DNA of 64,000 nucleotides, taken from the NCBI GenBank assembly GCA_963788655.1, contig CAWBHS010000026.1, forward strand, positions 1-64,000, read 5' to 3'. The notes under the pieces were generated by a model. The model saw only the letters and a list, made by a program, of their open reading frames with translations, did not search any database and was not told where the DNA came from. This document shows positions 1 through 64,000 of the stretch, piece after piece (within the stretch, counting starts at the first letter, position 1; each line of letters begins with the position of its first letter). The translations under genes were made by a program, and so were the position numbers. This DNA comes from an uncultured Verrucomicrobiae bacterium (GTDB lineage Bacteria; Verrucomicrobiota; Verrucomicrobiia; Limisphaerales; JAFGQR01).

Positions 1-355
1 CGGGACGGGCGTGGAAACCAGCCAACTGGAACGAGGGTATCGGCTGGAGGCGCTGATTGCGGTACTGGCGGTCGTGGCGGTGCGGTTGTTGAGCACCAAG
101 CTGCTGGCGCGCAGTCGCCCGGAAGGCGTGGAAGCGGTGGAGAGTTTTGGCCCCGAAGCGGTGGCCATTTTGGAACAGAAACTCGGCCGGCCCCAAGCGG
201 GATGGACCAACCAAAGCGTTTTGGTCGCGACCGCGCGACTGGGCGGGTTCGTGGCGCGCAAGGGCGACGGGCTGCCCGGCTGGCAGACCATCTGGCGCGG
301 TTGGCAGCGATTGATGTGGATGTGTGACGGAGTAGAAACTTTAAACGGAGGATGA
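1..355 (+). CDS. IS4-family transposase, C-terminal dimerisation region (5' partial)
   Basis: Motif ARLGGFVARKGDGLPGWQTIWRGWQRL, typical of the Tn5/IS50-like transposase C-terminus. Confidence 0.9.
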   Translation, partial: GTGVETSQLERGYRLEALIAVLAVVAVRLLSTKLLARSRPEGVEAVESFGPEAVAILEQKLGRPQAGWTNQSVLVATARLGGFVARKGDGLPGWQTIWRGWQRLMWMCDGVETLNGG

Positions 356-376
356 AAAGTTGTGGGTAATGACAAG
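1..376 (+). mobile_element. Right end of an IS4-family (IS50/Tn5-like) insertion sequence; left part lies outside the window
   Basis: The transposase C-terminus is followed by AGTTGTGGGTAATGACAAG (358-376), which resembles IS50-type ends (AGATGTGTATAAGAGACAG). The sequence switches abruptly to a TIR reading frame at 377. Confidence 0.75.
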
Positions 377-481
377 CACCTTCAGCCCATCCTTCCGCAA
401 CCGCTCGGCCAGCGGGCGCACGGCCGGCTTGTCCTTCGAGCTGTGGCTCAGGAAAACGTCGTATTGGAAGTCGCCGGGCAT
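377..481 (-). pseudogene. N-terminus of a TIR-domain protein, interrupted by the IS
   Basis: The minus strand from ATG at 481 reads MPGDFQYDVFLSHSSKDKPAVRPLAERLRKDGLKV (TIR start motif) and then runs directly into the IS end. It is not in the ORF track. Confidence 0.8.
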
Positions 482-483
482 GG

Positions 484-2214
484 TTATTCCCCGTTGGGCC
501 GGGCCTTTTGTGCGACAGCCAGGATGGGGTCCAACTTGGCAGTGACTTCGGGGGCCAGCTTGTCTTTAGGCACCAGCCCGGCGAGGACGTGATAATCCGT
601 TTTTCGGAGCAGGTTGGGCAGGGCCAATTTTTTGAAAAATCGCTCGAATACAGGATCGAGGAATTCGTCGCTTGCCTTGATGTCGTCCGACCACGGGCTC
701 GGCTTGCCTAAGGTAGCGAGCGCGGCGGTCACTTCAGCGATGCATTCGCGCATGACTTGTTCCCGACGCGCGGCTTCGGCCCTTCCGAAAAGATCGTCCG
801 GCTGATCGTGACACGCGTAGGCGAGCAGGACGTCCTCCTGGCAGAGGTAGTTTTCGATCTCACGCCGCTGCCACATCATCTCGGTGAGGGGCGTGCCCGA
901 TTGCAGCGGCCTTTCGAGTCGGTCAAACAGCGCGACGCCGACAAGATCGGTGCGGGCTTCTTGCAAGGCAAAGAAATGTTCCCGGGCGCGGCTGGGCAGG
1001 TTCGTCGTGAGGTAATGAACGAAAGGCCGCTCCAGTTCCTGGGCAGCCGGGTGGTCCAGGATGCGGGCAAAGGCCCGCAGGATGGCCAAATCCGTGGAGC
1101 CTTCCAGATAGAGTACCCAGCCTTTCAGGTCCGCCTGGTAGTAGTGGTCAAATCCAATGTCCGTCAGCGCTTTGACGACCTGTTGTCCGCGATCGTCCAT
1201 GCGGTGGGGTCGCCCGACAAACGCAATGACAACGTCCCGGTTGGCGGCCTCATTGAGCACGACTTCCGAATGGCTGGCCGCGATGACCTGGGAGCCCTGC
1301 TGCGAGGCCACGTCCGTGAGGAGTTGGTAAATCTGGCGCTGGCGCAGGACTTCGAGGTGGGCGTCAGGCTCGTCCAGCAGGAGGACTGTTTTGGGATTGG
1401 CGTAGAGATGGGCCAGCAAGAGCAGCGTCTGCTGCAAGCCGCGCCCGGCGCAGGAAAGGTCCAAGAGCGTACCCTGAGCGTCTCGATAGGCCATGGTAAT
1501 CTCCGCCCTCTCCAGCAGCTTGGGCGGTTGGAGGTCCACGCCGAACAGAGCTTGGAGGTGGGCGCAAACCTCGGACCAACCGGCGGCGCTGCCGGGTTGA
1601 TTGTACAGTTGATGGCAGAGGTTGCGAAGCACCTGGGCGGTTTCACCTTGGCCAATGAGAAACCCGATTTCGCCGGGCTGCTTCAGGAACTCTCTGTCCG
1701 TCAATCCCGACATCGGTGGGAGAAAGGCGCATCGCGAGTCACCGGCCTCGGGAGGAACCGCCATGCGCTGAGGCTGCTTCACTTCGGTGAGTCGCAGAGG
1801 GCGGCAATAGAACGACTCTTCGTTGGCGTAGTCGAATTCCAATCCACAACTCCACGCCTTTCCGCCGTTTACACCGTCCACGATGATGTCGATGCGGACG
1901 TTTTGAGTCTGCGGCTTGCCATTGACTCGCCGCACATCACGCACATGAAGGTTCCGCCAAAGAAGGTTCGCCGTTGGCACCGGAATGGCGACAAGATCAC
2001 GGCGGTTGATGGTGACCCCGGGACGCTGGGCGGGGACGGACTTGTCTTTGTATTCCGTGTTCCACTTGCGCAGCCCAACATCCCATAACGCGAGCGCTTG
2101 GAGGGCTGTGGTCTTTCCCAAGTTGTTTGGGCCGATGAAGACCACGGATTGCCCGAGTTCAACGTCGGCATCGCCAAATCGCTTGAAATTCTTGATGCGT
2201 AATCGTGTTAGCAT
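484..2214 (-). CDS. ABC/AAA-type ATPase with C-terminal TOPRIM-like domain (OLD-family-like ATP-dependent nuclease)
   Basis: N-terminal LRIKNFKRF, Walker A GPNNLGKTT, signature-like SCAGRGLQQ, Walker B/D-loop LLLDEPDAHL, H-loop ASHS, and TOPRIM-like YLEGSTD. Confidence 0.85.
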   Translation of the reverse strand: MLTRLRIKNFKRFGDADVELGQSVVFIGPNNLGKTTALQALALWDVGLRKWNTEYKDKSVPAQRPGVTINRRDLVAIPVPTANLLWRNLHVRDVRRVNGKPQTQNVRIDIIVDGVNGGKAWSCGLEFDYANEESFYCRPLRLTEVKQPQRMAVPPEAGDSRCAFLPPMSGLTDREFLKQPGEIGFLIGQGETAQVLRNLCHQLYNQPGSAAGWSEVCAHLQALFGVDLQPPKLLERAEITMAYRDAQGTLLDLSCAGRGLQQTLLLLAHLYANPKTVLLLDEPDAHLEVLRQRQIYQLLTDVASQQGSQVIAASHSEVVLNEAANRDVVIAFVGRPHRMDDRGQQVVKALTDIGFDHYYQADLKGWVLYLEGSTDLAILRAFARILDHPAAQELERPFVHYLTTNLPSRAREHFFALQEARTDLVGVALFDRLERPLQSGTPLTEMMWQRREIENYLCQEDVLLAYACHDQPDDLFGRAEAARREQVMRECIAEVTAALATLGKPSPWSDDIKASDEFLDPVFERFFKKLALPNLLRKTDYHVLAGLVPKDKLAPEVTAKLDPILAVAQKARPNGE

Positions 2215-2226
2215 GTGAAAACGAAT

Positions 2227-2475
2227 CTAGGTGTTCTCCTTGTAAAAGGCGGCAAGATTCTCGATCTTCGCCGGGATGCTGTCGGCCTTTGCCCCACGAC
2301 CCTCACCCGGCCTGCGGCCACCTTCTCCCGCTCCCGCGGGCGAGGGACATTCCCATTCATCGAACCACACCTTCAGCCCGTCCTGCCGCAACCGCTCCAC
2401 CAGCGGTTGCACCACCGCCTTGTCTTTCGCGCTGGGGCTCAAGAAAACATCGTGGATGAAGGCCGTATTGCTCAT
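2227..2475 (-). pseudogene. Truncated TIR-domain gene (82 aa) with an in-frame REP insertion
   Basis: Reads MSNTAFIHDVFLSPSAKDKAVVQPLVERLRQDGLKVWFDEW-[ECPSPAGAGEGGRRPGEGRGAKA]-DSIPAKIE followed by an early stop. Confidence 0.75.
2300..2346. repeat. REP-like palindromic element inside the TIR stub
   Basis: CCCTCACCCGGCCTGCGGCCACCTTCTCCCGCTCCCGCGGGCGAGGG has complementary ends (CCCTC...GAGGG). Confidence 0.6.
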
Positions 2476-2579
2476 AAGGCTTGGGGAAACGTATCGGAAC
2501 CGCTGGATTCTCTGCAAGCCTCGTTTCGGCTCTTGGCAACGGAGCGCGCGACGATAGACAGGCAGCCGCGAGGGCAGAA

Positions 2580-2716
2580 CGGAAATTCGAAATCCGACGC
2601 CCGAAAGAAGCCCGCAGCCTGAAGTTCGAAGTTTTCCAGTCCGCGCAAGTTGATGCCCGGTGACGGATCGAAACGGGAACTGCTTTCGGATTTCGACCTT
2701 CGGTTTTCGAACTTTA
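2580..2716. repeat. Intergenic element of short TTCGAA/TCCGA-type units arranged in inverted arms
   Basis: The left arm aattcgaaatccgac mirrors the right arm tttcggatttcgaccttcggttttcgaactt. Confidence 0.45.
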
Positions 2717-2748
2717 AACCGCTGATGGCGTTTGATAGAAGAATCCCA

Positions 2749-5267
2749 ATGAAACTCGTTGCCATGGCAGCCGGCTGGATTCTTTGCGGCTTGTGCGCTG
2801 CCGCCAGTGAAAACACGCCGCTCATCACCCACGATCCAGCGCAACGGATCATCACCATGGCGGATGCCGCCCGTAACCTGGTGCTGCGTTTGCGTTACGA
2901 TGGACGGTGTTACCTGGACCAGGTGACGCTGGGTGGCCGGAACGTCGTGGCCACGAACACCGGCGTGTGCAGCGCCGTGAAGGTCGGCGGGCAATGGTTC
3001 ACGACCCGCAACGGCATTCCCACGCCCACCGTCCGCACCACGAGCAACACGGTGGTGGTCTCGGACATCGCTTGCGGTGGTGGTAGAGTCGCATTCAAGG
3101 AAACCTGGCGGTTCACGGTGCAAACGGATTCCATCCGCTGGCGCCTCGAGCGGGAATACCTGACCGGCGGCACCTTGGAAGACACATATTTTCCGGGATG
3201 GGATTTCGCGGCGATGTCCACTTGGACCGGCGCCTTGCTTGGCTATGGCGGAGTCGCGTGGAGCAAACTCTTTGACACGCCCAATGCCACTTATGGCATG
3301 CATTCGAGCGAAATGACCTTTTGGAATCGCGAGCAGCAGACGTGCTTGCGCATCACTCCGGACGAACCGCCGGGGCAACACCTCGCCGCTCGGTTCAGTC
3401 GCCAGCCAAGCGGGATTTTTGCCGTGGCCCAATACGTGACTGCCGAGCGGATGGCCCCGAAATATGGACAGCGCCGTTACCTGCGGGATCGACAAGACGT
3501 GTGGGCGCCTTGGGCGGTGCGTCCCGGCGTGATCGCGATGGAGTACACCCTGCAAGCACTGGACTATACACAGGCATTTGATCGCGGACGTTTTCGCTAT
3601 TTCAACGGCGCCTCAATCCTCGAAATCCTGAACACCATTGCACGCATTGGTGCCATTGACGTCGATGTGCTGGGCAGCAACGGTTATTACAGCGGCTTTG
3701 CGGTTCTGCACGAGCCCTGGATTGCCCAACTCGGCCTGGCCATCGATGATCCCGGTTACTTCCGCGCTTACGCCCGCACCCTGGACTTTCAGCGCGATCA
3801 CGCCATCGGGTCCGATGGTCGCGTGAAGTCTCGCTGGTCGTACGACGCTGGCGACGCCATGCCGGGGACTTACGACCACTACGGCTTCTATGAGTGCCAA
3901 TGGGGCTGGCTATTGGACTCACAGCCGAGCTACGTGATCAATGTGGCCGAGCAATTCGATTTCACCGGTGACGTCGAATGGGTGCGGCGTCACCAGGCCA
4001 CCGTCGAAAAGGCGCTGGAGTTTCTCCTTAAACGCGACGCGGACAACGATGGTCTGGTCGAAATGATGACCGATTCGCACACGGCAGCGCGGGGCAGCGA
4101 TTGGATCGACATCATCTGGGCCGCGCACGAGAACGCCTTCGTCAATGCCCAGCTTTATCAAGCGCTGACGTTGTGGGCCGGTGTGGAACAAATCCTGGGC
4201 GACGACAGCCGGGCTCAGACCTATCGCCGTCAGGCGGCGAAGCTCAAGGACCGCTTCAACGCACCGACGACCGAGGGCGGTTTCTGGAATGCCGCCAAGC
4301 AATGGTACGTCTATTGGCGTGACAAGGATGACAGCATCCATGGTGACAACCTGGTGGTGCCGGTGAATTTCATGGCCATCGCCTACGGTTTGTGCGACCA
4401 AACCGACCGCGCTCGCGCCATTCTCGACCACGTCGAACGGCGGATGCAGCAGGAAGGATTGTTCTTCTGGCCGCTGTGTTTTGATTCCTACCAACGGGGA
4501 GAAGGCGCTGACTGGCAATTCCCGTTTCCCAATTATGAAAACGGCGACCTCTTCCTGGCCTGGGGTGAAACCGGCACTCGCGCCTATGCCCGGTTCAAAC
4601 CCGCCATTGCCGTGAAATACATCAAGAACGCGTTGGACCAATATGAACGCGACGGTTTGGCCTTCCAACGCTATCTGCGGAAGACGCAACAGGGCGCCGG
4701 CAACGACATCCTGGCGAACAACTGTTCTCCGGTCGTGGGGCTCTATCGTAATATCTACGGCGTCCAGCCGAAGTGGAACCGGCTGTTCCTGGAGCCGCAT
4801 CTCACGCCCGAGTTGAACGGGACGCAGCTCAAATACCGGCTGCGCGGCCAGACGTACACCATCGACCTCAACATGGACGATTACCGTGTGGCGGCGAATG
4901 GATGGGCCTTGCGCGGTCATCAGCCATTCGCAGTGAACCTCGGCGCAACGCAAGCGGATTACTTCCCCGGCATCCAGGCTGCGCCATCCTTGACCGTGAC
5001 CCGACCGGGAACTGTGCCGGCCGAAGTCAGTATTGAAGCGTGGTCAAACCAGCCGCGATCGCGCGCCGATGGACCATCGCCTGCCGAGTGCCCATCACCA
5101 CCGTGAAGCAAACAGTGTCCGGCTTGGCGCCAGCCATGCGGTTTGCCTTGTTGCACGACGGAGTTGAAGTGGCGAACTTGTCCAGCGACTCGCAAGGGCG
5201 TTTGACTTTCGAGCGCCCCCTCGACGACCAGCAACCGCAGCGGTTTGAATTGCGCGCAAACGACTGA
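2749..5267 (+). CDS. Secreted six-hairpin (alpha/alpha)6 glycoside hydrolase-like protein; probable frameshift near 5060
   Basis: Signal peptide MKLVAMAAGWILCGLCAAA; motifs DADNDGLVEM, SDWIDII, ENAFVNAQLYQAL, YENG. The C-terminus appears to continue in ORF 5040..5267. Confidence 0.7.
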
Positions 5268-5421
5268 ATTGCACTCAAGCCCCTTGAGATGACAGCAATC
5301 AAGAAGTTACTTCCTTTTGGGTTCCTGGCCACCCTGCACCGCTTCCCGAAGCATCTCCGACAATTCCATTGCATCTGCCAAGTTGTTTTGGAAGTCTGGG
5401 GTGACATCACAATAAAAATCT

Positions 5422-7237
5422 ATGAGAATGAAGCTCAACAATTTTCTGGTCGGCCTAACCGGTCTGTTTCTAGTCAGCATCACCTTGCCCCCGGCCTTCG
5501 CGCAGAATGCCACCAAGGATTACACGAAAGAATCCGCGGCGGAACGCGACGCCCGCATGGCATGGTTCCGCGAGGCCCGTTTCGGCATGTTCATCCACTG
5601 GGGCGTCTATTCCGTGCCCGCCGGCGAATGGAAGGGCAAGACCAACTACGCCGAGTGGTTCCTGGAGCAGACCAAGATGCCCGTGCTCCGAGTACGAAAA
5701 GTATCGCCCAGCAGTTCAATCCGGTGAAATTCGACGCGCAGGAATGGGTGCGCCTCGCCAAGAACGCCGGCATGAAATACATCGTCATCACCAGCAAACA
5801 CCATGACGGCTTCGGCATGTTCCGCTCCGAGTTGACCGACTGGTGCATCAAGTCCACGCCCTTCCAACGCGACCCGCTCAAGGAGTTGGCCGACCGCCTG
5901 CCAGGCGGCCGGCATCAAGCTCTGCTTCTACTACTCGATCATGGATTGGCATCATCCGGACTGGGGCACCCGCCGGGCGTGGAACGACATGGCGCCCGCC
6001 ACGCCGCCGAACATGGACCGCTACGTCGCCTACATGAAAGGCCAGCTCAAGGAATTGCTCACCGGCTACGGCCCGCATCGGCATTCTGTGGTTCGACGGC
6101 GAATGGGAAAGCCCCTGGACCCACGAGCGCGGGCGTGGACCTTTACAATTACGTGCGCAGCCTCCAGCCCAACATCATCGTCAACAACCGCGTCGGCAAA
6201 GGCCGGGCCGGCATGGGGGGCATGGACAAGGGCCGAGGGCGTGGGCGACTACGGCACGCCCGAGCAGGAGATTCCGCCGACCGGCTTCGGGCCGGGCGTG
6301 GATTGGGAATCCTGCATGACCATGAACAACCATTGGGGCTACAACAAGCACGACCAGAATTGGAAATCCGCCCGCATGCTTGATTCGCAACCTGATCGAT
6401 TGCGCCAGCAAAGGCGGCAATTACCTGCTCAACATCGGGCCCACCAGCGAAGGACTCTTCCCCGCGCCCAGCATCGAGCGACTGGCCGCAATCGGCGACT
6501 GGATGAAAGTGAATCACGAAGCCATCTATGGCACCACGGCGAGTGCCTTCAAGAAACTCAGCTATGGCCGCTGCACCCAAAAGCCGGGCAAGCTGTACCT
6601 GCACGTGTTCGACTGGCCGGCGGATGGCAGGCTCCTGGTGCCCATTGCCAATCCGGTGCGGCGGGCCTATCTGCTGGCCGCTCGCAACCAACGGCTGCGC
6701 ACGGAAAAGACCGACGCCGGCCAAGTGCTGATCGTGCCCGCAACCGCACCCGATCTCAACGCGACCGTGGTGGTCGTGGAACTCGAAGGCAAACCCGAAG
6801 TGCTGGCGACCGCTTCCTCCCTCAAACAAACGGCGGACGGCACGTTGGTCCTCAACGCGAGCAACGCCGAGTTGGTGGGTTCCTCCATCAAACTGGAAAC
6901 CAAGACGGACAACGTTCCCAACATTGGCTACTGGGTGAACCAAAATGATTTTGTCCAATGGCCGGTGGTGATCACCCGGCCCGGTCTTTACGATCTGGAG
7001 GTGAGTTACGCGTGCGAACCGGACTCCGCCGGCAGCGAATGTGTGCTGGCGATTGGCAGCCAGGAGTACAGCCGCGCCGTGGAAGCCACCCAGGGATGGG
7101 GCGATTTCCAAACCGCAACGCTGGGGCAACTGCAAATCGATCAGACCGGCCCGATCACCATTTCGCTCAAAGCCACGAACAAGCCCGGATTGGCCGTGGT
7201 CAACCTGCGCCATCTGACCTTTCGCCCCGTGAACTGA
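5422..7237 (+). CDS. Alpha-L-fucosidase (GH29) with C-terminal carbohydrate-binding module; several frameshifts
   Basis: WFREARFGMFIHWGVYSVP, AGMKYIVITSKHHDGF, DWHHPD, WESCMTMNNHWGY and SKGGNYLLNIGP are spread over consecutive frames. Confidence 0.9.
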
Positions 7238-7332
7238 CGGTCAAACGCCTGTCGCCAAGCCAATCGATGGCAGCAGCTTCAGGCGTTTAATCCAATGGAC
7301 TATGCCGTCGCCGTTCAAAGGCGTTGCCAAGC

Positions 7333-7989
7333 ATGAACCCGTTTCGCGCAGTGATTTTCGACATGGACGGCGTGATCGTGAACAGCGAACCGTTGCACGA
7401 GCGGGCCTTCTTCGAAGTGATGGACGAACTCGGTTACGGTCACAATCACGGGCTTCAGTTCGCCGATTATGTGGGACGGTCCGATTACGTGCTTTGGCAG
7501 GATTTCATTGCGAAACACAAACCATCGCAATCCCTGGCGGAATTGCTGGCATTGAAGTGCAATCGCGTCGTCGATATTGTCCGGCAGACCGAGCCCATAT
7601 TTGGCGGACTCCTGGAATTGGTGGAAACGCTGACGGCCCACTGGCCGCTGGCAGTGGCCTCGGGTTCCGAACGCCCGGTCGTGAATACCGTGCTGAGTCT
7701 GCAAGGCCTCGCGCAGTTCTTCCCAGTCGTGGTGACGGGTGGCGACGTCACCCAAGGTAAACCGGCACCGGATATCTTCCTGCGCGCGGCCCAGCAACTG
7801 GGGCATCGGCCGCAGAACTGCGTGGTCATTGAAGACTCCAAACCTGGCGTGGCCGCCGGTTTAGCGGCCGGAATGCAAGTCATCGCCATCACCAACACGC
7901 ATCCGGCCACCGAACTCGCCGAGGCCACCGAAGTGGTGCGGACGTATCCGGAGATAGCCGATCTGCTGGTCCATGCTGGACCACCTTAA
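7333..7989 (+). CDS. HAD-family phosphatase (beta-phosphoglucomutase-like)
   Basis: Motifs FDMDGVIVNSE, GKPAPDIFL and VIEDSKPGV. Confidence 0.9.
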   Translation: MNPFRAVIFDMDGVIVNSEPLHERAFFEVMDELGYGHNHGLQFADYVGRSDYVLWQDFIAKHKPSQSLAELLALKCNRVVDIVRQTEPIFGGLLELVETLTAHWPLAVASGSERPVVNTVLSLQGLAQFFPVVVTGGDVTQGKPAPDIFLRAAQQLGHRPQNCVVIEDSKPGVAAGLAAGMQVIAITNTHPATELAEATEVVRTYPEIADLLVHAGPP

Positions 7990-8109
7990 ACCTCTCGTAG
8001 ATTTGCGGAGTTCATTGACCGCAAGAGGCCCAATGGTATGTCAGGCTTCCAGCCGGCAATTTCTTGTCCGGGTCCATTGACATCGATTACAACGTAAACC
8101 AAAGAAAGC

Positions 8110-10711
8110 ATGACAAGACTCAAACTGATTACCGCCGCCGCAGTGATGCTGTTGGCCCCAATGGCCTTCAGCGCCGATTTGACCGTTACCACCCTGGCCG
8201 ACCAGGGCGCCGGTTCCCTGCGTCAGGCGATTGCTGACGCTCAATCGGGTGATCGCATCGTTTTTGCGAATGGCTTCGCTGGCCAGATTGTCCTGACGAG
8301 CGGGACCCTGCAAATCGACAAAGACCTGACTATTGCCGGACCCGGCGCGGACGAACTGTCCATCCGTGGCGCAGCGCCAGTATTTCGCGTTAGCGGGAAC
8401 GCGGTTGTGAGCATCTCCGGGCTGGCCCTTAAGGACATCTACGCGATTACCATCGATGGCGCCGGCATCCAACTCGAGGCCGGCACGCTGACGGTTAGCC
8501 GGTGTCGGTTTGAAAGTCTTATTGGCGGCAACGGTGGCGCTATCGCGGTAAGTACCGGCACGCTGCAAGTCCGCCAATGCACCTTTCTAAGCTGCGGCGC
8601 TCAGTCGGGAGTCGGCGTGGCTGGCTCGGGCGGCTGCATCTACAACGACAGCGGAACGGTGGAAATCGCCGATAGCACCGCCGAGTTGTGCTTTGCCACG
8701 GACGGCGCCGTGGTGTACAGCCAAGGCTCGTCCGGGGTCACCTTGAGTGGCTGCTTGTTCTATGAAAACGACGCCATCAAGGGCAGTGTCGTGTACAACC
8801 ACACGGCCACGGTGGAGGCCCTGGAATGCACCTTTGGTGCGAATTTCGCGGAAGCCGGCGGCGCCATTTTCAATGACGCCGGCACGGTCAGTCTGAGCTA
8901 CTGCACATATTCCGCCAACTTCACCGAGGCGGCCGGCGGAGCGATCTTCAATGATGGTGGCACGGTCTATCTGGCCAACACCATTCTGGCGAACGATTAC
9001 GGCGGTGGCCATTACGCGGGCGCCAACGATGCGGAAACCATTTCTCTCGGCTACAACCTTTGCGACAACAACGACTGCAGTGCTTTTCTAACTGCCGAAG
9101 ACGACCAAAACGGCGTCCCCGCTGGTCTGGCAACAGATACTCCCGTGGACAACGGTGGCTTGACCTATACCATTGCTTTATCGGAAACCAGCCCGGCCAT
9201 CAACGCCGGCGATCCCAACTTCGTTCCGCCTCCGTATTACGATCAGCGCGGAGAAGGTTATCCGCGCGTGCGCGGCGGCCGGATCGATATCGGGGCAGTT
9301 GAGTTCCAGAGCGCGGCGTCGCCACTGGCCATGCAGTGCCCGGCTCCATTGACTGTGGAATGCGCTTCCCCGAGCGGAACCCCCGTGACCCTCACGGCGA
9401 TCGTCACCGACACCGATGGCGCGGTGTTTCACGTGACGTGGTTGGTGGACGGCCAATCCGCACAATCCGACGACGTTCCAATCGGCGGCGCCAGCACAAG
9501 CTTAACGTTCACCGGTTCATTCGGCTTCGGTTCTCACTCGGTTGAAGTCCTGGTCATTAGTGACACTGGCAACCAAATGAGTTGCTCTACGTCCGTCACG
9601 GTCGAGGACCACACCGTTCCTGTCTTAGTATGCCCGGAGGACATCACCGCGGCCAATGCGGCTGCCGTGCCGGTGCCGGATCCCGACAATGTTCAGGCGA
9701 GCGCCGGCTGCTCAGCCGTGACGGTGACTTGGCTGGGCGACAGCGTTACTGCCAGTGCGGTGGCTTCGGGGGCACCATTCTCCGCACCTACCAAGCCACT
9801 TCCGCCGGGGGGCAAACAGCGGTTTGCGTGCAGACCATCACGGTGCTGTCCCAACTCGTTTTCAGCGACGAACACGTCACCGTACATTACGACAACAAAA
9901 ACGCGCCGAATGTCACGGGGGCCAATCACGGCTACAACAAGGCCGAGTTCCGGGGCAACGTCAGCTTCTGCGATGCGGGCCTGCTGCCTCCAGGCCTATT
10001 GGCGCCCGGAGCCAAAACCGTCTCAGCCCATGTGCTGGCCATGCTGGGCGACGTGCTGATTGCAGATGTCGAACTGGCTCTGGAAGTCAAAGGCGGACAT
10101 CAGGAGAAATGGGAATCGCCACACGGCCCGCACGGTGCGGTGGAAACCCTGAAACTCCATTGGAAAAACGCGGTGAAGTTCAACGCCAAAGATTCCAATC
10201 CGGAGTCGCCCAAGATGGAATCCAAGTTCATCGGCCTGGCCAACACGGATTTGCGTTACGAAGCCAAGGCTGGCTCCTACACCACTGTTTTCCCGAATAG
10301 CGTTGCGCTTACCGTCGAGGAAGGAAAAGTCGTTAGCGTCACCGGTTTGGGCAGCGGGCACCTACGAAATCGCCAACGACGAAAAGAAAGCCGATCTGAT
10401 GCTGCCTTACCGCTTGGTTCCCGGCATGGTGATCCCCATCCGCGGGCGACCTTAACGATACGGTCGTGGTGGCGGCGGGCGTGAACTACGAAACCGTCGA
10501 AGCCAAGTTCCAATTGAAACTGCAGCCGGACATCTTGCCGGTGCTGCCGTTGTTCAGCGAGCCGGATACGCTTCGCTACGACATTTTCCTGGGCACGGGA
10601 ACCGGTGAACGGATGGCCGTCGGCAATTCGGTGGTCGGCGTGGGTGCCAGAAAGTGGAACCAGAACGCCGGCAACCACAAGAAATTCAACGACGACGACA
10701 CGACGGATTAA
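8110..10711 (+). CDS. Secreted beta-helix protein with GGAI repeats, choice-of-anchor-Q-like and HYR-like domains; frameshifts near 9770 and 10360-10460
   Basis: Signal peptide; GAGSLRQAI start; repeated GGAIFND; DNGGLTYTIAL...SPAINAGD...DQRG...IDIGAVE; CSTSVTVEDHTVPVLVCPEDIT. Confidence 0.7.
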
Positions 10712-10714
10712 CCG

Positions 10715-11530
10715 CTACGAGTGCAAGGCGCTACTGAAAGCTCGGTGGAACTGCTCGGAGATCGGGTGTCGAATGCCGAGGTGCTGGAAAATGGCTTTGC
10801 AGGCGGCTTTGGCGCCCTCATTGTCGTAATCGCGCTGACGTTGCAGCACCTCGATAAACGCCGCCAATGCTTTGGCGTAGTCGCCTTTCTTGGCCGCTTT
10901 CGCCCCCTCTACATAGCGGGCCCGCACGGGCGCCTCGGCCAGTTGATCCGGATGCTCCGCCACGTCGGCAATCCGGGCCAGGGTGCGCAAGGCGGCGGCT
11001 TTGTCGGCAAACTCGGACTCAAGCCCGATGCCCGTCAGTAAATCCGCCACGCGCTGTGGTTGCGCGACCAAACAGCACTCGGCCAACAACAAGCGCGCCG
11101 GTTCGTTCGCCGGTTCGCTGGCCACCACCGGTTCCAACCGGGCCGCGGCTTCGGACGCCCGGCCTCCGGCCAACATCCCTTTGGCCTTGGCCAGCACCTC
11201 GGCGTTGGGTGAAGGCAGCGCCTGGTTGAGCCATTGGCGAACCTGGGGTTCCGGCAGGGCACCGAGGAATTCATTGACCACCTTCCCCTGGTGAAAAAGC
11301 TTTACCGCCGGAATGCTCCGGATGTCGAACGCCATCGCCAGTTCCTCGTTTTCTTCGGTGTTGATCTTCACCAACTCCCATCGGCCCTGCGCTTCCGCCG
11401 CGAGCTTTTCGAGGATCGGCCCCAACGTTTTGCACGGTCCGCACCAGGGGGCCCAAAAATCCACCAGCACCGGGATTTGCTGGCTGCGTTTCAACACATC
11501 TTGCTCGAATGTTTTTACATCGTATTTCAT
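10715..11530 (-). CDS. Thioredoxin-TPR protein (CnoX/YbbN family)
   Basis: VLVDFWAPWCGPCK thioredoxin motif followed by a helical TPR-like region. Confidence 0.9.
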   Translation of the reverse strand: MKYDVKTFEQDVLKRSQQIPVLVDFWAPWCGPCKTLGPILEKLAAEAQGRWELVKINTEENEELAMAFDIRSIPAVKLFHQGKVVNEFLGALPEPQVRQWLNQALPSPNAEVLAKAKGMLAGGRASEAAARLEPVVASEPANEPARLLLAECCLVAQPQRVADLLTGIGLESEFADKAAALRTLARIADVAEHPDQLAEAPVRARYVEGAKAAKKGDYAKALAAFIEVLQRQRDYDNEGAKAACKAIFQHLGIRHPISEQFHRAFSSALHS

Positions 11531-11652
11531 GGCTAAGTCCAACTTAGGCCATCCTCGCCGCGAGAGCGAGAACTAAGGGGGGGTGTTCTCCAAACGGTTT
11601 GCCAGCAACCTTCTGACGCTCAACAGCCAGAGAAAGGATTGGGAGGAATGTT

Positions 11653-11781
11653 CAATGACCAAGGACCAATGACCAGAGAATGTCCATTACCCAATGACCA
11701 GTTAACCGGTCCCGTGCCGTCTGCATTCCGATTGGGATTTGGGACTTGGGAATTTTCTGGTGCTTGGTTCTTGGTCATTGA
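11653..11781. repeat. Heptamer-based inverted intergenic element (AATGACC.../...GGTCATT)
   Basis: caatgaccaaggaccaatgacc...ttgggatttgggacttggg...ttggtcattg; a similar copy lies at 32903-33035. Confidence 0.6.
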
Positions 11782-12678
11782 TCACTTACGCACGCTCACG
11801 TGGTCGGCGGTCGGAAAATCCGCCGGCACTTTGGTTTGGGTTACCCGGCCCGTGGCCGCCCATTCGGCGCCGCGTTGCAACGTGACGATGAAGCCGACGC
11901 ACTTCATTTGTTGGGCCGCATGGCCCAGCACGGTGTGGAAGACCCGTCCCTTGCCGTAATTGATCGTGAACAGAATCGGTTCGTCGCGGCCGGTGGAGCC
12001 GTATTTGGGATCCTGGTAACCAGTGGCCAGCAAGGTCATGTTTTGCGCCGGACCGCGGAGCCGGCTGTACATTTCGTCTTTCACGTGCAGCCATTTTTCC
12101 GGCAATCCCTTGGTGATCGGATGCTCGTGATTGCGAATGGTCACCAGAAAATCGGTTTGCTGCCCGTGTGAGCCGCCGCTGCCGGGAGAATTATCGCGGA
12201 CGATGTGGCCGTCTTTCCAATACACGTAGGGCCCACTTTTCTCGTTGCGGCCGCCCCAGCCACCCAGCCCGATCATTTCGTTCCATGCTTTCCAGTTAGG
12301 AAAGGCGTTGTCCGCCGCGTGAACGACGACCAGTCCCCCGCCGTTTTTCATGTAGGCGACCAGCGCGGCCTTGGTTGCCTGCGGCCATTCGTCGCCGTTG
12401 TAGTTAGACACGATAACATCGTATTTGGCCCAGTCCGGTTTGAAGTTGGCCATCGCTTGCTTGTTCTGCGGAGTAGTAGCCACGTCCACCGTCATGAGGC
12501 CGGTTGCTTCAAGGATGCGTTTGAGCTCGGGCGTGGTGCCTTTCCAATCGTGATTGTTCTGGCCATCCACGATCAGGGCTTTGAGTGAAGGTTCAGCCGC
12601 CGGGGACGAAGCGGCCCCGAGATGCAAGGTCCAGCAAGCCATCAAGCCCGCCAACAAGAATCGAAAATTTGGTTTCAT
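11782..12678 (-). CDS. Secreted ThuA-like (class I glutamine amidotransferase fold) protein
   Basis: Signal peptide; LIVDGQNNHDW, GGGLVVVHAA, HPITKGLP, YGKGRVFHTVLGH. Confidence 0.85.
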   Translation of the reverse strand: MKPNFRFLLAGLMACWTLHLGAASSPAAEPSLKALIVDGQNNHDWKGTTPELKRILEATGLMTVDVATTPQNKQAMANFKPDWAKYDVIVSNYNGDEWPQATKAALVAYMKNGGGLVVVHAADNAFPNWKAWNEMIGLGGWGGRNEKSGPYVYWKDGHIVRDNSPGSGGSHGQQTDFLVTIRNHEHPITKGLPEKWLHVKDEMYSRLRGPAQNMTLLATGYQDPKYGSTGRDEPILFTINYGKGRVFHTVLGHAAQQMKCVGFIVTLQRGAEWAATGRVTQTKVPADFPTADHVSVRK

Positions 12679-12973
12679 TATGGCATGGTCGGAAAAAGTT
12701 GGAGGTTTGGAAATGCAAAATTTCTCCGTTTCACACCCCCTGCGAGACGCACGGAACAATTTGGCGCTTCCCCCAATTAGGGGCCGGTTGCACAATGGCG
12801 CCGTGAAACGCAAAGCCACTTTGAAACGTTCTGCAAAGGGAGACGCGCGGAGTTGGGAGTCACTCTTCCGTTCAACCGGGGCGCATTGCTGCCAGAAGGC
12901 ACGACTTTTAACCGGCATCTTCCAACGGGCTCGCAGTCCATTCATAACGGCACTGATAATTTCCTGGGCAACC

Positions 12974-14765
12974 ATGCTTGCCAGTTGGACGCCGACAGTG
13001 CTGGCGGCAGTTTCGCACCCGGATCCCCGCGACTTCGCCAATGGCCGACTGATTCCGGACGAAGACTATTGCGATCAACCGCGCATCGTGGTGACGCACG
13101 ATGGCACGTGGGTCTGCCTAATGACTACAGGCCCCGGTCGCGAAGGTGCCGGCGGACAACACGTCGTGGCAACGCGGAGCACCGACCAGGGAAAAACGTG
13201 GTTCCCTCGGGTCGATGTCGAACCGGGCCAGGAGCCCAAATCCGCTTATGCCCTGGCGCTGGTGACTCCCCAGGACCGGATCTATGCCTTCTATTGTTAC
13301 AATGGCGACCGCATCCGCACCCTGCCCAACGGCAAACCGATCCGGGACGACATGCAAGGTTGGTTTTGCTACCGCTATTCGGATGATCAAGGCCGGACCT
13401 GGTCGCCGCGCTATCGGCTGCCCATGCGGCTTACCGCAGCGGACCGCAACAACGACTGGCACGGCAAGCTCCAGATGTTCTGGGCGATTGGTACTCCGGC
13501 GATTTTTGGGAACACGGCCATGTTTGGCTTCACCAAACTGGGCCAATACATTCTCCAGGATGGTGAAGGTTGGTTTTATCGTTCGGATAATATCCTCACC
13601 GAAACCGATCCCGCGAAACTGCAATGGGAATTGCTGCCGGACGGTGACCATGGCGTGCGCGCGCCGGAGTTTGGTTCGGTGCAGGAGGAATTCGACGTGG
13701 TTCATCTGGCCGGGGACGGATTGGTTTTGCGTTTATCGCACCACGCTCGGGCATGCCGCGTGTTCCTACAGTCACAACGGCGGTCATACGTGGGAAAAGC
13801 CTGAGGCCCTACGCTACACACCGGGTGGCGCCGTGGTGAAACAACCACGCGCTTGCACGAAAATTTGGAAGACTCGCAGCGGGCACTATTTGCTGTGGTA
13901 TCACAACAACGGCACCCAGACCTACAACAACGGACCCAATGCCGGCAGCCGTAATCTCGCCTGGTTGAGCGGCGGCACCCTTCGCGACGGTCGCTTGCAA
14001 TGGTCGCAGCCGGAACTGGTAGCCTACGTGGACGGCGGCTTGGAAGGGTGCAGTTACCCGGACTTGATCGAAGCGGGTGGCAAGTTTTACATCTGTGCCA
14101 CGCAAAAAACCGAGGCCCGCATCCTTGAAGTCGCGCCCGAACTGCTGACCGGAATTTGGAACCAGGATGCCGCCCGCACGGTGGTGACCAACGGCCTGGT
14201 GCTGGATCTATCCGCCGAAAAACTGGCCGGCAATTCAACGGTGCCCGCCCCGCGGCTGCCCTGGCTTTGCGGCTCCAATCCGACCCGCCCGCCCGCCGGC
14301 CAAAATCGCGGAGGATTTTCCCTTGAACTGGCGGTGAGGCTGACGGATCTCTCGCCAGGGCAGGTGCTTCTGGATGCGCGCGACGACAGCGGTAAAGGCT
14401 TTGCCTTGGTGACCACCGGTCACGGGGCAGTGCGACTGGAACTGAATGATGGTTGGCGCGGCGCTTTTTGGGATTGCGATCGCGGGCTGCTCGACACGAA
14501 CACGGTCCATCACCTGGTTGCCATCGTGGATGGTGGTCCCGACTTGATCACCTACGTCGTCGATGGCCGGCTTTGCGATGGCGGCTCGGCGCGGTTGTTT
14601 GGTTATGGTCGTTTCGATCCGGCAATGAAAGAAGTCAACGGCGCCCGCGCGTTGCAGCTTGCCCCGAACTTGCACGGTCGATTGGAACGGCTCCGCATCT
14701 ACAACCGCGCGTTGCGCACCAGTGAGGCAATCGGGAATTATCGTGCCAACCTTTCCCCAAGGTAG
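12974..14765 (+). CDS. Sialidase/BNR-repeat beta-propeller with C-terminal LamG-like domain; frameshift near 13720; true start may be upstream
   Basis: Asp-boxes STDQGKTW, SDDQGRTW and SHNGGHTW; SYPD; LamG-like HHLVAIVDG...YVVDG...LRIYNRAL. Confidence 0.8.
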
Positions 14766-14822
14766 CGAACGAAGGTGTGCCAAACCACAAGGGCCACCTC
14801 AAAGCCTCCGGAACATTATTTG

Positions 14823-15302
14823 AGCGTGCCGCCGGCATCCGGCCGGCAGTGCGAACGGTGGATGGGGCCTCGAACGGAACGCAAAGCTTGAGCGCACCCA
14901 CCGCGATCGTTTCTTCCGGCGAGACGCCGGAAGCACGTTGCCAGCGTGCTGCCGGCATCTGGCCGGCAGTGCGAACGGTGGATGGGGCCTCGAACGGAAC
15001 GCAAAGCTTGAGCGCACCCACCGCGATCGTTTCTTCCGGCGGGACGCCGGAAGCACGTTGCCAGCGTGCTGCCGGCATCTGGCCGGCAGTGCGAACGGTG
15101 GATGGGGCCTCGAACGGAACGCAAAACTTGAGCGCACCCACCGCGATCGTTTCTTCCGGCGGGACGCCGGAAGCACGTTGCCAGCGTGCTGCCGGCATCT
15201 GGCCGGCAGTGCGAACGGTGGATGGGGCCTCGAACGGAACGCAAAGCTTGAGCGCACCCACCGCGATCGTTTCTTCCGGCGAGACGCCGGAAGCACGTTG
15301 CT
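14823..15302. repeat. Tandem array of 4 x 120 bp units, each carrying an inverted REP pair (BIME-like)
   Basis: Sequence lines repeat with a 120-nt period and only a few substitutions. Each unit has AGCGTGCTGCCGGCATCTGGCCGGCAG and TTCCGGCGGGACGCCGGAAGCACGTT. Confidence 0.95.
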
Positions 15303-15387
15303 GGCGCATTCCCAGACTTCGATTGAATCGTCCGGGGCCGCCGGCAGTCTATTTACAAAATCTGATTCGGATGGCATCAACGGTTTT

Positions 15388-16554
15388 ATGAAATCACTCG
15401 TTAAGGCTCGCATCGCCCGGTTAAGCCTCATCGGCGCCTGCTTCTGCTTCTGTATCTCACCGGTTTCCATTCATGCCCAACGCGTGCGTTCCGTGCCATT
15501 CTTCCCGAATTTGCCAGGTTACGTCACCTTGCGCGGCGACTTCCATGCGCACACGGTGTTTTCCGATGGCAACGTCTGGCCGACGGTTCGTCCCGAGGAA
15601 GCCTGGCGCGAAGGTTATGATGTCCTGGCGATCACCGATCATCTCGAATACCTGCCGCACAAAAGTGACATGATCCTGACCAACTTCAATCGTTCCTACG
15701 AGTTGGCCCGGCCCACGGCGCAAGCCCTGGGAATGGTTTTGATCCACGCCGCGGAACTGACCCGTGGCGAACCTCCCGGCCATTGGAATCTGTTGTTTCT
15801 GACCAATGCCAACACGATTCCCACCAAGGACTATCACGACGCGTTAAAAGCCGCCCGGCAGCAGGACGCGTTTGTGTTCTGGAATCATCCGGGCTGGAAA
15901 CAGCCGGAGCGCAAGTCGGTTTGGTATGCCGAGCAACAGGAAGCCCTGACCAACGGCTGGCTGCAAGGCATCGAAATCGTCAATGGCCACGAATACGATC
16001 CCATCGCCTTCGGGTGGTGCCTCGAGAAAAAGCTCACGCCGTTCGGTAACTCGGATATCCACAATCCCGTCGCGCTGGACTATGCCTATCCACCAGGTGC
16101 GCACCGGCCCATGACGCTGGTCTTCGCTCGGGAAAAGGCCGTGGACGCCATCAAAGCCGCCTTGCGCGAGCGCCGTACCGCCGTCTATTTCGAGAACCAA
16201 TTGTATGGCGAAGCGCGATTCCTCAAACCCATTTTCGAGCAGTCTCTGGAAGTGGAGACGCCCGAGTTGACCATGGCCAACAAGGGCCGTGCCGTGATGC
16301 AGGTCCACAACCGGTGTGCGGTAACGTTTGAATTGAAGGCCAACGGCAAAGTGGCCGGTCTCAGCTTTCCCAGTGAATTGACCCTGTACTCGGGCAAGAC
16401 GGTGGCCTTCGATGTCCGCCGCACGGGCAAGGAACTGGAATCGGGCGCCACCATTCGTCTGCCGTACACCGTGGAGAACCTGGTCGTCGCCCCGGATACC
16501 AGCCTCCAAGCGAGTCTGGATTTCAAACTTAAGACGCCGCCCAAGAAGAAATGA
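15388..16554 (+). CDS. Secreted PHP-domain phosphoesterase
   Basis: DFHAHTVFSDG, AITDHLE, WNHPGW, GIEIVNG, GNSDIH. Confidence 0.85.
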   Translation: MKSLVKARIARLSLIGACFCFCISPVSIHAQRVRSVPFFPNLPGYVTLRGDFHAHTVFSDGNVWPTVRPEEAWREGYDVLAITDHLEYLPHKSDMILTNFNRSYELARPTAQALGMVLIHAAELTRGEPPGHWNLLFLTNANTIPTKDYHDALKAARQQDAFVFWNHPGWKQPERKSVWYAEQQEALTNGWLQGIEIVNGHEYDPIAFGWCLEKKLTPFGNSDIHNPVALDYAYPPGAHRPMTLVFAREKAVDAIKAALRERRTAVYFENQLYGEARFLKPIFEQSLEVETPELTMANKGRAVMQVHNRCAVTFELKANGKVAGLSFPSELTLYSGKTVAFDVRRTGKELESGATIRLPYTVENLVVAPDTSLQASLDFKLKTPPKKK

Positions 16555-16594
16555 ACGTCCGGGAAAATTTCCAATTCATAAGTGACTGCGGCCA

Positions 16595-19122
16595 ATGGTG
16601 CCGCGGTGGCTTGGGATTGCCTTTTGGCTAACGGTCGCATCGGTCAGCATGGAATTCCAGGGCGGCGACTCCAGCGACCGCCACGGCATCCTGGTCGTTC
16701 GAATCAGGACTGGACCATTGGAAGCCCCGCGCCGACACCATCCACCTCACGCACGTTGCCGCCGCCGGCGCCGCGTCCAATTCCCAGGGCTTCCTTCACA
16801 TTGCGGGCACAATTACTACCGGATGGAATTATGCGCTCTCCGAACCGTTTCCCTTGGAAACCGGCAAGCTATATCGCTGCTCCGCCTGGGTGCGCGTGAC
16901 GGCGCTTGGGTCCAACACGCCCGTACCGTACTTGAAATGCGAGTTCGTGGGCGAGGATTCCACCGCCAATCCCGGCCAGGTTCACACGGACACTTACAAC
17001 TCCCGAAAGCTCGACACCTGGCAGGAATTGACGGTCGAGTTTGAAGTGCCTGCCGGCACCCGCCACGGCTGGCTGGCTTTGGAAAAGGGGACCCGGCAGC
17101 CAGCCTCCATCGAGGCGGACCTGGACGAAATCACCGTTCGCCCCATCGAACGGCTGAGCGTGTTTGACCAATTCCGTCTGGCGCCTTTGCCGGCCACGTT
17201 GGAACAGGTGCGGGGCGTGCATCCGCGGCTTTACCTCGATGCCCAACAAATTGTCGCGCTACGCGAAGCCATCACTTCGACGCATTCGAATCTCTGGCGC
17301 GAAGTGCGCGAGCAGGCGGACCGCGCCGTCAAACAAGGACCACCAGCCTACCGGGAGGACGACGGTTGGAGCGGTGACGAGCAACTGTGGCAGCGGTCGG
17401 TGGGCAACACGATGCCCACGCTGGCGCTGGCCTACTTGCTCAGCGATAACACGAATTACCTGAATAGCGCCCGCGATTGGGCCCTGGCGTCGTGCGCCTA
17501 TCCAACCTGGGGCCTGGGGCGCATTGACGGTTTGGACCTGGCGGCGGGACATCAATTGTTCGGCTTGGCGATCGTTTATGACTGGTGCTACGAGGACTTG
17601 GGCGAGGCCGCGCGGCAACGGATTCGCGAGACGCTGACCCGGCGGGGCCAGGCCATGTTTGAAGCGGCGGCAACCGGCCGGGCCTGGTGGCGGCGTGCCT
17701 ATTTGCAGAATCATTTGTGGGTGAATGCCTGCGGGCTTGCGGCGGCGGGCTTGGCGATCTTCGATGAAAATGAAGAAGCCAATTTATGGATTGGTCTCAG
17801 CCTCGACAAGTTTCGCCAAGACCATGACCGCGCTCGGACCCGACGGCGCCAGCCACGAGGGCGTGGGTTATTGGGAATATGGGGTCGAGTATTTGCTGAA
17901 GTTCATGCACCTCGCGCGTCAGCGATTGGAGGTGAATTTGTTCGATAACGACTGGTGGCGGCGCACCGCCAGCTACGCGATCTACCTGGGTTTGCCCCGG
18001 CAGGCTTGGACCCGGAGCAATTGCATCGTGGATATCGCCGATTGCCCACGTGGGCATTGGTATGGTCCGGACCATTTGCTGCGCGCCCTGGCCCGGGAGT
18101 ACCGGGACGCGAACGCCCAGTGGCTGGCCCGGGAAATCGACCAGGCGGACGTCGCGGCTTCGAGCGCGCCTTGGCTCAACGTGTTGTGGTACGATCCCAC
18201 CGTCCCGGCGCTCTCGCTCAACGCGCTCCCGACGCTGCACCATTTCGACGACCTGGAAATTGTGAGCGCGCGTTCGGGATGGTCCGGCAACGAATCACTG
18301 GTCGTGTTCAAGTGCGGTCCGTTTATCGGGCACAAGGGCGTCCAGGAGTTCAGCTACGATCCGGGCGGCGGGCACGTGCATCCGGACGCCAATCATTTTG
18401 TGGTGTTCGGTGCGGGCGAATGGTTGATCCGCGACGACGGTTACCGCGCCAAATGGACGGGACAACACAACACCCTGCTGGTCGATGGCGAAGGCCAGAT
18501 GGGCGAGGGAAACCAGTGGTTCGACGGCACCGTGCCGCTGGCGGCCAAAGCGCAACCGGCGATCACCCGCGTCTTTTCGAGCCGGACTTTTGATCATATC
18601 GTTGGCGACGCGGCGGCCGCTTATCCGGCGCGTCTGGGGGTGCGGCGCTTCCAGCGGCAATTGCTGTTCCTCAAGCCGGATGTGCTGCTGGTGGTGGATG
18701 ACATACAACTGGACGAACCGCGCACCTTGGAATTGAGGTTCCACCCCGAAGCGACCGAATTCAAACGGCAAGAGCGCGCTTTTGTTTTCCAGGAGCCTCG
18801 GGCCGTCCTGCGTCTGGAATCGCTCGTTCCCGTGGCAGTGGGCATCGATGCCGCAGCCCTCCCGGCGGCGGGACGGCACGGCGAGCAGGACCAAACCATG
18901 TTCGCGGTGCGTTTGCAGACGGAAGCAGCCCAATGGCGCACGGCGGTCGCGTTATCGTGGGCGCCGACGAACCAGCCACCCAAAAAGGTCGTCCTCCAAT
19001 CCGACGAAAACCTCTGGCGGTTTCAAGCCGGTACCAATACGTGCGAACTCGATTGGACCACCGGAAAGGTGACCGTGAAGCCCTCCATTCCAGGGAACGG
19101 TACCGGCAAGCAAAAACCGTGA
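16595..19122 (+). CDS. Heparinase II/III-family polysaccharide lyase-like protein with N-terminal CBM-like domain; frameshifted, start uncertain
   Basis: HPRLYLD, QNHLW, DGASHEGVGYWEYG, ARSGWS, GHVHPDANHF and HNTLLVDG across ORFs 16854..17948 and 17725..19122. Confidence 0.8.
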
Positions 19123-19200
19123 TCGATTTGCGGTCCTGGTTATCCTTAAACACGACGGTATCTTGCCAAAGATTTTGCGGCACGCCTCGATCATTGTGCC

Positions 19201-20304
19201 CTATCGTTGCTCCGGCACCAACCTCAGTTCGCGCGAGCCTTGGACCGTCATTTCTCGGAAACGGCTACCGGTCCAATCGCGTTGGCGTTTGGTCCAGGCG
19301 GAAAAAGGTCCGGCGTCCATTACTGCGCGGACATACAGCGCGCGGCGGATGGCTCCTGCTTCGCCCTTCACTACACGCGCATCCGTGACCCGGCCATCTG
19401 CATAGAGACGGAATTTCAAGACCAGCTCCCCTATCGGTTCGGCGGGAGCGGCGCTTTCCGTGGGTAGCACTTGCTGCAAGACGGCATTGATCCGTTGCAA
19501 CAGGAGCTGATCGTATTGGGCAAAGGGATATCGTCAGGGAATCCTTCCGCTCGCCCAGCGGCAGAGTTCCGCGGCTGGTGTGATTGGTAAAACGAGGTGA
19601 CATCCCAAGCCGCCGGGACGCCGGCATTCGCGTTCTGATTGGTAGCGCTGCTGGCCGTCGTCGATGTTCGCCGTGCGCGCTGGTAATCGGCGGCCGCAAA
19701 AGCCTGCACGACATCTTCAAGGCTGGCGGTTTGCCAGTTGGTCAAGCCGTCAATCTGGCGTCGGTCGAGTCCCGCCAGCACGTTCGTGTCATAGACGAAC
19801 TGCAGCGAGTTCACATACGGCGAACACGCGCCGAGAACGCAACGCGCACAGTCGGCCAATACGCGGCGCGTTTCCAGGCTGTTGAACGCAACCACCAGAT
19901 CGAATTCGGTGAACCGGTCCACGTTGACGTCCACGCGCGCGCCTTTAGGAGCGCAGGCATGAGCGACGCGGCGGATCATTTCCGGCAGCGGGTAGGTCCG
20001 GATCTTTGAGCGCCAGTTGCACCGGGTCGCCCAGCGCGGATTCCAATGCCTGGCGTTGGCGGTTCAAGGTTTCGTCCGCTTTCTGGACAAGTTGGCCTTG
20101 CGCGGTGTGAAGTTGTTCCCGCACTTCAAGGCGCGCGTTCCATTCATCATTGGTCCATTGTTCGCGCCGGGCTTGGAGTGTTGCCGCGTGGGCTTGGTCC
20201 AGCTTCAACCGCTCATGTTGGAAATGATAGTAAACCCCGGCCCCGGCCCCCAATCCGGCGGCGGCAGTCAACAGCGTAAGTAGTGCCGGGGAAGGACGGC
20301 GCAT
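19201..20304 (-). CDS. Membrane-anchored hypothetical protein with TonB C-terminal-like tail; frameshifted
   Basis: N-terminal TM helix and coiled coil (19945..20304), middle part (19431..19979), and C-terminal LVLKFRLYADGRVTDARV...AVMDAGPFSAW (19201..19500). Confidence 0.5.
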
Positions 20305-20310
20305 GGGCAG

Positions 20311-21460
20311 CTAAAATTTGAGCGGTCCGGCCGGATCAAGGCGCGGACTGGCACCGGCGGGTTCGCGGTTGATCGAGAGTTTCTGAAAGCCATCGGTTTC
20401 CACCGTCATCAGGGCGGCGATTTTGTGGAGGGGCAACAAGCGCCAACTGGCGACCTGGGCGGCGGCTGCTTCGGAAATGCTGCACCGATACACCACGTCC
20501 CAATCCACCGGAGCCTCAGTCACCGGCAACGGTTGCTCCGGCCCCGCCACCTCCGGCGCTGCATCTGAATGTCGCACCGCGTGGTTGGCGGAGATTTGAA
20601 TTTTGCGGATGCCACGCCAACCACAACTGTCGAACAAGTCCCGCATGACCTGCGCGCACATCAAGACAGTTTCCTGTTTCATTTCTTCAAGGGAGGCGTG
20701 CCGCGTCCAGGCGCCTTGCTCGTGCGGCGACAGGGCCGAGATTTTGAAGGCCAGTTCAATGCTGAACTTGTCACCGTCCGCTATGATTTTGTTCGTTGAT
20801 TCCGGCGGCGCCACCATGCGGATGACTTGTTCTAGCGCCTGCCGCGCGGCAATTCCTGGATCACGTCCCACGCGCTCGACTTCCAGAAGCGTCCGCTCCA
20901 AGGGGGAGGCGGCGAACGCCGGATCGTGCCGGAGTCGGCGGTCCCATTCCTCGTTATGCCGCACGCGGGCTAATTTACCGGAAATCAAGTCGGCATTGGT
21001 GAGCAGGTTCTGGTAAAAACTGGTTTCGGTTTTCAGCCGCGCTTCAATTCTGTCTTGGACCTGCTGGAGCTCCTGCTGCTGCGTTTTCCTGATTTCGTCC
21101 AAGTCGGCCTCGTGCTGACGTTCGGCCTGCTGCAATCGGAGCTTCAAGTTGCTGACGATGTTGCTGCAAGTCCCAGGTAGCGTAATGGGCATAGGCGCCT
21201 ACTGCCAGCCCAACGGGCAGGCTCATTCCGATCCAGGCCAACCGCCAATGTGCCTGTCCCCATGACCGTAGCCGGCCTGTAAAGGTGAATGGGTTGGGCA
21301 ATTGTTCGTTGCACTCGACACAGCGCAAATCATTCGGCGAGTTGGGGCGGTGAACTCGGTTTTGATAGCCGCAATGAGCGCACCGAACCACCAACGCATG
21401 GGGCTCGGCGACATCGGTTGATTGAGGGTCACTCATTTCAAAAACAAGAACACGAAACAC
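20311..21460 (-). CDS. Zinc-ribbon, single-TM, coiled-coil hypothetical protein; frameshift near 21120
   Basis: CAHC...CVEC motif, TM segment WIGMSLPVGLAVGAY, continuing in ORF 20311..21192. Confidence 0.55.
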
Positions 21461-21495
21461 GGTTGCATAACCGAACCGCAGCCTGTCGGTTGGCG

Positions 21496-22362
21496 CTACT
21501 TTCCGTTAAGCCCTTTCAAATACGCCAGGATCAACTCCGGCAAGTCGTCGCTGTAACCGCCTTCCAATAGATGGAAAGCGGGAATCTTCAATTGCGCAAT
21601 TTGTTGGCCGAGCCAATGAAAGTCTTCCTGTTCGAGAGTTTCCTGGGCGATGGGATCGTACAGGTAAGCGTCGAATCCGGCCGAAACAGCGATCAATTCC
21701 GGTTGGGATTCTTTCAATGCCGTGAGGGCTTTGCTCAGGATTTCGCGGTACTTTTCCCGCGGCGTGTGCGGCCGCACGGGATAATTGAAGCAGTTTTCGC
21801 CTTCATTGCTGGTGCCCGTGCCGGGAAAACACGGATATTGATGGATCGAGTAGAAGTTGACACCGGGTTCGTTCAGCAGAATCGCTTCGCTTCCGTTGCC
21901 GTGGTGGACGTCAAAATCAAAGACGGCCATCTGTTTCGTGCCGGTGTGCAAGGCTTCCAGCACGGTGATGGCTAGGTTGCCCAGGTAACAGAAACCCATC
22001 GCCCGATCGCTGGTGGCATGGTGGCCGGGCGGACGCAAGAGGCTGAAAGCAATCTCGCCCGAGCGCGCCGCCTGCAACGCGCGCAAGCCGCCGCCCACCG
22101 AACGCCGGGCGTGTTCGTAAATGCCGGGATACGCCGGCGTGTCCCCGTCGAAATCATGGCTGGAAAGTTTCACCGAAGCCAGGTGCTGCCGCGTGTGCGC
22201 GCGCAGAATTACTTCTTCCGTAGCTTCCAACGGCGCGGTCCAAGTAAGCTCCAAATCCTTTTGGGACCGGAGCCGTTCGATGGTTCGGCTGACGCGTTCC
22301 GGCCGTTCCGGGTGTCCCACGGCCGAGTAGCCCGTGCAGCGTTCGTCAGTAATGATCGTCAT
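21496..22362 (-). CDS. Histone deacetylase-family protein
   Basis: GHPERPER, RPPGHHA, AMGFC, DFDVHHGNG, SAGFDA, LEGGY. Confidence 0.95.
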   Translation of the reverse strand: MTIITDERCTGYSAVGHPERPERVSRTIERLRSQKDLELTWTAPLEATEEVILRAHTRQHLASVKLSSHDFDGDTPAYPGIYEHARRSVGGGLRALQAARSGEIAFSLLRPPGHHATSDRAMGFCYLGNLAITVLEALHTGTKQMAVFDFDVHHGNGSEAILLNEPGVNFYSIHQYPCFPGTGTSNEGENCFNYPVRPHTPREKYREILSKALTALKESQPELIAVSAGFDAYLYDPIAQETLEQEDFHWLGQQIAQLKIPAFHLLEGGYSDDLPELILAYLKGLNGK

Positions 22363-22495
22363 GCACTCCATTATGAACAAAGCGCCGAAAATGAACAGCG
22401 GGGAATTGCGGGAGGCGAAAAGGAATCGGTCGGTTTCGATAGCGGGATGTGAATTGCAGTGGAAGGAGTGAATTTCCTTTGATACTATGGGGGGC

Positions 22496-22711
22496 ATGAG
22501 TATAGCTGAAGTTGAGAAAGAAGCGCTGGCCTTGCCGGAAAACGAACGGGCGCGTCTGGCGGCTTCGCTGCTCGAAACCTTGCCGCCACCACTAGCGGAA
22601 GTTTCCGATGAAGAGGTTTTTCAGCGCGCCAGGGACTTGGAGGATGGGCGCGCCAAAGAGATATCCCATCAGGAGTTTGTCCGTCGGGTTGAACACGAGC
22701 GCCGACGATGA
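22496..22711 (+). CDS. Putative addiction-module antitoxin
   Basis: EALALPENERARLAASLLETL pattern; overlaps the start of a ParE-like gene (ATGA). Confidence 0.8.
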   Translation: MSIAEVEKEALALPENERARLAASLLETLPPPLAEVSDEEVFQRARDLEDGRAKEISHQEFVRRVEHERRR

Positions 22712-22985
22712 GGGTGGTTTACCACGCCGCCGTTCAGCAGGATATCAATCGGGCGTTGCACTGTTACGACCAACTATCCGGTCGTCTCGGAGACGAGTTC
22801 TGGCAGGAACTAACGGCGTATATTGAAGCCGCCGCTGCCAATCCGCTGCGGTTTCATTCTTAATTGAAGGGTCTGCACCGTGCGAACTTGAAGCGGTTCC
22901 CTTATTCTTTTCTGTACCGAATTCTCTCTGATCGTATTCGCGTCATCGCCGTTCACCACCCAGCGATTCACATTAGGGAACAGAT
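22708..22985 (+). pseudogene. RelE/ParE-family toxin with an in-frame stop (TAA 22861-22863)
   Basis: Reads MRVVYHAAVQQDINRALHCYDQLSGRLGDEFWQEL...NPLRFHS*LKGLHRANLKRFPYSFLYRI...IRVIAVHH. Confidence 0.75.
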
Positions 22986-22990
22986 TGGGA

Positions 22991-23062
22991 CGCCGGGTGA
23001 GGTCACCCGGCCTACCCGAGGGCGGGTTTGCGGCGTTGTAGGCCGGGGGCCCTCACCCGGCG
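22991..23062. repeat. Inverted REP pair
   Basis: CGCCGGGTGAGGTCACCCGGCCTAC and GTAGGCCGGGGGCCCTCACCCGGCG are near reverse complements. Confidence 0.7.
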
Positions 23063-23159
23063 AAAGCGGCTGAGGAACTCCGCCATTTTTAGCCATTTTT
23101 AGCTGTTCATTTGGTCGAAGCCGTGATTCACTTGGTTGAACCAATCGGAAAGGCTCATT

Positions 23160-25644
23160 ATGAAACAAGTTGGTTATGTCGCCCTCAATACTCTGCTGCT
23201 TGCCTTGTCTTGTGCGGCTCAGCAAATCCCCATCAACTCTTCCATCGCGTACGACGCGAATGATCCCACCCACGCCATCGTGCTCACGTGGGAAGCGATT
23301 CCGACGAAGATACTACAACGTGTTGACGACGACCGCGCTGGGACAACAGCCCTGGACATCCCTTAATCCCAACCCGATCTACGCGTCCAACAACCTGGTG
23401 CGTTTCGCGGACACCAATGACCAGTCCGCGCGGTTCTACAAGGTGGTCAAACTGGACACGGACCCGCCGGAGGTCTGGCGGGCGGCGCCGGGGGACGGCG
23501 CGATTGCCGTGGGACGGCAAAGCCCGCTGAAGGTATATCTGCAGGACGAAACGGCGATTGATCCCACTTCGATTGCGTTGACGGTGGGCACCAACCCGCC
23601 GGCGACGCTGGCCGATGGACGACTGGCCTACGCGAATGGCATGCTCACCTACACTCCGGGCACCAATGAGTTCCTGGGCAACTACGCCGCGACCGTGAGT
23701 TGCGCCCTGGCCGTGTCCGATACTCTGGGTCAGCGCGGAACCAACGCGTGGTCCTTCGGGCTCGAACTGGAAACGGTTCTGGCGGACAACGTGGTGCTGA
23801 TTGGCAGTCCCCCGGGATTCGCCGCCAAAACCGCCGCCTTGGCCAGTTCCTCCGGGCTGACGCTGGTGTCCACCAATGGAGCGACCTTTGTCTTCAGCTA
23901 TACCGGCGCTTCTTCCGGGCTGACCAATGGCCAAGTCCTGGTGAGCACCGACCCGGCTCATGCCTACAAACGAAAGATCATTTCGCTGGCCGACGATCCG
24001 GGAAACCAGACCGTCACCGTGGTTACCGAACAGGCTTCCTTGGCCGAGTGTGTCCAGCAGGGCAGCATTCGCCTGACCGGAGATTTTGCCGACTTGACCG
24101 GTGGGGGCGCTGGATTCTCCTCGATTGGCGCCACCATCTCCTTGGATGGGACCGAGTTGTTCGACAACGGTACGATCCGGGTGGAAGTGGTTTCCGGGCA
24201 AATCAGCTTCACGCCCGATTTCACCGTTTCCGGTGAGTTCGACTCCGGGCGTCTGGTTTCCTTCGATTCCGAGATCTCCGGCACGGTGGGCTTGGACATG
24301 ACGCTGCGAGGGAGTTTCCAGGTGACCGGTGATTGGGACGGCACCAAACCCCTCATCACTCCCATCCGCAAGGTCAATGTTCTCGCTTGGATTGCGGTTA
24401 TCCCGGTTTGGACCGAAGCGGTGATGGAGTTTGATATTGGTTACGAAGCGCAGGCCGAAGCGTTTGGGGAGGCGACGGCGGGCTTTACGTCCTCGCGGAC
24501 AATGACTTTTGGCGCCCGGCTGCGCGATGGGAATTGGAGCATGTTCCGCGATGAGTCCTCGTCGTTTGTTCCTGTGCCGCCCTCGTGGTCGATCAATGGC
24601 GCGGCCAAGGTGGCGGTTTATGTGGAGCCGAAACTGACGGTGTATTTGGAGAGCCTGGCGGGGCTGTCGGCGAACTTGAAGCCGTATCTGGAGGCGGACG
24701 GCAAGGCATGTGTGGTGCCGGGGCAGGCGGGAGTGGACTTTTCGTTGTATGCGGGTTTGAGCAGCACGTTGGCGGTGGATGTCAGGGGTTGGGATGAGGA
24801 CTGGGGGACGTTGCCTTCGTGGGAACTGTTCAATTTGCGCAAGCAAATCTACCATAAGAACCTGACGACACCCACGGGGCCGCCACCAAATGTTCTGCCG
24901 GGCATGGTGTGGATTCCGTGCGGGAGATTTACCATGGGCAGCCCGGAGAGCGAGCCGGCGCGTTATTCCAACGAAACCCAGCATGAGGTGACGATCAGCC
25001 GGGGGTTTTGGATGGGGAAGTATGAGGTAACTCAGGCGGAGTACCAAGCGGTGATGGGGAGCAATCCGAGCTATTTCCAGGGAGCCAACCTGCCGGTGGA
25101 AACAGTCAGTTGGCATGATGCGGTGGCGTATTGTGCGGCGTTGACGGCGCGGGAGCAGGCGGCGGGGCGGTTGCCCGCAGGGTATGTGTATCGGTTACCG
25201 ACGGAGGCGCAGTGGGAGTATGCGTGCCGGGCCGGGACGACCACGCCGTTCCATTACGGGAACGCGTTGCGTTCGGGGATGGCGAACTTTGATGGCCGTT
25301 ACGAATATCCACCGTGCGGGAGTGACTACTATGGCTGCTACAACCCCGGCGGCACCTACCTGGGGCGAACGACTTCGGTGGGGAGCTATGCGCCGAACGC
25401 GTGGGGATTTTATGACATGCACGGGAATGTGTGGGAGTGGTGTGCGGACTGGTATGGGGCGTACCGATGCGGGGCCCGTGACGGATCCTGTGGGGCCTGC
25501 CACGGGCTCGCACCGCGTGGTCCGCGGCGGCTATTGGCACTCCCTCGCCAGGTACTGCCGGTCAGCGGGTCGCGGCCACGACTACCCGGACTACTGGTAC
25601 GGCAACTCGGGTTCCGGGTGGTGCTGGTCCCAGGTCAGCCATGA
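23160..25644 (+). CDS. DGR target protein: secreted multidomain protein with C-terminal FGE-sulfatase (CLec-fold) domain; frameshifts near 23310, 25464 and 25607
   Basis: Signal peptide MKQVGYVALNTLLLALSCAA; FTMGSP, GKYEVTQAEY, LPVETVSWHDA, RLPTEAQWEYACRAG, NAWGFYDMHGNVWEWC. The shifted frame gives RVVRGGYW...CRSA, and the gene ends GFRVVL. Confidence 0.9.
25502..25644 (+). repeat. DGR variable repeat (VR)
   Basis: acgggctcgcaccgcgtggtccgcggcggctattggcac...gggttccgggtggtgctggtccca aligns codon for codon with 27489-27631. Confidence 0.88.
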
Positions 25645-25776
25645 GCTGGAAGGGGCGGCGGAGCGGCGCCGGAGCAGTCGAGGCGGGGCGAGGGACGAGC
25701 GAAGCCTGACTGCGGAGAGGCAGCGGAGCGACAATGCAAACGTAGCGGCGAAGATGAAAAAGCCCCGCGCAGCGGT

Positions 25777-25799
25777 CGCGATTTTTTTCCAAAATCGCG
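25777..25799 (+). other. Hairpin downstream of VR (candidate DGR target-recognition stem-loop)
   Basis: CGCGATTTT-tttcc-AAAATCGCG forms a perfect 9-bp stem about 130 nt after the target stop codon. Confidence 0.45.
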
Positions 25800-25820
25800 C
25801 GTGCCTTTCCGGCTCCCGCC

Positions 25821-25886
25821 CGGAGCGCGGACATTCTTGTCCGCCTTCCGCGCCGTCCGCTCGTCAGCGGACAAGAATTTTCCGCA
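25821..25886. repeat. Inverted REP pair upstream of the HRDC gene
   Basis: GGAGCGCGGACATTCTTGTCCGC ... GCGGACAAGAATTTTCCGC; the same family recurs at 26408-26477. Confidence 0.75.
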
Positions 25887-25916
25887 CCGATCGGCGCTCC
25901 TGTGAGTGAGGCCGCC

Positions 25917-26380
25917 ATGCAACTGAAAGCTGTTCGTGCTCCCGATCAAGAACCTCGCCGCCGCGGAAGGGCGAGATGAATGCGTTCCTGCGCGGGCACC
26001 GGGTGCTGGCGGTGAAGAAAGAATTCGTGCCGGACGGGGAGAACTCCTTCTGGACTTTTTGCGTGGAATTCCTGGACGGGGCGCCTGGGGGAGCATTACC
26101 CACGGGCAGCAAGCGGCCCAAGGTGGATTACAAGGAGGTGCTGAAGCCGGAGGAATTCGAGGTGTTCAGCCGGCTGCGCGAGTGGCGCAAGGCCGTGGCG
26201 GAGAAGGAAGGGGTGCCGGTGTATGTGGTGCTCAGCAATGAGCAACTGGCTGAAATGGTGCGGCGGCGGGCCTCCAGCAAAGCCCAACTGAAAGAGATCG
26301 AAGGCGTGGGCGACGCCCGCATCGAGAAATACGGCGCGGCGCTGCTGGAGCGGCTCGTTTTCAATCCGGTACCTGAATGA
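25917..26380 (+). CDS. HRDC-domain protein (DGR accessory); 5' end apparently frameshifted
   Basis: FSRLREWRKAVAEKEGVPVYVVLSNEQLAEM...LKEIEGVGDARIEKYG is a classic HRDC domain. Upstream, ATG 25917 reads MQLK/LFVLPIKNLAAAE. Confidence 0.88.
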
Positions 26381-26407
26381 GAGGAGCGCGCGAGCCGGTG
26401 CCGGCCT

Positions 26408-26477
26408 GGAGCGCGGACATTCTTGTCCGCTTGGGCGCCCCACCCGCGCCGGATGCGGACAGGAATGTCCGCGCTCC
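26408..26477. repeat. Inverted REP pair between HRDC and RT
   Basis: GGAGCGCGGACATTCTTGTCCGC ... GCGGACAGGAATGTCCGCGCTCC. Confidence 0.8.
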
Positions 26478-26486
26478 GCCCCCGGC

Positions 26487-27631
26487 ATGAGACGCGCGGG
26501 CCAACTCCTGGCGGCCATCGCCGACCCCGCCAACCTGCGGCTGGCCTTTTGGAAAGCGGCCAAAGGGAAACGCAGCAGGGCGGACTGCCGGGCCTTTCAA
26601 GAGGAACTGGACGCGAACCTCGCGGCCCTTCGCGACGATTTGCTGGCGGGCCAGGCGCGGGCGGGAGCCTACCACTACTTCACCATTCACGATCCCAAGG
26701 AGCGCACGATTTGCGCGGCCAGCTTCCGCGAACGGGTGTTGCACCACGCGCTGATGAACGTCTGCGAGCCGGTGCTGGAGCGGGCGGCCATCTTCGATAG
26801 TTATGCCTGCCGGAAAGGCAAGGGCAACTGGCGGCGGTACGGCGCGCCGAGACCTTTTCCCGGCAATACGGCTGGTTCCTCAAAATGGATGTGCGCAAGT
26901 ACTTCGATTCGGTGGCCCACGGTGTCTTGCGCGGATTGCTGGGCCGGAAGTTCAAGGACGCAGCCGTCCTGGCTTTGTTCGACCAAGTGCTGGCCAGCTA
27001 CCACACGACACGCGGATGCGGCCTGCCGATCGGGAATCTGACCTCGCAGCACTTCGCCAATTTCTACCTGGCGCCGCTGGACCGGTTCCTCAAGGAGCAT
27101 CTGCGGCGCCGGGCTTACGTGCGCTACATGGATGATTTCGTGGTTTGGGGTGACAGCGGCGCCGAACTGCGCGCCGTGTGGCGGGCGGTGGGAACGTTTC
27201 TTTCGGCGGAGTTGCGGCTGGAGTTAAAACCGACCGTGGCGTTGAACAAGACCGCCTTCGGCATGGATTTTCTCGGCTACCGGCTTTTTCCGTGTGACCT
27301 CCGCCTGGCCCGCCGGAGTCAACTGCGTTTTGCCCGCAAGTTCCGCCGCTATGAGCGCGAGCATCGGGAGGGGCGCTGGACGGAGCGGCAATTGGAGCAG
27401 CGGATGCAGGCGCTGGTGGCCTTCACCCTGCCCGCCCGTAGCCGGGACTGGCGAGTCCACGTCATGCACCGATTTGGGGTGGCAACCAACGGGCTCGAAC
27501 CGCGTGATCCGCGGGGGCAGTTGGAACAACAACGCGAACAACTGCCGGTCGGCGAACCGCAACCACAACAACCCGACGAACAGGAACAACAATATCGGGT
27601 TCCGAGTTGTCCTGGCCCCAGCTCAACCTGA
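26487..27631 (+). CDS. DGR-type reverse transcriptase; frameshift near 26824 in a G run
   Basis: [71 protein letters not shown] (SQ motif), [14 protein letters not shown]; no maturase or endonuclease domain. Confidence 0.95.
27489..27631 (+). repeat. DGR template repeat (TR), nested in the RT 3' coding region
   Basis: In the VR frame it reads [44 protein letters not shown], with 13 AAC codons and 1 AAT codon. Confidence 0.92.
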
Positions 27632-27762
27632 GCGTTGGACGACGCTCCGGCTGACCCGGCTGCCATCCTGTCCGCGAGGCTCGCTGTTTCGCGGCAAAGA
27701 GCAGTGAACGAAGGCCCGGTGTGAGTAGTGGAGCGGACGCTTCGCGAAAGCTCCGGGCTTTT
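27630..27762 (+). ncRNA. Candidate structured spacer of the DGR template RNA
   Basis: Stems GAGCGT...ACGCTC, CCGCGA...TCGCGG and GCCCGG...CCGGGC followed by TTTT lie directly 3' of TR. Confidence 0.4.
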
Positions 27763-28161
27763 CACTGGCGCCCAGCGAACCCGCCGCCACACGCCCTGAT
27801 GCCGGTTTAGCCGCCGGTGGACGTGAGCGGTTTCGGATGGGGGACAGTTCTTGGTATGGTACGCGGTTCTTGATAGTGGCAAATACTTGCCAGGCTTCTT
27901 CCCTTGATCCAGCCGAGGCTTCGCATGGCGATCCGCTGCAATTCCTCCGCAAAGGGAAACATGTAAATCTCCCATTGCTTCATGCGTCGAGGACCGGCTT
28001 GGAGCCGCGACAGATTCGTTCTTCAAAACGGGCATCATCGGGATCGGCATAGCACGAGGCAAAGTAACCCGATGGACGTATCGGATTTCCTTCGTTGTTA
28101 AACCAATCTATCCATTGATATTCGCGCTTGCGAGTGTGCAGCCGGGACGGCATGGTTGGGC

Positions 28162-28380
28162 ATGACCTGTGTTGGAAAAGTCGAGAAGGGAACCGTGGTG
28201 CTCCCACCGGAAGTCAAACTGCCGGACGGCACAGAGGTCGTGGTGAGCATTCCGGAATCGACGGCGGGCGGTCCAACCTTTGCCGAACGGTATAAAGCGT
28301 TCATTGGCATGGCCGACGATTTGCCGGAAGATCTTGCCCTAAACCTCGACCACTATTTGCATGGCCACCCGAAGAAATGA
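28162..28380 (+). CDS. Putative antitoxin
   Basis: GKVEKGTVVLPPEVKLPDGTEVVV...DLPEDLALNLDHYLHG; overlaps the PIN gene start. Confidence 0.75.
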   Translation: MTCVGKVEKGTVVLPPEVKLPDGTEVVVSIPESTAGGPTFAERYKAFIGMADDLPEDLALNLDHYLHGHPKK

Positions 28381-28778
28381 AACCCGTCTTCGTGGATTCG
28401 TTTTACTTCGTTGCCTGTCTTAACCGTCATGACCAGCATCACGAAAAGGCGATGACTTCTGCGCGCCAGCCAATGGGGCCGATGATTACGACTCGCTGGG
28501 TGTTGATGGAAGTTGCCGATGCTCTGGCTGCTTCCACTTGCCGCAAGCAAATGGCAGCCTTCATTTCCGCCTTGGAGGCAGACGCCAATGTTCGGCTTGT
28601 TGAGGCGCAGCTAAACCTTTTCCAACGCGGATTGGAACTTTACGACCAGCGGCCGGACAAGGCGTGGACATTGACCGATTGCATCTCATTTGTCGTGATG
28701 GCTGATGAAGGTTTGACGGATGCCCTCACGGGAGACCACCACTTTGAGCAGGCAGGGTTCAAGGCTTTGCTCAGATAG
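28377..28778 (+). CDS. vapC: VapC-family PIN-domain toxin
   Basis: VFVDSFYFVA, TTRWVLMEV, WTLTDCISFVVM, ALTGDHHFEQAGF. Confidence 0.9.
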   Translation: MKPVFVDSFYFVACLNRHDQHHEKAMTSARQPMGPMITTRWVLMEVADALAASTCRKQMAAFISALEADANVRLVEAQLNLFQRGLELYDQRPDKAWTLTDCISFVVMADEGLTDALTGDHHFEQAGFKALLR

Positions 28779-28883
28779 CCTCCAGTTCATCGTGCGCATG
28801 AACGCGTGGGACCAGCGTAGGCCCCGAGCTGTTCGTGCTGTGATAAACGTTCGCAGTTAGAGGCGGAATTTACGGGGCCAAGT

Positions 28884-31800
28884 TCACAGCACTGCCAGCA
28901 ATTTCCTTATCTCATTCAACCGCGCTTTGGCGGTGGTTTTAGTCAGACGGGGGAACTTGCCGTGCAGCATGATGTAATCATTGTAGCGGGTCAGTTTGAG
29001 CTTGTCCTCCTGGGTTTCGATGGAACTGATGCCTTTGGCGCTGGCAATTAACTTCAGGGTGCTGACTTGCAATAGCAATTGCACCGGCTCGGGCAACGGA
29101 CCGAACCGGTCGCGCATTTCGCCTTTCAATTGTTCCAGCGATTCGTCGTCGGTGATTTCGGCCAGCTTGCGGTAGATCTCCAGCCGGTGTTGCGGGTCAG
29201 CAATGTAATTCAGCGGGATGAACGCGCCGGCTTTCTGGACGACTGGTGCTGATCGTGGCGACTTGTCGGAAGCAGGTTCGTCGGCCTCGCTGATATACGT
29301 TGCGGTTTCACGGGGCACGTTGATTTCAAGATCGGTATTGCGTTGGCCGCGACCTTTCTTTTGCTGCTTGCATTGGGTCGCCTGCGCTTCGGCGGCGGCG
29401 GCTTCACCGGCACTGGCGGCCAGGAAATCCAATCGCACCACCACTTCGACGCGCGGTTTGACCTTTTCGCCTTTAAGCGTCGCCACGCTTTGCTTGAGCA
29501 ACTGGCAGTAAAGCTCGAAACCCACGGCGGTGATGTGGCCGCTTTGCTCGGCGCCCAGCAGGTTGCCGGCGCCGCGGATTTCGAGGTCGCGCATGGCGAT
29601 TTTGAAGCCGCTGCCGAGCGTGGAGTATTGCTTGATGGCGCTGATGCGTTTGCGCACGTCGGTCAGCAGGCTGGCGTGGCGCGGCAGCAGCAGATAGGCG
29701 TAAGCCTGATGTTTGTAGCGGCCCACGCGGCCGCGCAATTGGTAAAGGTCGCTCAGGCCGAACCGGTCGGCGCGGTCGATGATGATGGTGTTGGCGTTCG
29801 GAATGTCGAGGCCGCTCTCGATGATGCGTCGTGGAAAGCAGCACGTCGGCTTCGCCGTTGACAAACTTGGCCATCACTTCCTCCAGGTCGTCGCTCGTGC
29901 ATCTGGCCGTGGCCGACGACAATGCGCGCCTGGGGCACCAGCGTCCGCCAGACGTGTGCGCCACAGTCATCGATCGTCGATCACGCGGTTGTGCAGGAAG
30001 AAGACCTGGCCGCCGCGGTTCAATTCGCGCTGGATGGCATCGCGGATGACGCGCTCGTCGTATTGCGACACGATGGTTTCCACCGGCAGCCGGTCATGCG
30101 GCGGCGTCTGGATGGTGCTCATGTCGCGGGCGCCGGTGAGCGCCAGGTAAAGCGTGCGCGGAATCGGCGTGGCGCTCAGCGTGAGCACATCCACCAGCTG
30201 GCGCAGCATCTTGAACTTCTCCTTGTGCAACACGCCGAACCGCTGTTCCTCGTCGATGACCACCAGGCCGAGGTCCTTGAACACGATGTCGCTTCTGCAC
30301 CAGGCGGTGCGTGCCGATGACGATGTCCACCGCGCCGGTCGCCAGATCACGCACGACGCGCTGCCTGGTTCCGGCGGGTGCGGAAGCGGGAGAGCAGTTC
30401 GATGCGGATCGGATAATCCGCCATGCGCTCGCGGAACGTGTTGAAATGCTGCTGCGCCAGCACGGTGGTCGGCACGAGCATGGCCACCTGTTTGCCGTCC
30501 ATCACCGCTTTGAACGCGGCGCGAATGGCGACTTCGGTTTTGCCGAAGCCCACGTCGCCGCAGATCAGACGGTCCATCGGCTTGGGCCGTTCCATGTCGG
30601 ACTTGGTTTCGACGATGGCGCGCATTTGGTCGGGCGTTTCCTCGTAGATGAACGCGCTTTCGAACTCGCGCTGCCAGGGCGTGTCCGCGGGAAAGGCGTG
30701 GCCGGCTGCGATTCGCGCGCGGCCTGGATGGACAGCAAGCTCAGCGGCGACATCCCGCACCGCTTTCTCCGCTTGTTCCTTGGCTTTGTTCCAGCGCGTG
30801 CCGCCGAGCGTGTTCAGCGGCGGACGCGCTTTGCCGGCGCCGACGTATTTGCTGACCAGATGGGCTTCGGTAACGGGCACGTAGAGGTTTGGGCGCCGGC
30901 TGCGTCGGAGTCGCGCGGCGCATATTCGATCACCAGGCATTCCTGGCCTGACTCCGGCAACGGACGCGGCGTGGCGCCTCCGGTCGCCGGCTTGTGCCGG
31001 TCGGCGGCGGCAGAAGCTTCAAGCCCAGGTAACGTCCGATGCCGTGCTGCACATGAACGACGTAATCGCCTTCTTCCAGATCCGTGAAATCAATGTCAAG
31101 CGCCGAGCGCGTCGCCTGGGCGTGCGGCGATTTCAGCCGGCGCGGTCGCTGCACTTTGTAGCGCCCGAAGATCTCCGCGTCGGTGACCACGACCAGTTTC
31201 GCCGAGTCGCTAAGAAATCCGCGGGTTAAGGCGCCCAGGTGCAACACAGGCGGAGCGCCTCGACCGCGGCCAAGGGATGCAGTCCTTTTTGCGTCAACGG
31301 CCGATGAAGCGTTTTCCGGGAGTGAGTTGCCTGTGTCGGTACTAGGAAGTCGAGGAGCTGAACCGGCATCACCCAACCCATATTCCTCCCAAATTTCATG
31401 GAACCGCTGACGTTCGCCGTCGTTGTTGCAAAAGACATGGACTTGGTAGCTCTGGCGCAGCCACCGGTGCAATTGGGCGAAAAACTCGCGGCGTTGTGCT
31501 TCGGCGATGGCTGGTTCCGGCGCGCGATCCACGATGGGCCGGAAGGCGTCGAGAGACGAGAAGGCGAGGTTGCCAAGCGCCGCATCCAACGGTCCCACGC
31601 TGGCTTCCGATGTATCCAATGGCGCAGCAGATGGCTCGCTGGCAGATGCCAATTCGTCGTCAGGTGGAAGTAGTGCTTCGCCTGCGAAACCAGCGACCAC
31701 GGATTCCTCCGCGGACAGTTCTAATTGCGTCATTCCCCGGTCGGCCAGTTCACTCCTGAAGTCTTCCCAATCGATATGAAACGAATCCTCCTCCGGCACC

Positions 31801-32786
31801 AGATCGGCGTAGCTGCCCGCGGTTTCAGCCAGTGCTTCCGGTTCGCACAACAGCCAGATCGCCGCGCGCGGCAAGTAATCCAGTAACGTGGCGAGCGCAG
31901 GGGGATGGTTACTTGTTGAGGGTTGATGGGACGATGCTGGTGGACCGGCGGTATCAGCTTTCAAGGCCAGTTCCTTTTTCAACACGCCCAGTTCCCCGGC
32001 AGGGGAAAGCAGAACGCTCGTGATGGGCTCCCGCGACATTTGGCTGATGGGATCAAAGAACCGCAGCGACTCGACTTCGTTGCCGAAGAATTCCAGCCGG
32101 ACCGGCCAGGGACTGGTGGGCGGAAAAATGTCCAGGATGCCACCGCGCAAGGCGATTTCGCCTTTGTGGTTAACCTGCGCTTCCGGCTCGTAGCCCAAGT
32201 CTTCCAGCCACTCGATCAAGTCGAGCGGATTGATTGGATCGCCGCGTTGCACGGTACGAATGCGCTGCCGCAATTGTTGCGGCGGGTAGGTGCGCTGGAG
32301 CAACGCGGTCACGCTGGCCACCACGATGGGTGACGCGGAAATGTCCGAGCCCGAGGTCGCAACAGTCGCGACCGACGACAAGGCAGCCAGAGTTTCCAGG
32401 CGCTCGCTAATGACGTCCACGTGCGGGAGTTTACCTTCGTGCGGCAGCACTTCCCAGGCGGGATAGAACAGGAGTTGTGAGCTCTGGTTTGCTGGCGGGG
32501 AATCAGCGGTGTTTCCATTTTGGCTCGCTCCATACTTCAGCCACGTGGTGATGTCCTGATGATGACTCTCCTGCGTCTTCAAGCCCTCGGCCACCACGAT
32601 GACCGGACGTTGGGGAAACAACCGATGCAAGAGCACCGCCAGGAAAGGTTGCGCACCCGCGCTGACGCCACCGCAGGGCAAAACACTCCCCTGCTCCAGT
32701 CGCTGTGCCATCGCCTGCACGGTGGGAGTTTGCGCTGCCGCGGCGAACAAATCGTTTGCCACCGTCCTGGATTTCCTGGACGCCAA
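28884..32786 (-). CDS. mfd: Transcription-repair coupling factor; multiple frameshifts
   Basis: [84 protein letters not shown]. Confidence 0.95.
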
Positions 32787-32850
32787 GTTCCCGCAACCTT
32801 GCAGTCAGGGGCCAACTCGTCAAGAATGGGCTGCTGTCCTCCAGTGGTTC

Positions 32851-33243
32851 CAACGTGCTGCCGGCATCCTGCCGGCAGCACGTTGGAACGAAGGCTTCGA
32901 ATCAATGACCAATGCTCAAAACCCAATGACCAGAGAATGCCCAATCCTCAAAATCCAGGGACCGGCTAATCGGCCGGCGGTCGTTTCGTCGTTTCACCTT
33001 GGTGCTTGGACCTTGGGCCTTCATTGGTCATTGGCCGTTGCTGATTAATCAAACGTAACGTCCTAAACTGTCGTTCCCGCCATTGCATTCGTCTGCCCGC
33101 AGGACGCCGGCAGCACGTTGGCCCAGCGTGCTGTCGGCATCCTGCCGGCAGTTTGGAACGGGCCATTCGAATGTTAAGTCCCTCGAGTATTTGGACGCAG
33201 CTCTTGCATCCGACTCTGCCGGCGGGACGCCAGCAGCACGTTG
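32851..33243. repeat. Cluster of REP copies (same family as the 14.8-kb array) plus a heptamer-type inverted element
   Basis: CAACGTGCTGCCGGCATCCTGCCGGCAGCACGTTG at 32851, with related copies at about 33093, 33124 and 33216; AATGACC element at 32903-33035. Confidence 0.75.
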
Positions 33244-33304
33244 CTGAGAGTTATCCGGTCCGCCTCCTTACGTCGGCGGCTACCACGAGTGTGAAAGGTG
33301 CGGG

Positions 33305-35404
33305 CTAAGCCGCCGGGTAGGTCTTGTAGTAGTCTTTGTAGCGGTAGTAATAATACTCGCCGGTGGAGGCGCGGACGGCGTTGAAGACCACGCCCAGCAC
33401 ATGAGCCTGGCGTTGATACAACAAGTCCAGCGCGGCGCGGGCCACGCGCGCCGAGGTGTGCTCCGCACGCACTACAAAGATCACTCCGTCCACGTGCGGT
33501 GCCAGACTGCTGACATCGTCCGCAGCCATAACGGGCGGTGAATCCACCAACACGTAATCGTAGGCGCCTGCTGCTTCTTTCAGGAGTTTTTCGGTCGCCT
33601 GGCTCAACAACAATTCGCTGGAGCCATACGTGCTTTCGCCCCGCGGGAGCAGCGACAAGTTGCTGACGGTGGAGCCTTTGACCGCTTCTTTCCAGGGCAG
33701 ATGTCCGGCCAGTACCTCGCTGAGCCCGGGCTGACTTTCGAGGTTAAACCGCGAGTGGAGGGTGCCTTTGCGCAAGTCGCCATCGACCAGCAAGACCCGG
33801 GAACCCGCCTGCGCCATGTTGATGGCCAGGTTGGCCGTGGTAATGGATTTGCCGTCGTTGGGAATGGAACTCGTGACCAGGAGGATCCGCGGACGCTGGC
33901 CATTTTCGGACCCAAACAACAGCGAGGACCGGAGGTTGCGGTAGGATTCGAGGAACGCATGGCGCGTGTCGGCCGGCTGAAGCAATGCCAGATCGCCGTT
34001 CTTGCCCAGGGATTTTTCCCGCGGGATTTGTCCCAGAATCGTTTCATCGAACAACTCCTGCATTTCGGTAAACGAACTCATACGGTCATCCAACCGATCG
34101 ACAAACAGGAGGATAACCAACCCCAGGATCAGGCCACCGGCTGCCGCCAGGGCGAGGCTGCGGACCAAACCGGGGCGATCGAGCATGGCCGGCGAGGCCG
34201 TTTCCATAATGGTCACGTTTTCCGGATTGATGCCTTTGTTGACGTCCAGCGTCTGCATGGTGGCCAGCAGGCGATCATAAAGCTTTTGCGTCCGCTCGTA
34301 GTTGGATTGGATGTTCTTGTATTCGGCCATTGCCTTACTGCTTTGCAGCGCCTTCTTCTCCCACTCCGTGATGTCCTTTTTCAGGTTCTCGATCTGGAGC
34401 GCAATCGATTTCTTTTTGCTGTCCAGTTGTTCCACGTTTTGCTCGCGATAAATCCCCAGCAACCGTTCACGGCGGGCGATGTCTTCACTCAGGGCGATCA
34501 TCTTGGGATGCTTGGGCCGCAGAAACTCACTCAACTCCTGTTGCTCCGCCTTGAGCATGAGGATTTGCTGTTTGGCTTTGAAATAATCCGCCGTCAAGCC
34601 CACGATGCTCGCCTTGCTGGCCAGGTCCTGCAGGAGACCTTCGTTCAACGGGGTGAGGCCTTCCTTTTGCTGCTCACGTTCCAGGTTTTGCTCGAGCGTC
34701 AAGGATTTCAACAGTTCGTATTCGGACTTGAGCGCTTCGACCTGGGCGTTGAGCAGGGCCAGACGGTTGCCGGCGCTGTTGCCTTGCTCCTGCAAAAAGA
34801 CGATGCTGTTGCTGCTTTGGAAATTCACGAGGTCCTGTTCGCCCTTGCGCAGGTTCCCTTCGATGCGACTGACGTCCTCGGTCAGGTTGGCCAGCGTGCT
34901 GTCGGAGGTCTGCTCGCGCATTTCCTTTTTCAGGTTGGTGTATTCCTCCATGCTGGCCTGCAGGAAAGCCCGGGCATAATCCGGATCGTCCGCGGTAACC
35001 CGCAGATTGAATATCGTGGTGCGGGGGGATACAGAAACTTTGAGATCCGGTTCCAAAGTCGCCCAATCTTGATTGCGGGCCAGGACGCGTTTTTGCGCGC
35101 GATTCAGGACCACGCTGCTTTGCATCAAAGCGGCCTGAGTGCCGAGGAAATTGCTGAGTTCCTCCGTGTACACCGAGCCTTCCGGAATCGAGAGCTTGAT
35201 GCTGACAATCATGCGCCCAACAGAAAAGAAAGAGGGGGGCGCGTAATAAAGGTAAGCACCTTCCCCCGCGAGAGCCACCAGCATGCACAGCGGCAAGACC
35301 CACCAACGTTTGCGCAAGAGGTTTTTATAACGGTTGAACCGGGCGAAAAATTGCGCCGTCCGGGTGGACCGGTCCGGGACGAAGGTGTTGGGTTGATCGG
35401 TCAT
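33305..35404 (-). CDS. Polysaccharide chain-length determinant / tyrosine autokinase (Wzc-like)
   Basis: Two TM helices, coiled coil, ESYRNLRS, SSIPNDGKS, LLVDGDLRK, VDSPP, and a Tyr-rich tail YYYYRYKDYY. Confidence 0.92.
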   Translation of the reverse strand: MTDQPNTFVPDRSTRTAQFFARFNRYKNLLRKRWWVLPLCMLVALAGEGAYLYYAPPSFFSVGRMIVSIKLSIPEGSVYTEELSNFLGTQAALMQSSVVLNRAQKRVLARNQDWATLEPDLKVSVSPRTTIFNLRVTADDPDYARAFLQASMEEYTNLKKEMREQTSDSTLANLTEDVSRIEGNLRKGEQDLVNFQSSNSIVFLQEQGNSAGNRLALLNAQVEALKSEYELLKSLTLEQNLEREQQKEGLTPLNEGLLQDLASKASIVGLTADYFKAKQQILMLKAEQQELSEFLRPKHPKMIALSEDIARRERLLGIYREQNVEQLDSKKKSIALQIENLKKDITEWEKKALQSSKAMAEYKNIQSNYERTQKLYDRLLATMQTLDVNKGINPENVTIMETASPAMLDRPGLVRSLALAAAGGLILGLVILLFVDRLDDRMSSFTEMQELFDETILGQIPREKSLGKNGDLALLQPADTRHAFLESYRNLRSSLLFGSENGQRPRILLVTSSIPNDGKSITTANLAINMAQAGSRVLLVDGDLRKGTLHSRFNLESQPGLSEVLAGHLPWKEAVKGSTVSNLSLLPRGESTYGSSELLLSQATEKLLKEAAGAYDYVLVDSPPVMAADDVSSLAPHVDGVIFVVRAEHTSARVARAALDLLYQRQAHVLGVVFNAVRASTGEYYYYRYKDYYKTYPAA

Positions 35405-35409
35405 GGGTC

Positions 35410-36117
35410 TTACAAGTTGAAGATTCGTGCCGGCACGATAATAAAGTCATCCGGCTCCAACACCACGTCCTGCTCGATTTTCCCCTCTTCAAGAATTTCT
35501 TGCATGTTCAATTCAAAGATGTGTTTGGTCTCGGCCTTCGAGTCCGGATTGCGGATCAATTTCACCTTCTTCTTGTTGGCGAAATCACCGAAGCCTCCCG
35601 CGCGCAGGATAGCTTTGCCCGCCGTGAGATGTTCGTTCACCATTAACTCAATCGCCCCTTGATTCCGCACCTGCCCCCAGACATAAACCCGCCCCAGGAT
35701 TTTGTTGGCCTGATCGAGCGAGATGATCACCGTGGCGCGGTAATAATACTCCTTCTCAAGCTGGGCTTTGATTTCGTCCGCCAACTGTTTGCACGTCTTG
35801 TCGGCGGCGGCAACGCGTCCCAAATACGGAATGTCCAACTCACCTGAATCCGTCACCACCAGGCTTCGGGGCAACTCACGATCCTCGATAATCTGGAAGC
35901 TGATGCGGTCCCCTACCCGCAGCTTGTATTTGTCATCCGGCACGTAACCGCTCGGGGTGGTGGGTACCGTTAACGAGGGCAGGCCGAGGTAATTGGTTGG
36001 GCTGTAAACCACACCCGCGCTGGGATTTTGCGCGTAACCAACTCCCGTCCCCACCAGGGTAACGGCCAGGCCTGCGAGTAGAATCATCATCCGACGCATA
36101 GATAAGTTCATGATCAT
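35410..36117 (-). CDS. Polysaccharide export protein (Wza-like, SLBB domain)
   Basis: YKLRVGDRI, GELDIPYLG, VYVWGQVRNQG, AILRAGGF, LEPDDFIIVP. Confidence 0.88.
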   Translation of the reverse strand: MIMNLSMRRMMILLAGLAVTLVGTGVGYAQNPSAGVVYSPTNYLGLPSLTVPTTPSGYVPDDKYKLRVGDRISFQIIEDRELPRSLVVTDSGELDIPYLGRVAAADKTCKQLADEIKAQLEKEYYYRATVIISLDQANKILGRVYVWGQVRNQGAIELMVNEHLTAGKAILRAGGFGDFANKKKVKLIRNPDSKAETKHIFELNMQEILEEGKIEQDVVLEPDDFIIVPARIFNL

Positions 36118-37433
36118 CAGAAATTGTAGCCAAAGTTCAAGGAAACACTATTGACCATATAATCGCGAAGATTCGTTTGCGAATCCTTCCAATAAAACTG
36201 GTAGCCCAAACTGGCGGACAATTTGTCCGTGAGCATCCGGCCCATCGACAATCCGGCTCCCAGCCGATAGAACGTTTCCGACCCCGACCCCGACTCGGTG
36301 CCGTACTCGAAAGCCAACGGTGTCGAAATCCGGGTGTCCCGCACCCAATTCCAATTCATATTCAAGCGAATAAAGGTCAAATCCAAGTTCCGCAAACTGG
36401 TGCCGTACTGCAACCCCAGTTGGATGCTGCGCCCGGCGCTCAGTGAATAATTCAAAATCCGGTTCAAGCGGTGATCCAGCACCAATTGACCATAAACCGC
36501 ACCCGAATTCCCCACATCCGGCGCCATTGTGGTCGGCGACTGGACGTAAAGCGTATAACCGGCCATCGCCTTTACCTGCATATATCGGCTGATTTGTCCG
36601 CCATAAAAGAGCCCGACACTGTATTGCACCCCGTCAGTGAGGATCTCATTGGCGTAATTGACCAGTGTCGACCCGAATTCCACCCCACCCGAAGTGGTCG
36701 AGCTCAGCCGCAAACCGCCACGCGCAAAGAACATTTCCGACTGTCCATCGGAAAACTGGTAGGTCGAATTGAGCGATACATAGTCCGCGTGATCATAACC
36801 GAAGGACACCAGGATCTTGTTAAGGTCCCAATTTCCAGTGAAGCCCACCACGTTTTCGAGCCGTTGATAATCACCACGGCCGCTGACGGTGGGCACCTCA
36901 TAAACACTCATGGGAATGCTGAACCGGTCATGGATGTTGAACAAAAAGTCACCCACGTAAAGGTCGAAGGCGATTTCCGAACCGGGCCGGATAAACAATC
37001 GATCCAGGTCGGAATGGCTCAAATACTTCGAATATCCCAGACCAATGGCGAGGTTCAATCGGTTGTTTTCCGTTACCGGCCACAATATCCGCGTGGTGAG
37101 TTGCGGACGAAGAATTAAGTCGCTCTCCGCATTATCGCTACGGTAGCGGACGTTGTCATTGTATGTGACGCCCATTCCACCTTGAAATCGCAAGCCCACC
37201 GGGCCGAGCTTCAAATTGTAGTAGCCAATGGACGAATTGGCTCGCCTGCGGGCTTCAGCGGCGTCTCGGCCGGTAGCCGACATTCGAATGGCCTCCTGCC
37301 CGCCGGACACGCCGGCCCAAAACAGGCACAGCAGAACCCCCCCCGCTTTTAAGGAGGACGCCCTTCCGGCCAGCCAACTGCCCGCACACTGGCGCAATAC
37401 AGTCAAAGCATCAGGCAAAACTCTGAAAAACAC
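36117..37433 (-). CDS. Outer-membrane beta-barrel protein associated with exopolysaccharide export; start uncertain
   Basis: YNDNV motif, amphipathic strands, C-terminal F; sits upstream of the wza/wzc-like genes. Confidence 0.75.
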   Translation of the reverse strand: MFFRVLPDALTVLRQCAGSWLAGRASSLKAGGVLLCLFWAGVSGGQEAIRMSATGRDAAEARRRANSSIGYYNLKLGPVGLRFQGGMGVTYNDNVRYRSDNAESDLILRPQLTTRILWPVTENNRLNLAIGLGYSKYLSHSDLDRLFIRPGSEIAFDLYVGDFLFNIHDRFSIPMSVYEVPTVSGRGDYQRLENVVGFTGNWDLNKILVSFGYDHADYVSLNSTYQFSDGQSEMFFARGGLRLSSTTSGGVEFGSTLVNYANEILTDGVQYSVGLFYGGQISRYMQVKAMAGYTLYVQSPTTMAPDVGNSGAVYGQLVLDHRLNRILNYSLSAGRSIQLGLQYGTSLRNLDLTFIRLNMNWNWVRDTRISTPLAFEYGTESGSGSETFYRLGAGLSMGRMLTDKLSASLGYQFYWKDSQTNLRDYMVNSVSLNFGYNF

Positions 37434-37529
37434 GTGTCAATACTCAACGGCAGCGAAGCCGCCAATGCAATCCTCTTCGGGAAATGTAACGCGAAAGGGC
37501 CATTATTTGCCGGGCCGCGAGCGAAGGAA

Positions 37530-37606
37530 TGGCGGGAGTGGCGGGGCTCGAACCCGTAACCTCTGCCGTGACAGGGCAGCGCTCTAACCAATTGAGCTAC
37601 GCCCCC
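37530..37606 (-). tRNA. tRNA-Asp (GTC)
   Basis: GGGGGCGTAGCTCAATTGGTTAGAGCGCTGCCCTGTCACGGCAGAGGTTACGGGTTCGAGCCCCGCCACTCCCGCCA folds as a cloverleaf with anticodon GTC and an encoded CCA. Confidence 0.95.
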
Positions 37607-38068
37607 GCTCAGTGCGGGAGGCAAAAAATAGTGGATGCCCCCACCCGCGTCAACGCCGAATTGAAAAAGGTGCGAGTTTGTGGGCACCCGCAACTTGCTG
37701 CGGCGTCGATCCGCTGACTTCATTCTCAGGGCTGACGGGCGGAACATACGATCCATCGATCACGTTTATCGCAAACGCATTGTCCGAGCGTGCAAGCTGG
37801 ATTCATTCCATCTAAGCTCTGGCGGTCGCCCAACGGATCGGTTAATCTCGCCCTGGAGTTGGCCCGGAGCGGAGGCTGGCTAACACTACAGCGACAGTTC
37901 CGGCAAATCGCAGCAGGAGCGCGGCGTTTACGCCGCTTCACGGTGCTATCCCATAAGCCGCTGGTTGGTCTTGGGTGCTTGAAGCGGCCTAAAGGCTGCG
38001 CGCCTATCTGTGAAAGTGTCGTTGGAGTGCTAACACGGAGTTCGCACGACGGGAGACGGCCGACAAAC

Positions 38069-38395
38069 ATGAGTATTCTCAAACAAGCCAAAACGTGGGC
38101 TGCCCAGACGGCCGCCCGGAAATATCTCAACCGTTATTATTCCGATGTGGGGGTAATGACCAAATTGGAGATCGATCCGGAACAAAAAACGATTCTGGTG
38201 GAAGCGCAACTCAACGGAGAATCCCAACCTGTGTCCATCCGGGTGAATCGTTACCGGGTCATCCAAACCGGCGGCAAAGCTTACCTCGAAGTGGCCGATG
38301 CGCTGATTTCCCGGGATTGGATGAACGCGCTGTTCCAGCGGACCGTCAAAGGGCGGCGCTTTGAAGTGCCGGAGTTGGTCCGGCTGGTTTTGTAA
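38069..38395 (+). CDS. Hypothetical protein
   Basis: 108-aa ORF MSILKQAK...ELVRLVL with protein-like composition. Confidence 0.6.
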   Translation: MSILKQAKTWAAQTAARKYLNRYYSDVGVMTKLEIDPEQKTILVEAQLNGESQPVSIRVNRYRVIQTGGKAYLEVADALISRDWMNALFQRTVKGRRFEVPELVRLVL

Positions 38396-38446
38396 GCAAT
38401 GGCATTGGCCTCCCGGGCCAGAAATCGTCTATTCGGCCACGCCCGT

Positions 38447-39086
38447 TCAATGCTCGAAGCTCATTTTCTCCGGGCGGACGGTCTCGGGCTTCACCATAAA
38501 TTCCACATTTCGGGTGGTCTGCAAAGCGTTGGTGATGTCCACCGTTTTCGTCCCAACGGGAATGGATTTCACGAAAACTTCGTAATATGAACCGGACCAA
38601 CTGCGGCTCAGCACTTCGAGCGGGATGCCGTCATTGCCCACGATTTCCACGAAATCGAAGGATTTTCCCTCGGCTATCTTCGCATACTCGACCCGAATCC
38701 ACGACGCGTCGCTGCTGCTCCACGAACCGCCGGTGATGTCCGGCTTCCGCGCAAACTCCGTCAAACTGATTTCCACCCCGCCGACGCGGTTGGTGATCGT
38801 CAGGAAATTGGTCTGGCCTATGGCTGGCACCGGCACGTTGTTAAAGGTAACCAGTTCTTCCGGTGCGAATCCCCGCGTGCGCCGCAATTCCAACGTCAGC
38901 CGCCAGGCAGGCCGGTCCCACCGAATGATTGGTGCCGTAGGTTGCCGTCACGAACTGATACTGCATGCCATTGGGCAACGTGATGGTCGGCAACGTTGCT
39001 GATCGCGTCCGTCGCCACCAAAGCCCGGCTGCCAAAACGGCGGCCAGCAAGATTGCGATCCCCAACCAGATTCTTCCGCGTTTCAT
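38447..39086 (-). CDS. Membrane-anchored hypothetical protein, frameshifted or internally deleted
   Basis: MKRGRIWLGIAILLAAVLAAGLWW TM start (38841..39089) followed by beta-rich ORF 38447..38893. Confidence 0.45.
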
Positions 39087-39111
39087 CACTTCTTAACCTG
39101 CCAGTTGCGAT

Positions 39112-39259
39112 GGGGAGTGCGCCCGCCTCGGGCGCTGTGGTTGGCGCCTCGCCAACCTCTCCAGAAGCCACGAACTGTTCACTAATCAGTGACTTCTCAG
39201 ACGCCGGTCCAACCGGCTAGGGCGCCCGTTGGCAGCGTCCGGAGCAGGCGCGCTCCCCA
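39112..39259. repeat. REP-like inverted pair
   Basis: GGGGAGTGCGCCCGCCTCGGGCGCTG ... CAGCGTCCGGAGCAGGCGCGCTCCCC. Confidence 0.6.
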
Positions 39260-39295
39260 GGTTCATTTGCATAGTCACGGTTTGGCCTGCTTTCC

Positions 39296-40771
39296 TCAAC
39301 GCACCGCAGCGTCGTGGACGGTCAGTTCGCCGAGTTTATACCGCCGTTGCCCATCACTTTCTGGCAGCGGCAAGGCAATCAACGGGGTGCCATCGCGGCG
39401 GCCCACGGACACATACACGTCGTATGTTCCGGGCTTGGTAGCCGGCGCAAACGTGCCGCGCGGATCCAAGTGGCGAAATCCGACAATCAACGTGGATTTG
39501 AGCTTGCGACTGGAGGCCTGACCTGGCGCTGCGACTTTGAGTTCGCGCACGTTGAAAGATTCATCCACGTGGACGGACACGATTCCGCCCTGGTCGTCTT
39601 TCAGCGTAAAGGTCCAAAAGCCTCCATGGTAGCACGGGGCCACGCCGGCATTCGCCCATTCGGTTTCCACGTCGAAGAGCTGGCTCAACGCCACCTGCTC
39701 CGGCCAACTGATCGCGCGGAGTTGCAACCGATAGCCCAGGCGCCGGTTGATACGGTCGATGGTTTCGCGGTTTTCGTTCAACTCCACCCGCGGCCACCAG
39801 TGAATGGACATGTAACTGGCATGATAATCTTCCACGGACTTCAACAGCAGGTCGCCGCTCCAGGCGCCCCGTTGCTTCGACGAACCGTAATGCTCGTGTT
39901 CAAGAATGACCGGGAGCGTGGGCCAGAATTCCTGGGCCATCTCCGCGTGATACCACGAGTGCGGCGGCGGTTGTACCAGGATGCTGTCATCGCGCATCGT
40001 GACGCCGTGGGCCAGGGCATAGTCCATCGCGGGAAAATGGCGGCCCGGTTTGCTGCTGCCGGCTACATCGTCGCTGATGCACAGTTGCGTCCGCTGGAAA
40101 TGTTTCAGGTGCAGGTCAATGTGCTTTTTAACGACGGCCAGGGTTTGTTCCTCGTTCAACCGGCTGCTGAAGCCCGTGTGGCCTTCGCCCCACATGCCGA
40201 ACGAGCCAATGTCGATGAATGCCACGTTGGGATTGCCATCATACCGGCGGGCCAGCGCGGCCAGGAAATGATCCAGTTTTTCAAGAAACACCGGGTCCAG
40301 ATAGTCCGGATCCCACAGGGCGCCGCCGACTCGCGGCCCTTTGCCGAAGTCGAACTCGATCCCTTTGGCCCCGGCGTCCTGCACCCATTTGGGAGTGGCG
40401 TAGCGCATCCAACTTTCCGAGCAGCTCACCCGAATGGCAATTTGTTTGCCTTGATCGATCCAGCGCTGGGCCGGGGTGTCAAACAGCGACCAATTGAACT
40501 GGCCTTCCTTCGGTTCCAGAAACGACCACGGCACCCGCAGATAAATCGCCGACAGCCCCGGCCAATCTTCGAGCGTGTCCGATGGCGCCAGGCGGGAGCC
40601 GTAGTTCTTGATGATGTTCGAGTAAAAGTGGAAGGTCCACCCCATGCCTGGATTGACCAGCGCCTCGCCGGTGTCCTCGGGATGAACAACGACTCGCTTT
40701 TCAGCGCCGGATCCAGTTGAGCCCAAAACCAACCAAACAGCGGGCAGCAGAAATAACGAAATGGCTTTCAT
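39296..40771 (-). CDS. Secreted DUF4832-type TIM-barrel glycoside hydrolase-like protein
   Basis: NPGMGW, YLRVPWSFLEP, RYDGNPNVAFIDIGSFGMWGEGH, LGYRLQL, WANAGVAPCY. Confidence 0.75.
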   Translation of the reverse strand: MKAISLFLLPAVWLVLGSTGSGAEKRVVVHPEDTGEALVNPGMGWTFHFYSNIIKNYGSRLAPSDTLEDWPGLSAIYLRVPWSFLEPKEGQFNWSLFDTPAQRWIDQGKQIAIRVSCSESWMRYATPKWVQDAGAKGIEFDFGKGPRVGGALWDPDYLDPVFLEKLDHFLAALARRYDGNPNVAFIDIGSFGMWGEGHTGFSSRLNEEQTLAVVKKHIDLHLKHFQRTQLCISDDVAGSSKPGRHFPAMDYALAHGVTMRDDSILVQPPPHSWYHAEMAQEFWPTLPVILEHEHYGSSKQRGAWSGDLLLKSVEDYHASYMSIHWWPRVELNENRETIDRINRRLGYRLQLRAISWPEQVALSQLFDVETEWANAGVAPCYHGGFWTFTLKDDQGGIVSVHVDESFNVRELKVAAPGQASSRKLKSTLIVGFRHLDPRGTFAPATKPGTYDVYVSVGRRDGTPLIALPLPESDGQRRYKLGELTVHDAAVR

Positions 40772-40848
40772 GAGGCGGCACGATAGGGCAAGTCGCGGAT
40801 CAGCGACAAATCTTTTCCCCGAGGTCAAGCCTCTCGCCAGAATTCCAA

Positions 40849-41557
<709 letters not shown>

Positions 41558-41870
41558 TCAATTCAGTCATGAATGGACAGCGCACCAACGTTCTTGAAGC
41601 GCTGAAGAGTTGAAGGGGTGAAGCGGCGGACAATTTGCGCGGCCTGCGTAAGCGGCGAGAAGTAGTGGTGCGTGTAAACACCAACGCCGACCGGCAATGC
41701 GCTGGCGAGCTGGGTGAAGACGAGCAGTCACCGAGCGGCGACTTTCGCAGTAATTCACCACCGGCTCTTCTCGCCCAGCTATTGGTGTTCATGAGTTTCT
41801 TTGTGTCGAATTTCTGTGCGTCGAAGTCTGGTCGGCTCTTAAACCGCGAAGACTTCGAACGGAGTTATCT

Positions 41871-41942
41871 AACCGCAAAGACACGAAGAGCGCAAAGAGT
41901 TGCTGCAATTCCGCTGCTTTGCGCGCTTCGTGCCTTTGCGGT
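41871..41942. repeat. Inverted intergenic repeat element
   Basis: AACCGCAAAGACACGAAGAGCGCAAAG ... CTTTGCGCGCTTCGTGCCTTTGCGGT. Confidence 0.7.
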
Positions 41943-42127
41943 GAAATTAGGCCATTCGCCCACAGCCGTAACCTTCGAAGTCGATCATTGCGTCGCTTGG
42001 GTTGCGGCTCGTTGCAATCATCGAAATTCTTCGCAAGCTGCATCCATTTTCGACCGCTTCAATCCTTCAATGAATCAGCCGCAGTCTTGCCCTACCAGGA
42101 TTTGGTTGCCGCACTGCCGCGCTGGAT

Positions 42128-42637
42128 TCATTCATGGTTCATACGGCTGAGTGCCTCTTCGATGACCCAATCATTGCGGCCGTCAGGATGGCAATGGCAA
42201 TGCGCGGAGAAAAAGCCGCCCCGACAGCGCCAGAACAACGGCCAGATTTGTTCGCGATCGGTTTGCGGCAGCGTCAAGTCTTCCAATTCACTGGTCGGGA
42301 AAAAATGAAAATTACCCTCCCGATGCGGCGGCGGGAGCGTGTGCAGGCGTGGCTTGACTTCGAAGAGAAACATCAACCAGTGGGCCTGGCCTTCGTAGCC
42401 GTGTTCGCTGATGAGCCCGGTCAGGTGCAAATCGTTCGTGGCGAGCGAGAGGCCCAATTCCTCGTGGGCTTCCCGGCAGGCGCAAGCGTACGGCGACTCG
42501 CCGGTGTCGGTGTTCAATTTGCCGCCGCACGGACTCCAGAGTCCGCGGTTTGGTTCCTGGGCACGTTCCAGCAGCAGCACTTCGTCGCGCGCGTTGAAAC
42601 AATAAAGCAGCGTCGATATTTTGTAGGGCAACGCCAT
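42128..42637 (-). CDS. NUDIX hydrolase
   Basis: Nudix box GGKLNTDTGESPYACACREAHEELGL. Confidence 0.9.
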   Translation of the reverse strand: MALPYKISTLLYCFNARDEVLLLERAQEPNRGLWSPCGGKLNTDTGESPYACACREAHEELGLSLATNDLHLTGLISEHGYEGQAHWLMFLFEVKPRLHTLPPPHREGNFHFFPTSELEDLTLPQTDREQIWPLFWRCRGGFFSAHCHCHPDGRNDWVIEEALSRMNHE

Positions 42638-42808
42638 GCGGGGAGTGAAGCAGGAGCACCGGCCGAATTCAATGCGAGCTTGGCGTTTGCGTTTTTCCAG
42701 ACGTTGGGTTGCTTGCGGCGACGAAAGCAGGCAGATTTCCTTCAGTCGCAAGCCACGTTCGATCAAGCGGCTGATGATGAACAACAAATCGCAAGAGAAA
42801 GTGACTGT

Positions 42809-43081
42809 ATGGCCCAGGCAATGATGGATCCCGCGGAGGTGCGGCGTTTCGCCGAAGAACTGAAGCGGTTCAACATTGATCTCCAAAACCGGATGGGATT
42901 GTTGCAGGCGCGGTTTGCGTCGCTGGGTGAATCCTGGCAGGACCAGGAGCACACCAAGTTTTCCGATGAGTTCAAACAAACCATGAAGGCGCTGAAGAAA
43001 TTCGTCGAGATTTCCAACCAGCACGCGCCTTACCTCTTGCGCAAGGCTCAGCGCATCGAAGAATATCTGAACCAACGTTAA
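42809..43081 (+). CDS. WXG100/ESAT-6-like protein (central WQD)
   Basis: 90-aa helical protein MAQAMMDPAEVRRFAEELKRF...LGESWQDQEHTKFSDEF...RIEEYLNQR. Confidence 0.85.
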   Translation: MAQAMMDPAEVRRFAEELKRFNIDLQNRMGLLQARFASLGESWQDQEHTKFSDEFKQTMKALKKFVEISNQHAPYLLRKAQRIEEYLNQR

Positions 43082-43085
43082 CCGG

Positions 43086-43691
43086 ATGGCCGACAAAGCG
43101 CATGTTACCTCGGTGGAAGCGCTGCAAGCGTTCCGGACCAGCTTGGTCCTGTACCTCAGCAAGGCGCGGCCCACCCTGGACGAAGTCGGCGGCGACGTCG
43201 TCCGCACCCGTTTGTGGCTGGAGAATGACCAGCGGAGTTATTGGGAGGGACAAGTGCGCCGGCGTTCGCGAGTTCTGGAACAGGCGCAAGCAGCGCTGTT
43301 CGGATCGCGGTTGTCCACGTTTCGGGAAGCCTCGACTGCCGAGCAGGCGGCGGTGAACAAGGCACGGCGGGCGTTGGCCGAGGCGGAGGAGAAACTGCGG
43401 CTGGTGAAACGCTGGTACCGCGAGTTCGAGAACCGGGTGGAACCGCTCGCCAAAGAGTTGGGCAAATTGCAGTCGTTTCTGACCGATCAAATGCCCAAAG
43501 CGCTGGCCTATCTGGCCCAGGCCGTGAAAACCCTCGAGGACTACGCGCAACTGGCGCCCAGTCCCCCGGCGGAAGCCTCCGGATCGTCCCCCAGTGCGGC
43601 CAGTACGGATAATTCCGCATCCTCCGACGCCCCGGCCGCTGCGGCCAATCCCACTGGCGGCGAAACTGCTTCCCGGAAAGGCAGCCCGTGA
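43086..43691 (+). CDS. Helical coiled-coil protein in the WXG100 operon
   Basis: All-alpha composition with a low-complexity tail; starts 4 nt after the WXG100 gene and overlaps the next gene. Confidence 0.75.
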   Translation: MADKAHVTSVEALQAFRTSLVLYLSKARPTLDEVGGDVVRTRLWLENDQRSYWEGQVRRRSRVLEQAQAALFGSRLSTFREASTAEQAAVNKARRALAEAEEKLRLVKRWYREFENRVEPLAKELGKLQSFLTDQMPKALAYLAQAVKTLEDYAQLAPSPPAEASGSSPSAASTDNSASSDAPAAAANPTGGETASRKGSP

Positions 43692-43900
43692 ACATCAAGG
43701 CAAACGGCAACAAGCTGACCGCCATCACGAAAGAGATTTCGAACCAGTGGCAGTTGACGCTCGACCAATGGCAGGATGCCAAAAGCCGGGAGTTTGAGCG
43801 CAAGTATTTGGAAGAACTCTTCGCCGCGGTGGATTCGGCGGTGACGGTCATTGGGCAACTGGACAAACTTGTCACAAAAATCAGGCAGGACTGTGAGTAG
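43688..43900 (+). CDS. Second small WXG100-like protein (WQD)
   Basis: 70 aa, ISNQWQLTLDQWQDAKSREFERKYL; overlaps the genes on both sides. Confidence 0.7.
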   Translation: MNIKANGNKLTAITKEISNQWQLTLDQWQDAKSREFERKYLEELFAAVDSAVTVIGQLDKLVTKIRQDCE

Positions 43901-46900
43901 TCATTCGGGTGTCGCCAAAACCATCGAACTGGTGAACCGCCTCAAAGAGACGGTGCGCGAGTTCACCGTCAACGAGGAAAAACTCACGCACCAGCTTAAC
44001 GCCGGCATCGGTGAAGCGCGACGTCGCCGGGACGCGGCGACTGAAGAACTGGAGAGCGAATCTGCGCTGGCGCTGGATCAGGCGGAGGCCGCCTTTCAGA
44101 CGGCCCGGCAAGCGCGGGAGTCAAAATATGCGCAGCGCCACGCACGCATTCAGAAAGGTCGCCGCACCAGCCAAAAGCAGCAACTCCAGCAAATCGACCG
44201 CACCGAGGGAGGCCGCAAACACAAGCTCCAAACCGAAACGCTGCAAGCGCAACGGGACCACGATAACGGGCTGGCGCAAACGGAAACAACCTCGAAGAAT
44301 TCAAGCGCAGCCTGGCTGGCCGAGCAGGAACTGCTGCAATCCATTGCAATCGCGAGCATGGTCTGACTTTTCGCGCTTCTAGGAAATTTCGCGACTTGAT
44401 TTCCCCGACGGAACCGCAGTGGAAAGCGCACCGGTGGCGGACGACAAGGATGAATATCAATTGTTCACGTGAACTGCGCCAGCGACTCGATGCTGCCCAG
44501 GCCGACTTGGGCCGTTTCCGGAAATTGCTGGTGCCCCATCTTCTCAAATATCCCAGTCTGTGGTTGGTGATCCTGTTTTGCCTGATCCCTTTGGTTCCGC
44601 TACTGCAATACTTCAACATCACTTCCTTTACCTACGTTCATGCGGGCGCAGCAATTGGGGGATGTCTCGTGCTGGGCTTCCTGTTGCACTACTTGGGCCG
44701 GCGGCAGGGCCAGCCGCTCGCCAAAAAGTTTGCCGCCGAAATTGCCTCGGCCGCTCGTTTGCACGATGTCTGCCTGGAAACGGCCGAGACGCGGCGCACC
44801 CAGGAAATTGCCCGGATCGAAAACGAGTTCGAAAGCCGCAATCAGACGATCGCTCAGGAATGGCAGCAGGCCATCGAGACCGCCGCGCAGCTTCGCGAAA
44901 CCGCGCCGCGAACGCTCGAGGAAAAGGCGGCGCGTGTTTCCGCCCGGAACGAAAAACAACATCGCCTAAAGACTGAACAACTCGAACGCCACCACACCGC
45001 GGAAGTCCAGCGTTTGAAAGGCGAAGCCGAAACTCGGCAGCGGAAATTGGTGAGCGTTTGCGCAGCGTTGGAGACGAAGTACAACTCTGATTCCAGACGA
45101 ACCTGCAGGCTTTGGAAGCCGAATGGAAACAGCAAATCCAGCCGATTTACAAAGTCATCCAGACCGCCAACGCGGATGCGGAAAAGCTGTTTCCGCCGTG
45201 GGACGCGGAACGGTGGGATCGCTGGACGGCTCCGAAGGAATTCGCGCACGCCGCTCAGTTCGCGCACCTGGACGTGGACGTGGTCAATCTCGCCGGCAGC
45301 CCGCCCAAAGATGAGCGACTCGCGCTTCCGGGCCCCAGCCAGTTTTCGTTGCCATTACTGCTGACGTATCCCCACGAAGGATCGATTCTCTTCGAGACGG
45401 TGGCGGCCGGGCGGGAGGAAATGATCGGCGCGCTGAACAATCTCATTTTGCGGTTGCTCTCGGTGGCGCCGCCGGGACGGTTGAGCTTCACGCTGATTGA
45501 TCCCGTGGGACTGGGGCAAAGCTTTTCCGGCGTGATGCACCTGGCGGATTACGCCGAGCACTTGATCAACAGCCGCATCTGGACCCAGACCGGGCAGATC
45601 GAGCAGCGCCTGGCCAACCTGAATGAGCACATGGAGAAGGTCATTCAGATGTATCTCCGGAACGAGTACGCCACGATCACGGAATACAATGAACAAGCCG
45701 GCAACATCGCGGAGAAATATCACTTTCTGGCGGTCGCCGATTTCCCCTCGAACTTCACCGAGGTTGCCGCCAAACGGCTTTTGAGCATTGCCACCAGCGG
45801 CGCACGTTGTGGAGTTTATACGCTGATTCATTGGGACCGCCGGCAGCCGGTGCCGCCGGAGTTTGTTCCGGAGGAACTTCGCAAGAGCAGCGTTTGCATC
45901 AGTCTCAAAGGCAACACCCTGGTTTTGACCGGCCAACCGATGGCCGGCACGCGCGTACTGCTCGAAGCCCCGCCATCGCCGGAACGCGCGACCCAATTCA
46001 TCCAAAAAGTTGGCTTGAGTAGTCGCGACTCGAATCGCATCGAAGTGCCGTTTGCCCACGTGGCACCAGCCGGAGACGAAGTGTGGAGCCTGGACTCCGC
46101 GGACGAACTGCGCGTGCCGATTGGCCGCACCGGCGCCACGAAGTTGCAGTATCTTGCCATCGGCAAGGACACCCGCCAGCACGGGTTGATCGCGGGCAAG
46201 ACCGGTTCCGGCAAATCCACGTTGTTTCACGTGATCATCACCAACCTGGCGTTGTGGTGCAGTCCGGAGCAGGTCGAGTTTTACCTGGTGGATTTCAAGA
46301 AAGGCGTGGAATTCAAATGCTACGCGGCCCGACATCTGCCACATGCGCGCGTCGTCGCGATCGAGAGCGACCGGGAGTTCGGCTTGAGCGTGCTCCAGCG
46401 CGTGGACGCCGAGTTGAAACGGCGCGGCGACTTGTTTCGCAAGCTCGGCGTGCAGAACGTTCCCGGCTACAAAAAGGCAGGCGGCACCGAAGCCATGCCG
46501 CGCTCGCTGCTGATCATTGACGAGTTCCAGGAATTTTTCGTTGAAGACGATCCCATCTCCCAGACGGCATCGGTGCTTCTGGATCGAATTGTCCGGCAAG
46601 GACGCGCGTTTGGCATTCACGTATTGCTGGGTTCCCAAACACTTGGGGGCGCGTACACCGTAGCGCGCACGACCCTCGGCCAAATGGTCATTCGTATCGC
46701 GCTCCAGTGCAACGAAGCCGATGCTTACTTGATCATGGACGACAACAATCCGGCTCCCCGGCTGCTAACCCGTCCAGGCGAGGGCATTTACAACGACCGG
46801 GCCGGGAACCTCGAAGGCAACAGCCCATTCCAGACGGTGTGGCTGCCGGACGCGGTGCGCGACGCGTCACTCGAGCAGGTCCGCCAGGTGGCCGACCAAA

Positions 46901-47793
46901 GCGGGACCGCTTATCCAGGCCCAATCGTGTTTGAAGGAAACGCGCCCGCGGACATTCGGGAAAACGCCGCGCTGGGCGCGTTGCTGAAGGCCGAATCGAT
47001 CCAGGTTCCACCTGCAGCGCAAATGTGGCTGGGTGCGCCCAATTCCATCAAAGGTCCGACGGAAGCGGTGTTCCATCGACAAAGCGGCAATCACCTTTTG
47101 ATGGTCGGCCAACGCGACGAAGCCATCCTGGCCATTTTCTCAGTTGGCCTGGTTTCGTTGGCGACGCAATATCCGATCGGCCGGGCGCGGTTCTATTTGC
47201 TCGATGGCACGCCGCCGGGTTCGCCGCAACGCGCCTTCCTTGAGCGGGTCAGGCAAGCGATCCCGCATGACGCGGTGAGCGTGAAACCAAACGAATTGGC
47301 GGACGTGCTGAGCGGATTGGCCGAGGAAGTGAAACGGCATACCGAAGACGTTTCGGCCGGCGAAGCACCGGCAACGTTCTTGTTGATTCAAGGGCTTCAG
47401 AAATTCGGCAAGCTGCGTTACGAAGAGGATTTTGGGTTTTCGACGGACGATTCCGCAACGACGGCCAAGCCGGGCGCATTGCTCAACACACTGATTGATG
47501 AAGGCCCCAGCGCGGGCGTCCACGTGATTGCTTCGTGTGACACCTACAACAACGTCAGCCGGTTCCTCAGCCGGAAGGCCCTGAGCGAGTTTGAAATGCG
47601 GGTGCTATTCCAGATGAGCCCGAACGATTCAGCCAGCCTGATCGACAGTCCGAAAGCCAGCACGTTGGGGTTGCACCGGGCGATTTTCTACAACGAGCAA
47701 CAGGGTTACATGGAAACGTTCCGTCCGTATGCCCTGCCGCCCGGTGACTGGATTGAGCACGTAGGTGGCGAACTCGGGCGGTTGCTGAAATAG
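43893..47793 (+). CDS. FtsK/SpoIIIE-domain membrane ATPase (EccC/EssC-like); frameshifts between about 44290 and 45100
   Basis: Coiled coil, two TM helices, HGLIAGKTGSGKS, YLVDFKKGVEF, LLIIDEFQE, RQGRAFGIHVLLGSQ. Confidence 0.88.
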
Positions 47794-47807
47794 CCGTTCT
47801 CCCTACC

Positions 47808-48833
47808 CTACCGTTTCCACCAGGAGCGGTGCTGCGGTCTGGGTTCCGGGGCGAAGGACTGCTGTTGATTGATCTGTTGCACCAGTAACTGGCTGCGCGC
47901 CGCGGTCAGGGCCATGATGAAATCATCGTACGTGGGGTAGCGATCATCCGGGTTCTTGGCCATCGCGGCGCAAATCGCGTCACTGGTTGGCTGGGTGATG
48001 TTGACATTGATGTGATTGGGCGGCGTCAGGGGGGCGTGGACATGGTCGGCCACCACTTGCTCAATCGTTTCCGCCTCGAACGGCACGTGGCCGGTCATCG
48101 CATGGTAGAGCGTGCCGCCCAGGCTGTACATGTCCGAATGAAAATCTTCGCCACGACGCTGGATCTTTTCGGGCGCCACGTAATAAGGCGTTCCCCATAT
48201 CGAAGAGCCGTATTCCTCTTCTTCCTCCGCTTTGCGGGCCAGGCCAAAGTCCACCAGTTTCGGTTCGCCTTCGGCATTATAGAGGATGTTGAGGGGTTTG
48301 ATGTCGCGATGGAGCAAGTCCTTTTTTAGTGCCGTTTGCAGCGCGGAGGCGACTTTGATGCCGACGTCCAACACGTCGAGTTCGGGCACGGCCCCTTCGG
48401 TTTCAATGCGATTGTCGAGGCTACCATGGTCGGCCAGTTCCATCACCAGGAAAGGTTGCCCGTCAAAATCGTCGAACGCGTAAATATGGATGATATTGGT
48501 GTGATTCAGGGCGGCCCCGGCGCGGGCTTCGCGATAGAAACTATCCATCACTTGCGGATCTTCAGTCAGTTCGCGTTTGAGGAATTTGACTGCCACCATT
48601 CGTTCGAGCGTCAGATCGAACGCCCGGTACACTGTGCCCATGCCGCCGGACGCGATCACTTCCCGTAATTCGAACTGGCGGATGCGCACCGGAACAATGA
48701 CCGGGTGGCCGCACTGGTTGCAGGGAGTTGACGCCATCGGTTCACCGCCGCTTGGCAGCCAAAGCTGTTTCTTGCAGCTTCCACAAATAGATAAACGCAA
48801 CGGGGCGCTGGGTTGACCGGTGGCCTCGGACAC
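47808..48833 (-). CDS. Hanks-type Ser/Thr protein kinase with N-terminal zinc ribbon
   Basis: CGSC...CNQC; GGMGTVY, VAVK, HRDIKPLN, DFGLA, GTPYYVAPE, SDMYSLG. Confidence 0.93.
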   Translation of the reverse strand: MSEATGQPSAPLRLSICGSCKKQLWLPSGGEPMASTPCNQCGHPVIVPVRIRQFELREVIASGGMGTVYRAFDLTLERMVAVKFLKRELTEDPQVMDSFYREARAGAALNHTNIIHIYAFDDFDGQPFLVMELADHGSLDNRIETEGAVPELDVLDVGIKVASALQTALKKDLLHRDIKPLNILYNAEGEPKLVDFGLARKAEEEEEYGSSIWGTPYYVAPEKIQRRGEDFHSDMYSLGGTLYHAMTGHVPFEAETIEQVVADHVHAPLTPPNHINVNITQPTSDAICAAMAKNPDDRYPTYDDFIMALTAARSQLLVQQINQQQSFAPEPRPQHRSWWKR

Positions 48834-49025
48834 GAGAGCAAGATAACAGGTGTTGTTCGCCCGACAAGCGTGGAAATAGCCCGACCGCGCCGAGGTGGCG
48901 AACGAAGTCAGCTTTCCGCTACCGGTCCAACCCTCACGGCAACGGCACCTCTCGCTGGGAAGGATTGCCCGCCTGACTCATTGCGGTTGACAAGGACTCC
49001 GCTTTGCGGTTTCTTAAGCGCGTTC

Positions 49026-49200
49026 ATGATGGATAAAACAATTAGCACCGATCCGCCGCATGCTCACGGGAGCAAGCGCACGGGCGTACGGTGTCACTCC
49101 GCCCGAAAGGCTGGCGGCATCGTGGAGGGAGGGCCTTAGCCCCTGACGAAAGCAATTTTCCCCACCCACGATTGTCCGGCAATCGTGGGTTTTTTGTTTT
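49026..49200 (+). promoter_or_regulatory. Candidate attenuator leader (short ORF, antiterminator, terminator)
   Basis: TTGACA at 48987; 37-codon ORF 49026-49139; ATCGTGG (49119-49125) is complementary to the terminator 5' arm. Confidence 0.5.
49164..49200 (+). terminator. Intrinsic terminator
   Basis: ACCCACGATTG-tccgg-CAATCGTGGGT (11-bp stem) followed by TTTTTGTTTT. Confidence 0.85.
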
Positions 49201-49243
49201 ATTCCGGGCCGTCGGGCTCATCCCGGATGCCGGAAAGTCACTA

Positions 49244-49588
49244 ATGAAATCAGACAAAAACAGAACAAAGGATCAAGTCATGCGCGACCGGGAGTTACAC
49301 CCGCCGGCCGTTGGAGCACCGGTGTTTCAAGGTGCCACCGAGAGCGAATTCGAACAATTCAAAGACCAGTTGCTACTGCGCTTGCTGCGGCAGACCAGCG
49401 ACGCGGAGTTGGACGCGGCGTTGCGTCATGCCGCCAATGAAGCCGCCGCCATGGCTTGGACGACGCCGTTTCCACTCTTGTTTCTGCCCGCGCTGGTGGA
49501 AGAGAAAGCCGAGTCCGTCCGCCGCCAGGCAAAGGATCAGGCGCCAAGCCGACCTCGCCGTTCAAAAGCGTTAAAGCCGGCGGCGTGA
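49244..49588 (+). CDS. Small helical hypothetical protein
   Basis: FEQFKDQLL...LRHAANEAAAMAWTTPFPLLFLPALVEEK. Confidence 0.65.
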   Translation: MKSDKNRTKDQVMRDRELHPPAVGAPVFQGATESEFEQFKDQLLLRLLRQTSDAELDAALRHAANEAAAMAWTTPFPLLFLPALVEEKAESVRRQAKDQAPSRPRRSKALKPAA

Positions 49589-49827
49589 GAAGGAGAGAGA
49601 GTCCTGACGCTGGATACTTGATACCGGGTGCCGGAACTGGCAGCTTGATATTGGATACCGGCCGGAATGTCCCACCCACTGCTGCGTAGTGGCGGCATTC
49701 GAATCGTCCAACGGTTCGAATGTGTGGCGCCTGAACAGCGTGGCCAACCATTGCCCGCGACGGTTTTGGCCGCGCCTCGCCGATTCAGTTTGACCAGCTT
49801 TCCTTTGCCTCAGTAGGCTTCGCCGCC

Positions 49828-51252
49828 ATGGGTTACGAACCGAATCCCGCGATGATCGCACCGTTCGTCGTTTTGCTCGCGACCATCGCATTGGCGCCAC
49901 TGGCCTTTCCGGAATGGTGGCTGAAGCATTACCCCAAAGTGGCGCTGGCTTTGGCGGCGGTCACGCTTTCATACTACCTGCTAGTTTTACCCGGCACGGC
50001 GAAACTTACCGTGTGGCACACCACCGAGGAATACATCAGCTTCATTGTGTTGATCGGCTCATTGTTCGTGGTGTCGGGGGGCATTCATATCAACATCAAA
50101 GGACAGGCGACGCCGCGGGCCAACGTGGTGTTTTTGCTCATCGGCGCAGTGATCGCGAACGTGCTCGGCACCACGGGCGCTTCGATGTTGATGATTCGCC
50201 CCTGGCTGCGCATGAACAAGTATCGGATCACCGCGCATCATGTGGTGTTTTTCATCTTCATTGTTTCCAACGTCGGTGGCTGCCTGACCCCCATCGGCGA
50301 TCCGCCACTGTTTCTGGGATTCCTTAAAGGAATTCCTTTCTGGTGGGTTGCCGAACATTGCTGGCCGATGTGGGCGGTGGGTATTGGGATGCTGCTGGCG
50401 ACGTTTTACGTCATTGACCGACATAATTATGTCCGGGCGCCCCGCACCATCCGGGAGGAACAAGCGGAGCCGCCGGATAGCTGGCGGTTCGACGGTTTGG
50501 GAAATCTGTTCTTCCTGGCGGTCATCCTGGTGGCCGTGTTTGTCGAGCACCCGCTGTTCCTGCGGGAAGCTATCATGGTCGGCGCGGCAGCCTGTTCGTA
50601 CTTTATGACTCGCCAATCCGTGCATGAGGCCAACCACTTCAACTTTCATCCGATTCAGGAAGTGACGATCCTGTTCATTGGCATTTTTGCCACCATGATG
50701 CCGGCGCTGGATTGGTTGCAGTTGCACGCGAGTTCGATCCAGAATGCCACCCCGGGCATGTTTTATTGGGGCACGGGCGTGCTCTCCAGCGTGCTGGACA
50801 ACGCGCCGACCTACCTGAGCTTTCTCAGCGCCGCCACGGGCTATTTTGTTCCCATGGATCTGCTGAACGAGTTGTTGGTCTATGTCAAAGCGCACGGGCC
50901 GGATGCGTCGGCGCTCGTGGGTCCGCACGCGGAAATGTTGCGACACGCTTTGGACACCTTGGTCAAGTACCGCGCCGCCGAAGTGAGCGCCCAGGACATT
51001 ACCGCGACCCATGGGCAAGTGGCGCTGCTGCTGGGTAATCTGCAAAGCAGCCGTACGCTGGTGGCCATCAGCGTGGGCGCCGTATTCTTTGGCGCCTGCA
51101 CGTACATTGGCAATGGCCCGAACTTTATGGTGAAAGCCATTGCCGAGCACCAGAAAGTCCACGTGCCATCGTTTGTGGGATATGTGTTCAAGTTCACCCT
51201 GTTGTACCTGCTCCCCACCCTGGCGGTGGTCTGGTTGATCTTCTTCCGATAG
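49828..51252 (+). CDS. Putative sodium:proton antiporter (IT superfamily)
   Basis: Multi-TM; GTTGASM, SNVGGCLTPIGDPPLFLG, LDNAPTYL, TYIGNGPNFMV. Confidence 0.85.
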   Translation: MGYEPNPAMIAPFVVLLATIALAPLAFPEWWLKHYPKVALALAAVTLSYYLLVLPGTAKLTVWHTTEEYISFIVLIGSLFVVSGGIHINIKGQATPRANVVFLLIGAVIANVLGTTGASMLMIRPWLRMNKYRITAHHVVFFIFIVSNVGGCLTPIGDPPLFLGFLKGIPFWWVAEHCWPMWAVGIGMLLATFYVIDRHNYVRAPRTIREEQAEPPDSWRFDGLGNLFFLAVILVAVFVEHPLFLREAIMVGAAACSYFMTRQSVHEANHFNFHPIQEVTILFIGIFATMMPALDWLQLHASSIQNATPGMFYWGTGVLSSVLDNAPTYLSFLSAATGYFVPMDLLNELLVYVKAHGPDASALVGPHAEMLRHALDTLVKYRAAEVSAQDITATHGQVALLLGNLQSSRTLVAISVGAVFFGACTYIGNGPNFMVKAIAEHQKVHVPSFVGYVFKFTLLYLLPTLAVVWLIFFR

Positions 51253-51516
51253 GCGCCACGCGGCGCAGACTAACAACCGGTCGTCCGGCCGTCACAAACG
51301 ACACCGTTGCCAGCCGGTCAATTCCGAGGCGATTGCCATCGGTGGCCAGTGGGAGTTGCGACGTGGCTTGTCTTCTGCTGCGGCAATTTGGGCAGAATCC
51401 GGACCTCGCGGAAGATACCGCCCCGGCTGGTTGGCCGTTTCCAGCGAATTAAAGAAAAATGGTTTTGCCAGACAGGCCCAAATTATGTGAGATAACGAAG
51501 CGCTTTTACCCTCGCT

Positions 51517-52865
51517 ATGCGGCGATTTTACAACATTTTATTTACACTGTCCTTTCTGCTCAGTTCGCCCTATTACTTTCTCCGGCTGCGTCGGAGGGGC
51601 AATTGGCGGGCGGATTTTTCCCAGCGGTTTGGACGTTACAGCTCCAAAGTCAAGCAAGCCGTCTCCAATCGGCACGTGCTGTGGATCCACGCCGTCAGCG
51701 TTGGGGAGGTCAATATCTGCACGCAGCTCGTCAAAGCGCTGGAGCCCCGGCTGCCCAATTTGAAGATCGTGGTTTCCACCACCACCACGACGGGTATGGG
51801 CGAATTGCAAAAGAAATTTCCTTCCCATATCCAAAAAGTCTATTACCCAATTGACCGCCGGGAGTGACGTCAACCGCGCCCTGATGACGATCCATCCGCA
51901 GATTATTGTGCTGGTGGAAGCGGAAATCTGGCCCAATTTTTTATGGCGTTCTCAGGCGCTACGCATTCCGTTGTTCTTGGTCAACGCCCGGTTGTCCGAA
52001 AAGTCCTACCGTGGCTACAAGCGGTTTGGCTTTTTGTTTCGGCAGTTGTTCGCCGCGTTTACCGGGGTTGGGTGCCAAAATGAAACTGACGCCCAGCGGC
52101 TGCGCGAGTTGGGTTGCCGGCCGGAGAGCATCTGCGTGGTCGGCAACATGAAGTACGACTCGGCCAAACTTGAAGAGCGCCGAGTAGTTGATGTGCCCGG
52201 GTTGCTACGCCAATTGGGGGTGCCGGACGGCGCGCGCCTGCTCATTGGCGGCAGCACCCATGCCGGAGAGGAAGCCATTCTCGGGGAAATCTACCAGCGG
52301 TTGCGAAAGCGGTTTCCGGATTTGTTTCTGATTGTGGCACCCCGTCATTTCGAACGCGGCAAGGAAGCCGGTCGGGATCTGAGCGCGCAGGGCATCAAGT
52401 TCGCTTACCGCAGCGAAATGAGCGTGAGTTCCCGCTACGAACCCAACTCCATCGAATGCCTGTTGTTGAATACGACCGGGGAATTGAAGTACTTCTACGA
52501 ACATGCCGCGGCCATCTTTGTGGGCAAGAGCCTCGTCGCCGACGGGGGCCAGAATCCGATCGAGCCGGGCGCGTTGGGCAAAGCCATGGTCTTTGGCCCC
52601 AACATGCAGAACTTCGAGGCCATCGCCCGGAGTTTTGTCGCACAGGCGCGCCGCGCTCCAAGTGCAGAACGCGGCTGAGTTGGAAACCGCGCTGGACCAC
52701 ATTCTGGGTGATGCCCAACTGGCCGCGGAATTGGGCCGCAACGCGGTGCAGGTAGTCAAAGAAAACTCGGGCGCCATCGAGCGCACCGTAGAGATGATCG
52801 TGGAGGCGTTGAAAGACAGTCCGATTTTTGTCGCCGGCAAACGCTTTCGCGCTCGGCAGGGTTAA
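51517..52865 (+). CDS. waaA: 3-deoxy-D-manno-octulosonic acid (Kdo) transferase; frameshifts near 51862 and 52645
   Basis: WIHAVSVGE, EAEIWPN, VNARLS, GNMKYD, GSTHAGEE, APRHFER, GGQNPIEP, FGPNMQNF. Confidence 0.93.
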
Positions 52866-53950
52866 GAGAGAATGCGGCCTTCGTCGAGGAAGATGCCCTT
52901 GAAGTTCATTTCCAGCGCCTGAGGATTGGTCGCCTTGGCCAAGGCTTCTTTCTTGGTGACTTTGCCTTCCTTGACCAGTTGGAACAGCGCCTGGTTGAAA
53001 TTCAGCATGCCTTCTTCGCCGCCGGTTTCAATCGCCGCGGGGAATTTGTCCAGCCGGTTTTCTTCGATCATTTTCCGCACCGTGGCGGTGTTGATCAGGA
53101 TCTCCAGCGCGGGCACCATGCCCGTATGGATGGCCGTGACCATGCGCTGACAAACCACCGCCCGCAGGGTTCCCGCCAGTTGCCGGCGAATTTGCTCGCG
53201 GTCATCGGCCTTGAAGAAATCCAGGATGCGCGTGACGGATTGGGAGGCCGATGGTCGTGTGGAGTGTGGAGAGCACCAGGTGCCCGGTGTCGGCTGCGCT
53301 GATGGCGGCGGTGAAGCTGATCGCGTCGCGCATTTCGCCGATCATGATGACATCCGGGATCCTGGCGCAGCACGTGCTTGAGCGCGTGGTGGAAGGACAA
53401 GGTATCCAAGCCGACTTCCCGCTGTTCGATGACCGATTGGTTGTCTTCAAAGACGTATTCGATCGGGATCTTCCAGCGTAATGATGTGCTTCTTGAAGTT
53501 GGCGTTGATGTGCTCGATCATCGCGGCCAGCGTGGTGGATTTGCCGGAACCGGTGGAGCCGGCGACCAGAACAATGCCGCGCGGGGACTCGGCGATTTCC
53601 TGTAATACCGGCAGCAGGCCCAGTTCTTCGAAGCTGGGAACCTGCACCTTTACGTAGCGCATGGCCAGACAGCACTGGCCGCGTTGTTGAAAGAGATTGG
53701 TGCGAAAGCGGCCAACGTCAGGCACGAAATAGGAGAAGTCCACTTCCCGTTCTTCCTTCAGACGGTTTTTGGCGTGCGGAGGCACCATGTGCTCCACCAC
53801 GTTGTTCATCCACTCCTCAGTGGGGAAGGGGCACTCGATGGCGACGAGTTGGCGATTGATGCGGAAGATCACCGGCGTTCCGATCTTGAGATGCACATCG
53901 GAAGCCCCGCCTTCAACGGCGGTTTTCAAAATGCGATTGAAGTTTTCCAT
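52862..53950 (-). CDS. pilT: PilT/PilU-family type IV pilus ATPase; frameshifted
   Basis: [45 protein letters not shown]. Confidence 0.85.
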
Positions 53951-53982
53951 GCCCCGACGCTAGCAGGCTCCCTTTCGGAAGG

Positions 53983-54303
53983 CTAGCGCGAAAGCGCCAA
54001 AGCGCTGAGCCGGGTCTGCGTCTGCGGGGATACGTTGGTGAAGACCATGGACACCAAATAACCGGCGTGCCGGTTGCCATTGCAGGCAACGACGACCCCC
54101 GTGCAGTTCAGATCACGGGGTTCTCCCGGCGTTTGCAGGGAGACGGTCATTTCCGCCCAAACGTTAACCGGAGTGCTGCTCCGAAATTCGATCCCGTTCC
54201 TTCGGATTTGAATCGCGCTGGCGGGCAAATCCAAACGGGTTGTCTGTGACGCAACGGTCACTGGTTGGAAATCTTGTGCGTTACCTAATTTGCTGCCGCT
54301 CAT
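53983..54303 (-). CDS. PilZ-like small beta protein
   Basis: NGIEFRS...CTGVVVAC...YLVSMVF pattern. Confidence 0.55.
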   Translation of the reverse strand: MSGSKLGNAQDFQPVTVASQTTRLDLPASAIQIRRNGIEFRSSTPVNVWAEMTVSLQTPGEPRDLNCTGVVVACNGNRHAGYLVSMVFTNVSPQTQTRLSALALSR

Positions 54304-54390
54304 ATCTGGTAGCTTAACATACGGAAGCCGAACGTCAACGAAGCGTGATAACAAATTTGCAACGGATCAGGACGCGCCCAGCGATCCCCT

Positions 54391-55422
54391 TTACCATTCG
54401 ATCACGGCAGCGGCCCACGTCAAGCCGGCGCCGAAAACTACCAACAACACCAAGTCGCCCCGTTGTATCCGGCCGGATTCCACCGCCTCATCCAGGGCAA
54501 TGGCCACGGAGGCGGCCGAGGTGTTGCCGTATTTGTCGAGATTGACGAATACCTGCTCCGGTTTGGCGCCCAACCGTTCGCCCATCGCATCAATGATCCG
54601 CCGGTTGGCCTGATGGGGAATGACGCATTTGATGTGCGAAATATCGAGGTCACACCGGCGCAAAGCTTCCAAGCCCGCGGTGTACATCGCGGTGACGGCG
54701 CATTTGAACGTTTCCTTGCCATCCATTTGCAAGTAGTGCAACGAACCGGCCACCGTTTCCGCGGTTGCGGGATTGCGGCTGCCGCCAGCGGGCATGTAAA
54801 TGAGTTCGCTTTTCTCGCCGTTGGCACCCATGCAGGCGGTCAACAAGCCATGCGCCGCCGGACGATGCTGGAGAATGGCCGCCCCGGCCCCGTCGCCAAA
54901 GAGGACGCAGGTGTTGCGCTCCTTCCAGTTGACGATGGCGGACAGTTTTTCAGCCCCGATCACCAGCACCGTTTCGTAGGTGCGCGACATGATGAACTGC
55001 TGCCCAATCTCCAAAGCATAGATGAACCCGGAACAAGCCGCTTCGATGTCAAACGCTGCCGCGCGGGTGGCGCCCAGTTTCTGTTGCACCAAACAGGCGG
55101 TGGCGGGAAACGGCATGTCCGGCGTAATGGTGGCCACAATGATCAAATCGATCTGGTCAGCCGTGATGCCGCCTTTCTTCATCGCTTTTTCAGCGGCGCG
55201 GGTGGCGATATCGGAAGTAAATTCATCCTCCGCGGCCAAGCGACGCTCCTTGATGCCAGTGCGCGTCGTGATCCAGTCGTCGGAGGTATGCACCATTTGC
55301 TCCAGTTCCTGGTTGGTTAACACACGGTCAGGCACGTACGAACCGACCGAGAGAATGGAACAGGTACGCCCTTGGAACCCGTGCCGGGCGCGGGGATTGG
55401 TGAATGGTTTGCTCGTGGTCAT
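54391..55422 (-). CDS. fabH: 3-oxoacyl-ACP synthase III
   Basis: AACSGF, LFGDGAGA, PHQANRRI, GNTSAAS, FGAGLTW. Confidence 0.97.
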   Translation of the reverse strand: MTTSKPFTNPRARHGFQGRTCSILSVGSYVPDRVLTNQELEQMVHTSDDWITTRTGIKERRLAAEDEFTSDIATRAAEKAMKKGGITADQIDLIIVATITPDMPFPATACLVQQKLGATRAAAFDIEAACSGFIYALEIGQQFIMSRTYETVLVIGAEKLSAIVNWKERNTCVLFGDGAGAAILQHRPAAHGLLTACMGANGEKSELIYMPAGGSRNPATAETVAGSLHYLQMDGKETFKCAVTAMYTAGLEALRRCDLDISHIKCVIPHQANRRIIDAMGERLGAKPEQVFVNLDKYGNTSAASVAIALDEAVESGRIQRGDLVLLVVFGAGLTWAAAVIEW

Positions 55423-56471
55423 GCGGAAATCGTTACCGCGGGAAGAGGGACAATCTGGCTTTTACTCAGGCGCTCATTGGCCTGGGCAATTTCATGGGTG
55501 ATGTTTTCGGTAAGTTTGTGTTGAATGCTTTCCATGGCCACCCGAATCGCATTGGTGATCGCCTTGGCGCGGGCGGAACCATGGGCTTTGATTACCGTGC
55601 CGTTTAATCCCAGCAATGGCGCACCGCCGTAAGCGTCGGGATCCATCCGGCGCTTGATGCTGCTGAATCCGCCACTGGCCAGGGCCGCCCCAACTTTGCG
55701 CAGCGGATTGCGGTTGAGTTCGCGTTTCAAAAGTCGTCCGACCGCCTTGCCCATGCTTTCGATGGTTTTGAGCACGATGTTGCCCGTGAAGCCATCGGCC
55801 ACCACCACTTCCACGCGGTCAGCAAAGAGGTCGTGGCCTTCCACATAGCCAATAAAATTCAAGTCAACCTGCTGGCACAGCCGGGCGGCTTCACGCGTCA
55901 AGTCGTTGCCCTTGGTGTCTTCCGTCCCGTTGCTCAGCACTCCCACCCGCGGGTGTTTGTGGTGCAGCAGTTCTCGGGAGTAAACACTGCCCATGATCGC
56001 AAATTGCAGTAAGTGGGCGGGCTTGCACTCGGGATTGGCCCCGGCGTCCACGAGCACAAACTCCCGACGATCCGCCGGGATCACGGTGGCGATGGCGGGG
56101 CGGTCCACCTGGTCCAATCGGCGCAACTTGAGGGTCGCGGCGGCCACCAGTCCTCCCGTGTTGCCGCGGGAAATGACGGCCTGGGCTTTGCCGTCCCGCA
56201 CCAATTCGATGGCCCGCACCATCGAGCAATCCTTCTTCTTGCGGACAGCATCCAGGGGTTTGTCCTCCATCGTCAGCACTTCACTGGCGTGAAGAATTCG
56301 CAGGCGGGAATCCTGGCAGCGATGACGGCCCAAAGCCGCTTCAATATTCCGCTCGTCGCCCACCAGGTAAAGCTCGGCAATATCCGGGTACGCGGCCAGA
56401 GCCAAACGGACGCCATCGATAACCACCCCGCAACCGAGGTCGCCCCCCATGACATCCACTGCAATTTGCAT
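55419..56471 (-). CDS. plsX: Phosphate acyltransferase
   Basis: IAVDVMGGD, GNTG, DAGAN, DGFTGN, GGAPLLG, KAHG. Confidence 0.97.
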   Translation of the reverse strand: MQIAVDVMGGDLGCGVVIDGVRLALAAYPDIAELYLVGDERNIEAALGRHRCQDSRLRILHASEVLTMEDKPLDAVRKKKDCSMVRAIELVRDGKAQAVISRGNTGGLVAAATLKLRRLDQVDRPAIATVIPADRREFVLVDAGANPECKPAHLLQFAIMGSVYSRELLHHKHPRVGVLSNGTEDTKGNDLTREAARLCQQVDLNFIGYVEGHDLFADRVEVVVADGFTGNIVLKTIESMGKAVGRLLKRELNRNPLRKVGAALASGGFSSIKRRMDPDAYGGAPLLGLNGTVIKAHGSARAKAITNAIRVAMESIQHKLTENITHEIAQANERLSKSQIVPLPAVTISA

Positions 56472-56525
56472 AGAACAATGAAAAAGCGCAGTTAAGCTCG
56501 ACAGCTTTACCGCGCTTGCAACGTT

Positions 56526-56714
56526 TTATGATCCCGCAGTGACCGTCAAAACCTGGCGCCCCTTGTAATAGCCGCAAGCCGGGCAAACCCGGTGCGGTAC
56601 GTACGGCGCCGCGCATTGCGGGCAGGTGCTGAGTTGCGGCAGCTTCAGCGTACTGTTGTAGGCTCGCCGCATTCGCTGGCGACTTTTCGACGGTTTTCTC
56701 TTCGGTACACCCAT
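56526..56714 (-). CDS. rpmF: 50S ribosomal protein L32
   Basis: MGVPKRKPSKSR...CPQC...HRVCPACGYY. Confidence 0.97.
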   Translation of the reverse strand: MGVPKRKPSKSRQRMRRAYNSTLKLPQLSTCPQCAAPYVPHRVCPACGYYKGRQVLTVTAGS

Positions 56715-56721
56715 AATTCAA

Positions 56722-57202
56722 TCACAGTTTCAATTTGTCCAACGGCTCCCAAACGGCGGAAGCCGCCTCCGTTTCCCAGTCGTTGGAAGACTCTTCCCGA
56801 TGCACATCGGCCAAGCCATTGCACTGGGGACTACACAACGGATGTTGCGGAAACGCGAGGAAAATATCGTCACGGATGTAAGGCGTCAAGTCCACGCAAT
56901 CGTTAATAATCGCGGCTTTTTCCTCGCCCTCCAGCTCCAAGAGGCAATTCCAATGATCTTCCTTGATCTCCTGGACAAAGGGTTTGAGACAGCGAACACA
57001 CTCGCAATCCAGACACCTGCCGCAGGTGGCCGCGCACCAAAATCCCGTTTTCCGTCTTCTCCGCCTGCAGATCGTATTGCAGCGGTTGCTGGATATGAAT
57101 CATTTCGTCGCGCGTGTCCCAATCCATTTCCGCGCACGACAGTTCTCCTTGCAGGCGTACGTCGTTGGTGGCGACCTGCTGAATATTGACGAGCAATGGC
57201 AT
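56722..57202 (-). CDS. yceD: YceD/DUF177 family protein; frameshifted
   Basis: VDLTPYIRDDIFLAFPQHPLCSPQCNGL...WEPLDKL; lies directly upstream of rpmF. Confidence 0.85.
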
Positions 57203-57217
57203 AACAGTGTTTAGCGT

Positions 57218-57724
57218 TCAAGTTTTCGAACCTTCGGGAAACAACACCGAGGCGAATTGACGCTGCAACGCACTGACCACGTGGGCCGGCACAAAGGGCG
57301 AGACATCGCCGCCCAGCCGCGCAATTTCTTTGACGATGCGCGAACTGAGAAAGGTGTATTCGTCTTTGGGCATCATGAACACCGTCTCAATCCGCTCGTT
57401 CAACTTACGGTTCAACAAGGCCAACTGAAATTCAAATTCAAAATCAGACACCGCCCGCAAGCCCCGCATCACCGCCTGCCCCCCACGATTTTCGACATAA
57501 TTGATCAGCAGGCCGTCAAAATCCTCGGCGGAAACCGTCTGATAGCGGCGAATGGAGGTTTTAACCAGTTGCAGTCGTTCCATTTGGGAAAACAGCGGGC
57601 CTTTTTCCTCACTCCGGGCCACCGCGACGATGACCCGATCAAATATCTTGGCTGCGCGCCGGACCAGATCCAAATGCCCATTGGTAATTGGATCAAACGT
57701 GCCCGGATAAATGACGATGCGCAT
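57218..57724 (-). CDS. coaD: Pantetheine-phosphate adenylyltransferase
   Basis: YPGTFDPITNGHLD, RGLRAVSDFEFE, LSSRIVKE. Confidence 0.97.
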   Translation of the reverse strand: MRIVIYPGTFDPITNGHLDLVRRAAKIFDRVIVAVARSEEKGPLFSQMERLQLVKTSIRRYQTVSAEDFDGLLINYVENRGGQAVMRGLRAVSDFEFEFQLALLNRKLNERIETVFMMPKDEYTFLSSRIVKEIARLGGDVSPFVPAHVVSALQRQFASVLFPEGSKT

Positions 57725-57827
57725 AAGGAGGTGAAGCTTAGACAACTCCGCCACCAATTCCCACTGAAAATTTCAAAATCAATGGTTGCGCACTCCGGCG
57801 GATTTGCGTTAGCAATACCCGCATTCG

Positions 57828-59054
57828 ATGAGCACCCTGCGCTCAGTCCTGTTGATCAGCGTTGCCCTGGGCAGCGCCGCCTCATCTTTGGCGCAGATTG
57901 ATCCTGCCCATCGCGAGCTGATTCAATTGGGTTACAATCAACCGATTACCGGGAAAGGCCCTTTGGCGGCGTACGCCTTCTATTACCTCAACAAACCCTT
58001 CACCAATCGTTACACCAATCTGACGCTCCGTTTGGCAATTGCCCCCGTGTACGTCGATTCGGAATTGGGCATCAGCCGGGCGCTCGGCCCGCACACCGAC
58101 TTGGGCCTCGGATTGGCAGGCGGGGGCTTTGCCGATGGCTACAGCGAGGTCTATCGCGGCACATACTATCAGAACCAGTCTTTCGATGGGCACGGCGGTG
58201 AAGTGGGATTAAGCATCTATCACCTGTTTAATCCCCGTGACGTCATCCCCCTTTACGCCGTGTTACGTGGAGCCGTCCACGGAACGGTTTTTGACAAAGA
58301 CAATCGCACCGCCCCTGACTTCGTCCTGCCGGAAAATCAATTCATGTTCCGGGTGCGCTCCGGATTGCGCTGGGGCGGCGTGGAACCAGTGATCATGCCG
58401 GAACTCGCGATGGAATTGTCGGGATGGTACGAAGGCAGTTTCCGAATGGCGCCGGGGCGCTACGGCTTTAATGGCGACCGGGAGTTGATTCCGGCAGCGC
58501 ACAAGCTCTGGGGACGCGCACTCCTGGCATACACCCTGCCCAAACTGGAGCACAGTTTCCGTGTGTCACTTACCGGCGGGGGCAGTTTGAACGCCGATCG
58601 TTACAGTGCTTACCGGCTGGGGGGCAACCTGCCGCTGTACTCGGAATTCCCCTTGTCATTGCCCGGGTATTACTTTCAAGAGTTGAGTGCCGAATCGTTC
58701 GTGCTGCTGGGCGCCAGCTATGACATTCCCTTGGATCATCAGCATCACTGGAAATTGGGCGTGCTAGGCACCGCCGCCTATGTTAATTTTTTGGATGAGT
58801 TGGAACAGCCCCGTCACTGGAACAAAGGGGCTGGGGCCTCTCTTAGCTACCGTTCTCCCAGTGATTCCTGGCTGGTTGCCATCGCCTACGGCTACGGCTT
58901 CGACGCAATTCGTGACGATCACCACGGTGCCCATAGCATTACTTTTCTGGTTCAATTTGATTTGGGAAGAACCCTCCGACGAATATACAATCCCAACGTC
59001 AACTTGAACCGCTCCGGTGGCCTGCAATCAATCATGCGCAACATATTTCGCTAG
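57828..59054 (+). CDS. Secreted, probably outer-membrane beta-barrel hypothetical protein
   Basis: Signal peptide; aromatic- and glycine-rich alternating strands. Confidence 0.65.
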   Translation: MSTLRSVLLISVALGSAASSLAQIDPAHRELIQLGYNQPITGKGPLAAYAFYYLNKPFTNRYTNLTLRLAIAPVYVDSELGISRALGPHTDLGLGLAGGGFADGYSEVYRGTYYQNQSFDGHGGEVGLSIYHLFNPRDVIPLYAVLRGAVHGTVFDKDNRTAPDFVLPENQFMFRVRSGLRWGGVEPVIMPELAMELSGWYEGSFRMAPGRYGFNGDRELIPAAHKLWGRALLAYTLPKLEHSFRVSLTGGGSLNADRYSAYRLGGNLPLYSEFPLSLPGYYFQELSAESFVLLGASYDIPLDHQHHWKLGVLGTAAYVNFLDELEQPRHWNKGAGASLSYRSPSDSWLVAIAYGYGFDAIRDDHHGAHSITFLVQFDLGRTLRRIYNPNVNLNRSGGLQSIMRNIFR

Positions 59055-59075
59055 GGGTCAGACCCGAATGGTTTA

Positions 59076-61637
59076 TTATTGTGCGATGGTATGTTCTGAC
59101 CCCGTTTCAAACTGGTCTTGGGTTTTGTTGTAATGCAGTTTCGTTAGGCTCAGGCTGGAGGCGGCTTCGTCCAGCAGGGCGGCAATGGATTGCTGCATGA
59201 GCAATTGTTCGTGCTCCAATATCCAGTTGGCCAGCGGCAACGTTAGCAGCAACATCCAGATCCAGGGTTGGATGGAAGCCAGCAGGCTGATAACCAGCAG
59301 TTCGGTGCCCAGCAACATCCAAAACAGAATCTTGGCAGACAATGACCAATGAGTCTCCAACCGACACCGCAAATTGATCCGTCCGCGGTCGAGCTGTTCG
59401 GTAACGGTTGTTAAACGAAGACGGCTCCAGCGCGGCCCAAAGATTTCCAAATCGTGGTCCGCCCAACCCGTATCGGTTTTGGTTTGCCACTGTTCTTGAT
59501 CCAGTTTGGCGACCACCACGTTCAGAAAGGTGTACCGATCCACATTCCCTTTTGACCAGTAATACAAATGCTCAAGTTGATCGCGTTTCCAGGGACTGGT
59601 CAAAGAGCCGAGACGCTTGTCCGACGGATGATGAATCGAGCGGAGGCGCAACCGTTGGCGGTAACGCGCCAGCCCGCGCTCCAGGGGTTGGAGAAAGTAT
59701 AACAACGCGATCAGGGGCCGCGACCAAAAGCGGCTTTGCTTGCGGGGCAACTCCGCTTGGGCCGCGGCAACGGCGCAGACCGTCAAGGACAAGATGAGGC
59801 TGGTGATCGCCAAGGGCCACAACGGAGGAAACGCCGCCGCCAAAACCATTAAGGGCAACGTGATCAAGGCGTGGTATTCCAGAGAAGTACCCAGCATCAC
59901 CGCATAAGCGGGGCGGGACGCGTAGAGCTTTTGGAAAAAGCCGCTGCCGAAGATGCCGTGGTAAATGATCGAAGGTTCCACCACGACGCCGAATTTGGAC
60001 GGCGCGTAAATCCGGCCCCGCCAAATACTGCGACCCACCGAGTTGAAATATTCCGGGTGCTTGCGGGAAAGCAGCGCCTCGGCTTCGCCATAGCCGCTTT
60101 GTTGCTGCAGATAGGCGCGCACGGTGGACCGCCGGTAGTGCCACACAAACCCAGTCGGGCTAAAGCCGATCCGGTGACCGCGTTGTTGCAGGCGCCAACA
60201 GACATCAACGTCATCACCGGCTTTACGGAACGTGGGGTCGAAGCCGCCGATCTCCGCGAGCGCCCATTTATAGAAAGCCATGTTGCAGCCGGGAATGTGT
60301 TCAGCCTCGCGGTCAGAGAGCATCACGTGCGCGGGCCCGCCGGGTGATACCATGACCGCGGAAGCAACCAACGAATCGTCTGGCGGTAAGAAATTGTGGC
60401 CCCCCATGCCCACGTAATCATCTTGTTGCCAATCAGCGACCAGGTAGTACAACCAGTCTTCATCCGCCCGGCAGTCCGAATCGGTAAACGCCACAATTTC
60501 GCCTGAGGCCGCCGCAATGCCGGCGTTCCGGGCGGCCGACAATCCGAGATTGGCCTGATGGATACACCGTAACGCCGGAAATCGTTTCGCAATCTGCGCC
60601 GTATCATCAGTCGAGCCGTCGTCCACCAGGATGACTTCGTAATCCGGATAATTCAGGCGGAACAGCGACTCCAGGCAGGCCAGCAACGTGCGCCCGCCGT
60701 TGTAACTGGCCACCACCACGGAAACCTTGGGTTGCCGGCGTACCGGGAAGTACGGGGCCTGCCGGTAAACTTTTTGAACGGCGCCGAACGCTGGTTTGGG
60801 TTGCCGGTCGCGCTTGGTCAAGCCAAACGCCCAGTCGTCGATCGGCACGCCTCCGCGCCACCAGTCATCCGTGAAACTGAATACAACGGCACCGGCGACT
60901 CCGTTGCAAAAAGCGGATTCAATTTGCCACGAAAGGAAGTCGGCTTGCTGTTCTTCCCCTTGCCGCAGCGAGTCCATACCGAATTCAGCCAGTACCAGAG
61001 GTTTGGTGTCGGCGATCATCTGCAGCCGCGCCAGGTAACTCTCGAAGGCCGGGCGCTCGTGCAGATAGACGTTCATGCTGATGAAATCCACGGTTTGCGG
61101 ACGCAGAAACTCCGTGGGCGGAAAACTGGTGTAGGTACAAAGCACGTCGGGATCGATGGCTTTGGCTTCATCGACCAGTTCATCGATGAAGGCCTCCACC
61201 CGGCGCACCCCGCTCCAGCGCACGATCTCGGCCGGGATTTCGTTGGCGAGGCTGAAAGCCAGGATTGCCGGGTGTCGCGCGCAAGTGCTTGCTGCCTGTC
61301 GTACCGCCGCGCGGGTTTCACGCTGCAACTTCGGCGAATCTAAAAAGCACAGGTGCTTGGGCCAGGGAACGTCAACGAGTACCTTGAGGTCAAACTCGTG
61401 CGCCAAATCCAGAAACCATTGGGGAGGGACGTAATACACGCGAACCGTGTTGGCCCCCAGCGTGCGAAGCTGCGCAAAATCCTGCCGCACCGGTTCCGTC
61501 CCAAGGAACGTCTCGTTGCGCTCATTCGGCGCAAACGGACCGTAGGTCACTCCTTTGATGTAGAACTTGCGCTGCCCGAGCCGCAAAAACTTCCCGCCCA
61601 CAGTGACGCGAATCGACGATGGGGCGGTGGCGGCCAT
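59076..61637 (-). CDS. Glycoside-hydrolase-like TIM barrel fused to a GT2 glycosyltransferase with TM helices
   Basis: GANTVRVY, LANE, VLAEFG, FTDDW; then VSVVVASYN, VDDGSTD, FTDSD, GCNM, GDDVD. Confidence 0.88.
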   Translation of the reverse strand: MAATAPSSIRVTVGGKFLRLGQRKFYIKGVTYGPFAPNERNETFLGTEPVRQDFAQLRTLGANTVRVYYVPPQWFLDLAHEFDLKVLVDVPWPKHLCFLDSPKLQRETRAAVRQAASTCARHPAILAFSLANEIPAEIVRWSGVRRVEAFIDELVDEAKAIDPDVLCTYTSFPPTEFLRPQTVDFISMNVYLHERPAFESYLARLQMIADTKPLVLAEFGMDSLRQGEEQQADFLSWQIESAFCNGVAGAVVFSFTDDWWRGGVPIDDWAFGLTKRDRQPKPAFGAVQKVYRQAPYFPVRRQPKVSVVVASYNGGRTLLACLESLFRLNYPDYEVILVDDGSTDDTAQIAKRFPALRCIHQANLGLSAARNAGIAAASGEIVAFTDSDCRADEDWLYYLVADWQQDDYVGMGGHNFLPPDDSLVASAVMVSPGGPAHVMLSDREAEHIPGCNMAFYKWALAEIGGFDPTFRKAGDDVDVCWRLQQRGHRIGFSPTGFVWHYRRSTVRAYLQQQSGYGEAEALLSRKHPEYFNSVGRSIWRGRIYAPSKFGVVVEPSIIYHGIFGSGFFQKLYASRPAYAVMLGTSLEYHALITLPLMVLAAAFPPLWPLAITSLILSLTVCAVAAAQAELPRKQSRFWSRPLIALLYFLQPLERGLARYRQRLRLRSIHHPSDKRLGSLTSPWKRDQLEHLYYWSKGNVDRYTFLNVVVAKLDQEQWQTKTDTGWADHDLEIFGPRWSRLRLTTVTEQLDRGRINLRCRLETHWSLSAKILFWMLLGTELLVISLLASIQPWIWMLLLTLPLANWILEHEQLLMQQSIAALLDEAASSLSLTKLHYNKTQDQFETGSEHTIAQ

Positions 61638-61638
61638 G

Positions 61639-62013
61639 TCATTCTTGTTCGGCCAGCTTGAGTGCCCTTTCGAGCGTGGTCCAGGATCGTCGTTCGAGCT
61701 CGTTACTGACGGTCCAGTGGTACTTCCAAATCAGATTGTCAGTGTCAGGTTTTTGTGGATTGACCAGCGTCAGCGTCCGTTGGAAGTCGTCGATCACTTG
61801 TTTGTTTGAAATGTTTTCCAGATCGACGATGAGCCGGTTGTATAAATGTTCGGCCTGCTTTTGATACCCTTTGGTGTACAGCAGGATAAACGCCTCCCGT
61901 AGCTCCACGTGCTTGGACTGATTGGCGTTGATTTGGTGAATCACCATCACGCTGCAAACCACGAGGAACACCGCAAACACCAGCATTGATCGATAACGAC
62001 GAACAAATCGCAT
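61639..62013 (-). CDS. Membrane-anchored hypothetical protein
   Basis: N-terminal TM; ends 1 nt before the GT gene start. Confidence 0.7.
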   Translation of the reverse strand: MRFVRRYRSMLVFAVFLVVCSVMVIHQINANQSKHVELREAFILLYTKGYQKQAEHLYNRLIVDLENISNKQVIDDFQRTLTLVNPQKPDTDNLIWKYHWTVSNELERRSWTTLERALKLAEQE

Positions 62014-62464
62014 GACATCATTGGACTGTGGCCCGCCACAACGAATTCAGAGGCCCGTTCACTCCACTCGAAGAACGAACGCCACGGTGTTGTTGCGCCA
62101 GTGCCAGCAAGGCCCGTTGGACGAAGTCCCATGAAATAACATTTTGAAGCCGAGAATTCAACTGCTCGGTGATTCTGCAAAGATGCTCAACCTCTAAAAA
62201 GTGTGTGCCGACAGCATGCCTTTGTTTTAACGGAACCAGAGGGAACTGAATTTGGTTATGCCGCTGATTGCTCACCGGAACCAAGCAACGGAACTGGTGT
62301 TGACGGCTGTCTTTTGTCGGGAACGAATCACCGATTGGCGCAGACGCGTCGGAATTCGTGGCTGGGTTTCGTTACCACGCGGCTCCCAAAATCCGGTCGG
62401 TGCAGCAACGCCGCCCTGCCCTGTTCTTGTCAAACCCGACTTCGTCGTCCCAAGTTTTCACGCT

Positions 62465-64000
62465 CTACTGCGTCCACTCGAACACCAGCAATGACACGGC
62501 TTGTCGCGGAAGGCTGAAATGCAGCGATTGTCCTGCCGATTTTCCGCGCGCACAGTTTCCGGTGCGTCCAACGTTGCGAGTTGGCCGGCTTGTTCGAGAC
62601 GCTCGTATTGTTCGGGGGTGGGCGCTTGGGGCGAACCCATCTTTTGCCAAAGAGCAAAGGCGTTACTGTGTTCGCCATCGATCCGAAAATGCCGGAGGCG
62701 TAGCGCGTCGGCCGGGTGAGGCAGGCCAGCGACGACCAGTTCAACCTCCGCATCCGGGCCGGGCACATCGTCATCATGATAGTGCCAGGTCATCACGCAT
62801 AGGCGGTTTCTCTCGCGGGAGGCCAATGCCGAAACATCGGGCCGGTTGCGCACCCCTGATTTCAGGATGGTGGCAAGTGGCACCGCGCCGTCGCTGTCGG
62901 CGGCCACTCGTTCGCCGCTCATTTGACTGAACATGCGAAAGACGTTGAGCACGGGTTTGTCAACGCCATGGGTGGCGAGTGCGCGAAAGCCGGCAAAGAA
63001 CGGTTGGTTCTCGAACTCGAACGCCCAGGTCAGCGCGCCGGCGAAGTTGACGCCGTGCCGGTCGGCCAGGTCCTGCTTGCGCGCAAAACTCGCCGCAGTG
63101 TAGCTCGAATACATGGTGCCGTTGCGATAGGCGAGTTGCGGTCCCTGACAGGCAGCGCAACCTTCGGGATCGGATTCGCCAATGACAATGGGCGTATTCC
63201 TCAGTTCCGGATACGACGCAATCATGCCAAAGCCCTCATCGATGGTGCGCAATTGATTGGCAATGCCCATGCGCACGTGGCCGGCAAGGAAGCGCGGGGA
63301 ACCTTTGGCGTGGAAGGATACAAAGTCCAGGGGCGTGCCCCGGTGGCCCGTGGCGTAGTTGGTGCCGCGCAGGCAGTGCTCAAGGAAATCCCGCATGAAC
63401 TGTCCGCCGCTACCCGCCGTGTCGGGACCGCCCACGCGGGCGTTCGGTAGCGCGCGGCGCACGGCGGCTACGGCGTAGTCGTGCAGCCTGCGAAATTCCG
63501 CCGGCGTGCCGCGCCAATAACCGATGTTCGCTTCATTCCAGGTTTCCCAATACCACGAGGCCACTTCGGCGGCACCGTAACGATCGACGCAATGCTTGGC
63601 CCACTGGTAAACCAATTCGGACCAGCGCTGGTAGTCCTTCGGCGGATAAGCCCAACCGGTATAGATCTCGTCGTATTTGGCGCCGGGCCGCCAGTGATGT
63701 TGATACGGCTCCGGCTTGATCGAGAGATCCTTGGGCATAAAACCAATCTCGACGTACGGCCGCACACCCCGTTCCAGGTAGGTGTCGAAAATGCCATCCA
63801 TCAGGACCCAGTTGTAAATCGGTTGCCCGGCTTCGTTTTCGTGGTAAACGCCGGTCGAGCCCCATTTCAGCGCGGGCGTGCCGTCGCCGGAACACAGGAG
63901 GCTATGCGCGCGAAAATAGACTTGCTGCAGCGCCAACTCGCCCAGTTCGGCGATCAGTTTGCGACCGTAAGGCATGGTGGCGTAGTTGGGTTCGTCCGCT
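62465..64000 (-). CDS. GH39 beta-xylosidase (5' partial; frameshift near the C-terminus)
   Basis: PYVEIGFMP, WETWNEAN, VGGP, DFVSFHAKG, IGESDPE; the C-terminus SLPRQAVSLLVFEW is in another frame. Confidence 0.9.

Follow-up and report, generated by a model that had tools for sequence, protein, structure and literature searches.

The 64,000-nt stretch of DNA analysed here (the window), from an uncultured Verrucomicrobiae bacterium, carries a cassette in which a target gene with a C-terminal FGE-sulfatase/CLec variable region (VR), a hairpin, an HRDC-domain gene, a reverse transcriptase (RT) gene overlapping a template repeat (TR) and a structured RNA follow one another from 5′ to 3′ (Table 1). 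Among the neighbours are genes for glycoside hydrolases, a deacetylase, toxin-antitoxin functions and polysaccharide export, as well as mfd. Of 18 neighbouring proteins, none matches a phage structural PHROG, in line with the absence of phage context stated in a preliminary description of this DNA, and the setting is chromosomal and non-phage. Judged from its sequence, the locus is almost certainly a diversity-generating retroelement (DGR).

Table 1. Features of the predicted cassette, in positions of the window.
Feature	Position	Strand	Basis or remarks
Whole locus: chromosomal DGR cassette	23160..27762	+	uncultured Verrucomicrobiae bacterium, 64,000-nt window
Target gene, ~828 codons if read through	23160..25644	+	ORFs, PF03781, homologue alignment
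Variable region (VR)	25502..25644	+	adenine-mutagenised part 25502-25605; GC-rich 3′ constant part to ~25633
Conserved hairpin, ~30 nt 3′ of target stop	25674..25713	+	folding and alignment
HRDC-domain accessory gene, 134 aa	25976..26380	+	Pfam PF00570, E 8.8e-21
DGR reverse transcriptase, two frames	26487..27631	+	RVT_1 match, homologue alignment, solved relative 8ub7_A
Template repeat (TR)	27489..27631	+	alignment to VR; PF03781 positions 209-254 on translation of 27294-27707
Structured RNA, 147 nt, starting in last TR bases	27619..27765	+	fold and covariation

The RT is encoded in two frames, from 26487 to ~26825 and from 26804 to 27631, with a single base missing at the junction KGKG/QLAAV (near 26823-26825), and its last ~50 codons overlap the TR. 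A programmed −1 frameshift was rejected, since all nine aligned homologues are uninterrupted at this junction and form a single open ORF there. The translation of 26804-27631 contains both the 10-letter motif and the YMDD that had been read in the RT before, and PIGNLTSQ is present. Its best solved relative is 8ub7_A, a 328-aa reverse transcriptase (E 2e-26) which we take to be the Bordetella phage DGR reverse transcriptase (bRT), well ahead of group II intron (7.7e-12) and retron RTs. All NCBIfam matches, to group II intron, retron and Drt models, fall below the threshold, and neither NCBIfam nor Pfam holds a DGR-specific model. The 8ub7_A match, the motifs and the presence of homologues beside adenine-only TR/VR pairs in 37 loci place the RT in the DGR lineage. 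Among the accessory genes of DGRs (Avd, HRDC, MSL or CH1), this cassette carries HRDC, and a Pfam scan of the cassette ORFs found no match to the Avd family.

The target begins with a signal-peptide-like N-terminus, predicted from a hydrophobic stretch conserved in homologues, followed by a small domain that resembles a beta-sandwich and ends in FYKV, by an uncharacterised middle part and by a C-terminal FGE-sulfatase (CLec-type) domain (Pfam PF03781, E 9.9e-45, residues 577-767 of ORF 23170-25644), the domain type anticipated by the preliminary description. The VR lies within this domain at the 3′ end of the target ORF and ends at the stop codon (25642-25644), as it does in the homologues. 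These homologues (758-857 aa, from Verrucomicrobiota where named) align to pieces of the target in three frames, with breaks near 23310, near 25457 and at 25606. Compared with the part of the target that precedes them, the VR codons stand in frame +1, so that the assembled VR does not share the reading frame of the rest of the gene.

TR and VR align locally over 27481-27633 and 25494-25646, respectively, and weaker homology of the upstream flanks extends from 27468 of the TR side. In the target's frame the TR reads as an Asn-rich FGE-sulfatase C-terminus; DGR templates are rich in Asn codons. In the frame of ORF 27294-27707 all 13 AAC codons of the TR are altered in the VR (CAC, CAC, TCC, CTC, AGG, TAC, GGT, GGC, GAC, TAC, TAC, TAC, GGC), and 11 of the 13 keep the third-position C. 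The preliminary description had given the same pairing (27489-27631 with 25502-25644), codon list and count of retained C, and its hand count of about 24 adenine substitutions becomes 25 over TR 27489-27631. In the ungapped 104-nt core (TR 27489-27592, VR 25502-25605) 22 of 34 TR adenines are mismatched, compared with 8 of 70 non-adenines (odds ratio 14, one-sided Fisher P 4.7e-8). The differences are thus enriched at TR adenines as in DGRs, contrary to the outcome that would have spoken against the original reading. At the 3′ boundary, after a GC-rich block, a conserved single difference, CAGC in the TR versus CAGG in the VR, is found in the window and in six of the seven relatives displayed, and this IMH/IMH*-like boundary is followed by an inverted repeat after the VR, again as in DGRs.

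Nevertheless, the differences are neither confined nor nearly confined to TR adenines. Over TR 27489-27631, 12 of 37 substitutions fall on non-adenine TR positions (13 by the scan applied to the relatives), and there are two indels, a 1-nt VR deletion opposite TR 27593 and a 1-nt insertion near TR 27629. The GC-rich 3′ block contains four mismatches, three at non-adenines and one at an adenine, whereas TR and VR are identical there in the relatives shown. The assembled genome (86% complete) holds no other TR/VR partner, the next candidates having 24 and 20 non-adenine mismatches per 104 nt. A foreign TR as source of the VR was rejected as a full explanation, as the best of them, from related locus L040, leaves nine non-adenine mismatches over 139 nt.

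Two conserved elements flank the repeats. The structured RNA has four helices, and its single strands include the near-invariant motifs CTGACCCGG, GGCAAA and GTGnnAGTAG. Of 81 sources, 65 contain a match to it, including 45 that were not in the seed, always directly after RT/TR. Its covariation score is 0.512 versus 0.163 in shuffles, none of 500 shuffles scoring as high, and the window's copy, at 138.9 bits, is second best among all matches. By analogy it is likely to correspond to the Spacer RNA, which in the Bordetella phage DGR serves to prime the synthesis of cDNA, as given in part of a preprint (Handa et al., 2024). A tentative extension of this idea, which we rate below an even chance, is that it represents a self-priming RNA not described before and restricted to HRDC-type DGRs lacking Avd, in which the near-invariant CTGACCCGG would provide the priming adenosine beside a TR:RNA duplex; if true, such an RNA would offer a handle on how DGRs function without Avd. 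The post-VR hairpin folds in 14 of 16 sources examined, the window included, and in a 12-sequence alignment nine of the 13 pairs predicted remain paired despite two-sided changes. It is likely to correspond to the inverted repeat downstream of the IMH that promotes homing in the Bordetella phage DGR, as described in a section of Wu et al. 2017 (PMC5758913). A REP-like palindrome (GCGGACA..TGTCCGC) was also considered as a DGR element and rejected, with 55 copies in the genome and presence at only 4 of 80 related loci.

For comparison, 80 related loci were taken from genome collections. The DGR family of the locus is very common and Verrucomicrobial: of 6864 candidates scored, 4851 are homologues of the RT at E<=0.001, the cassette layout is also seen in Verrucomicrobiota, Planctomycetota, Bacteroidota and other phyla, and 73 of the 80 loci have an HRDC homologue immediately 5′ of the RT. 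The 37 loci with a VR on the fetched stretch show 13-27 differences at adenines and 0-3 elsewhere, indicating that the RT family performs adenine-specific templating, and each relative's VR carries the lineage-specific non-adenine bases of its own TR. With so few non-adenine differences in the relatives, high noncanonical mutagenesis is, by this sequence comparison, not a trait of the RT family. Three of the 37 (L022, L028 and L032) have 1-nt VR indels beside adenine runs, so that the VR deletion at 25606 could be a real reverse-transcription product. No match to the cassette RT was obtained in the five nearest genomes (82-96% complete), and exact-pattern scans of metagenome contigs with a 30-nt RT stretch and a 33-nt TR-allele stretch gave no matches.

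The copy in the window looks idle, damaged or badly assembled. The preliminary description had implied a clean, active and unusual element, a picture that is not supported in view of the non-adenine differences, the broken RT and target frames and the abundance of the family. Features added to that description are the non-adenine VR differences, the RT split, the target frame breaks, the HRDC gene and the cis elements. Because 12 mismatches are at non-adenines, three of them in the GC-rich 3′ block, the sequences suggest that the VR has long gone un-rewritten from the present TR. With the boundary base set aside, six of the remaining 11 non-adenine differences alter third codon positions without changing the amino acid when read in the target's frame, the pattern expected of drift under purifying selection. 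At five non-adenine sites the VR has the TR base or codon of relatives (GGC in 6/8, AGG in 6/8, TCA in 4/8, GAC in 3/8 and GCC in 2/8), which likewise counts for a VR that was not recently rewritten. In the part of the Wu et al. 2017 survey (PMC5758913) that treats such changes, up to 11 non-A-to-N differences occur in one target, some of them maybe due to noncanonical mutagenesis; such differences alone are therefore no proof of inactivity.

Neither the RT nor the target can be read in an uninterrupted frame in this assembly, with one break in the former and three in the latter. The adjoining mfd, the sole copy in the genome, has at least six frame disruptions, and its 12 relatives are all open (368-1373 aa, the two shortest probably clipped by contig ends). 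As mfd is also broken and the RT shows no excess of substitutions, the four 1-nt breaks of the DGR are probably local assembly errors rather than real lesions. The DGR breaks lie away from long homopolymers and therefore fit the simplest long-read error type less well. Poor quality does not affect the assembly throughout, given that open frames are found in all six copies of group II intron RTs at other sites of the genome. Codon-usage frame tracking along the window gave a signal too noisy to map the frame breaks.

Could the locus be something other than a DGR? The TR might be a decayed paralogous FGE-sulfatase fragment lying beside an unrelated group II intron or retron RT: its translation matches the FGE-sulfatase Pfam model, the sub-threshold NCBIfam matches of the RT point to these two classes, and the genome contains many group II intron RTs. 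However, the adenine bias (P 4.7e-8), the Asn codons of the TR and the RT-TR-RNA arrangement with adenine-only differences in 37 relatives already contradict this reading, and the RT shares no more than 25-30% identity with the genome's other RT copies; we regard it as extremely improbable. A real DGR could instead have become a fossil, RT and target being truly inactivated by frameshifts and the VR drifting as ordinary DNA ever since. The four breaks, the excess of non-adenine differences over the 0-3 of the relatives and the mismatched 3′ block would all be accounted for, and the lack of an RT match in the five nearest genomes suggests a dispensable element. Against this, the RT has only five private changes at 176 otherwise invariant columns, within the 1-13 of its homologues; good preservation is seen in the HRDC gene, TR, structured RNA and post-VR hairpin; synonymous changes make up half of the non-adenine differences, which speaks for a VR under selection while they built up; and the heavier damage to the single-copy housekeeping gene mfd next door speaks for local consensus errors. 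A fossil is therefore a possibility that we hold to be rather unlikely.

At the other extreme, the DGR could be fully active, its indels being consensus errors and its non-adenine differences the product of a chimeric strain consensus or of noncanonical mutagenesis. The frame breaks indeed cluster at 23-33 kb (at least 10, four in the DGR and at least six in mfd), the other genes examined show a single one (a fucosidase split at 6380), the source assembly is 86% complete and 5.6% contaminated in 115 contigs, and all cis elements and motifs are intact. Moreover, DGRs deemed functional in the portion of Wu et al. 2017 (PMC5758913) concerned carry AAC-adjacent indels and multiple non-A-to-N differences. 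Yet mixed VR variants derived from one TR cannot yield non-adenine differences, the VR fits no sampled TR well, L040 included, the assembly has no second TR, and relatives of the same family stay at 0-3; full activity is thus an improbable reading, more so than a fossil. As a whole, we consider it quite probable that the locus is an HRDC-type chromosomal DGR whose VR has long been un-rewritten and whose frame breaks are more likely assembly errors. The specific combination of intact genes with a VR lacking recent rewriting is given slightly less than an even chance. Weaker than the idea of a self-priming RNA is a second reading, that the VR escaped rewriting through the mismatches in its 3′ block while the RT-TR module stayed intact, which would make it a natural “frozen” target.

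In the mechanism we propose for this DGR, the RT-TR-RNA transcript would be bound by the RT, presumably together with the HRDC protein. Just 3′ of the TR, the structured RNA would pair with the last TR bases and prime cDNA synthesis in cis; this priming role and that of HRDC are inferred by analogy. The RT would misincorporate opposite TR adenines, and the cDNA would replace the VR up to the conserved boundary CAG/C (TR) or CAG/G (VR), so that about 13 Asn (AAC) codons would be re-randomised on the ligand-binding face of the secreted protein. Clear scars of such rewriting events are visible in the VR.

As a DGR the locus adds little, since large surveys have already recorded chromosomal FGE-sulfatase/CLec DGRs in the Planctomycetes-Verrucomicrobia-Chlamydiae (PVC) group and its RT family numbers thousands. 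What the family offers is a uniform and widespread Avd-less, HRDC-dependent DGR with defined cis elements, the post-TR RNA and the post-VR hairpin, and its reconstitution could show how HRDC replaces Avd. The present copy illustrates that a textbook-looking adenine signature can occur in an idle, decayed or mis-assembled element. Automated DGR calls on draft genomes should be checked for non-adenine differences and frames before activity is inferred.

The mechanistic model system is the BPP-1 DGR (mtd-avd-TR-brt) of a Bordetella phage (Handa et al. 2018 and the 2024 preprint). The window RT has its nearest solved relative there, provided that 8ub7_A is bRT as we assume. In contrast to BPP-1, the cassette has HRDC in place of Avd, its TR lies after rather than before the RT, its host is a bacterial chromosome and not a phage, and its target is a secreted FGE-sulfatase-type protein instead of a tail fibre. 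Shared with BPP-1, as far as the sources drawn on describe that system, are a structured RNA immediately 3′ of the TR, adenine-specific mutagenesis and a CLec-fold VR. The I-G and Q residues of PIGxLTSQ, named as template and dNTP contacts in the relevant part of the 2024 preprint (Handa et al.), are conserved in the window RT. In Weinberg et al. 2017 the BPP-1 motif is named RT-10. Rfam 15, a library that may not include RT-10, contains no sequence match to the window RNA when 25400-28300 is scanned at E<=1.

The cassette is a further member of the HRDC-containing DGRs, which form Architecture C, exemplified by a Treponema DGR (Wu et al. 2017, NAR 46:11, PMC5758913), and it has the defining HRDC-domain gene inside it. 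According to the sections of that survey describing Architecture C, the likeness extends to a chromosomal location without phage association, a C-terminal CLec-type VR in the target, A-to-N differences in the TR/VR pair, and an IMH-like 3′ constant sequence with an inverted repeat after the VR. Those sections report only 14 HRDC DGRs in 11 arrangements, whereas the order target-HRDC-RT-TR, with the TR overlapping the RT 3′ end, is uniform across the relatives fetched here. A global survey in which activity was scored from VR polymorphism (Roux et al. 2021, Nat Commun 12:3076, PMC8144416) includes, in the part bearing on the PVC group, metagenome-derived cellular DGRs from Verrucomicrobia and Planctomycetes, and the present locus resembles these.

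Formal alignment of the template repeat (TR, 27489–27631) with the variable region (VR, 25502–25644) confirmed the pairing proposed in the preliminary description. Mismatches in the ungapped core of 104 nt affect 22 of 34 TR adenines versus 8 of 70 other bases (odds ratio 14, one-sided Fisher P 4.7e-8), which upholds both the adenine enrichment claimed there and the interpretation of the locus as a diversity-generating retroelement (DGR). Over the entire TR span, substitutions fall on 25 adenines, where ∼24 had been counted by hand, and on 12 non-adenine positions; moreover, the VR lacks 1 nt opposite TR position 27593 and has 1 nt extra near the end of the span. The 13 AAC codons of the TR correspond to CAC, CAC, TCC, CTC, AGG, TAC, GGT, GGC, GAC, TAC, TAC, TAC, and GGC in the VR, exactly as listed previously, and 11 of them retain the third-position C. 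TR and VR are each other's sole plausible match, as no other plausible partner of either was found in the assembled genome (8.96 Mb in 115 contigs, 86% complete).

Components of the DGR cassette and frame changes in its target gene.
Feature	Position	Description
Target gene		∼828 aa, secreted; FGE-sulfatase domain PF03781 (E 9.9e-45); C-terminal end is the VR
Target break 1	near 23310	between the signal-peptide-bearing N-terminus (start 23160) and the gene body
Target break 2	near 25457	just 5′ of the VR
Target break 3	25606	VR deletion; restores the frame of the final GFRVVLVPGQP and stop codon
Post-VR hairpin	25674–25713	conserved in relatives; 9/13 predicted pairs kept through double changes
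HRDC gene	25976–26380	PF00570 (E 8.8e-21)
Reverse transcriptase (RT)	26487 to ∼26825 and 26813–27628	two frames; match homologue residues 1–114 at 91% and 110–381 at 79% identity
TR	27489–27631	overlaps the final ∼50 codons of the RT reading frame
Structured RNA	27619–27765	147 nt; directly 3′ of the TR

The cassette is arranged in the order target, hairpin, HRDC gene, RT, TR, and structured RNA. The 10-residue motif and the YMDD motif noted earlier for the RT are both present in the translation of 26804–27631, and the C-terminal tails of homologous RT proteins likewise read through the TR. Among 6864 scored candidates, 4851 are RT homologues at E≤0.001, the best of which are 76–84% identical. 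The 80 related loci from species-representative genomes belong mostly to Verrucomicrobiota, but also to Planctomycetota, Bacteroidota, Desulfobacterota, and further phyla, and in 73 of them the gene immediately preceding the RT encodes an HRDC homologue. Homologues of the target are annotated solely as FGE-sulfatase family proteins. Three copies of a REP-like palindrome (GCGGACA, 4 nt, TGTCCGC) are present in the window, all of them in the intergenic spacers of the DGR (25827–25844, 26413–26430, and 26455–26472); with 55 copies in the genome and presence in only 4 of the 80 related loci, the palindrome is apparently a repeat general to these genomes and was rejected as a DGR part. One RT homologue, P0013, contains an insertion of 42 residues that seems, from its sequence, to be encoded by such a palindromic element.

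The TR could be located in 53 of the 80 loci, and each fetched stretch was searched for a VR using a scoring tolerant of adenine mismatches. In 37 loci this identified a VR of at least 100 columns with 13–27 adenine and 0–3 non-adenine mismatches, while locus L051 has a second copy identical to its TR, the pair in locus L041 is weak and has 13 non-adenine mismatches, and 14 of the 53 loci gave short chance matches alone because their VR lies outside the fetched stretch. Each relative's VR shares the lineage-specific non-adenine bases of its own TR, indicating recent templating in these relatives. Three of the 37 VRs (L022, L028, and L032) have a single-base deletion opposite a TR adenine run that breaks the target frame, and three others (L034, L059, and L096) have 3-nt indels; Wu et al. 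2017 (PMC5758913) describe matching indels next to AAC.

The same search procedure yields 28 adenine and 13 non-adenine mismatches for the window. One non-adenine difference, CAGC in the TR versus CAGG in the VR, is the single conserved one at the 3′ boundary, being found in the window and in six of the seven relatives shown. The GC-rich block preceding this boundary is identical between TR and VR in the relatives shown, whereas it has four mismatches in the window. Occasional consensus errors are not a sufficient source of the non-adenine differences, since 12 of them crowd into 143 nt, and a mixture of VR variants is ruled out as well because all variants written from one TR would keep its non-adenine bases. 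According to our reading of the alignments, six of the 11 non-boundary differences alter the third codon position without changing the amino acid when read in the target's frame (GGG/GGC, GCG/GCC, TCG/TCA, the final base of GGT, GTT/GTG, and GTC/GTG). Five VR sites show a state that is common in the TRs of relatives (GGC in 6/8, AGG in 6/8, TCA in 4/8, GAC in 3/8, and GCC in 2/8). The window VR even fits the TR of the related locus L040 slightly better than its own, with 9 non-adenine mismatches in 139 nt compared to 13 in 154, yet none of the sampled TRs matches it closely. The most economical explanation is that an earlier or different TR allele served as template when the VR was last written, and that the two repeats have drifted apart since then without homing, to which the mismatched 3′ block may contribute. 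Thus, the activity implied by the preliminary description is not borne out: in addition to the 12 non-adenine differences, the VR codons are out of frame with the target ORF (23170–25644) and the RT lies in two frames. We infer, rather than assert, that the DGR is inactive, because Wu et al. 2017 (PMC5758913) report up to 11 non-A-to-N differences in one target, some of which possibly reflect noncanonical mutagenesis.

The frame breaks themselves could be real or could be artefacts of the assembly. Compared to the targets of relatives and to full-length homologues (758–857 aa), the target gene has three frame changes, and in the RT one base is absent at KGKG/QLAAV, a point at which all nine aligned homologues are uninterrupted; L057 and L018 are examples of relatives with intact frames. 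Close by, the sole genomic copy of mfd, the gene of the transcription-repair coupling factor (28884–32786, minus strand), is read in frames −3, then −1, then −3, with an out-of-frame stretch containing two stop codons at ∼29790–29970. Comparison of ORF 30565–30753 with a homologue points to a further short out-of-frame stretch near 30713–30750, which would bring the disruptions of this gene to at least six. All 12 relatives searched have mfd, in 10 of them as one open frame of >1100 aa. In contrast, frames are unbroken in several long genes from other parts of the window and open in each of six group II intron RT copies of the genome, so that the breaks are concentrated at 23–33 kb, which looks like a region of locally poor consensus. 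In addition, the RT has five private changes at 176 columns where the nine homologues agree; this is within the homologues' own range of 1–13 and hence gives no sign of relaxed selection. Taken together, the clustering of the breaks and the unrelaxed RT tilt the balance moderately towards the four DGR breaks being artefacts. However, these breaks are located away from long homopolymers, and the VR deletion adjoins AAC/AAT, that is, the kind of AAC-adjacent site at which Wu et al. 2017 (PMC5758913) observed real DGR indels, and at which the relatives L022, L028, and L032 have their 1-nt VR deletions. Outside the 23–33 kb region, an alpha-L-fucosidase gene (5289–7237, plus strand) is split into two ORFs at 6380, with Pfam positions 84–149 in the first and 299–345 in the second. 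The genome encodes at least 11 group II intron-type RTs (on contigs C39, C60, C68, C107, and others), six of which have identical scores and 492-aa open frames.

The RNA 3′ of the TR comprises four helices with near-invariant loops, and in helix 1 the 3′-most bases of the TR pair with a near-invariant segment, CTGACCCGG. In an alignment of 20 sequences, compensatory changes are seen at 22 of 30 pairs, and 92.3% of cells are paired compared to 73.3% in shuffles and 27–49% with slid partners; none of 500 shuffles reached the covariation score of 0.512 (0.163 in shuffles). A covariance model seeded with these 20 sequences matches 65 of 81 sources, including the window, at E≤0.01, and 45 of these are outside the seed. 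Nearly all matches are directly 3′ of the RT/TR on the same strand; the window's 64 kb contain a single match, and loci L035 and L051 each have one extra match elsewhere. In L051 (Planctomycetia), a second copy of the TR and 3′ RNA, identical but inverted, is present (7008–7120 and 8897–9009, minus strand), with an HRDC homologue at 10049–10417 on the minus strand, which suggests two DGR cassettes arranged tail to tail.

Rfam 15 gave no match for the RNA region at E≤1, and no published description was found in the main-text literature searched; the only motif tied to a DGR by Weinberg et al. 2017 is RT-10, that of the Bordetella phage BPP-1, and the analysis in the Handa et al. preprint is restricted to Avd-containing DGRs. 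The element may thus be undescribed. In BPP-1, a Spacer RNA that directly follows the TR base-pairs with the TR end, and an internal adenosine primes cDNA synthesis (Handa et al. preprint). By analogy, the 147-nt RNA probably serves HRDC-type DGRs as their priming RNA. In a mechanism that we infer from the Bordetella phage element, the RT-TR-RNA transcript would fold such that helix 1 sets the conserved CTGACCCGG beside the 3′ boundary of the TR, and the RT, presumably together with the HRDC protein replacing Avd, would misincorporate at adenines while copying the TR. With the GC-rich block and the post-VR hairpin as guides, the resulting cDNA would take the place of the VR, so that ∼13 Asn codons of the secreted protein's C-terminal CLec-type domain would be re-randomised. 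In the Bordetella phage element, the recipient is marked by a GC-rich IMH with an inverted repeat downstream of it (Wu et al. 2017, PMC5758913).

The DGR is chromosomal. In line with the non-phage setting described before, none of 18 neighbouring proteins matched a phage structural family in a PHROGs scan, the matches being the DGR's own RT and target and polysaccharide-export-type proteins; Pfam neighbours include glycoside hydrolases, a deacetylase, toxin-antitoxin modules, mfd, polysaccharide export genes, and FtsK. Toxin-antitoxin-like small gene pairs are found on both flanks of the DGR (22487–23073 and 28156–28778), with an ORF resembling an addiction-module antitoxin ahead of short ORFs on one side and a small ORF ahead of a PIN-domain protein on the other. 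A search with the window RT did not find the DGR in the five nearest genomes (82–96% complete), indicating a patchy distribution. The special interest claimed for the locus is not sustained, as both HRDC-type and PVC-group DGRs have been described: HRDC-containing DGRs constitute Architecture C, 14 of the 372 in the set of Wu et al. 2017 (PMC5758913), and PVC-group DGRs are covered by Roux et al. 2021 (PMC8144416). With an HRDC gene in its cassette as in Architecture C, where BPP-1 instead has Avd, the window locus adds one more member to these known groups.

Follow-up and report, generated by a model that had tools for sequence, protein, structure and literature searches.

A conserved four-gene cassette pairing a WXG100-type protein with an EccC/EssC-like ATPase in Verrucomicrobiota

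Described type VII systems and the verrucomicrobial locus

It is not settled whether bacteria that have a classical outer membrane possess working type VII-like machines. The T7SSb of Bacillota (EsxA with EssC/YukB) combines a WXG100 hairpin and a membrane FtsK-family ATPase with EsaA, EssA, EssB and EsaB/YukD, and T7SSa/ESX of Actinomycetota (EsxA/B with EccC), whose cargo is likewise of the helical hairpin type, has EccB, EccD, EccE and MycP. A Gram-negative counterpart is H. pylori HP0062 (PDB 3FX7, 2GTS), described as an ESAT-6-like protein in which W-R-D replaces W-x-G at the hairpin bend; it dimerises as a helical hairpin, lacks a signal peptide and is clustered with an FtsK/SpoIIIE-domain protein (PMC3397514, citing Pallen 2002). 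A class was described by Zhang, de Souza, Anantharaman, Iyer and Aravind in 2012 (Biol Direct 7:18; PMC3482391, Table 1 footnote 6), in which a solo WXG protein is paired with a three-module YueA-like FtsK/HerA ATPase. Only the middle ATPase module is given there as active, verrucomicrobia are among the named lineages, and 'mobile versions of T7SS' is the term used by these authors in what is a paper on polymorphic toxins. According to a 2023 review, the pairing of WXG100 with FtsK in Gram-negatives has yet to be confirmed as a secretion system (PMC10765036).

The window analysed here, a stretch of 64,000 nucleotides, derives from a soil verrucomicrobium. The host is a diderm and the Kdo transferase gene waaA lies in the window at 51517–52865, in agreement with the LPS-containing host and the nearby waaA of a preliminary description of this DNA. 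Four genes on the + strand were found to be as tightly coupled as that description had claimed: p90 (90 aa, 42809..43081) and p201 (201 aa, 43086..43691) are separated by a 4-nt gap, p201 and p70 (70 aa, 43688..43900) overlap by 4 nt, and p70 overlaps by 8 nt with the gene for a membrane FtsK-family ATPase (43893..47793). With the class of Zhang et al. this cassette shares the three FtsK-like modules, the middle one alone being active, and the adjacent stand-alone WXG gene outside Firmicutes and Actinobacteria, p90 lying upstream in every locus here. The cassette accordingly belongs to a class that is already in print and known from comparative genomics, and is no new kind of system. The novelty implied by the preliminary description was overstated, as the HP0062 work (PMC3397514) and Zhang et al. 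2012 (PMC3482391) already describe such pairs; HP0062 is similar in size to p90 and shares its W-x-D, and comes from a different phylum. The footnote of Zhang et al. is itself silent on p201, p70, the W-x-D motif, the N-terminal coiled coil with two transmembrane helices and the fixity of gene order. Their systems are called 'mobile', whereas the verrucomicrobial cassette shows variable flanks only: flanking genes were common to only 0–2 of 99 loci and no mobility genes were seen beside the cassette. The reading that we prefer, and to which we give moderate credence, is that of a self-contained four-gene cassette of the solo-WXG and three-module YueA/EssC-like ATPase class that exports helical bundles, the breaks seen in its ATPase gene being assembly errors.

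The preliminary description had made its reading depend on conservation of the four-gene order and on WXG100-like hairpin folds in the small proteins. The order p90-p201-p70-ATPase was kept in 19 of 19 order-level loci. It was also followed wherever the contig allows in 80 further loci, with p201 after p90 in all 80 and p70 next in 78; in the remaining two the contig ends too early. Conservation of the four-gene order is far beyond chance. In addition, the trio of small genes was intact in each of seven more distant genomes of the phylum. Counting against the preferred reading, the trio and the ATPase lay on separate contigs in one distant genus (genomes G329 and G209).

The three small proteins

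Judged by profile and motif, p90 is a WXG100-family protein resembling HP0062. Its PF06013 score of 39.6 bits exceeded the cut-off of 27.3 (38.6 bits in a genome-wide search, in which p90 alone was matched in the host genome), and TIGR03930 (NCBIfam) reached 30.9 bits, under its cut-off of 44.85. The closest solved relative in a profile search was H. pylori HP0062 (3fx7, E 6.3e-10), aligned over the full length; B. anthracis EsxB was matched by the p90 profile at 1e-6, and EsxA proteins matched also. The central motif of p90, W43-Q-D45, is located at the predicted turn. A central W-Q-D had been noted in both p90 and p70 by the preliminary description, and its W and D (W43/D45 and W28/D30, respectively) proved to be unchanged in all 20 aligned sequences of each protein. 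Literal W-x-G is absent from both, W-Q-D standing in its place, and this counts against the preferred reading.

A helical hairpin was predicted for p70 by AlphaFold2 (pLDDT 89.6), with helices at residues 3–27 and 31–69 and W28-Q-D30 forming the loop at 28–30; a D-C-E at its C-terminus is conserved. Foldseek ranked WXG100 proteins top for this model (TM 0.70–0.82), yet at E values of ~1–3, and hhalign of p70 against p90 placed the W-x-D motifs in register at E 0.12. A Pfam search of p70 gave no match, and WXG100 profiles matched neither p70 nor p201, which also counts against the preferred reading. The model thus suggests that p70 is WXG100-like by fold, not by profile. The PF06013 check proposed earlier for the small proteins succeeded for p90 and failed for p70; the hairpin fold was recovered for both, as a prediction for p70 and through full-length alignment with the solved hairpin of HP0062 for p90.

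The AlphaFold2 model of p201 (mean pLDDT 81.1) is an antiparallel two-helix hairpin with long helices at ~2–76 and 80–156, for what the preliminary description called a coiled-coil protein, followed by a low-complexity tail rich in Pro, Ala and Ser that is predicted to be disordered (pLDDT < 50). Foldseek returned generic coiled coils only (E >= 0.02) and neither Pfam nor NCBIfam gave anything at cut-off. Hydrophobic segments were found in none of 20 p90, 20 p70 and 19 p201 sequences, no YxxxD/E motif was evident by eye in the small proteins, and in searches of Pfam, NCBIfam and PADLOC none of the three gave a match to a toxin or enzyme domain.

LXG toxins come with small helical partners, and one long hairpin beside two short ones resembles such a toxin with its partners. 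The cassette might on this ground be an antagonistic toxin-delivery T7SS like T7SSb, in which the role of toxin would fall to p201 or to unlinked LXG-like proteins and that of targeting partner to the small hairpins; the placing of 'mobile versions of T7SS' in a polymorphic-toxin paper (PMC3482391) points the same way. We regard this as very improbable, given that p201 has no toxin domain but a disordered tail of low complexity at its end, that no immunity-like gene is linked and the flanks vary, that the genome holds a single PF06013 match, and that the small proteins show a high conservation not seen in polymorphic toxins. p90 was 64–81% identical to its 19 orthologues, with a mean column identity of 82% across families of an order, compared with 42–61% identity for the N-terminal part of Mfd.

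Architecture and reading frame of the ATPase

The fourth gene starts with GTG at 43893 and its product matched PF01580 at 115 bits. Its top solved matches in the PDB were the T7SSa/ESX ATPases T. curvata EccC (1.6e-32) and M. tuberculosis-complex EccC5 (3e-27), followed by YukB (5e-24), against 8.5e-9 for FtsK. By sequence comparison the protein appears far closer to EccC, EccC5 and YukB than to FtsK, and this, with the PF06013 match of p90, upholds the WXG100 and EccC/EssC-type identity put forward in the preliminary description. A separate canonical ftsK is present in the host genome and in every relative searched. EccCa and EssC were the best-scoring NCBIfam models, and scores were below cut-off for EccCa (117.4 versus 509 bits), EccCb (85.3 versus 347 bits) and EssC (93 versus 778 bits). 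The EccCa and EssC shortfall is an observation that counts against the preferred explanation.

A coiled coil of roughly 200 aa, with no FHA domain, precedes two hydrophobic, putatively transmembrane segments with a short loop between them (44525..44698, residues ~205–275; Kyte-Doolittle scan). At least one such segment was found at residues ~205–288 in 16 of 16 orthologues, and two in most. The first FtsK-like module, D0 (45304..45873), is without Walker A; it was matched by PF01580 at 45430–45720 with 27.1 bits (cut-off 24), and its hhalign comparison with D1 was not significant (E 0.07). The middle module, D1 (46099..46893), carries a canonical Walker A at 46195–46221 and a Walker B, D-E-F, from 46519. 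Over the alignment of 16 orthologues it has a mean column identity of 87% and an invariant G-K-T-G-S-G-K-S-T. The third module, D2 (47014..47763), was aligned to D1 by hhalign over 210 columns (probability 96.6%, E 5e-10) and has V-G-Q-R-x-E at a degenerate P-loop position, G-K-[ST] being absent from this module in all 16 orthologues. Among the three modules Walker A is kept by D1 only. The protein therefore departs from the EccC/EssC plan, in which a DUF is followed by three Walker A nucleotide-binding domains, in having three modules with one active site.

As assembled, the ATPase gene is spread over three frames, with frame 0 up to ~44287, then frame 2, and then frame 1 from ~45091, where 900 aa are open. 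Orthologous ATPases form one uninterrupted ORF of 1274–1363 aa in 18 of 19 related loci; as exceptions, locus L013 contains a single TAA and L018 runs into the contig end. The ATPase of about 1300 aa given in the preliminary description is correct for these orthologues, but the frame breaks in the present sequence were missed. The first frame change is a cluster (44287..44366) in which the assembly differs by four single bases from a metagenome contig nearly identical to it (contig 1 of run X1, 151 nt, spanning 44259–44411); that contig has one base more behind 44287 and one less at each of 44320, 44342 and 44366. With the four changes of this contig, the frame from 43893 is open for 489 codons as opposed to 157 and aligns in one piece to the orthologues. 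The second change, from frame 2 to frame 1, was placed at 45083..45094 by frame-by-frame alignment with five orthologues and by the sequence. Read depth at this position was 0 in both runs, which counts against the preferred reading.

Breaks were also seen in other genes of the same assembly. waaA is split within one Pfam domain, mfd is open for 624 aa versus 1090–1384 in those matches of relatives that are not cut by a contig end, and the ftsK gene of the host genome is itself broken into three. Because waaA, mfd and ftsK are broken too, assembly indels are the likeliest cause of the ATPase breaks, which are most likely errors of assembly and not gene decay. The alternative is that the locus is a decaying pseudogene, its ATPase carrying five or more real frameshifts and the cassette being dead in this host. 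The breaks at ~44287–44366 and 45083–45094 do stand in the sequence as given, the second of them without read coverage. This alternative is nevertheless improbable: four indels crowd into 80 nt and a near-identical contig is free of them, the final 900 ATPase codons are open and 55–74% identical to the orthologues, all three small genes are intact, and the genes broken elsewhere in the assembly are core housekeeping genes.

Candidate function and distribution

Profile searches for T7SS components covered the whole host genome, which is 86% complete. EccB reached 18.7 bits at best, far below its cut-off of 154, and EccD had no match with a positive control; EccE had no match either, but its search control was silent too. 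TIGR03926, TIGR03929, PF08817 and TIGR03927, for EssB, EsaA, EsaB/YukD and EssA, were without a match in the same genome, and the B. subtilis controls were positive. The lack of recognisable EccB, EccD, EssA and EssB reported in the preliminary description was thus reproduced at the level of the genome. No outer-membrane or other membrane partner was linked to the cassette, a further point against the preferred reading.

To the observed gene set, gene order, conservation and domain make-up, the preferred reading adds export of the small proteins to the periplasm, which we infer. The ATPase would be anchored in the inner membrane by its two helices, with the N-terminal coiled coil and the three FtsK-like modules on the cytoplasmic side, and would form a ring, as in EccC/EssC. 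ATP would be hydrolysed by the middle module D1, the degenerate D0 would couple to the membrane part and the degenerate D2 would receive cargo. The hairpins p90, p70 and p201, which are without a signal peptide, may form bundles that are recognised and driven through the inner membrane to the periplasm, whether they act as cargo, as adaptors or in both roles. A stricter version, which we put forward only tentatively, is that the cassette is a complete and self-sufficient translocon, in which a ring of the two transmembrane helices of the ATPase would serve as the channel and the p90-p70-p201 bundle would be exported to the periplasm of PVC diderms without EccB/D/E or EssA/B partners. If true, this would be the simplest working type VII secretion, possibly near the ancestral state.

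The mean column identities of p90 (82%) and D1 (87%) across families of the order exceed the conservation of the housekeeping protein Mfd, and at the level of sequence the conservation of p90 is no less to be expected of a cytoplasmic part with a structural or regulatory role than of a secreted protein. A non-secretory machine could be envisaged, in which the membrane-tethered ATPase would do other work, such as remodelling or moving nucleic acid or a substrate in the cytoplasm or membrane, with the helical proteins as fixed regulators, stators or adaptors. In its favour, the small proteins lack toxin and enzyme domains, the genome searches turned up no other membrane components of a T7SS, and D1 was matched by PADLOC models of FtsK/HerA-type defence ATPases (SspH 85 bits, mad8 78 bits). 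We nonetheless think it rather unlikely, since the ATPase best matches secretion ATPases (EccC over FtsK), a canonical ftsK is encoded separately, and WXG100 proteins are known solely as T7SS cargo or core parts in the reviews consulted (including PMC10765036).

Returning to the preferred reading of an exporting cassette, the presence of one membrane protein only makes the locus attractive as a minimal model of the way in which folded helical bundles are moved by an EccC-type ATPase. The cassette, a fixed four-gene unit, occurs widely across the Limisphaerales/Pedosphaera group and is very common in soil and freshwater Verrucomicrobiota. A p90 relative was found in at least 584 species genomes and the D0 profile matched 2666 cluster representatives at 50% identity. 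Planctomycetota and Verrucomicrobiota were the commonest phyla among the Atlas look-alike clusters of p201 and the ATPase.

Gene content and domain architecture

The locus belongs to the class of minimal type VII-like cassettes that combine a solo WXG protein with a three-module ATPase. It comprises four genes on the plus strand, which were found to be as tightly coupled as the preliminary description had stated: p90 (42809–43081), encoding a 90-aa protein of the WXG100 family (PF06013); p201 (43086–43691), encoding 201 aa; p70 (43688–43900), encoding 70 aa from a GTG start and overlapping p201 by 4 nt; and the gene for an EccC/EssC-like membrane FtsK-family protein, here termed the ATPase (43893–47793), which also starts with GTG and overlaps p70 by 8 nt. 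A scan of 42400–48000 for promoters and terminators remained at chance level (1 promoter-like sequence against 1.0 expected and 11 terminator-like sequences against 8.4).

Profile searches gave p90 39.6 bits against the Pfam WXG100 model (PF06013; cut-off 27.3) and 30.9 bits against NCBIfam WXG100_ESAT6, under the cut-off of 44.85. As p201 and p70 had no match among the families of Pfam, NCBIfam and PADLOC, assignment of the small proteins to PF06013 holds for p90 and fails for the other two. The best solved relative of p90 is the WXG100-like protein HP0062 of H. pylori (PDB 3fx7), matched over its full length at an E value of 6.3e-10, and the p90 profile also matches EsxB of B. anthracis (1e-6) and EsxA of S. 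aureus (0.03). At its turn p90 carries W-Q-D, of which W43 and D45 are invariant; HP0062 has W-R-D there (PMC3397514), and the same review, citing Pallen 2002, places HP0062 in a gene cluster with FtsK/SpoIIIE. Identity of p90 to 19 orthologues is 64–81%, and the alignment columns average 82% identity.

For p70, a helical hairpin is predicted (pLDDT 89.6) with helices at residues 3–27 and 31–69 and a loop at 28–30 that, in the model, coincides with the invariant W-x-D of this protein; its C-terminal residues D-C-E are nearly invariant. In a Foldseek search of this model, WXG100 proteins ranked top (EsxB, EsxEF, T. curvata EsxA/B, CFP-10/ESAT-6 and the S. agalactiae homodimer) at TM scores of 0.70–0.82, but at E values of ~1–3, too high to be significant for such a small fold. 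A PDB profile search with p70 returned no meaningful match. The proposal that the small proteins are WXG100-like hairpins is thus supported by profile and solved relative for p90, but by the model and not by any profile match for p70. The p201 model suggests two antiparallel helices of 75 residues followed by a disordered tail rich in Pro, Ala and Ser, and Foldseek returned generic coiled coils only. Profile–profile comparisons with p90 were too weak for a claim of kinship for either p70 (E 0.12) or p201 (E 0.0085 at a probability of 4.7%). Prediction of a p90–p70 complex gave a score of 0.08 (mark 0.32), which speaks neither for nor against pairing. Hydrophobic segments were found in none of p90, p201 and p70.

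The C-terminal 900 codons of the ATPase scored 115 bits against FtsK_SpoIIIE. Its best NCBIfam matches were EccCa (117 bits) and EssC (93 bits), both far below the cut-offs, and among solved structures EccC of T. curvata (1.6e-32), EccC5 (3e-27) and YukB of B. subtilis (5e-24) were far closer than FtsK (8.5e-9). The domain layout was taken from an alignment of 16 orthologues. Residues ~1–205 form a poorly conserved coiled coil, which is followed by two hydrophobic segments (residues ~205–275; 44525–44698 in the window), a second coiled coil and three conserved FtsK-like modules, D0, D1 and D2. D0 (45304–45873) has no P-loop and scored 27.1 bits against the FtsK_SpoIIIE Pfam model (cut-off 24). 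In D1 (46099–46893; mean column identity 87%) Walker A is invariant and Walker B reads D-E-F, and D2 (47014–47763) has V-G-Q-R-x-E at the P-loop position. In hhalign comparisons D2 was clearly homologous to D1 (probability 96.6%, E 5e-10), and the similarity of D0 to D1 was not significant (E 0.07). A PDB profile search with D0 gave no meaningful match; in a search of 1.84 billion proteins the D0 profile retrieved 2666 representatives of 50%-identity clusters, the full-length ones being ~1290–1340 aa long with D0 at residues ~470–660.

The same ATPase architecture, derived here independently, is given by Zhang et al. 2012 (PMC3482391) for solo WXG proteins with three-module YueA-like ATPases, with verrucomicrobia named. 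A term search of a 2024 survey of T7SS variants (PMC11217815) brought up no mention of diderm phyla, and our literature searches found no paper dedicated to WXG100 proteins in Verrucomicrobia or in Planctomycetes. The window may make a modest addition to what is in print, namely p201 and p70 as further conserved genes, a W-x-D turn shared by p90 and p70, and an operon whose structure is fixed in Limisphaerales.

Conservation across relatives and other type VII components

A total of 40 relatives of the same order, nearly all from different families, were searched with the ATPase. Strong orthologues were present in 22 and partial or distant matches in 3 more, the rest having only canonical FtsK. 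The gene order p90-p201-p70-ATPase had been proposed to be conserved and, together with the overlapping stops and starts, it was identical in all 19 fetched loci with flanks; in one of these (L029) p201 was missed by tblastn and seen in translation. Identities of the ATPase and Mfd were compared across the 40 relatives as a test of horizontal transfer; for both, the same-genus genome was no closer than those of other families, so that the comparison speaks neither for nor against transfer.

When a single genome of each species was scanned with the profile of p90, at least 584 genomes gave a match, the best 80 of which were almost all labelled Verrucomicrobiota, Limisphaerales or Pedosphaera. 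Within these 80, p90 was always followed by p201 and then by p70 in 78, the other two ending at contig ends, and the ATPase came next wherever the contig continued. Several loci with the full cassette and p90 identities of 76–81% (for example L072, L090, L093, L097, L104 and L055) carry labels of unrelated taxa (Bifidobacterium, Chitinophaga, Gammaproteobacteria and Acidoferrum); these most likely reflect mislabelled bins rather than transfer.

Relatives of p70 were found in only 8 of 301 genomes sampled evenly across the phylum, the window's own included. The trio p90-p201-p70 was intact in the other 7, and the ATPase stood next to it in the 4 distant genomes with contig coverage. One distant genus (G329 and G209; loci L120/L123 and L119/L124, respectively) has the trio followed by a protein kinase, whereas its 1290-aa ATPase is on another contig; in G329 this ATPase is preceded by an ORF of >1780 aa. 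As leads only, the Atlas clusters resembling p201 or the ATPase came most often from Planctomycetota and Verrucomicrobiota.

Only one PF06013 gene was found in the window's own genome (86% complete). The reported lack of EccB/D/E, MycP and EssA/B was borne out there for EccB, with none reaching the cut-off, and for EccD, EssA and EssB, which were absent along with EsaA and YukD while controls were positive in C. glutamicum or B. subtilis. The EccE model gave zero matches in this genome and in the controls alike, a silence that carries no information on EccE.

Frame breaks in the ATPase gene

In the window the ATPase is read in frame 0 from 43893, frame 2 from ~44290 and frame 1 from 45091. Its orthologues form a single uninterrupted frame of 1274–1363 aa in 18 of the 19 fetched loci, the exceptions noted being one TAA in L013 and a contig end in L018. 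The described length of about 1300 aa is therefore true of the family and not of the window sequence. Two other metagenome-assembled genomes (L055 and L077) have the ATPase over two frames, whereas the remaining loci that cover it show a single frame.

The breaks point to assembly indels rather than decay because core genes are broken in the same assembly, a metagenome contig restores the frame, and the last 900 codons are open and 55–74% identical to orthologues. Gene waaA (Kdo transferase; 51517–52865, plus strand) is read in three frames, with PF04413 positions 3–78 and 82–178 in two different ORFs, and was probably split by an assembly indel. The minus-strand gene mfd (transcription-repair coupling factor; 30933–32786) is open for 624 aa as compared with 1090–1384 aa in relatives whose matches are not cut by a contig end, and the C-terminal half of its product must be encoded in different frames, upstream of 30933 on that strand. 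Canonical ftsK (G000:C22:176595–177296) is in three pieces, with one Pfam domain distributed over ORFs of 569, 75 and 569 aa. Broken frames seem to be general in this assembly.

Of the sequencing runs listed for the locus, none was of RNA. Only two soil-metagenome DNA runs contributed, with small shares of 0.08 and 0.06; they covered 13/30 and 7/30 bins, and in both the stretches 42700–43917 and 44788–45309 were without read coverage. A 151-nt soil-metagenome contig spanning 44259–44411 departs from the window in four single-base indels, all inside an 80-nt stretch, and lacks the first break; once its indels are applied, the open frame from 43893 lengthens from 157 to 489 codons and its alignment to the orthologues is unbroken. 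The ATPase may nevertheless be truly broken in the window's strain, as the second break (45083–45094) falls where there is no read coverage, but the intact contig, the conserved open C-terminal region and the broken core genes argue for assembly indels.

Putative role and genomic neighbours

By analogy with EccC/EssC, the ATPase would be a membrane-anchored ring driven by D1, with D2 as the likely cargo receiver and D0 as a coupler, and p90, p70 and p201 would form helical bundles that it pushes across the inner membrane, whether as cargo or as adaptors. Export of helical bundles is put at slightly better than even, being argued by analogy and set against two features that speak against simple secretion, namely that neither an outer-membrane part nor an accessory membrane part was found and that the small proteins are very highly conserved. 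The same features favor a non-secretory machine of ATPase and adaptors, which is nonetheless considered rather improbable.

PADLOC matched the ATPase as a generic FtsK/HerA ATPase through D1 only and the small proteins had no match; a role as a defence system is not supported. Linkage of the cassette to its neighbours (NUDIX, tadA-like deaminase, Ser/Thr kinase, transporter, waaA and glycosidase) was rejected, each recurring in just 0–2 of 99 loci. This makes the cassette a self-contained unit, with waaA no more than a housekeeping gene that happens to lie nearby. The Ser/Thr protein kinase (47808–48833, minus strand) lies 14 nt downstream of the ATPase in convergent orientation. Only 2 of 99 other loci (L013 and L106) have a homologous kinase close to the cassette, and in G329 the three small genes are immediately followed by a kinase in the same orientation (L120:1619–2680, plus strand); a connection of the kinase with the cassette is possible, if tenuous. 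Elsewhere in the window, the N-terminus of a 576-aa ORF (487–2214, minus strand) weakly resembles the MADS defence ATPase MAD3 (43 bits, cut-off 420), and an 824-aa ORF (23170–25641, plus strand) has a PvdO/GldK-like C-terminal domain of the formylglycine-generating-enzyme type.
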